In this document: piece by piece, positions 1 to 29,811 of the stretch | Layout of the letters: each line of letters opens with the position of its first letter | Numbering within the stretch: the first letter of the stretch is position 1 | Origin: a virus | Lineage: Duplodnaviria; Caudoviricetes | Reading direction: 5' to 3' (one strand) | IMG/VR virus record: IMGVR_UViG_3300047284_000016 | Span: 1-29,811 of that record | DNA length: 29,811 bases | Position numbers and translations under genes: made by a program | The notes under the pieces: generated by a model | Database searches by the model: none | The model's input: only the letters and a program-made list of their open reading frames with translations | What the model was told of the DNA's origin: nothing

Positions 1-164
1 ACGGCAATTCTAGTTCTATCCCGGGTACTGGTGGGTCGGGCGTTGTCTTTTTAAGTTTTGTTGATACTTATACACCTGCGGCGGTAACAGGTTCTCCTAC
101 GATAACTACTGCTGGAGGTAAAAAAATTTATAGATTTACAGGTTCTGGGTCGATCACGTTTTAA
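1..164 (+). CDS. Partial (3' end) glycine-rich tail-fibre-associated protein
   Basis: The frame from nt 3 reads GNSSSIPGTGGSGVVFLSFVDTYTPAAVTGSPTITTAGGKKIYRFTGSGSITF* (TAA 162-164). This is the typical C-terminus of phage glycine-rich domain proteins. It is not in the ORF track because it is truncated. Confidence 0.8.
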   Translation, partial: GNSSSIPGTGGSGVVFLSFVDTYTPAAVTGSPTITTAGGKKIYRFTGSGSITF

Positions 165-173
165 GGGTGATAT

Positions 174-533
174 ATGGCGCATTTTGCTGAGATTGGATTA
201 AACAACACGGTGATGCGCGTTATTGTCGTGCATAACAATGAACTACTCGACGAAAACGGGCGAGAGAGTGAGGCCAAAGGTGCCGAATTCTGCCGTAACT
301 TGTTTGGTGGAACATGGCTTCAAACAAGCTACAACGGCAACATGAGGAAGAACTACGCTGGTATCGGCTTTACTTACGACGCACAGCGTGATGCGTTTAT
401 CTCCCCACAGCCTTTCCCGTCATGGGTTCTGGTAGAACAGACTTGCCAGTGGGTTGCGCCTGTTGCGATGCCGACGGATGGTCAGATGTACGTGTGGGAT
501 GAAGCAACAACCTCTTGGGCTTTACCGGAGTAA
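174..533 (+). CDS. Conserved phage protein of tail-fibre cassettes (MAHFA... family), possible fibre assembly factor
   Basis: Motifs MAHFAEI, WLQTSYN..RKNYAGIG.TYD..RDAFI.PQPFPSW and Y.WDE are recognisable. This family usually follows Gly-rich fibre genes. Confidence 0.75.
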   Translation: MAHFAEIGLNNTVMRVIVVHNNELLDENGRESEAKGAEFCRNLFGGTWLQTSYNGNMRKNYAGIGFTYDAQRDAFISPQPFPSWVLVEQTCQWVAPVAMPTDGQMYVWDEATTSWALPE

Positions 534-536
534 GCG

Positions 537-1040
537 ATGACAATCTTAACGGATATTCTCACCCCCACTAACATCCTTACTTCGACTGCGGATAATAGTT
601 ACACGGGGAAACAGTCCTATATTGGGTCGTCTAGTAAGATCGCGGTCGTGTTCAACGACGCGGCGGAGACGGTAACGGTGTCGGCGACTGCGGCAACAGG
701 TACGATTAACTACGACATCACCACGCAATCTGTTCTCTATTACACCAGCAATGCTTCAGCAAACTGGACGGTGAACTTCAGGGCCTCGAGCGGTACTAGT
801 TTGAACACTGCGTTGTCTGTCGGTCAGTCTGTTACGGCTGTGTTCATGGTGACACAGGGAGCTACTGCTTATTACAACAACGCAGTGCAAGTCGATGGCT
901 CGTCTGTTACGCCTAAGTGGCAAACTGGTACCGCTCCTACTGCAGGTAACGCGAGTAGTATCGATGTGTATTCGTACACCATCATAAAAACAGCAAACGC
1001 GACGTTTACTGTTTTAGCTTCACAAACTAAGTTTGCATAA
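537..1040 (+). CDS. Tail-fibre-related structural/adaptor protein
   Basis: Thr/Ser-rich beta protein ending in VTPKWQ.GTAPTAGNASSIDVYSYTIIKT...FTVLASQTKFA, which resembles phage fibre C-terminal domains. Confidence 0.7.
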   Translation: MTILTDILTPTNILTSTADNSYTGKQSYIGSSSKIAVVFNDAAETVTVSATAATGTINYDITTQSVLYYTSNASANWTVNFRASSGTSLNTALSVGQSVTAVFMVTQGATAYYNNAVQVDGSSVTPKWQTGTAPTAGNASSIDVYSYTIIKTANATFTVLASQTKFA

Positions 1041-1049
1041 AGGTGTGAT

Positions 1050-2378
1050 ATGCCACTACTAAGCACAAGTGGAGCCGCAGCAGCTAAAGGGTTTGGAATG
1101 TTTATCGATCCTATGGCTAAATATTTTTTTGGTGGTGTTGGTATTGGTGGAGGGTATGGTGGTATTGCTCACAGTGTTACTACTATAAATAATAATGTCT
1201 ACGTTTCAGGAGTTGCTGGCCAAAACCAAATAATAGCTTACGACTCTGTTGGTAATTTACTTTGGCATAAAAATAAGTCATGTGTGTCGAACAGAAATTC
1301 TGGAATAGTCGCAGACTCAAGTGGAAACCTTTATGTAACTACTACAATTTATGATGGTACAAGATACTACGCGCATTTGGCGAAACTAGATTCTTCTGGT
1401 TCGTCAATATGGCAAGTACGATTTGGAACGACAAGTGATAATACTTACGTAAGTAATATATGTCGAACACCAACAGGTGTCGTAATAGTGGGTGACACAG
1501 TAGATTCTTCTAGACGAGCGTTTATTGCTAGCTATGATACTTCTGGAACGCTTTTATGGCAAAGAGGATTTGTTCTTTTCCAAGGAGGAACATACAACTC
1601 TGCTTATTTTAGCGGTGTCACTGCGGATTCTTCGGGTAATGTTTACGCAGTAGGGGCTGTTAGTGTTACGGCTGGTGGGCGTCGTGTTGTATATGTGAAA
1701 TACGACTCCAGTGGCGCAATACAGTGGCAATATGTAATGGGCGGCGGTGGGGCTTTTTCTACAGGTGTTGGTATAGCACGTAGTTCTTCTGGAGAAATTT
1801 ACATATCAGGATATGGTAACTATAGAACCGGGGGAAACACCGATTTTTGTATCTGGCGGCTAAATTCGTCTGGCACCGTTACACATTACGGTGCGGCGTT
1901 AGGTACTAATATGCTCGGGAGTGGTATTGTTATAGATAGTCAAGATAATGTTTATGTATCTGGATTTGATAACAATAATAATGGAAAAATAATTCTTGCT
2001 AAACTTAACTCAAATTTATCTTGGCAGTGGATTAATACAGTAGCTCGATCACCTATAAATACTGATTCTTATGCTCACGGAATTTGTTTAGACGCAAAAA
2101 CAAATTTATGTTTCACTGGGCATCAATCTACTGATAATACCAGCAACACATGGCGATATATGTTTTTTGGTAGAGTTCCGTCAAACGCGTCAAAAACAGG
2201 CACTTACACGTTGTCTTCAATATCTGAAGTTTACACAAGTGGTTCCTACAGCCAGTACTCGATCGCAGAGCCGACTACAGCAAATCTGGGCACTGACTAC
2301 TCGTTAGGTTACACATCCTCTGCCTACACTGTATCGTTATCTAACGGCACACAACCTATTGCCACTACAATACTATAA
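1050..2378 (+). CDS. Beta-propeller (SBBP-like repeat) protein, putative receptor-binding protein
   Basis: Repeated blades (GIVADSSGNLYV, GVTADSSGNVYAVG, GIVIDSQDNVYVSG, KYDSSGAIQWQ) follow a short MPLLSTSGAAAAKGFG N-terminal segment. The DNA is visibly AT-richer than its flanks. Confidence 0.7.
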   Translation: MPLLSTSGAAAAKGFGMFIDPMAKYFFGGVGIGGGYGGIAHSVTTINNNVYVSGVAGQNQIIAYDSVGNLLWHKNKSCVSNRNSGIVADSSGNLYVTTTIYDGTRYYAHLAKLDSSGSSIWQVRFGTTSDNTYVSNICRTPTGVVIVGDTVDSSRRAFIASYDTSGTLLWQRGFVLFQGGTYNSAYFSGVTADSSGNVYAVGAVSVTAGGRRVVYVKYDSSGAIQWQYVMGGGGAFSTGVGIARSSSGEIYISGYGNYRTGGNTDFCIWRLNSSGTVTHYGAALGTNMLGSGIVIDSQDNVYVSGFDNNNNGKIILAKLNSNLSWQWINTVARSPINTDSYAHGICLDAKTNLCFTGHQSTDNTSNTWRYMFFGRVPSNASKTGTYTLSSISEVYTSGSYSQYSIAEPTTANLGTDYSLGYTSSAYTVSLSNGTQPIATTIL

Positions 2379-2389
2379 AGGCGAAAACA

Positions 2390-3478
2390 ATGACACTAAA
2401 AATAGCCGTATACGCGATCAGTAAGAACGAAGCGCAGTTTGTTCAGAGGTTCTGTGAGTCGGCCAAAGACGCTGACTTGGTGTTAATTGCCGACACGGGG
2501 TCTACCGATGAAACAGTGGAGTTGGCTCGTCAAAATGACGCTGTTGTTCATAATATCTGTGTGTCACCTTGGCGCTTTGATCGTGCTCGGGACACTGCTT
2601 TGGCCCTGATCCCACGGGAATACGATGTCTGTATCTCACTGGATTTGGACGAGGTGCTGGAGCCCGGATGGCGTGAAGAGATCGAGCGTGTATGGCAGGA
2701 AGGCACAACGCGGCTACGCTACAAGTTCGACTGGGGCTGCGGTATCTCATTCTTCTACGAGAAAATCCACCACCGCCACGGCTACCACTGGCACCATCCA
2801 GTGCATGAGTATCCTGTTCCAGACGGACGGATCACTGAGGTCTACGCTCACACAGACAAGTTACTGGTGCGCCATTTGCCAGACCCATCAAAGAGTCGTG
2901 GGCAGTACTTAGACCTACTGAAACTGGCGGTAACTGAAGACCCGCACTGCCCACGTAACGCGTTTTACTACGCTCGTGAGTTGACCTTCTACAGCATGTG
3001 GGGCGAGGCAGTAGTGGCGCTGTTTAAGTACCTCGACAACCCCAAGGCCAACTGGCCTAACGAGCGGTGCTACGCCATGCGCTTACTAGGCAAAAGCTAC
3101 GCCGCCCTAGGCTCTCGTCATCACTCTCTAGAGTGGCGCAAGCGCGCAGCCGATGAAGCTCCCAACACCCGGGAGCCATGGGTAGAGTTAGCAGAATACT
3201 ATTACTCCATACAGGCATGGAAAGAGTGTCTGGAGGCCGCTGAGCGGGCGCTAGCTATCAAGGATAAGCAAGCGGTGTACACCATGGACCCTAGCGTTTG
3301 GGGTGCGAAACCTTTCGATTTTGCTGCGATTTCTGCATATAATCTGGACCTGTACGACAAGGCGGTCACATACGGCGAGGCGGCGGTAGAGCTAGAGCCA
3401 GAAGATGAGCGTCTTGCCGCTAACTTATCATTTTATAAACGGAAGTCTGGCAATGAACTCGTCACATCAAACGACTGA
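2390..3478 (+). CDS. Family 2 glycosyltransferase with C-terminal TPR-like repeats
   Basis: GT-A motifs SKNE, DTGSTD, WRFD.AR, SLDLDE (DxD) and HPVHE. The C-terminal half has helical TPR-like repeats (FYYAREL, REPWVELA.YYY). Confidence 0.9.
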   Translation: MTLKIAVYAISKNEAQFVQRFCESAKDADLVLIADTGSTDETVELARQNDAVVHNICVSPWRFDRARDTALALIPREYDVCISLDLDEVLEPGWREEIERVWQEGTTRLRYKFDWGCGISFFYEKIHHRHGYHWHHPVHEYPVPDGRITEVYAHTDKLLVRHLPDPSKSRGQYLDLLKLAVTEDPHCPRNAFYYARELTFYSMWGEAVVALFKYLDNPKANWPNERCYAMRLLGKSYAALGSRHHSLEWRKRAADEAPNTREPWVELAEYYYSIQAWKECLEAAERALAIKDKQAVYTMDPSVWGAKPFDFAAISAYNLDLYDKAVTYGEAAVELEPEDERLAANLSFYKRKSGNELVTSND

Positions 3479-3662
3479 AACCCTAACTACGGCTTCTGCT
3501 AAGTTAGCCCCGCCAGCTGGTATTTCGCTGGCGACTATTATGGGTATTCAGGTAAGTGAGATTCTTGTCTGGGCGACTTTGATTTACACCCTGCTTTTGA
3601 TCGGGCATAAGATTTATCAGATTTGGAAAGATGTAACGGCCAAGCCGCCTAAGGAGGATTAA
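3453..3662 (+). CDS. Putative holin (69 aa)
   Basis: ATG 3453 is in frame with track ORF 3405. It has hydrophobic segments (GISLATIMGI; ILVWATLIYTLLLIG), a charged C-tail and sits at the head of the lysis cassette. Confidence 0.6.
   Translation: MNSSHQTTETLTTASAKLAPPAGISLATIMGIQVSEILVWATLIYTLLLIGHKIYQIWKDVTAKPPKED
3651..3657 (+). promoter_or_regulatory. Perfect Shine-Dalgarno AAGGAGG, 5 nt upstream of ATT 3663
   Basis: The sequence reads AAGGAGG-ATTAA-ATT-GAC-CCG-CTA. Confidence 0.75.
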
Positions 3663-4349
3663 ATTGACCCGCTAACCCTACTTGCTGCTGCCAACGCTGC
3701 TGTTGCTGCGGTCAAGAAAGGGTGCCAACTATATAAAGAGATCAAAGGCGCAGCAGGGGAAGTTGGCGATGTACTGAAAGACTTAAAGGAGCAATACAAC
3801 AAGATTGTTGACCCAACGCCTGTACAGAAAGCACAGTACCACGCAGAAGTACAACGGGTGCAGGAGATAGCTAAGACTGACCCTAACGATGTCTACACTG
3901 ACATAGGCAATCAGTTGGGTACATTGATGGATAGCTATGATGCTATTAGTAAGTTGTTCTTGAAAGAGCAATTAGACGCTAAGCAGGTGTACAAAGGAGA
4001 TGAAAGCGTCGGCAGGCGGGCACTGAAACGAATATTGATCACGTCGAGGTTGGACTCTATGCTGGCTGAAATTAGAGAGACGATGGTGTATAAAGCCCCG
4101 CCGGAGTTGGGGTCGTTGTGGAGCAAATTTGAGGAGATGTGGCAACGCATCGTTGCCGAGCAAGAGGAAGCCCACGCAGAAGAACTTAGACTGGCTCAGA
4201 TAGCAAGATGGCGACGCAAAAGAAGAATAGCGGAAATAAGAGCCAAGGTAGTGTGGGTTTCGGCAGTGGTTTTCGTAGTAGCGTGGGCAGTGGGACTCCT
4301 ATGGCTGACGACAAAAAGCGCGACGCAGAGGATGTCCCTTGGTCTTTGA
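3663..4349 (+). CDS. 228-aa helical protein with C-terminal transmembrane anchor, probable ATT start
   Basis: The frame of track ORF 3858 stays open 65 codons upstream to ATT 3663, which follows an in-frame TAA. It gives (M)DPLTLLAAANAAVAAVKKGCQLYKEIKG..., with the basic patch RWRRKRR before the TM segment VVWVSAVVFVVAWAVGLLWL. Confidence 0.75.
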   Translation: MDPLTLLAAANAAVAAVKKGCQLYKEIKGAAGEVGDVLKDLKEQYNKIVDPTPVQKAQYHAEVQRVQEIAKTDPNDVYTDIGNQLGTLMDSYDAISKLFLKEQLDAKQVYKGDESVGRRALKRILITSRLDSMLAEIRETMVYKAPPELGSLWSKFEEMWQRIVAEQEEAHAEELRLAQIARWRRKRRIAEIRAKVVWVSAVVFVVAWAVGLLWLTTKSATQRMSLGL

Positions 4350-4513
4350 TCACGGTAGTGCTGGCTGTGATCTTAATGTTCTTTATTGTCATGCCCATCT
4401 TAGCGTTTATGTACTACGACATGTACTACGCTACCCAAGCGGCAATACACGAAGTCAGAAAGATGCGGGAACTGCGCAAGGAAATACAGATTGAGAGGAT
4501 GTACGGACAATGA
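4301..4513 (+). CDS. Small single-TM membrane protein (start 4301, alternatively 4208)
   Basis: TM segment WSLITVVLAVILMFFIVMPILAFMYY is followed by a charged helix. The gene is ATGA-coupled to the endolysin. The start is uncertain. Confidence 0.65.
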   Translation: MADDKKRDAEDVPWSLITVVLAVILMFFIVMPILAFMYYDMYYATQAAIHEVRKMRELRKEIQIERMYGQ

Positions 4514-5163
4514 TCACCCTCGCACAATTTAAGAAGTTCGCTCCCCATACCAAGTACGCTCAGCAATGGTACGACACCCTGTTTGGCCCCCAGACCGAAT
4601 TGGGTGGTAAATCCCTCCTCGACGAATATCAGATCAATACCCCTAAACGCGTGGCGGCATTCTTAGCACAGTGTTCGCACGAGTCAGGTGGCTTCGTCTT
4701 CTTAACTGAGAACCTGAACTACAGCGCGTCAGGTCTGCTAAAGACTTTCGGCAAATACTTTAAGACCCCCGAAGAAGCACAGGCATACGCTAAACAACCA
4801 GACAAGATAGCCAACCGTGTCTACGCCAACCGCATGGGTAACGGTGATGAAATGTCGGGGGACGGAGCCAAATACAAGGGAAGGGGTCTGATCCAACTCA
4901 CGGGCAAGGACAACTATTTTTGGTTTGCTGCTTCTTTAGATATCACGACAGACCAAGCCTCGGAATATTTGCAGACATTCGAGGGAGCGGCCCAGAGCGC
5001 CTGTTGGTACTGGGAGACTAAGGGCTTGAACAAACTTGCTGACGCTGGCGACATCAAGACGATGACGTACAAGATTAACGGCGGCTACATTGGCTTAGAA
5101 GATAGGGAGCATCACTATGCGATGGCACTCAATATGTTTGGTTCTGATACTCGCTTGGCTTAG
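4510..5163 (+). CDS. Endolysin, glycoside hydrolase family 19 (chitinase-like)
   Basis: Motifs AAFLAQCSHESGGF, ENLNYS, ANRVYANRMGNG, YKGRGLIQLTGKDNY and INGGYIGLEDR. Confidence 0.93.
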   Translation: MITLAQFKKFAPHTKYAQQWYDTLFGPQTELGGKSLLDEYQINTPKRVAAFLAQCSHESGGFVFLTENLNYSASGLLKTFGKYFKTPEEAQAYAKQPDKIANRVYANRMGNGDEMSGDGAKYKGRGLIQLTGKDNYFWFAASLDITTDQASEYLQTFEGAAQSACWYWETKGLNKLADAGDIKTMTYKINGGYIGLEDREHHYAMALNMFGSDTRLA

Positions 5164-5365
5164 TGGATGCGATCAGTACAGGTACCCTTGCCAGAATCCA
5201 GACAATTGGGAAAAGAAGGAATGTAAGCGCCCATACTGCACTAGCACTGGTACCTGCCCTGACCAACTTGTTAAACCTGAAGATGCAAAGGTAGACAATG
5301 AACCCCCTAAAATTGATCAGTCAGTTTCTTGCTCTGAGCCAAGAACAGCACGATGCGGTAATTAA
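5117..5365 (+). CDS. Small Cys-rich lipoprotein
   Basis: Signal peptide with lipobox LSG-C, then YRYPC-x10-C-x4-C-x5-CP. GGGAG lies upstream as a likely RBS. Confidence 0.75.
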   Translation: MRWHSICLVLILAWLSGCDQYRYPCQNPDNWEKKECKRPYCTSTGTCPDQLVKPEDAKVDNEPPKIDQSVSCSEPRTARCGN

Positions 5366-5768
5366 GTTCTGCATCGCCGTTACGTTCTGCTTCACGGTCG
5401 TGATGATGGTGGGAATCTCGCTCTACTCAGTGGTCTGGGTGACGCAACCGATGACGGGCATGGCCCCTGCGGACAAGCAGTTCTTCCTGATCTTGAGTGA
5501 CATGTCCAAATATATTCTTGGCTCTTTGGCGACGCTCTTAGCTGTGAAGGGTAAGGACGCTTTGCCGATGTTCACTCCGCCCGGATTGTCTACCGCTGCG
5601 GAACGTGAGGATAAGCCGACCCCACCGCCACCCAAGACACCTGCGGCACCACAAGCACCCATAGCCCGTATGGAGCCAACGATTGACCCCATTAGTTCAC
5701 CTGCTGTCGCCACAGGCTATGGCGGTAAACCAGCCCCCTTACAACCACCTCACCCGGAGATATCATGA
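5298..5768 (+). CDS. Two-TM membrane protein with Pro-rich tail (holin/antiholin-like candidate)
   Basis: TM segments FCIAVTFCFTVVMMVGISLYSVVWV and FFLILSDMSKYILGSLATLLAV, then a Pro-rich disordered C-terminus. Confidence 0.7.
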   Translation: MNPLKLISQFLALSQEQHDAVIKFCIAVTFCFTVVMMVGISLYSVVWVTQPMTGMAPADKQFFLILSDMSKYILGSLATLLAVKGKDALPMFTPPGLSTAAEREDKPTPPPPKTPAAPQAPIARMEPTIDPISSPAVATGYGGKPAPLQPPHPEIS

Positions 5769-5953
5769 TGCTACTTTACGTACGGATGGCAGTAACCGTT
5801 CTGCTAAGTATGTTCTTGGCCTTCCAGATTCACGCTGGGGAGACTAAGAAAGTCTGCCACGCTGAGAAAGACCGCAAGGGCAAAGAGGTGCAGGTTTGCC
5901 GCGAGGTTAAGGTTCACAAGAAGTTGGATGGAACGAAGGTGCCTCCCAAATGA
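5765..5953 (+). CDS. Small secreted basic peptide with a Cys pair
   Basis: The signal peptide ends ...FQIHA. The mature part is GETKKVCHAEKDRKGKEVQVCREVKVHKKLDGTKVPPK. ATGA overlaps occur at both ends. Confidence 0.7.
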   Translation: MMLLYVRMAVTVLLSMFLAFQIHAGETKKVCHAEKDRKGKEVQVCREVKVHKKLDGTKVPPK

Positions 5954-6423
5954 ATCCTTGGCTGATACTCGGCGCAGTCCTTGCGATAGGCGCAGCCGCT
6001 GGAGCCAGCTTCTTCGCTGGTGCAGAAAGTGGCCGCGCCGAGGTTCAGCAGAAGTGGGATAACCAGATGCGTCAGCTCGCAGAAGAGCGCGCGAAAGAGA
6101 TAGAACTTGTTCGGGAAAAAGAGCAAAATATGCAACTAGCTGCGGAAAATATCCGCAAGGAGAAGGAACGTGAGATACGCGATATTTCTGCTAGGAACTC
6201 CGCTCTTGTTAACAGCTTGCGCGACCGTCCCGAGCGCCCCAGTGACAAAGGTGCCGTGTCCGGTACCACCCCCACTTGTAGTGGAGCGTCCGGCGCGGAA
6301 CTGGCAAGGCGAGATGGAGAGTTTCTTGCAGGGTACAGTGCCGACGCAGCCAAGCTCGCCAAAGCCTTAGAACTTTGTACGGCTCAGTACGAAACAGTAC
6401 GAGCCGAACTCTTGAAAAAGTAG
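5950..6423 (+). CDS. Rz-like inner-membrane spanin (i-spanin)
   Basis: N-terminal TM, coiled-coil body and C-terminal Cys residues. It contains an embedded lipoprotein gene in the +1 frame. Confidence 0.85.
   Translation: MNPWLILGAVLAIGAAAGASFFAGAESGRAEVQQKWDNQMRQLAEERAKEIELVREKEQNMQLAAENIRKEKEREIRDISARNSALVNSLRDRPERPSDKGAVSGTTPTCSGASGAELARRDGEFLAGYSADAAKLAKALELCTAQYETVRAELLKK
6170..6370 (+). CDS. Rz1-like outer-membrane lipoprotein spanin (o-spanin), fully nested in Rz
   Basis: GTG start after AGGAGAAGG, lipobox LTA-C and a Pro-rich mature region. The architecture matches lambda Rz/Rz1 embedding. Confidence 0.85.
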   Translation: MRYAIFLLGTPLLLTACATVPSAPVTKVPCPVPPPLVVERPARNWQGEMESFLQGTVPTQPSSPKP

Positions 6424-6431
6424 GACACCCC

Positions 6432-9380
6432 ATGGCAGCACTTGTTATCAAATCTTTCGCAGGAATCTCACCGAAGACTCCATCGCGATATTTGCAAGAC
6501 CCGCAAGCGCAAGTGGCTATTAACTGCCCTGTGTTCTCTGGGTCGATCCAGCCGCTAGCCGATGTGAGTGCGTCTTTACTGACGTTATCAAAACAGACAG
6601 TGCCGCAGACAATTTACCGCTACGGCCAAGATATTGACTCTGAAACTCAGTACTGGTTCAACTGGGGGACTGATGTTGACGTATGCCGTAGCCAGATTGC
6701 TGGTGATGAATCGGAGTGGACGTTCTACACCGGCGACGGCGCGCCGAAAGCGACTTACAACACACTTGCTCTATCGTCGTCAAACTACCCTGCGGTTTCT
6801 CGCCCGCTTGGTCTTCCAGCGCCTACTACTGTTGTATCTACATCGCTAGGTCCTTATGAGCCTGAGACAAACCCTGCTGAGGTTTATATCTCTGCGCAGA
6901 ACGTCGAGGCTACTTCGTCTACGTACGGCGTTGATTACAGCTTAGACGACGGGACTACTTATACGAACGTACCTGTTACCGCTGCTTCTCCTCCACCTCC
7001 TCCTAGTACTGCTGTTACCGCGCAAGACATTGCAAACGCGCTAGATGCTGTTGCCACGTTGACTGCGACTGTTGTCGCTGGAGAAGTTCTAGTTAAGACC
7101 ACTGCTACTGGTGAGACGGCTAAGTTGCGTATCCGCATCCGCACGGGTAGCGAAGTTAATAAAGACAGCGCATTTACTTACGCTGGGTATGATAGTACGT
7201 TGAAGTACGGCAAAGCCAATACAGTTGCTACATTGTTTGTACTTGACCAAGAAATAAATTCTTACGATGTAGGCAACAAAGTAGACATTTCGATTCGTAC
7301 AAACGAGACTTATATTGGTGGGGATTTAGCGTCCTTTATAGTTAATAAAGAAGGACTAGCTGTTGCTGACATTGTTGGCGCGTTGTATTACGGCTATATC
7401 TCATTACCTGCTTCTGAAGTAGCGAATGTACGAACTGGGCACTACATGGATGTGTCCATGACAATCAGTGGGTCGCCTACTGTAATTATGCGGCTAGTCG
7501 GCACTACCAACACGTACACTGCTGCTACGTTGGCTGCGGCTATGCAAGCAGAAGTTGATCAGGTGGCAGGGCAGGACGCAATCTACATCGGCGCGGTCGG
7601 CAACACAGTTGTTATCTCTGCAATGCGTGGGGCAGTGTCTACGTTCTCTTACTCTCGGTACACAACTAACCCAGACCCCGGCGGCGTAAGTCCTGTTTAC
7701 AGCGCTAGCTCTACTGGGTTTATACCATCTTCCGGCGGGAACAGAATTTTTACCGCCGCTGCTTACGGCAGTGTGTTGGTATGTGAGCCGCTAGCAAAGG
7801 GCACAGGTAACAATGATGCGATCAGCTACGCCCGCTACCTTACTGCTGGCGGTGCCGTCATTGAATCATCTAAACAGACCATCGTTAACTCAGACTCTGC
7901 CGCACCTGCTAGGGTCATTCTCACGCAGACTAATATTGACGCGCTAGAAGATTCGTATCTTTCGACTGTGACTAACGATGGTGAAGAACGCAAGTTTGTT
8001 TACAACCCGTCTACGGCTTCAAATATTTACGGCCTTGTAGGCCCTTCTGCAAATGTGGTGTTGTACGGGGCGGTGTCCCCAATTGCTGTAGTTACTTCTG
8101 TTGCAACTGGTACTACAGCCACGCTTCATTTGCGCGAAGGCACTTTCTCTACACAAGCCACCTACGCCGAAGTGTCTGGCACTGGATCAATTGCTGCGCC
8201 TAGCCTGACAGAATCGCGGGTCTATGTTTATACGTGGGTAAACAAAGAGTCTGGCTTTGAGTTTGAGTCCGCGCCGTCCCCTGCATCGGAGATCGTTGAC
8301 GTGCATGACGGCCAGACGGTTACGCTTAGCGGCTTCGGCACCCCAACATCAGGGTATATCGTCACACATAAGCGTATTTACCGCACAGTAAGCGGCGTGT
8401 ATCTGTTCGTCGAAGAGTTAGACCTCGCAACCAAAAACTACACTGACTCGAAAGACCCAGATGAGTTGTCTGAAGAACTACCGTCGGCTACATGGACTCC
8501 GCCTCCCGCAAACCTAAAAGGGTTGATTAACCTTCCGAACGGCATTATGGCTGGGTTTGTTGGGCGAGACGTTTACCTATGTGATCCGTACCACCCCCAC
8601 GCTTGGCCTGAACAGTATGTACAGACGGTGGACTACCCAGTTGTCGGGCTTGGGCGTATGGACACGACCCTCGCTGTGTTGACAACCGGCACCCCGTACT
8701 TCTTGCAGGGCACGTCACCTGACACCATGGTGCTGGTTAAGTCTGACCTTGAACAGTCATGCTCATCCAAGCGCAGCATCGTTAGCGCCAACGGGGTTGT
8801 GATGTACGCCAGCCCTGATGGGCTAGTCTTATTAACCCCAAGCGGGTCTAAGATCGTTACCGAGAATTACTTCACACGCGCGCAGTGGCAAGCCTACTTT
8901 GTGCCGACTTCGATCCACGCGTACATGCAAGATTTGAAATATGTGGCCTTCTACGATAATGGTACTTCTTCAGGTGGTTTTATTTATGATCTTACTTCTG
9001 GGCAGCTTATTCTTCATGACATTTACGCTACTTGCGGTTACACGGATTTACAGCGCGACCAACTATACGTCGGCTTCAGTGACCGCGCGCTCAAAAAATG
9101 GCTAGGTGGTTCTGCTAAGTCTTACACGTGGCGCTCTAAGAAATTCACACTCCCACAGGTCGCTGGGTTTAGCTGCGCAACGCTTGAAGCAGAGTCGTAC
9201 CCCATGACGTTGAAGTTCTACATGGACGGAACTTTATTCCATACCCAGACTGTTGCTTCAAGAGACGCGTTCCGCTTACCAGTAAAAGAAGGGCGTGACT
9301 TTGAAATGCAAATCGAAGGTGCCTACGAAGTATTCTCCGTAGCTGTCGCGCAGTCGGTCGAGGAGTTAGCTGGTGTCTAA
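6432..9380 (+). CDS. Tail tubular/stabilisation (nozzle-like) virion protein with a large internal insertion
   Basis: The likely start is ATG 6432 (MAALVIKSFAGISPK), after AGGA. Motifs include YVYTWV...ESAPSPAS, RIYRT, PNGIMAGF, PHAWP..Y, YASPDGLV and YTWRSKKF. The gene precedes the fibre, GNAT and ejection genes. Confidence 0.7.
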   Translation: MAALVIKSFAGISPKTPSRYLQDPQAQVAINCPVFSGSIQPLADVSASLLTLSKQTVPQTIYRYGQDIDSETQYWFNWGTDVDVCRSQIAGDESEWTFYTGDGAPKATYNTLALSSSNYPAVSRPLGLPAPTTVVSTSLGPYEPETNPAEVYISAQNVEATSSTYGVDYSLDDGTTYTNVPVTAASPPPPPSTAVTAQDIANALDAVATLTATVVAGEVLVKTTATGETAKLRIRIRTGSEVNKDSAFTYAGYDSTLKYGKANTVATLFVLDQEINSYDVGNKVDISIRTNETYIGGDLASFIVNKEGLAVADIVGALYYGYISLPASEVANVRTGHYMDVSMTISGSPTVIMRLVGTTNTYTAATLAAAMQAEVDQVAGQDAIYIGAVGNTVVISAMRGAVSTFSYSRYTTNPDPGGVSPVYSASSTGFIPSSGGNRIFTAAAYGSVLVCEPLAKGTGNNDAISYARYLTAGGAVIESSKQTIVNSDSAAPARVILTQTNIDALEDSYLSTVTNDGEERKFVYNPSTASNIYGLVGPSANVVLYGAVSPIAVVTSVATGTTATLHLREGTFSTQATYAEVSGTGSIAAPSLTESRVYVYTWVNKESGFEFESAPSPASEIVDVHDGQTVTLSGFGTPTSGYIVTHKRIYRTVSGVYLFVEELDLATKNYTDSKDPDELSEELPSATWTPPPANLKGLINLPNGIMAGFVGRDVYLCDPYHPHAWPEQYVQTVDYPVVGLGRMDTTLAVLTTGTPYFLQGTSPDTMVLVKSDLEQSCSSKRSIVSANGVVMYASPDGLVLLTPSGSKIVTENYFTRAQWQAYFVPTSIHAYMQDLKYVAFYDNGTSSGGFIYDLTSGQLILHDIYATCGYTDLQRDQLYVGFSDRALKKWLGGSAKSYTWRSKKFTLPQVAGFSCATLEAESYPMTLKFYMDGTLFHTQTVASRDAFRLPVKEGRDFEMQIEGAYEVFSVAVAQSVEELAGV

Positions 9381-11706
9381 GTTACCTAGCGTATCGTCGC
9401 CAATCCCACCAGACCTGCGGGCGTTCTTAGACCGTGTGCGCGAGATTCTTACGACCAGTGGCTTAGACAGATACGTTACTGCGCGAGAGCTCGTGCGTGG
9501 TGGCATCGCTGGGTCTACGCCAAACGGCATAATCACTACACCTATTGATGTCACAACAGTTGAGCTTCCTCCTGCACCTACTGGGTTGGCAGCGAGCGGG
9601 GCTCTGGCGAACATTATTCTTACGTGGGACCCAATCCGCTACAAAGGACATGCCTACACCGAGATATGGAGTTCCGGCACTAATGATCTGTCCACTGCGG
9701 TAATGATCGGGCAAGCCCCCGGTGTTATTTACGTAGATAACGTCGGCGCTGCGGCTACTAAGTATTACTGGATTCGGTTCGTAAATCAGTTAGGCAACAT
9801 TGGGCAGTACAACGCTACTATTGGTGTGGTTGGAACGACAGGCAATGACCCAGCTTATTTGCTAGAAGTACTCACAGACTCTATAACAAGCTCAGAACTA
9901 AGCGCTGCATTAAACGCTCAGATCGATGACAACACGACCGAGATTACCAACATTGGTAATTTGTACATGGTCAAAATGAATAACTCAGGCTATCTATCTG
10001 GCTTTGGGTTGATGTCTGTACTGGCTGATGGCGGTGTCGCGGTTTCTGACTTTTTTGTAAACGTAGACCGCTTTGCTGTTACAACGCCAGTTACTTCGGT
10101 GCCGTTATGGGCCAGTTCTACTGCTTACACCGCAAACGCGGCGGTACGTATTAGTGGCACGACAAACAAGATGCTTGTCTGCAAGATAGCTGGCACTACT
10201 GGTGGCTCCGCTCCTTCTATTTCTGGTGCTATAGGTACGCTAGTTACTGACGGTTCGGTTACTTGGCAAATCACAAGCACGGTGCCGCTGGCTGTGCTTA
10301 CCAGCTCATTTACCGCAAACGGCAACACATTGCCCCCGGGTGTGTACATCGACGGGGCATCGATTGTCAACGCAACAATTAATAGCGCGCAAGTTGGCAG
10401 CCTGACTGCTGACAAGATTACAACCGGCACTCTTGGCGCTGGAGTGATTTACGCAGGTACCATTGAAGCTAGTCAGATTACTGCGGCTACTCTTAGCGCT
10501 TTATCTGTAAACACAGGTGCTTTGACGGTAAGCGGCGCGCTGACACTTAACTCTTCTGCGCATATCAAAGGCGGTCAGACTGGGTATAACACCGGCACGG
10601 GTTTCTTTCTAGGCTACGACAGCACAACCTACAAGTTCTCAATTGGTAGTTCTTCTGCAAGCCTGACGTGGAACGGCTCTGCGCTAGAAGTTGTTGGCGG
10701 CACGATCACTGGTGGCACAATACGAACGTCTTCCGGCTCAACACGGGTAGAACTTGCGTCTTCCGATAACACACTAAAAGTTTATTCTTCTGGCACCGTA
10801 ACTCTACAAGCTGGCGGTTCAGGGCTTGGTTCTATTCTAAAAGTCACCAGCACAACTTTATCTGGCCCTGCTGTGTGGGGCGTGAACACAGGCGCTGCTG
10901 GTGTATACGGCGAAGTAACTACTGGTGATGCGGTTTATGGCCTAGCCAGCGGCTCTGGTGGCGTTGGTGTTTATGGACTAGGAACTCACTCAAGTAGCAC
11001 GACTAACTATGGCGTTCATGGAATATCCGCTCGTGCTGAGTGTGTTCGTGGCGAAGCATCCAATACAGGCGGTTCCAACCATGGTGTTCGCGGCTTAAAC
11101 ACTGGTGGCTCTGGTACGGCTGGTCTTGTCGGTGCAGCAAACGGCTATGACTTTTATGCGGATGGCGGCGGCACTAACTACGGTCCATTCACCGGCACCC
11201 ACGATGCGCTAACCGAACTTGCTGATACTTTCACGATTGGCGATATCGTTATAGATACACAGGTTGTCCGCCGCAACGGCATCTCATCCGCTATTACTCT
11301 GGTAAAGCCAAGCTCTTTGCCAAACCAAAAAGCCGCGCTAGGCGTAGTCTGCGCCATGCCCCGTTCATTATCTGAAATACATCCAGCAGCCTACGTCAAA
11401 GGCTTCGAGGAAGACCCGGAGTCTAAATCCTACGTGCAGGTTATGCAGCCGTACTACGAACCTGATTGCCAAGTTTATAATATTATGGCGGTCAACGCGT
11501 TGGGCGAAGGGCAGATCAATGTCTGTGGCGAGGGTGGAGATATTCAAGCTGGCGACTTAATTGTCACGTCTTCAATCCCCGGCAAAGGGATGAAGCAAGC
11601 AGACGATATTGTCCGTGTGATCACGGTGGCAAAAGCCCGGGAATCTGTGACGTTTTCCAGCCCCACGGAGGTCAAGCAAATTGCTTGTATTTACCTCAGC
11701 GGCTAA
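9373..11706 (+). CDS. Tail fibre/spike: FN3-like, DUF1983-like, beta-helix and C-terminal Peptidase_G2-like autocleaving chaperone
   Basis: GTG start after GAGGAG. Motifs are PPAPTGLAASG...YYWIRFVN (FN3-like), SGFGL...FFVNVDRFAV (DUF1983-like) and GVYG/GVRG repeats. The C-terminus reads FTGTHD...ALGEGQINVCGEGGDIQAGDLIVTSSIPGKGMKQADD. Confidence 0.8.
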   Translation: MSKLPSVSSPIPPDLRAFLDRVREILTTSGLDRYVTARELVRGGIAGSTPNGIITTPIDVTTVELPPAPTGLAASGALANIILTWDPIRYKGHAYTEIWSSGTNDLSTAVMIGQAPGVIYVDNVGAAATKYYWIRFVNQLGNIGQYNATIGVVGTTGNDPAYLLEVLTDSITSSELSAALNAQIDDNTTEITNIGNLYMVKMNNSGYLSGFGLMSVLADGGVAVSDFFVNVDRFAVTTPVTSVPLWASSTAYTANAAVRISGTTNKMLVCKIAGTTGGSAPSISGAIGTLVTDGSVTWQITSTVPLAVLTSSFTANGNTLPPGVYIDGASIVNATINSAQVGSLTADKITTGTLGAGVIYAGTIEASQITAATLSALSVNTGALTVSGALTLNSSAHIKGGQTGYNTGTGFFLGYDSTTYKFSIGSSSASLTWNGSALEVVGGTITGGTIRTSSGSTRVELASSDNTLKVYSSGTVTLQAGGSGLGSILKVTSTTLSGPAVWGVNTGAAGVYGEVTTGDAVYGLASGSGGVGVYGLGTHSSSTTNYGVHGISARAECVRGEASNTGGSNHGVRGLNTGGSGTAGLVGAANGYDFYADGGGTNYGPFTGTHDALTELADTFTIGDIVIDTQVVRRNGISSAITLVKPSSLPNQKAALGVVCAMPRSLSEIHPAAYVKGFEEDPESKSYVQVMQPYYEPDCQVYNIMAVNALGEGQINVCGEGGDIQAGDLIVTSSIPGKGMKQADDIVRVITVAKARESVTFSSPTEVKQIACIYLSG

Positions 11707-11708
11707 TC

Positions 11709-11737
11709 TTTACACAGGCATACCCGTGTGATATATA
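11709..11737 (+). promoter_or_regulatory. Candidate sigma70-like promoter (TTTACA-17 nt-TATATA with extended TG)
   Basis: It lies in the only sizeable + strand intergenic gap. The -35 matches 5/6, the spacer is 17 nt, and TG is at 11729-11730. The -10 matches only 4/6 and lacks the -7 T. Confidence 0.3.
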
Positions 11738-11744
11738 CAACGCA

Positions 11745-12161
11745 ATGGCAAAATTAGTACTTTACGACCGAAATCGGGTGGCTTACTGGGTGGGTCAACA
11801 GGTCGGACAGACGGTACCGTGGGAAGGGTTTAACGCATTTGGAGTGGAGTCGGAAGGGGAGATTGTTGCAGGAGTTGTAATCCACAATATCAATAGCTCG
11901 AACGCTTATTGCCACATCGCAATCGCCAAGCCATCGAAGGCGGTCTATAAGCTGTTTAGGATAGTGGCAGATTATTCGTTCAGGCAACTAGGGCTAAAAC
12001 GACTGACCGGCACCGCACCAACTAATCGACCACGAGTAGTAGCGTTTCAGAAGAAGCTCGGGTTCGAAGAAGAATTTGTAATGAAAGACGCCGCCGACAA
12101 CGCGGACATGATGTTCTTAGTCCTCTGGGCTGAAAAGTGCAGATGGCTACCGAAAGGATAG
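11745..12161 (+). CDS. GNAT-fold acetyltransferase-like protein
   Basis: The likely start is ATG 11745. Motifs IVAGVV, Y.F.QLG.KRLTG and N......QKKLGFEEE match RimJ/RimL-like GNATs. The position before ejection genes is typical of podoviruses. Confidence 0.8.
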   Translation: MAKLVLYDRNRVAYWVGQQVGQTVPWEGFNAFGVESEGEIVAGVVIHNINSSNAYCHIAIAKPSKAVYKLFRIVADYSFRQLGLKRLTGTAPTNRPRVVAFQKKLGFEEEFVMKDAADNADMMFLVLWAEKCRWLPKG

Positions 12162-12164
12162 GAA

Positions 12165-13193
12165 ATGGGTAAATCATCCGCCCCCGCACCAGACTACGCC
12201 CCGCTTGCAAATGCCAGTGAAGAATCCGCAAGGATTATGGCAGGACTTGGCCGGGAACAACTGGGCTTTGCTCGCCAACAGTACGCTGAAATGTCTCCGC
12301 TTCTACGGCAAATTGCTGACCAACAGCGCGCCGCACAAGAAGATCAGATGCAGCAAGCGAGGGATTATTACCGATACCAAACGGAGACATTCAGGCCAGT
12401 TGAACGAGGGCTTGTCGCGGAGGCGCAAAAGTTCGACACCGAGGAATACCGCAACCAATTAGCCCAGCAAGCCGCTGCTGACGCAGGACGAGCTTTCGGT
12501 CTGACTCAAGCAGCCACCCAGCGCGCATCAGCCGCTATGGGCATCAATCCTAACTCTGGCCGCTTTGCCGGTATGCAGCAACAAGGGCAGAACGCTCTGG
12601 CCGCGCAGCGCGCTGCCGCGATGACAGGCACCAGACAACAGGCTCAGCAGATGGGCTTTGCCCGCAAGCTCGACGTAACAGGTCTTGGGCGTGGTCTACC
12701 CGGAGCATCTGCCGCCGCTTATGGTGGCGCAACAGCTGCTGGTAGTGCTGCTGGGGCTAACTACATGGCTCCGGGCAACCAATTCATGCAAGGCTTTGGA
12801 CAAGGCGCGCAGACTATCGGCGCTGGTCGTAACTTCCTACAAAGCGGTCTTGGACAGATTGTTAATACTCAGGGCCAGATTTACGCAGCTGACTTGGCTA
12901 AACCTGATCCATTCGGCTCGATCATCGGCGCGGGGCTTGGCGGCTGGGCAAGTGGTGGCTTCGCCGGTATTTCTGATGTCCGCCTAAAAGACAATATCGA
13001 GAAAGTCGGTGTCGATCCCCGCACTGGTCTAAACCTGTACCACTTCAACTATAAAGATGACCCAGATACTCGTTGGCAGGGTGTAATGGCGCAAGAAGTT
13101 GAGAAAGATTACCCAGATGCTGTAATGACACACAGAAACGGGTACAAGATGGTTAATTATGGTGCCCTCGGCATCCGCATGGTAAAGGTCTAA
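12165..13193 (+). CDS. Putative internal virion/ejection protein with C-terminal Peptidase S74-like domain
   Basis: It starts MGKSSAPAPDY and has a Gln/Ala/Gly-rich helical body. It ends SDVRLKDNI...LYHFNYK...GVMAQEV...PDAV...GYKMVNY (12972-13193). Confidence 0.75.
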   Translation: MGKSSAPAPDYAPLANASEESARIMAGLGREQLGFARQQYAEMSPLLRQIADQQRAAQEDQMQQARDYYRYQTETFRPVERGLVAEAQKFDTEEYRNQLAQQAAADAGRAFGLTQAATQRASAAMGINPNSGRFAGMQQQGQNALAAQRAAAMTGTRQQAQQMGFARKLDVTGLGRGLPGASAAAYGGATAAGSAAGANYMAPGNQFMQGFGQGAQTIGAGRNFLQSGLGQIVNTQGQIYAADLAKPDPFGSIIGAGLGGWASGGFAGISDVRLKDNIEKVGVDPRTGLNLYHFNYKDDPDTRWQGVMAQEVEKDYPDAVMTHRNGYKMVNYGALGIRMVKV

Positions 13194-13195
13194 TC

Positions 13196-15031
13196 ATGGC
13201 TAATTTTGGGATCGGACTAGCACAGGGCTTTAACGTAGGTCTTTCTCTTGGCGAGGCATTGCGCAAACGTCGTATGCGCGAACAGTTTCAAGAAGCGCAG
13301 AAAGAAAAGCCTTTCCAGAAGTACACGATGGAGCAAGGCGAACAGATGCGCCGCGAAGCCGGAACAGTTGAACAGCCCGGAGAGTATGAGTACACCATTG
13401 AGCCGGGGTCTACAACTTACACTCGCCGCAGAAGGGGTTTGAGCGCTGAAGACGAAGCACAGTTGTTGGCAGCAGAAGCAGCTCGTGATCAACAAGGGCG
13501 TCCTTATTATTCTGTAACTCGCGGTCCAGAAGGCGCTACTGTACGCGGGCTCACCCCCACTGAAGGCGGCGGCTTTAACACAATAGGCCCTGATACGTCT
13601 GATCCAAGAGATGTACTAAATTACCCATATATTAGTAACGCAGAGCGCCTCAACTATATTGGCGAAGGTGGGTACACTGGCCCCCAGTCGGATATGCGGA
13701 GACTTCAGTCTGACGCTATTGCCGCTCGTGAAGAAGAAATGCTTCGCCCAGCTAGGTTCCCAGTTGGCGTTGTCCCCGGTTCGGAAAGCACTGTTACCCC
13801 CGGTGCAGCAGAGTATCTCGGTAAGACCTACGCAGAGATGCCGACCGAAGCCCAGCAACGCTCTGGGCTGATGAACCGCTACGCGCAAATCTTATCTGAG
13901 TACGACCCGATTGAAGGCGAGAAGTTCCGCTCGATGGCACGTGCTGAAGATCGTGCGCAAGAAACCTTTGACCTTAATAAACAACTAACTCAGTTCGGTA
14001 TAAAGGCAGCGGCGCGTACCGAGAAAGAGGCAGCAGACTTTGAAAACATATCTACCGCAGCGTCTAAATTTCAAGCTGAAAATCCTAACGCTAGCCCAGC
14101 CCAAATCGTCGATCATGTCAGAAAGACGGTAAAGCCTTCAGAAGCAACACTTAGTAAGTTTATTGCTAATGTGGTTGGTGTAGACCAAAATAACATGACG
14201 TTAATGAAGAACGAAGTTATTCGGGCTATAGATAGAACCAAGGGTAGTCTTCCGGCCTTGATAGACGTGTTCAATAATGACGACCGTTTTGACCCAAGCA
14301 CTAATATAGTTAAGTCCGTTGATAAGGACGGCAAAGTAACAATCAAAATGGTTTCCGCTGCCGACCCTAGTAAAGTTTTAAGCAGCCAGACTTTTAACAG
14401 CGAATCAGAGGCTTTTGGAGATTTAGCTAAGCGCGCCACAGACCCAGTTAACTATGCTGGATGGGCGCTTGATATGCAGTACAAGCAATCACAGATTGAA
14501 GCTAATGAAGGATTAGGCGCGTTTCGTAGATTCAAAGCAGCTGGCGGCGGTGTGCGTCCGGAACGTGACTACTCTGTGTCAGACGCTGCTAGGGTTAGCA
14601 CCGCGCTAACTGGGCAGCGCAACAGTATTCTTCGGCAAATAGCTGATCAAGATGAAATCATTAACGGTATGGGCACCAAGGAAGAAAAGGACAGGGCGAA
14701 GAAAGTAAGACAAGCCTTAGCTGGACAAGTAGATGCCCTAGACGTTGAAATCGCCGAGATTAACAACCGACTAACTGGAAGAGGTGGTTTATCGCGCGGC
14801 GGCGGTGGCGGTACTGAGCCTAAACCTAAAGTTGGGCAGACTTATATCGTTCCTAATCCAAAAACCGGCGAAGACATGCAGGTTCGCCTGAAGAAAGGCG
14901 ACGGCTCTAAGGAAGAAGATTGGGAAATACTTGAGTACAAGCGTAGCCGTGGCGGCAAAACAATAAGCGGCCCTATTACTAGGCCGGGAGAAAAGCTGCC
15001 AACAGTTGACGAAGATAAAAATAAGAAGTGA
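13196..15031 (+). CDS. Putative internal virion/ejection protein
   Basis: N-terminus MANFGIGLAQGFNVG with a helical charged body. It lies between the S74-bearing protein and the giant protein. The function is inferred from synteny. Confidence 0.6.
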   Translation: MANFGIGLAQGFNVGLSLGEALRKRRMREQFQEAQKEKPFQKYTMEQGEQMRREAGTVEQPGEYEYTIEPGSTTYTRRRRGLSAEDEAQLLAAEAARDQQGRPYYSVTRGPEGATVRGLTPTEGGGFNTIGPDTSDPRDVLNYPYISNAERLNYIGEGGYTGPQSDMRRLQSDAIAAREEEMLRPARFPVGVVPGSESTVTPGAAEYLGKTYAEMPTEAQQRSGLMNRYAQILSEYDPIEGEKFRSMARAEDRAQETFDLNKQLTQFGIKAAARTEKEAADFENISTAASKFQAENPNASPAQIVDHVRKTVKPSEATLSKFIANVVGVDQNNMTLMKNEVIRAIDRTKGSLPALIDVFNNDDRFDPSTNIVKSVDKDGKVTIKMVSAADPSKVLSSQTFNSESEAFGDLAKRATDPVNYAGWALDMQYKQSQIEANEGLGAFRRFKAAGGGVRPERDYSVSDAARVSTALTGQRNSILRQIADQDEIINGMGTKEEKDRAKKVRQALAGQVDALDVEIAEINNRLTGRGGLSRGGGGGTEPKPKVGQTYIVPNPKTGEDMQVRLKKGDGSKEEDWEILEYKRSRGGKTISGPITRPGEKLPTVDEDKNKK

Positions 15032-15039
15032 GCGTATAA

Positions 15040-18000
15040 ATGGAACCTATCCGACTATCCCGCGCGCCTTGGATTAAGCCACTAAGGAATGATGAGCTTG
15101 AGGATTTGCGGGTTAGCCCGGATGCGCAGTTAGCGCGTGACCAAGAACGCTTACGTGTTCTAGAAGATGAGCAAGTTTATTACGCAGCCACCGATACGCC
15201 CGGGCAACGTGCTGCTGGGCAAGTAGAAGTTAATCGCGCGCGAGAAGCTGTAGGCGCGCCTACAGGAACTTCAGGGCCTATCCGGTTAAATCGTGCGCCT
15301 TGGCTTAGTCCTAAGCGAAAAGGACTTGCTGATATTTACGCGGAAGAACCTGCCCCACCACCTGAACAAAAAGGTCCGGGGTTTGTACGCGGCGCTGGTG
15401 ATCTTGGTGTCAAAGTACTTGCTGGTATCCCGCAAGCTGGCGCTGCGATTACTGGTCTTGGCACACTCGTACCGGGGATGGATGAATACACCATTCCTGC
15501 TACTGAACTTTTAGGTAGTTTGTCTCAATCTATTGAGAACGCGTGGCTGTCTGAGCAGCAGCTTAAAAGACAGCGAGAAATGTCCGCTCGGCTCAAAGCT
15601 AGCGAAGATCAATCGTTGTTCGGACAGGTAAAAGAAGCTGCTGGGTACTTGTACGAAAACCCGTACCAGATTGTGCCCACTGCGGTTGGCTCTATTCCAT
15701 CAATGTTCGCCGGTGGCGCTGTTGGCCGTGGTATGCAGCTCGGCGCGCGGGGTGTTGGATTAACAATGAGCCCAGTAGCAGCGGCTGCGTTTGGCGAAGG
15801 TTCTGTGATCGCCGGTAGTGTCGCTGGTAACATAGCGCAGAAGTCCCCCAATTACATGGACAGGCTATACGCGCTGCCCGCTGGCGCTGCTGGTGCAGCG
15901 TTTGGTTACTTCGGTGGCCGCTTGATGGGCCGTAGCGACATTGACACTATGATCTCCGCTCGACTAGCGCGGGGAGAATCAGCAGATTTGCTTACCCCAG
16001 ACATCGGCACAGTAAGTCGCGTGTCGCGCGGTATCGTCGGCGAAGGTCTGCTGGAAGAAGCTCCACAGTCAGCTATCGAGCGCATGGCGGTTAACCTTGG
16101 CACCGGCCAAGACTTGATGACGGGTGTTGGTGGTGAAGCTGTTATAGGCGCTGCTTCTGGTGCAGCTATGGGCGGCGGGTTTGGCTTGCGCCGTCCGGGT
16201 GATACCTACACCATGCCAGAAGCAAAACAGGCGCTACAGATTATTAGCTCTCCCGACGCACCAGTTGAGTCGAAGATCGCCGCTGCTGACTTCATCCGCC
16301 GTATTGAGATCGGTGAACTCGGTGAACAACAAGCCACACAACGGTTTAACGAATATCTGAACTCGTTGTACGACCAGAAGTTCACCAATAAAGAAATAGA
16401 GAAAGACCTGCTGACTGGCGAGAACAAGGTACAACCTGCCCCGTTGCAGCAGGTAGAGACTGGTCAGCAAGTCGCCCCCGGCATTTATCAAACCGGCGCG
16501 GGCATATACACCATGGCCCCCCAAGACACCACTGCGCCGATGGGTAGAGAAATACCCCGTGGCCTTGGCGCTCCTGCTGGTCCTGCACAACGAGTAACTA
16601 CACAGCGTCCGGTTGAAGGTATCCCGGGCATGACTGTTGACGAATCTGGCGTTTATCGTATCGCTGAACCACAAGCTCCCGCTGGCGCTCCCCCGAGCGT
16701 TTCCCCGAGTGCGACACCCGCACCGGGGTCTTTTACACCCCCCGCGCCTACACCTGCAAAACGTGGACGCAAGCCGAAAGCCGCAGCGCCTGTCACACCG
16801 CCCACTGAAGTCAAGGTCACACGTGGCGATGAGATTAAGGCTGCGGCTGCTATTGCAAAAAGCACACCTATCCCAGACGATGTGTCCGCAGAGGTCGCCG
16901 ATATTCTTAGCAAATTAGAAGCTAAAGTTGCTAGCGAAAAAGGCAAAGCTGCTGGCACGATAACTTTGCCACAGGGCGTGTACAAAGGCATGGTGCAAAT
17001 GCTGCGCAGCCCGAAAGATAACCCATCAACAATCGTCTACGCGGATCAAGGCGCTCAAGCTGACCCACAACTAACCGCAAGATACACTGGCACTATGCGC
17101 CAGATGTACAACGCAGCGCAACGTGTGCTGTTTGCATCCCGCGATCTATCTTCTGCGCAAGACAACGCGCTTGCTACTGGCAAAGACGAACGTATTAACG
17201 CCAAGCCCGGAGCACCTACGGTAGCCGCAGCAGAAGCTGAAGCAGCGAAAATCACCCAAAACATTATTAAGCTACGGCAGCAACTACGCAACGCTATCGA
17301 TGAATTAGTAGGTGTTGCTGGTAGTGAGATGAACGCCGAAGCGCTGGTTGCAGTGCTAAAAGCCCGCGTACAAAGACGCGAGCAGAAGACGGTTGACGTT
17401 AAACGGTTTCGTGATGCGGCTGCTGCGCTGAAGAAAAACCCAGAGTCAAAAGTAGCGCAAAAAGAATACGACATCATTGTCGATTCGTTGATCTCCCGCG
17501 CATGGCGCTCGTACAAAGATGGTGAGTTGGATGTTGCAGAAGCAGTCGATGTGGTGTCGCCTGAAAAAACTAGGCCGTCATACGAAGCTACTGAAGGCGC
17601 AAAAGCGCAGCCTCCGCTTGTAGAAGCTGCAAAAGGGAAAGCGTCTAAGTCGTTCAAACCCGTTAGAGTAAAGCAGCCCAAAGAAACTGATGAAGAGTTT
17701 AAGGCGCGGCAAGACGAAGCGTTTGAGAAATATAAAGCCCGAGTCGAACAAGGTAAGGGATTGCAAGGTGTTCTTAATTACTTTAGAGCATACAACCGCC
17801 CTACCTACACCAACACAATCGCTACCGCGCTGGTCTACGCGCTGCGCCGCCGTTCGCGGCAGCCAAAGATCGAGTGGATTGCCGACGATGACAAGGTAAC
17901 TAACCCGTCCTACGATCCGCAGACAGACACCGTACGCATCCACAGAAACGCTTCCGCAGAAGAGACGCTGCACGAGTCGCTACACGCTGGTCTGCAATGG

Positions 18001-21000
18001 TTGGTCTACTCCAACCCGAAAGCGCCAGAAGTACAGCGCTTGATGGCATCGCTCGATAAGGTGATGAAGGTTGATCTGAATAAGACCAACCTCACCGAGT
18101 CGCAGAAAGCCAAAGCTGGTGAAGTCATCGGTGTACTCAGAGATATTTTGAGTCGCAAGGGTAAGGGCAAGGAAACCGCCAAGCTAGACGCGGTGCTGGA
18201 ACTGATCTCTTACGGCAACACGCTGGCAGACTTCAAGTCGCTGTTGAAGCAAATACCAAGCGCTCCGAACGCAGAAGCCCGCACATGGCGCAACGCTATT
18301 GAAGATGTATGGAACCGCATCGTATCTCTCGCGCAGAGCTTGCTGGGCGTACGTAACACAGTCGCTAACGATGTTCTCGAAGACACAATCGCCTTGCTTA
18401 ACAAGGCAGCGACTACCGATCAGCAGATGCCCGACAAGCTAGACGGGTCGATGCTCGACATTGCAACGACTGCGTTTAAGAAATGGTTCGGTGGTTCCAA
18501 GATTGTTAACGCAGCAGGTAAGCCAAGAGTCATGTACCACGGCACGGCTGCGGACATCTTCGAATTCAAAGCGCAGCAAGCTGGCGCTATCTTTGTCACT
18601 GATGATCCTGAGTTCGCACGTCGGTTTACCGGCTCGTCTGAGTCGTTTATGGCGCAGCGCCCAGCAGAGTTCTTGGACGCGCAAGGCATGGCGAATACCC
18701 GCAAGGTAGCGCTGGCTGCGTTGGAAAAAGAAGAAGGTCTGTCGTTCACACAGCGGTTAAAGTTCCGCCGCATGATTAACGACTTGAAGTCAGACGTATA
18801 CACAGCAGAGATCGACAACATCCGCGATTTCCCTGTCGAAACTCAAATGGCAATATTCAAGGCGGCTAAAGACAATCTGCCGTCTCGCGCCAACATCATC
18901 CCTGTGTACGTCCGTGCGGAGAACCCGTTCGACTACCAAAGCCCAGAGCATGTTCAGCGTGTTGTTGAGCGGGTAAAAGAAATCCGTGGCGATAAGCGCA
19001 TCGACGCTAACCTGCTGCAAGACCTGTCCGAAGGACTGTGGGACCGCATTGAGCTGGATGATGTGCAGAGCGCCATCAAGTCGCTCGGGTTTGACTCGTT
19101 CTACGTTAAAGAAGGCGGTCGCAAGAATCTGGGAGTCTATCAGCCGAACCAGCTCAAGTCGCAGTTCAACAAGGGTACGTTCTCAACTGATAGCGGCAAC
19201 ATCCTCGAAGCTGCTGTGTCTAGCAACAAGGGCACTGAGAAAGCTGCTGGCATCACAGCCTCAGATTATCGTGGTTACACAACCCGCATCGCCCCTGCTG
19301 CGCTCAGCACTCGGTTCGCGTTTGACGCAATTGGCTGGGATAAGAACGTCGCTGAGCGTATTTCCAAAGGCACATCGAAACTTGCAGACATGATCCGCAA
19401 GGACTTCCCTGCGGCTGAGCGTTTCCTGATCTACATTAACTCGACGTTCAGTGCTGGGGAGTACACCAAGCAGCAGATCGAGGACTTCAAAGTTAACAAG
19501 AGCGTGGGCTATCAGCAACTGGACCGCCTCGCAAACTTTGTAGCAAATCGCCCAGCGCATGAAGTGATGGCGCTAATGAACTACATGGACGGCGACAAGA
19601 AAGCTCTGGCTACCTTGCCTGACCAAGAAATCCTAAAGCGCACAGCAGACAATGTGCTGGCGTGGTTCAATGCGTATGTAAGCGAGCTGCCAGCTTCGGA
19701 GCGTAGTTTCTTCCGTGGCAATAAGTTTTCCGAGTCTCTCCTGTACGCGACCCGCAGCGAACAGATCGCACGTAGCACTCTCGGCGCACAGAAGCTCGCA
19801 AGCGTTATGGGTCTGAAGCATCGTACGGAGAAAACCCTCGAAGGCTTCCAAGACTGGATGGCTAAGAACGACGAAGGCGATCCTATTCTCGATGGGCGTT
19901 TTTACCAAGTCTTCAAGAAAGATGGTCTGAAGCCCGGAGCTGGCCCTGAGCCTTCTGGCTTTATGTCGGTAAGTGAGTTTGAGAAACGTGGTCGGCAGTC
20001 ACCTGTGGGCTACCAAGTCGATGCTACTCGTCAGTGGTGGGTTTCTGACTACAATGATAAAAGCGGCTACCGCTTCTCGGCGAGTATGACCGCCAAGCAA
20101 GCCGTTGAAGAGAAAAAGGCTGACCAACTTGCTAACGCCATGCGCAACACCATGTCTGCTCTTGCTGTTAACTACGCCAGCAAGAAGCTGTTCGAGAACA
20201 TGGCAGTATATGGTTACGAAGAAGGCAAGCCGACTGCGACTTCTCTAGCGTTCAACGACATCGACGAGATTAAAGACGCAACTGGTCGCACGGTGCGGGA
20301 AGATCAGATTCTGCGTGTGTCTGAGGGCATGGCTAAATCGCCAGAGATTATCGGTCTGTACCGCCGCACGGGTACATGGGTGCAACTGCCTGACACGCCA
20401 ACTTACGGCGACCTCGGCGGCAAGATCATTCCGGGTCCGGTGTGGAGCGCGTTGCTGGACATGTCTGACCGTCAGCCGTTGATTCACAATCGTGTGTTCA
20501 ACAACACGATGCGTTGGTTCAAGAAGTCCAAGACGGTCTACAACCCCGGCACCCACATCACCAACATCGCGTCTAACGTCACGCTGGCAATGATGCACGA
20601 CATCCCAGTCATGACAATTGGCAAAGCTGCGCGCTTGTTCTCGCTGTATGAAGTGTCACCCAATAAATTAAGCAAAGCTGAACTTGACCTGATGTCGGCG
20701 TTCATGAACTCAGGCGCTATGCTTGGCGACTACTCTAGCGTTGAAGTTAAGCAAGCCCTGTACGAAGCATGGGGTCAGAACATGGGCGTTGATGGCGAGT
20801 CATCGTTGATGAAGCGTTTGTCTGCGTTTGCTGGCTACGAGAAGTCGAAGGCACAGAAGTTAGTTCAGCTAGCAGCTGGTAAAGCTAAAAAGCTAGATGA
20901 CATCGCTACCGAGACATACGCTGCCGAAGATAACGTGTTTCGTCTAGCTGCGTTCTTGACCAAAGCTGGTGATCTCCAGAACCTAGAGGGCACCGCCACT

Positions 21001-21936
21001 GCAACTCCTGAGCAACTAAAGGCCGCAGGTACGTTTGCCCGCAAGGCGTTCCTTGACTACGACATCGACTCAAAGGCGGTCAAAGTTCTACGTCAGTCGG
21101 TCTTGCCGTTCATATCGTGGACCTACGCGGTCACACCGGTTCTGGCTCGCATGGCGCTGCACCAACCATGGAAAATCGCCAACGTCATAGCTGCGTACTA
21201 CCTGATCGAAGTCGCGCTGGCTGCTATGGCTGGGGATGATGACGATGAGCTACGTAAAGCTGGTCCTGAGTACATGCGCGAGCGGATGTTCTTCGGCATG
21301 GGTCCACACATGTTTATCCGGTTGCCGTTCGGCGACGCGCAGAATCCTGTGTACTACAAGCTGGGCGACTATGTGCCGTTCGCGTCGATGACCAAAGGTT
21401 TGCCGAATGGTCTGATGGGTCAGTCGTGGGTTCCCGCAGCTGTTACTCCGGGCGGTCCGTATCTGACCGCAGCCGCTGGCTTGCTGTTTGGTGTTGACCC
21501 ATACACCGGCAAAGCGATTCACAAGCCGACCGACTCAGAGTGGGACAAACTACTGAACTCAGCCAAGTTTACCTACGATTTGGCTATGCCTCCCGCAGTG
21601 TCGAGCCGTAACATAGACAAAGCCCTCGACATTAAAGACGAGAAAGCTGGTGTCACAGGGGCTATGCCCAGCAACCTAGTTTTTGCTCGGATGCTTGGGT
21701 TTAAGGCGTATGATTACGATGTCGATGAGTCCATGATTGTGCAGGACAAGGTAGTCAAGGGCATCGAGAAGGACTTCAAAGCCGCTATGCGCAAGGCTAA
21801 GAGGGAAGAGTACAGCAAAGGCTACCCAGACTACGACGCACTCGACGAGGAATTGGAAGTACTCAGAGAACGTATGGAACGCCGGATTGCAAAGGTTCGC
21901 GGTGAAGAGCTTGAAGATGAACTTGACGAGGAATAA
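15040..21936 (+). CDS. Giant (2298 aa) polyvalent / internal virion protein
   Basis: It has a Gly/Ala-rich N-terminal region, an HESLH zincin motif (17971-17985) and an ART-PolyVal-like domain (18475-19206). The C-terminal region is LPD38-like (FLDYD...VLPFISW...IRLPFG...GVDPYTGKAI). Confidence 0.8.
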   Translation: MEPIRLSRAPWIKPLRNDELEDLRVSPDAQLARDQERLRVLEDEQVYYAATDTPGQRAAGQVEVNRAREAVGAPTGTSGPIRLNRAPWLSPKRKGLADIYAEEPAPPPEQKGPGFVRGAGDLGVKVLAGIPQAGAAITGLGTLVPGMDEYTIPATELLGSLSQSIENAWLSEQQLKRQREMSARLKASEDQSLFGQVKEAAGYLYENPYQIVPTAVGSIPSMFAGGAVGRGMQLGARGVGLTMSPVAAAAFGEGSVIAGSVAGNIAQKSPNYMDRLYALPAGAAGAAFGYFGGRLMGRSDIDTMISARLARGESADLLTPDIGTVSRVSRGIVGEGLLEEAPQSAIERMAVNLGTGQDLMTGVGGEAVIGAASGAAMGGGFGLRRPGDTYTMPEAKQALQIISSPDAPVESKIAAADFIRRIEIGELGEQQATQRFNEYLNSLYDQKFTNKEIEKDLLTGENKVQPAPLQQVETGQQVAPGIYQTGAGIYTMAPQDTTAPMGREIPRGLGAPAGPAQRVTTQRPVEGIPGMTVDESGVYRIAEPQAPAGAPPSVSPSATPAPGSFTPPAPTPAKRGRKPKAAAPVTPPTEVKVTRGDEIKAAAAIAKSTPIPDDVSAEVADILSKLEAKVASEKGKAAGTITLPQGVYKGMVQMLRSPKDNPSTIVYADQGAQADPQLTARYTGTMRQMYNAAQRVLFASRDLSSAQDNALATGKDERINAKPGAPTVAAAEAEAAKITQNIIKLRQQLRNAIDELVGVAGSEMNAEALVAVLKARVQRREQKTVDVKRFRDAAAALKKNPESKVAQKEYDIIVDSLISRAWRSYKDGELDVAEAVDVVSPEKTRPSYEATEGAKAQPPLVEAAKGKASKSFKPVRVKQPKETDEEFKARQDEAFEKYKARVEQGKGLQGVLNYFRAYNRPTYTNTIATALVYALRRRSRQPKIEWIADDDKVTNPSYDPQTDTVRIHRNASAEETLHESLHAGLQWLVYSNPKAPEVQRLMASLDKVMKVDLNKTNLTESQKAKAGEVIGVLRDILSRKGKGKETAKLDAVLELISYGNTLADFKSLLKQIPSAPNAEARTWRNAIEDVWNRIVSLAQSLLGVRNTVANDVLEDTIALLNKAATTDQQMPDKLDGSMLDIATTAFKKWFGGSKIVNAAGKPRVMYHGTAADIFEFKAQQAGAIFVTDDPEFARRFTGSSESFMAQRPAEFLDAQGMANTRKVALAALEKEEGLSFTQRLKFRRMINDLKSDVYTAEIDNIRDFPVETQMAIFKAAKDNLPSRANIIPVYVRAENPFDYQSPEHVQRVVERVKEIRGDKRIDANLLQDLSEGLWDRIELDDVQSAIKSLGFDSFYVKEGGRKNLGVYQPNQLKSQFNKGTFSTDSGNILEAAVSSNKGTEKAAGITASDYRGYTTRIAPAALSTRFAFDAIGWDKNVAERISKGTSKLADMIRKDFPAAERFLIYINSTFSAGEYTKQQIEDFKVNKSVGYQQLDRLANFVANRPAHEVMALMNYMDGDKKALATLPDQEILKRTADNVLAWFNAYVSELPASERSFFRGNKFSESLLYATRSEQIARSTLGAQKLASVMGLKHRTEKTLEGFQDWMAKNDEGDPILDGRFYQVFKKDGLKPGAGPEPSGFMSVSEFEKRGRQSPVGYQVDATRQWWVSDYNDKSGYRFSASMTAKQAVEEKKADQLANAMRNTMSALAVNYASKKLFENMAVYGYEEGKPTATSLAFNDIDEIKDATGRTVREDQILRVSEGMAKSPEIIGLYRRTGTWVQLPDTPTYGDLGGKIIPGPVWSALLDMSDRQPLIHNRVFNNTMRWFKKSKTVYNPGTHITNIASNVTLAMMHDIPVMTIGKAARLFSLYEVSPNKLSKAELDLMSAFMNSGAMLGDYSSVEVKQALYEAWGQNMGVDGESSLMKRLSAFAGYEKSKAQKLVQLAAGKAKKLDDIATETYAAEDNVFRLAAFLTKAGDLQNLEGTATATPEQLKAAGTFARKAFLDYDIDSKAVKVLRQSVLPFISWTYAVTPVLARMALHQPWKIANVIAAYYLIEVALAAMAGDDDDELRKAGPEYMRERMFFGMGPHMFIRLPFGDAQNPVYYKLGDYVPFASMTKGLPNGLMGQSWVPAAVTPGGPYLTAAAGLLFGVDPYTGKAIHKPTDSEWDKLLNSAKFTYDLAMPPAVSSRNIDKALDIKDEKAGVTGAMPSNLVFARMLGFKAYDYDVDESMIVQDKVVKGIEKDFKAAMRKAKREEYSKGYPDYDALDEELEVLRERMERRIAKVRGEELEDELDEE

Positions 21937-21938
21937 CT

Positions 21939-22193
21939 ATGGCTAAGACACCAGCATGGCAGCGCAAGGAAGGACAGAACCCGAAGGGCGGTCTGAACGC
22001 TAAGGGTCGTGCCTCGTACAACGCAGCTAATCCCGGCAAGCCGGGGCTAAAGGCACCGCAGCCTGAAGGCGGTCCTCGTCGTGATTCTTTTTGCGCCCGG
22101 ATGAAAGGGATGAAGAAGAAGCTCACCTCGGCCAAAACGGCCAACGACCCGAACAGCCGTATCAATAAATCTTTGCGCGCATGGAAATGCTGA
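21939..22193 (+). CDS. Small basic protein, DUF6321-like
   Basis: AWQRKEGQNPKGGLNAKGRASYN...RRDSFCARMKGMK...DPNSRINKSLRAWKC, with GAGGA as RBS. The family name is from recall. Confidence 0.8.
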   Translation: MAKTPAWQRKEGQNPKGGLNAKGRASYNAANPGKPGLKAPQPEGGPRRDSFCARMKGMKKKLTSAKTANDPNSRINKSLRAWKC

Positions 22194-22194
22194 C

Positions 22195-22374
22195 ATGAAG
22201 ACTAAATCTAAGGTCAATCACGCAGGGGTTTACACAAAGCCCGGGATGCGTAAGAATTTGTTTGAGAAGATAAAGGCTGGCGGCAAAGGCGGCGACCCCG
22301 GAGAATGGTCAGCGAGGAAGGCACAGATGCTGGCTAGGGAATACAAAGCCAAAGGCGGGGGGTATAAGTCGTGA
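22195..22374 (+). CDS. Small basic protein (59 aa), N-terminal half of DUF5872-like
   Basis: Manual translation gives MKTKSKVNHAGVYTKPGMRKNLFEKIKAGGKGGDPGEWSARKAQMLAREYKAKGGGYKS*. It is absent from the ORF track. Confidence 0.85.
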   Translation: MKTKSKVNHAGVYTKPGMRKNLFEKIKAGGKGGDPGEWSARKAQMLAREYKAKGGGYKS

Positions 22375-22601
22375 AAGACCCGCAAAAGTCGCTCAAGGAA
22401 TGGACCGCACAGAAATGGCGTACTTCAGACGGTAGCCCGTCCAAAGGCAAAAAGCGTTATCTACCTGACGCTGCATGGAAATCATTAAGCCCTTCTGAGA
22501 AAGCTGCGACTAACCGCGCGAAGTCTCAAGGTAACGCGAAGGGTAAACAGTTTGTGGCGCAGCCAAAGCGGATCGCCGCAAAAACCGCGAAGTACCGTTA
22601 A
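22371..22601 (+). CDS. Small basic protein (76 aa), C-terminal half of DUF5872-like
   Basis: QKSLKEWTAQKWRT...KRYLPDAAWKSLSPSEKAATNRAK...GKQFVAQP. It has a GTGA overlap with the upstream ORF. Confidence 0.85.
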   Translation: MKDPQKSLKEWTAQKWRTSDGSPSKGKKRYLPDAAWKSLSPSEKAATNRAKSQGNAKGKQFVAQPKRIAAKTAKYR

Positions 22602-22615
22602 CCAAGGAGGATATT

Positions 22616-22750
22616 ATGTACGGTAAAGCAATGGCCCCAACTAAGTCTTCATCCAAGAAACCCGCAGCTTTTAAGCCTTGCAAGGGTTGCCCCAATCCAA
22701 CTAAGTGCGCCAAGATGGGCATGTGCATGATGAAAGGGGCTAAGAAATGA
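22616..22750 (+). CDS. 44-aa Lys/Met-rich, 4-Cys microprotein
   Basis: AAGGAGG RBS at 22604-22610. It translates as MYGKAMAPTKSSSKKPAAFKPCKGCPNPTKCAKMGMCMMKGAKK* and is absent from the ORF track. Confidence 0.8.
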   Translation: MYGKAMAPTKSSSKKPAAFKPCKGCPNPTKCAKMGMCMMKGAKK

Positions 22751-22905
22751 AGAAGTCCAAGCCAGCTACTAAAAGCAAAATGATCTCGGAGTATGGTGGC
22801 AAGGAGAAGTATGCTTCCAAGACCGCCATGATGAAGCACGAGAAGAAAGAGTCCAAGGCTATGGAAGCCAAGGAAAAAATGATGATGAAGAAAGGTAAGA
22901 AGTAA
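22747..22905 (+). CDS. 52-aa Lys/Met/Glu-rich microprotein
   Basis: ATGA-coupled to the upstream ORF. It translates as MKKSKPATKSKMISEYGGKEKYASKTAMMKHEKKESKAMEAKEKMMMKKGKK* and is absent from the ORF track. Confidence 0.8.
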   Translation: MKKSKPATKSKMISEYGGKEKYASKTAMMKHEKKESKAMEAKEKMMMKKGKK

Positions 22906-23063
22906 TGCCGTTCACATCAGAAAAGCAAGCCCGCACTATGCGGGCTGCTGCACACGATCCAGCTTTCGCCAAGAAGATGAAGATTTCACAAGCTGCTGCC
23001 AAGAAGATGGTTGCCCATTCGAAAGGCAAAGCTGTGAAATCTTCGGCTAAGCCGAAGAAGTAA
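22905..23063 (+). CDS. 52-aa Lys/Ala-rich microprotein
   Basis: TAATG-coupled to the upstream ORF. It translates as MPFTSEKQARTMRAAAHDPAFAKKMKISQAAAKKMVAHSKGKAVKSSAKPKK* and is absent from the ORF track. Confidence 0.8.
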   Translation: MPFTSEKQARTMRAAAHDPAFAKKMKISQAAAKKMVAHSKGKAVKSSAKPKK

Positions 23064-23079
23064 TTACTTCATTCCGGCT
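23040..23079. repeat. Overlapping inverted repeats at the convergence of the two transcription arms
   Basis: TCTTCGGCT-A-AGCCGAAGA (23040-23058) overlaps the perfect palindrome GAAGTAATTACTTC (23057-23070). The latter extends imperfectly through AGCCG (23050-54) and CGGCT (23075-79). Confidence 0.7.
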
Positions 23080-23315
23080 CGTTTGTTTCTTGGGAATGAG
23101 CGATTGGCGGAGGCGGGTACTGCACGTAGGTTCCCGTTTCCGTTACCTCCACCTTTGACGATGGGGCGCTTGTGGTCAACGTCTTTGCCGTCTCCCTTTG
23201 ACACCACGCCCTTACGTTCCATCTCGCGACGCGCTGCGTTGCGCTTCGCCCGATTCTTCTTCTGTTCCTCAGTACCCTGATAATTCTGGTACTCAGTCTT
23301 ATAGTTCCGTGCCAT
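23064..23315 (-). CDS. Small HNH-family endonuclease-like protein
   Basis: DGKDVDHKRPIVKGG.N...NLR......NRS is a beta-beta-alpha-Me motif (H-N-N variant). AGGAG lies upstream on the - strand as RBS. Confidence 0.85.
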   Translation of the reverse strand: MARNYKTEYQNYQGTEEQKKNRAKRNAARREMERKGVVSKGDGKDVDHKRPIVKGGGNGNGNLRAVPASANRSFPRNKRAGMK

Positions 23316-23324
23316 GTCGATCTC

Positions 23325-26285
23325 CTAGCTCGCTGAGCCTTGCAATACCGCCAACGTAACAGGGCTTTGCTGCCGTGCCGTGGTGCTGGTAATCGCGTCT
23401 ACGAACCGTGGGTGATTCACGTTAATAATTAGGCAATGGGCTTGCCCGGGGTTTCTGTTATGGCACCCCTTGAACATAGTAACTCGGTCCCGCGCAGAGA
23501 TCAACGCGTTGTTATCATGTAGCTCCCGTACTACGCGGTCGATGCTGTCCCGTGTCTTGTTCAGCCACTGCTTAAACAGAGTCAGATTGATCGCTAGGAC
23601 GCTTCCGGGCATGACTGGTGTGGTGCTGTCGTAGACCACCTTCAGGCGCGCCACAGCGCGTTCTGGGGCAGGAATCTGCACCTGTTCCTTACCTGAGCCG
23701 TAGATTTCTGTGACCTCGATCAGCCGGTCATTGTGCTCCTGCAAGTACTGGCCGATGGTATCGAACACATCCGGCTTAGCGTCGATCATTTCCTTGCGCA
23801 CCTTCAACACGTGGTCGAGAAGATACTTGGTAGTACCCTCTATGTCGAACGGGAACAGCCCCAGCCGCTCGGCAATCTTGCTCATTGTCCATGCGCTGAT
23901 GATGCTTGAGCGGAAGAATCGTTCTTGCGGCTCGAAGACGAAGTTGAACTTCTTCATGAACGCCGCTTCGCCCTTAGCCCACACAGCTTCAGGCCCACCC
24001 AAGTCGATCACTGCGGAGACTAGCTCAGGCATTGCCCAGCCATTGTTCTTAGCCACCATGTCAAAGAACCGGTTGCCGTTGTTGCCGCCCGTCTCGTCAG
24101 GCTTGATGAATGACCGGTCGTGGTGATGTAGCTCCAGTGTCCTAGCCTTCAGCGGGTCGTTGCTGGTCTGCACGTTCTCGAACTTCTGGTGCAGCGAAAA
24201 GTTGGTCGTGATCAGCGTAGGCCCATCCCACTTCACCGGCTCACGCAACTCCCGCTCTTTGTTCATAGCGATCTTCTCACGGCCTTGGCTCAGGTCATAA
24301 GCCAAGTCAGCCATGTCTTCATCTTTGGCAGTGGTTAACTCGTCGATGGTGCACGGCAGGTTATTCAGTACGCCACGGATTTTGTACAGCGCGTTCGACG
24401 TATCGTTCTTATTCAACATCAGGTCACGTGGTGTGCCGACCAAACTGTTGGCAGCGATCAGCGACAGCGACTTACCTGTCGTAGTTTCTGTGGAGTAAAT
24501 CGACACAACCAAGCAGCTGTTACCTGCAACCTTACCCAAGACCCCTGCTGTACCCAGCATCACAGCCGCGCGCATCGGTGCTGTGCCGGGATTGTTCAGC
24601 ATGCGCATCGCGTTGACCCACTCATCACGTGAGCCATGTGGCTTGATGATCTCAGCGTAACGCGCAGCAGGACCTCGCAGTCTGCGATCAGTTGCGCCCG
24701 TAGGTGAGCCGATAATCTTTTCACCGCACAAGAACGAGCCATCGTCTTGCCAGCCGAACGCAATAAAATCAATGCCTGTCGGTGCTTGGTTCTGCACCAT
24801 GGTTAAGTAGTCCATCAAGTAACCCCGTAGTCTTTCTTGCATCCCCGCGTTTTTGACACTGAACACCTGCCTATTAAGTAGGAAGGTGGAAAACTCTTTG
24901 CCGATACTTGCGATCACTGCAAGCTCGTGGTCTTCTTCTTTCCAGCCGATCATCGGATACCTGATCGCTAATCTGAACGTAGACTTACCAGATACGAAAT
25001 CCTTGTACACGCCTGTGACGTGCATCGGGTACGGTGACGTTAGCTCCCAGTCAGTAGTCTCTATATCAACAGCATTGCCGTTCGCATCCTTGCCCTCAGT
25101 CTTGATCTTGATCTCTTTGAATATCTTCCCGTCTCGCTCTACGTACGGCGGTGGCAACTCTAGCTCGATAGCTTCCTCGCCGCTGACCTCAACCGTGCTG
25201 GTAGTTGATGACGTTAACTGCGCTGGGCTAGTAATCTTCCCTTTGTGTGGGCACCCCTTGCACCCCTCGGCGCACAGCTGTTCGAACTTCGCGCATGTTG
25301 TAGGACCAGTGCCACGCCACCCATCTATCTTCGCCATGCTGTCTTGCAAGTCAAAGTCTGGATGCTTACCTGCCAGCATGATGATCGCTTCTTCAACATC
25401 GACTGCATGCTTAGCCATGCCACCGGACGCGCGCCACAGCGGTTCTGTAACTGGATTACCTGCTGCGTCTGTCACACCGCCTGATGCTACGAGTGCTGCG
25501 ATCTGTTTGCAATGCTGAGCGACGATCTCGATACGCACATCGCGCGAGTTTGTGACCGCCGACAACACACTGCTTGCACCCTTCGACACGCGCTTCGGTG
25601 CAGCCTTAGTTACTTTGCCAAACCAAGGCTTTAGCACAGTGAACAACTGCACTGGGTCATAGTCAGGTGAGTCTAGCTTGCACTCGACTAACTTCCATGG
25701 AGTTTGCTTTTTGTGATGCGTACCAACTGGTCGCAGCACCATCGAAGGGTCGTGAATCTTCGACGTGTCAATCGTCACATTTTTTTCTTCGAGCGCGAGA
25801 CGCAGCGCTGTTGATGCCTTCACCCAGTGCGCAGTGCTGATCGATTGTGTCAGCGGCCAATAGCAATGTAGACCTTTGCCCGACGAGATGATCATTGGCA
25901 TCGGCATACCGATTGTTTCCAGCGCACCCTTCAACGCAGCCCAGCCTTCCTTCTGTGTTGCGTAAGGCTTGTCGCTTCCAATGTCTAAGTCCAACGCCAA
26001 CGCTTTGAACAGCGTAGCTTTGTCTTGTGTTCTGTACCACTTGCGCTTGCCCTTGTCGTCTGTGTACGCATGATCAGCAAACGCGCCGACACCAAAATAA
26101 ATGGTTGTCTCTGATTCTTGGTCCCACTTCTGTATCGCAGCAACTGCGTCATCAATGTTTGCAAACGAACCTCTGTTCCAAAAGAACCCACGTGGGTTAT
26201 TGCCTGAGTGATCAGGTTTGTGAGTACAGATAACAAGTTCGTTTTGCTGGGCGAATACGCGAGTAAGAAAGTTTTTAGTATCCAA
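23325..26285 (-). CDS. Primase-helicase fusion (AEP/RepB-like primase, Cys cluster, DUF927 P-loop helicase)
   Basis: AEP motifs ALDLD, SSGKGLHCYW and D...VLRPVGT.H, then PTTC...CAEGCKGCPH. The helicase part has FGWQDDGSF, Walker A TTTGKS and Walker B TIDE. The start is TTG after GAGGG. Confidence 0.85.
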   Translation of the reverse strand: MDTKNFLTRVFAQQNELVICTHKPDHSGNNPRGFFWNRGSFANIDDAVAAIQKWDQESETTIYFGVGAFADHAYTDDKGKRKWYRTQDKATLFKALALDLDIGSDKPYATQKEGWAALKGALETIGMPMPMIISSGKGLHCYWPLTQSISTAHWVKASTALRLALEEKNVTIDTSKIHDPSMVLRPVGTHHKKQTPWKLVECKLDSPDYDPVQLFTVLKPWFGKVTKAAPKRVSKGASSVLSAVTNSRDVRIEIVAQHCKQIAALVASGGVTDAAGNPVTEPLWRASGGMAKHAVDVEEAIIMLAGKHPDFDLQDSMAKIDGWRGTGPTTCAKFEQLCAEGCKGCPHKGKITSPAQLTSSTTSTVEVSGEEAIELELPPPYVERDGKIFKEIKIKTEGKDANGNAVDIETTDWELTSPYPMHVTGVYKDFVSGKSTFRLAIRYPMIGWKEEDHELAVIASIGKEFSTFLLNRQVFSVKNAGMQERLRGYLMDYLTMVQNQAPTGIDFIAFGWQDDGSFLCGEKIIGSPTGATDRRLRGPAARYAEIIKPHGSRDEWVNAMRMLNNPGTAPMRAAVMLGTAGVLGKVAGNSCLVVSIYSTETTTGKSLSLIAANSLVGTPRDLMLNKNDTSNALYKIRGVLNNLPCTIDELTTAKDEDMADLAYDLSQGREKIAMNKERELREPVKWDGPTLITTNFSLHQKFENVQTSNDPLKARTLELHHHDRSFIKPDETGGNNGNRFFDMVAKNNGWAMPELVSAVIDLGGPEAVWAKGEAAFMKKFNFVFEPQERFFRSSIISAWTMSKIAERLGLFPFDIEGTTKYLLDHVLKVRKEMIDAKPDVFDTIGQYLQEHNDRLIEVTEIYGSGKEQVQIPAPERAVARLKVVYDSTTPVMPGSVLAINLTLFKQWLNKTRDSIDRVVRELHDNNALISARDRVTMFKGCHNRNPGQAHCLIINVNHPRFVDAITSTTARQQSPVTLAVLQGSAS

Positions 26286-26299
26286 TGCCGTGCCCTCAG

Positions 26300-26324
26300 A
26301 TAAAAACCCCCGCCGAAGCGGGGG
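26300..26324 (-). terminator. Rho-independent terminator after the SSB-like gene
   Basis: The - strand reads CCCCCGC-TTCG-GCGGGGG-TTTTTAT: a 7-bp GC stem, a cUUCGg tetraloop and a U tract. Confidence 0.9.
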
Positions 26325-26344
26325 CGTAATTTTTTCTTATTCTA

Positions 26345-27238
26345 TTACTCGTCGAATAGACTGTCGAGCTTAGCCGACAATTCTTCTGAGGCTTTCACCG
26401 GCGCAACAGCTGGCTTTTCCTTTGGTGCTTTAGCAACTGGTGCCGCTTCAACAACAGCCTCTTCTTCGTACGCCTCGTCAACTGCCGGGGCAGCGATGGC
26501 CGTAGCTTTTTGCGGTGCAGCGAGAGCCGGTCCTGCTTGCTTAGGTGATAACTGACGAGTAGCAATCTTTGCAGCATCACTGTCGATCAACTCCTGCACA
26601 CGGTCAGCTGCTTTTTCTGGCAGGTAGCCCTTGCGTGTAAAAGTAATCTTTGGATAACTCGCGCTATCGTCAAAGCCCATCTCCGTGATCACATCCTCGG
26701 TGCCCAGACCGTAGTTGTCCAAGTCCTTGACGTACTCACGCAGCGCCTTCATGCCCGATACCGGCACGGTCAGGCTGTAGACCTTGGTCGGGTCCGCAGC
26801 AGGTACGACCGCCAGATGCCGTTGGTCTGAACACATCTTCGACTTGGCACCCGATGGCAGAATCTTCGAGCCGAGTACGTTGTGTGGGCAGTCTTGGCAG
26901 CTGGTATGAACCGGCTTTTGAATCGACAAGTCTGGCTCCAAGCCATCGTTAGACCAGCAGTCAGGGCGGACATCCGTTGCCGTAGCGTCAAATGCCTTGC
27001 CGTAGAACACTTTCGATACCCGTGGGTTAGCCCCGACGATGATCGTGTCGAGTGTCACGCCGACAGTGGTTTCTACCCCGTCTTCGTTCAGGCGGTACCG
27101 CCCTGCGCGGATACTGATGCGAGGGATGTTTAGCGTGTCCTTGACCAGTGCTGCGGTAATGGACGACTTGATACCTGCTTGTTGACGGGCTGCGATACGC
27201 GCCGCAATGTGCGCTGGGACGTTAGTTAGATTAGTCAC
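26345..27238 (-). CDS. Putative single-stranded DNA-binding / annealing protein
   Basis: Motifs PRISIR, PDCWSNDG, C..CP.N..GS....K.C and L.VPVSG. It has an acidic aromatic tail (LDSLFDE), a GTG start with AGGAG RBS, and sits in the replication module. Confidence 0.65.
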   Translation of the reverse strand: MTNLTNVPAHIAARIAARQQAGIKSSITAALVKDTLNIPRISIRAGRYRLNEDGVETTVGVTLDTIIVGANPRVSKVFYGKAFDATATDVRPDCWSNDGLEPDLSIQKPVHTSCQDCPHNVLGSKILPSGAKSKMCSDQRHLAVVPAADPTKVYSLTVPVSGMKALREYVKDLDNYGLGTEDVITEMGFDDSASYPKITFTRKGYLPEKAADRVQELIDSDAAKIATRQLSPKQAGPALAAPQKATAIAAPAVDEAYEEEAVVEAAPVAKAPKEKPAVAPVKASEELSAKLDSLFDE

Positions 27239-27633
27239 TATTCACTCCTGTTTTGAGATTTGCGAAAATTAAATACACGAACGGACGAGAAATTTACTCC
27301 CGGTGGTGGTGCTCCATGTTCTTCCACGAAGCTCTTCACACCTGTTTTAGACGCACGGGCCTCGACCATATCCCATGTGTTATTCTCTTTGCAGTAAGCA
27401 AAAAAGTCTTCCCGCGATGCGACTGTCGCAGAGTGATGCGTAGACCAGTAGGCAGTACCGACCGGAGTCTTGATAGAGTCAAGCCCGTCCTCCTGCGCTT
27501 TGGCCGTGAACCATCCCTCAAGTACAGCAAGTTTTTCAGCTAGTGCTGCACGATCTCTCTTGTGCTGACGGTCGAGGTCCTCGATCTCCCCGCGAACACG
27601 AAGGTACCGCTCAGCGGCAATTTCGTAATTCAT
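27238..27633 (-). CDS. Conserved phage replication-module protein (N-terminal coiled coil)
   Basis: Motifs G.DSIKT..GT.Y, DFF.Y..EN and PPPGV resemble small proteins commonly found between helicase and SSB genes. AGGAGG is the RBS. Confidence 0.7.
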   Translation of the reverse strand: MNYEIAAERYLRVRGEIEDLDRQHKRDRAALAEKLAVLEGWFTAKAQEDGLDSIKTPVGTAYWSTHHSATVASREDFFAYCKENNTWDMVEARASKTGVKSFVEEHGAPPPGVNFSSVRVFNFRKSQNRSE

Positions 27634-27647
27634 ACTTCCTCCTTTTA

Positions 27648-29198
27648 CTAATCGTCACTGTTGACGCCTTGCACCAGCGTCAAAAATTCCGCCAAGGTGT
27701 TCTGCTTTGCACGGAGTCGGCGGTACAGCTCTCCCTCAAAGCTGGTGGCATAGATGTGCCACACAGTCGTTTTGCCGGTCGTAGTGATCCGACGAATTCT
27801 CGCATTAGCCTGTTCGTACTGTTCGAGTGAATAGATTGGAGCGAACCATATAATGTCTTTTGCCCGTGTCAGCGTCAGCCCGTGTGCTGCAACCTTTGGA
27901 TGCGCCAACAAAATCTTAGGTGTGTCGGTATGTTGGAAGTCATTGAATATCTGATTCCTCTGTGCCTTTGTTGTGTCACCGTTGACCATAGCTACATCAT
28001 GACCGTCAGCGATTAACTTATCCCGCAACCACAACTGAACGCCCTTCAGTGGTACGAAGATAATTGTTTTGTCGCCGATCTCAGTAAGTAATTCAGTAAG
28101 CGTATTATACCGCTCCGAGGCATCGATGGCAATCGCACCGGTGTCGCCGTACACAACTCCGCAGCTAATCTGTAGCAACTTGCTAAGCATAACCGCAGCG
28201 TTAGGTGCAGCCACTTCACCAGCAGCGAACACCGTCACCGCCTTGTCCTGCATTTCCTTGAACGCCTTCTCCTGCTGCTTGGTAAGCGTTGTCTTGCGAG
28301 AGACGTAATTCGTATCAGGCAAGTCTTTGCACTCGTCTAGCGAGAAGCGTATCGAAGGCTGCAACACTTTCTTGCAAGTCTCAAGCGCGTCTTCCCTCGG
28401 CACCCAACGGAACGTGGATACTTTCTTCATCACCAAGTCTTTGAACGTGGTGTAGCTCTTCGGCACAGACGGCGAGTCAACCAACCGCGCCAGTGTCCAT
28501 GCGTCTGCTGGTGCTTGCGATATCGGTGTACCCGTCAGCATCCACAACCATGGCTGGTTCTTCTGCACCCACTTGGCGAATATCTTGTACCGCTGCGAAC
28601 TCGGAGACTTTAGCGCTGTCGCCTCGTCGTAGATCACTACATCGAACCCAGTTAGCTCGGACTGCATGTTCGTAAAGCCATCATGGTTGATGATCACGTA
28701 CTGCACACCTGTCTGCTGTAGCAACCGCTGCCGCTTCTCTTTAGTACCTGTGCAAACCACAAAGTTCCGGTGAGACAGGTGGTGCATGATCTCCCTGCCC
28801 CACACAACCTGCAACGTGGACAGCGGCGCGATGATCAACACCTTCCTAGCAATCTTCTCTTCCAGCAAAAAGTCAGCCGCCCACAACGCACTGATGGACT
28901 TGCCAGTACCCGGAGCGTTGAGACACAACGCACGTTTGTGTGTCGTTAGAAAAGCCGCTGTCTCTTTCTGGTGAGCCATGGGAGCGAACCTCCCCGGCCA
29001 ACGGTAATACTGAGTAATAGGCGGAGGAACGCTAAGCCCAAAATTCCGCAGCACCAAAGACTCATCCACACCGTAAGGCATGGCGAGCAACTTGTCACCG
29101 TTATGGTCGAAGGTCTTCGCATGGGGGATGCACTCCGCAATCGCAGCGTTGTTCGAGCTGTTAATAATGATCTTACGTTTATCTGGTATTACCAGCAT
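27648..29198 (-). CDS. SNF2-like superfamily 2 helicase
   Basis: The likely start is ATG 29198 (MLVIPDKRK); the track start at 29261 is less likely. Motifs are HQ, PGTGKS, IIAPLS, YDEAT, LTGTP, HGLTLT.A and QANARIRR. Confidence 0.9.
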   Translation of the reverse strand: MLVIPDKRKIIINSSNNAAIAECIPHAKTFDHNGDKLLAMPYGVDESLVLRNFGLSVPPPITQYYRWPGRFAPMAHQKETAAFLTTHKRALCLNAPGTGKSISALWAADFLLEEKIARKVLIIAPLSTLQVVWGREIMHHLSHRNFVVCTGTKEKRQRLLQQTGVQYVIINHDGFTNMQSELTGFDVVIYDEATALKSPSSQRYKIFAKWVQKNQPWLWMLTGTPISQAPADAWTLARLVDSPSVPKSYTTFKDLVMKKVSTFRWVPREDALETCKKVLQPSIRFSLDECKDLPDTNYVSRKTTLTKQQEKAFKEMQDKAVTVFAAGEVAAPNAAVMLSKLLQISCGVVYGDTGAIAIDASERYNTLTELLTEIGDKTIIFVPLKGVQLWLRDKLIADGHDVAMVNGDTTKAQRNQIFNDFQHTDTPKILLAHPKVAAHGLTLTRAKDIIWFAPIYSLEQYEQANARIRRITTTGKTTVWHIYATSFEGELYRRLRAKQNTLAEFLTLVQGVNSDD

Positions 29199-29503
29199 AG
29201 CGCCGCCCATCCTTTGAACTCTGAAGACCAAGCCTCGACCGAAGTCTCGCGCACAATCCACACCTGAGCGCCAGCGTTGGTGCTAGCCTCGATCTCACGC
29301 AACTGATTCGGCGTACACTCACCACGACCGAACTTAGTCTCTACGGCAAACGCTCTGCCATTTACCCAGCCCACAAAGTCTGGGATACCTGCACGACCAA
29401 AGCCGTTGGCAGGTGGCATAAACCAGTAACACTTCTCTGTATTCTTCAGTACGTCTTTTACAATCTTCTTTACATCGCCTTCGTTTTTTAGTTCAGCTCT
29501 CAT
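29189..29503 (-). CDS. VRR-NUC family nuclease (PD-(D/E)xK)
   Basis: Motifs E..VK, G.G.AGIPDF, FAVETK and TPNQ. Confidence 0.88.
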   Translation of the reverse strand: MRAELKNEGDVKKIVKDVLKNTEKCYWFMPPANGFGRAGIPDFVGWVNGRAFAVETKFGRGECTPNQLREIEASTNAGAQVWIVRETSVEAWSSEFKGWAALCW

Positions 29504-29811
29504 TCTGGTCCCTCAATATAGTAATTATTTTCTGCGCAAGTAAATCTGCTGCTTTGTTACGAAACTGCTGCACATCAGGTACTTCTACAGTAGCGTGTGC
29601 GCCATTAGGTTCGTTATAAAACACCACACCATAGAATATTTCATTTTCTACATAGTGTTCGTAACCAAGTATTACTTCTAGTGTAGTGCTTGCTCTAAGT
29701 GTTGCCGCCATTAGCAACTCTCTTTGTTCTATTTGAACATCTTTTTTCGGTCTTTGCCGTATAGATGTTTGATTAACTTCGTCTCTGAATTTAAGCAAAC
29801 CTCTACATGGA
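29493..29811 (-). CDS. Hypothetical protein, possibly 5'-truncated by the window edge
   Basis: The track ORF starts at TTG 29798, but the frame stays open to the window end. It is AT-richer and has no recognisable motif. Confidence 0.5.
   Translation of the reverse strand, partial: PCRGLLKFRDEVNQTSIRQRPKKDVQIEQRELLMAATLRASTTLEVILGYEHYVENEIFYGVVFYNEPNGAHATVEVPDVQQFRNKAADLLAQKIITILRDQNES

Follow-up and report, generated by a model that had tools for sequence, protein, structure and literature searches.

The prevailing view is that cations and polyamines, not proteins, neutralise the DNA in phage heads; for the basic virion proteins of chloroviruses and the protamine-like core proteins of adeno-, asfar- and baculoviruses, neutralisation of packaged DNA has been proposed (PMC3281028). 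In phage T4, a 10-residue leader targets the basic internal proteins to the head, and gp21 cleaves after L/I-X-E (PMC9026906). Polyvalent proteins are predicted to be injected together with phage DNA (PMC5512222). The cyanophage cluster T4-GC119 is called only a structural or hypothetical protein in the published tables and passages that list it. In the full-text literature (subscription papers and bioRxiv supplements excluded), no account of the families or islands of the six ORFs described below was found; within the same scope, DUF5872 is mentioned once, in a gene table, and DUF6321 nowhere.

The window, meaning the whole stretch of DNA analysed, is a partial phage contig of 29.8 kb. Its + strand carries, in this order, tail, lysis, internal virion and ejection-type genes, which lead to the gene of a 2298-aa ART-PolyVal protein (15040..21936, +; PF18760, E 3.6e-12), likely an ejection or polyvalent protein. 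The - strand encodes a primase-helicase, an SNF2 helicase and VRR-NUC. The original prediction placed six consecutive ORFs of 84, 59, 76, 44, 52 and 52 aa on the + strand at 21939-23063, in the late region directly 3' of the giant gene, and both the ORFs and their position were borne out; ORF1 starts two bases past the giant gene's stop. The junctions also read as described, namely TGAcATG (22191-22197), GTGA (22371-22374), ATGA (22747-22750) and TAATG (22903-22907), and ORF3 starts with a GTG that overlaps the ORF2 stop. The perfect AAGGAGG ribosome-binding site of ORF4 (22604..22610, +) lies five bases 5' of the ATG at 22616.

All six proteins are basic, with net charges of +11 to +16 and pI values of 10.05-10.97. 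They contain 13, 12, 15, 11, 18 and 12 Lys residues (ORF1 to ORF6), and the earlier hand counts for the four small ORFs (12, 11, 18 and 12 for ORF2 and ORF4-6) were correct, as were the KK ends of ORF4-6 and the Met-rich pair, which is ORF4 (6 Met) and ORF5 (8 Met). Arg is present at 0-7 per protein versus 11-18 Lys. For comparison, the 18 larger genes of the window encode proteins with 1.7-7.8% Lys and a net charge of -5.9 to +3.2 per 100 aa. A seventh basic ORF, overlooked in the original prediction, encodes an HNH-like protein of 83 aa (23064..23315, -; phrog_4590, E 2.5e-23) and meets ORF6 tail to tail. The stop codons of the two abut at 23061-23066 with neither a gap nor a terminator-like site, and similarly tight spacing can be noted in most ORF6 loci of the same phage group.

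A promoter and terminator scan of the window yielded 2 and 3 sites, respectively, with no excess over shuffled sequences. In four riverine RNA libraries, contigs of relatives with 90-99% identity span the giant gene, parts of the island and the primase, although such contigs cannot reveal transcription, strand or level. Elsewhere in the window, a beta-propeller-like gene (1050-2378) has a GC3 of 0.28 versus about 0.55 in other genes and is likely a recently acquired tail-tip or receptor-binding gene. A host assignment from genome assemblies was dropped, since the 79 loci found were spread over unrelated taxa and nearly all were metagenome bins.

ORF1 (84 aa, 21939..22193, +) is a stand-alone DUF6321 module with a net charge of +16. 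The resemblance to this family noted earlier was confirmed, with PF19846 matching at 70.3 bits versus a gathering score of 28.5 (E 2.2e-19) over positions 2-72 of 72. The AF2 model of ORF1 is open and helical, with four helices (pLDDT 85.6, pTM 0.52).

ORF2 (59 aa, 22195..22374, +; phrog_17747) and ORF3 (76 aa, 22371..22601, +; phrog_14910) are, judged from sequence, the N-terminal and C-terminal halves of one DUF5872-like domain. The kinship with DUF5872 proposed earlier held through natural fusions and bridging relatives and failed as a direct match: PF19197 did not match ORF2 or ORF3 themselves at E 10. Natural ORF2-ORF3 fusions were revealed among 17 of 120 longer ORF3 homologues and among 138 of the 150 best matches to an ORF2-3 profile, which itself favours fusions. 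With E values of 2e-5 to 8e-6, three of the scanned fusions fall just short of the DUF5872 cut-off, and two align with the family from near its start (E 2e-5). A protein atlas links the ORF2-3 cluster to DUF5872 with a score of 0.95, the family being present on 12-35% of members, and a fold search with a fusion model lists a giant-virus DUF5872 protein (E 0.05). The bridging families L131N and L105C pass the DUF5872 cut-off and cover its positions 1-39 and 52-101. ORF2 is tied to L131N by hhalign (92.7%, E 4e-7), and the ORF3 bridge to L105C is weak (E 0.055). In locus L131, modules of these two types stand behind DUF6321 in the same order as in the window. DUF5872 kin are also present in an algal giant virus.

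The AlphaFold model of a natural ORF2-3 fusion is likewise open and helical (pLDDT 77, pTM 0.54). In fold searches, the best Z was 3.5 for this model and 3.0 for ORF1, and the absence of any Z of at least 5 in both indicates neither a new nor a different fold. A sequence search of solved structures with the six proteins returned no match. A frameshift fusion of ORF2 to ORF3 was rejected for the window because an in-frame TAA precedes the ORF3 start, and it is unlikely elsewhere, given ORF2-ORF3 spacing of up to 1715 bases.

Modules of these types are also found in larger proteins. ORF3-type modules are fused to an SLT transglycosylase, and of 20 long proteins that were scanned, 6 join the whole ORF2-3 domain to ART-PolyVal. 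Several proteins of 2,200-3,900 aa (P0359, P0366, P0371 and others) have the ORF2-3 domain near the N terminus, followed by NUDIX, a zeta-toxin-like kinase and many HTH domains. Upstream of ORF2 homologues in P0071, P0076, P0088, P0090, P0100 and P0109, an ArfA-like module is fused (PF03889, E 2.3e-6 over 20 residues, above the cut-off).

A fused ORF2-3 gene was found among housekeeping genes at six loci in Chlamydiae-labelled assemblies and at two in further assemblies (L367:2815-3222, L379:2827-3207, L391:993-1376, L396:2827-3207, L397:2824-3207, L398:2884-3207, L376:2779-3207 and L401:2827-3210). The neighbours include cytochrome oxidase, nrdR-dksA-lspA, RtcA, PhoH, peptide deformylase and branching enzyme genes. 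Most of these copies contain 24-30% Lys, and in L367 and L396 a second basic protein is encoded divergently beside the fused gene. Chlamydiae condense their DNA with Lys-rich proteins, and possibly these copies were captured as a nucleoid protein. The placement of the eight copies among housekeeping genes suggests an ORF2-3 activity that needs no capsid. In a complete Nostocales chromosome, a fused ORF2-ORF3 gene (L372:2857-3228) lies behind an HTH gene and a 533-aa ORF and is perhaps a phage remnant.

ORF4 (44 aa, 22616..22750, +), defined by composition and homologues, is Lys-rich, has no Pfam or PHROG match and contains a C-x2-C-x5-C-x5-C motif, which may form a small Zn site. Its homologues occur in 37 of 80 ORF6-anchored loci. 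ORF5 (52 aa, 22747..22905, +), assigned on the same grounds, is rich in Lys, Met and Glu and is the least conserved member, being present in 8 of 80 ORF6-anchored and 4 of 80 ORF3-anchored loci. ORF6 (52 aa, 22905..23063, +) matches phrog_16759 (E 1.6e-10) and the N-termini of phrog_25121 and phrog_22033. The ORF6 module forms the N terminus of jumbo-phage proteins annotated as structural, 121Q gp51 being an example, and likewise of 201phi2-1 gp383; in 201phi2-1, gp382 bears a mass-spectrometry flag and gp383 does not. The seventh ORF belongs to the same module pool, despite its opposite strand here: its homologues were found in 12 of 80 ORF3 loci, ten of them on the module strand, this type is fused to ORF2 in P0077, and one homologue passes HNH_3. 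An Ntox28 hit of the seventh ORF (E 0.007, under the cut-off) was rejected as an assignment and read as HNH-like kinship only. A further protein, gp194 of phage S-SZBM1 (L086:3502-5625), has a DUF3008-like, ORF6-resembling start and an end of the S-adenosylmethionine-lyase family, and its modules are joined by E-type junctions.

The conservation of the island was analysed in 240 loci from IMG/VR, for which the 80 top hits of each of ORF3, ORF1 and ORF6 were taken; some of these loci share contigs and are not independent. The six ORFs had been proposed as one system; all six occur together in 2 of the 240 loci, a count lowered by the under-detection of the short ORF4 and ORF5 by tblastn, and nearest relatives swap members, so a fixed six-gene operon was rejected. 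Linkage was sustained for the ORF2-ORF3 pair and not for the whole set. Among the best 80 ORF3-anchored loci, ORF2 is present upstream of ORF3 in all 80, ORF1 in 28 and ORF4-6 in 3-4 each. Of the 160 loci that have ORF1 or ORF6 as the anchor, 75 contain ORF3, and in 72 of these ORF2 lies upstream. The locus edge truncates two of the three exceptions, and in the six loci where ORF2 occurs by itself, the sequence stops within 1.3 kb. The nearest relatives have a giant protein with 95-98% identity and an ORF6 with 100% identity, yet ORF2 and ORF3 are missing from them; in their place are an endonuclease-like ORF and a different basic peptide, and ORF1 is present as another variant. The giant-protein gene lies 5' of the island in 41 of 80 ORF6-anchored loci, and the content is variable at a fixed place behind the ejection gene.

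Per locus, the mean number of basic ORFs is 3.6 on the module strand versus 0.1 on the other (240 loci). A heuristic census counted 874 basic ORFs in 193 clusters, 33 of which occur in at least three loci. Terminase, portal, capsid, tail and lysis proteins are among the commonest large neighbours, judged by representatives, and 11 of the 32 representatives scanned have no PHROG match. The best reading of these sequence comparisons is that interchangeable basic late-region modules form a large pool, of which the six ORFs are one local sample, and this pool is common to thousands of unrelated water-borne viruses.

Purifying selection, for which dN/dS below 1 had been named as a check, was detected in all six ORFs. 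In distinct ungapped homologues, pN was below pS in 108 of 108, 88 of 88, 76 of 76, 19 of 19, 6 of 6 and 78 of 78 cases for ORF1 to ORF6, although homologues picked by protein likeness favour this outcome; close relatives behave likewise (for ORF6, pS 0.28-0.30 versus pN 0.05). The sequence comparison thus confirms ORF1-6 as conserved genes under purifying selection. Annotated phage records were matched by ORF1 (512), ORF3 (19) and ORF2 (17), and these phages infect cyanobacteria, SAR11, SAR116, Roseobacter and Methylophilales, with identities of 60-83%. By estimate, ORF1 matches about 16,000 IMG/VR stretches; the ORF2-3 profile matches 2205 clusters at 50% identity. ORF1 keeps 88-98% identity while synonymous sites are saturated, and at least 70% across host phyla. 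High identity in phages of diverse hosts fits a host-independent ligand.

A link to the virion is provided by T4-like cyanophages. Their DUF6321 ends a protein of 91-995 aa encoded between the terminase genes, which is the cluster T4-GC119, and this DUF6321 is about 70% identical to ORF1. The member from S-SM1, gp115, is a chain of basic modules with Glu-ending junctions and DUF6321 at the end. In Table S8 of PMC3037559, T4-GC119 is detected in purified S-SM1 virions with 13 peptides and is not detected in Syn9 virions, the column order being read from the legend and from gene lengths that match the records. Of 24 predicted tryptic peptides of gp115, 15 lie outside the three modules, and the 13 detected ones may or may not include module peptides. 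Two gp115 modules can be linked to ORF2 and ORF3 through the bridging families: L131N to module 4 (77%, E 2e-5) and L105C to module 3 (46%, E 2e-4). By sequence, the ORF2 route is solid, and the ORF3 route has one weak link. A direct match was dropped, as only the transitive route worked: hmmsearch of ORF2 and ORF3 against gp115 gave nothing, and hhalign gave 0.2-0.3%. S-SCSM1 gp29 contains the same three modules and was labelled 'virion protein' by its depositors, a label that presumably reflects mass spectrometry.

Among 85 T4-like loci, 31 of 41 distinct flanks before DUF6321 match the E-site pattern, and four proteins open with a leader like that of IPII and IPIII. S-CREM1 gp179 consists of MKTYNDFITE and DUF6321 and nothing else; its leader is identical to the T4 IPII/IPIII leader MKTYQEFIAE in 7 of 10 positions. 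S-SZBM1 gp192, built of a leader and DUF6321, and gp194 are missing from the 30-protein virion table published for that phage. In the ORF1-6 sequences, no leader, E-site or GG tag was found.

Other motifs mark the module boundaries in other lineages; the counts that follow are not independent trials, because kin share motifs. Of 42 distinct flanks of ORF3 homologues with a C-terminal extension, 35 have GG no more than 8 residues past the module (background 97/1184), and 6 have an E-type site. Before ORF2, GG is present in 78 of 104 flanks (background 100/595), with the consensus [MYF]-x-x-G-G. In other ORFs, the density of [FYM]xxGG is 2.59 per 1000 aa in fused-module loci versus 0.83 in the rest, and at least three such motifs were counted in 40 of 63 fused-module loci versus 30 of 166 others. 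Adenovirus and ASFV core precursors are processed at Gly-Gly sites. In phage CRP-9, 10 of 16 [FYM]xxGG motifs are in gp54 and the basic proteins gp65-67, and none is in the coat, putative scaffold, portal or terminase; a Pfam search for a GG-motif protease among 12 CRP-9 proteins found none. The gp54 protein (L333, record 41038-45225) has 1395 aa and six of the motifs and is encoded between the portal and the putative scaffold. In one class of phage proteins (L089:4851, L163:3084, L239:544), the N terminus is a basic leader whose last residues are [FY]xxGG, and in sequence it resembles a capsid-targeting leader.

GG and E linkers as universal boundaries were rejected, as neither flank type was enriched in 150 diverse representatives. 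A further motif, [RKH]N[PG], which was chosen by eye and then counted, is present at 31 of 72 C-flanks and 18 of 90 N-flanks versus 89 of 4332 in the background and is a candidate third processing or loading signal. Repeats of it were also seen at module boundaries and N-termini of the ART-PolyVal proteins P0258-P0330. The + strand of the window has only 6 [FYM]xxGG in 8084 aa, and its phage displays none of the three boundary codes. These data fit the view that modules can be fused only in phages with a signal for release or loading, and that the window keeps separate, coupled genes.

Our preferred explanation, to which we give somewhat better than even chances from the sequence comparisons, is that the products of the six ORFs are internal proteins of the head, dispensable to the phage, which attach to the packaged genome and accompany it into the cell. 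They would be co-translated late through the overlapping junctions. Loading into the prohead would rely on a leader or tag in lineages with fused modules, and on plain affinity for DNA or scaffold where the modules stand alone, as here; in T4-like phages, the maturation protease would free the modules from polyproteins. In the head and just after ejection, the proteins would neutralise part of the DNA charge or shield the DNA. ORF1-3 and ORF6 probably grip a defined nucleic-acid or capsid surface, given their conserved aromatic and Gly positions and predicted helices, and ORF4 and ORF5 look more like simple polycations. With +77 charges per set, the modules could plausibly neutralise the DNA in part or shield it locally, but no more: neutralising 10% of an assumed 45-60 kb genome would take 117-156 sets, or 4.7-6.3 MDa, and full neutralisation of the genome by the modules is implausible. 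The fusions of ORF2-3 to ART-PolyVal proteins and of ORF3 to SLT favour co-delivery, as far as domain architecture can indicate it. The co-ejected set that the original prediction offered as one option gains indirect support from the T4-like cyanophage homologues. Several observations speak against the explanation: the six lack a leader, E-site or GG tag that could load them, homologues were not detected in the Syn9 and S-SZBM1 virions, 201phi2-1 gp383 bears no mass-spectrometry flag, the ORF3 route to gp115 is weak, GG and E flanks were not enriched in the diverse representatives, and fused ORF2-3 genes lie among Chlamydiae housekeeping genes. A protamine- or histone-type identity, raised in the original prediction, was not supported: the proteins are rich in Lys, not Arg, and the fold searches with the ORF1 and fusion models gave no Z of at least 5; the modules have conserved W, Y, F and G positions, unlike low-complexity Arg-rich protamine.

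The same proteins might act only in the cytoplasm, as late packaging or assembly helpers that bind concatemeric DNA or the prohead core and are absent from the mature virion. The frequent position of the modules beside terminase and portal genes and the HNH-like member would suit such helpers, and homologues were undetected in the Syn9 and S-SZBM1 virions as tabulated. In T4, too, the core proteins are largely lost after cleavage at numerous E sites (PMC9026906). We nevertheless regard this alternative as unlikely, because T4-GC119 was detected in S-SM1 virions (PMC3037559), the leader-plus-module build is that of the retained T4 internal proteins, and modules are fused to SLT and polyvalent proteins.

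Binding to RNA or ribosomes is less probable again. Here the ORF products would serve host takeover by imitating small basic ribosomal proteins or rescue factors and directing translation, and their size, Lys content and Zn-type motifs agree with this. Very high conservation across unrelated hosts suits rRNA as well as DNA, an ArfA-matching module is fused to ORF2 homologues, and chromosomal copies exist in Chlamydiae. However, the ribosome-binding role suggested originally was not substantiated, as profile searches with the six gave no ribosomal family at E 10 and no rescue-factor family, and no solved chain matched them. Such a role needs neither late head-region placement nor protease-type boundaries, and the DUF5872 kin in an algal giant virus also speak against it.

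It is improbable, ranking just behind ribosome binding, that the proteins are packaged and injected as specific anti-defence effectors, each blocking a host nuclease or sensor. T4 IPI is a precedent (PMC9026906), membership varies among near-identical phages, and the modules are fused to polyvalent effector proteins. The identity of ORF1, 88-98% at saturated synonymous sites and at least 70% across host phyla, is at odds with this proposal. Arms-race effectors usually diverge fast. Neutral or selfish hitch-hiking that does the phage no good, with recombination and nearby endonucleases as the means of spread, would agree with the shuffled order and the EndoVII- and HNH-like genes in or beside the islands, but is very improbable in view of the purifying selection on all six ORFs, the strict ORF2-ORF3 coupling and the conserved boundary motifs.

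A broader version of the internal-protein explanation is possible, though doubtful: aquatic tailed phages may share a portable nucleoid toolkit of dozens of small basic modules that coat DNA, pass between unrelated phages, have kin among giant-virus proteins, were captured by environmental Chlamydiae and are loaded into heads separately or as polyproteins cut or tagged by [ILV]xE, [FYM]xxGG and [RKH]N[PG]. If so, [FYM]xxGG and [RKH]N[PG] would represent sites of a maturation protease, or tags for capsid loading, of a kind not yet described. Should a protein coat or co-injected shield prove real and widespread, it would alter the accepted view of DNA neutralisation for abundant marine and freshwater phages. 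Since ORF1-6 yield only 1-4 tryptic peptides of at least 7 residues each, standard virion proteomics could have missed them. With cultured carriers available, among them CRP-9, HMO-2011, HTVC035P, S-CREM1 and S-SM1, and boundary motifs that predict exact cut sites or loading tags, the idea is directly testable, and the motifs are possibly of use for loading cargo into capsids.

When compared with described systems, the island shares features with several and coincides with none. T4-GC119 (S-SM1 gp115, S-SM2 gp109, S-SCSM1 gp29) has the same DUF6321 module, DUF5872-like halves and late-region location; however, it is one polyprotein with E-type junctions, whereas in the window the six genes are separate and coupled in translation. 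ORF2 plus ORF3 correspond to the two halves of DUF5872 (PF19197), a family of giant viruses and phages, but here the domain is split into two genes, neither of which reaches the Pfam cut-off. The basic proteins of chloro-, adeno-, asfar- and baculoviruses are Arg-rich, whereas the six are Lys-rich and belong to a phage of a bacterial host, and they are likened by description. With the polyvalent proteins (Iyer et al. 2017), the locus shares the ART-PolyVal domain of the neighbouring giant gene and the ORF2-3 domain fused to such proteins elsewhere; polyvalent proteins consist of several disparate domains, whereas the six are single-module and non-enzymatic. T4 IPI, IPII and IPIII are small and basic like the six (44-84 aa, pI above 10). 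They are dispensable and vary among relatives (PMC9026906), and the six are likewise present or absent among near relatives. A near-identical leader and an E-type cut site are found on ORF1 homologues, whereas the window's proteins lack the leader, and searches of PHROGs and PDB revealed no sequence match between the T4 proteins and the six. Unlike the T4 internal proteins, the modules occur in podo- and myovirus lineages that are not related to each other, and they can be joined in polyproteins. Judging from these comparisons, the six most likely work like the T4 internal proteins without belonging to that family.
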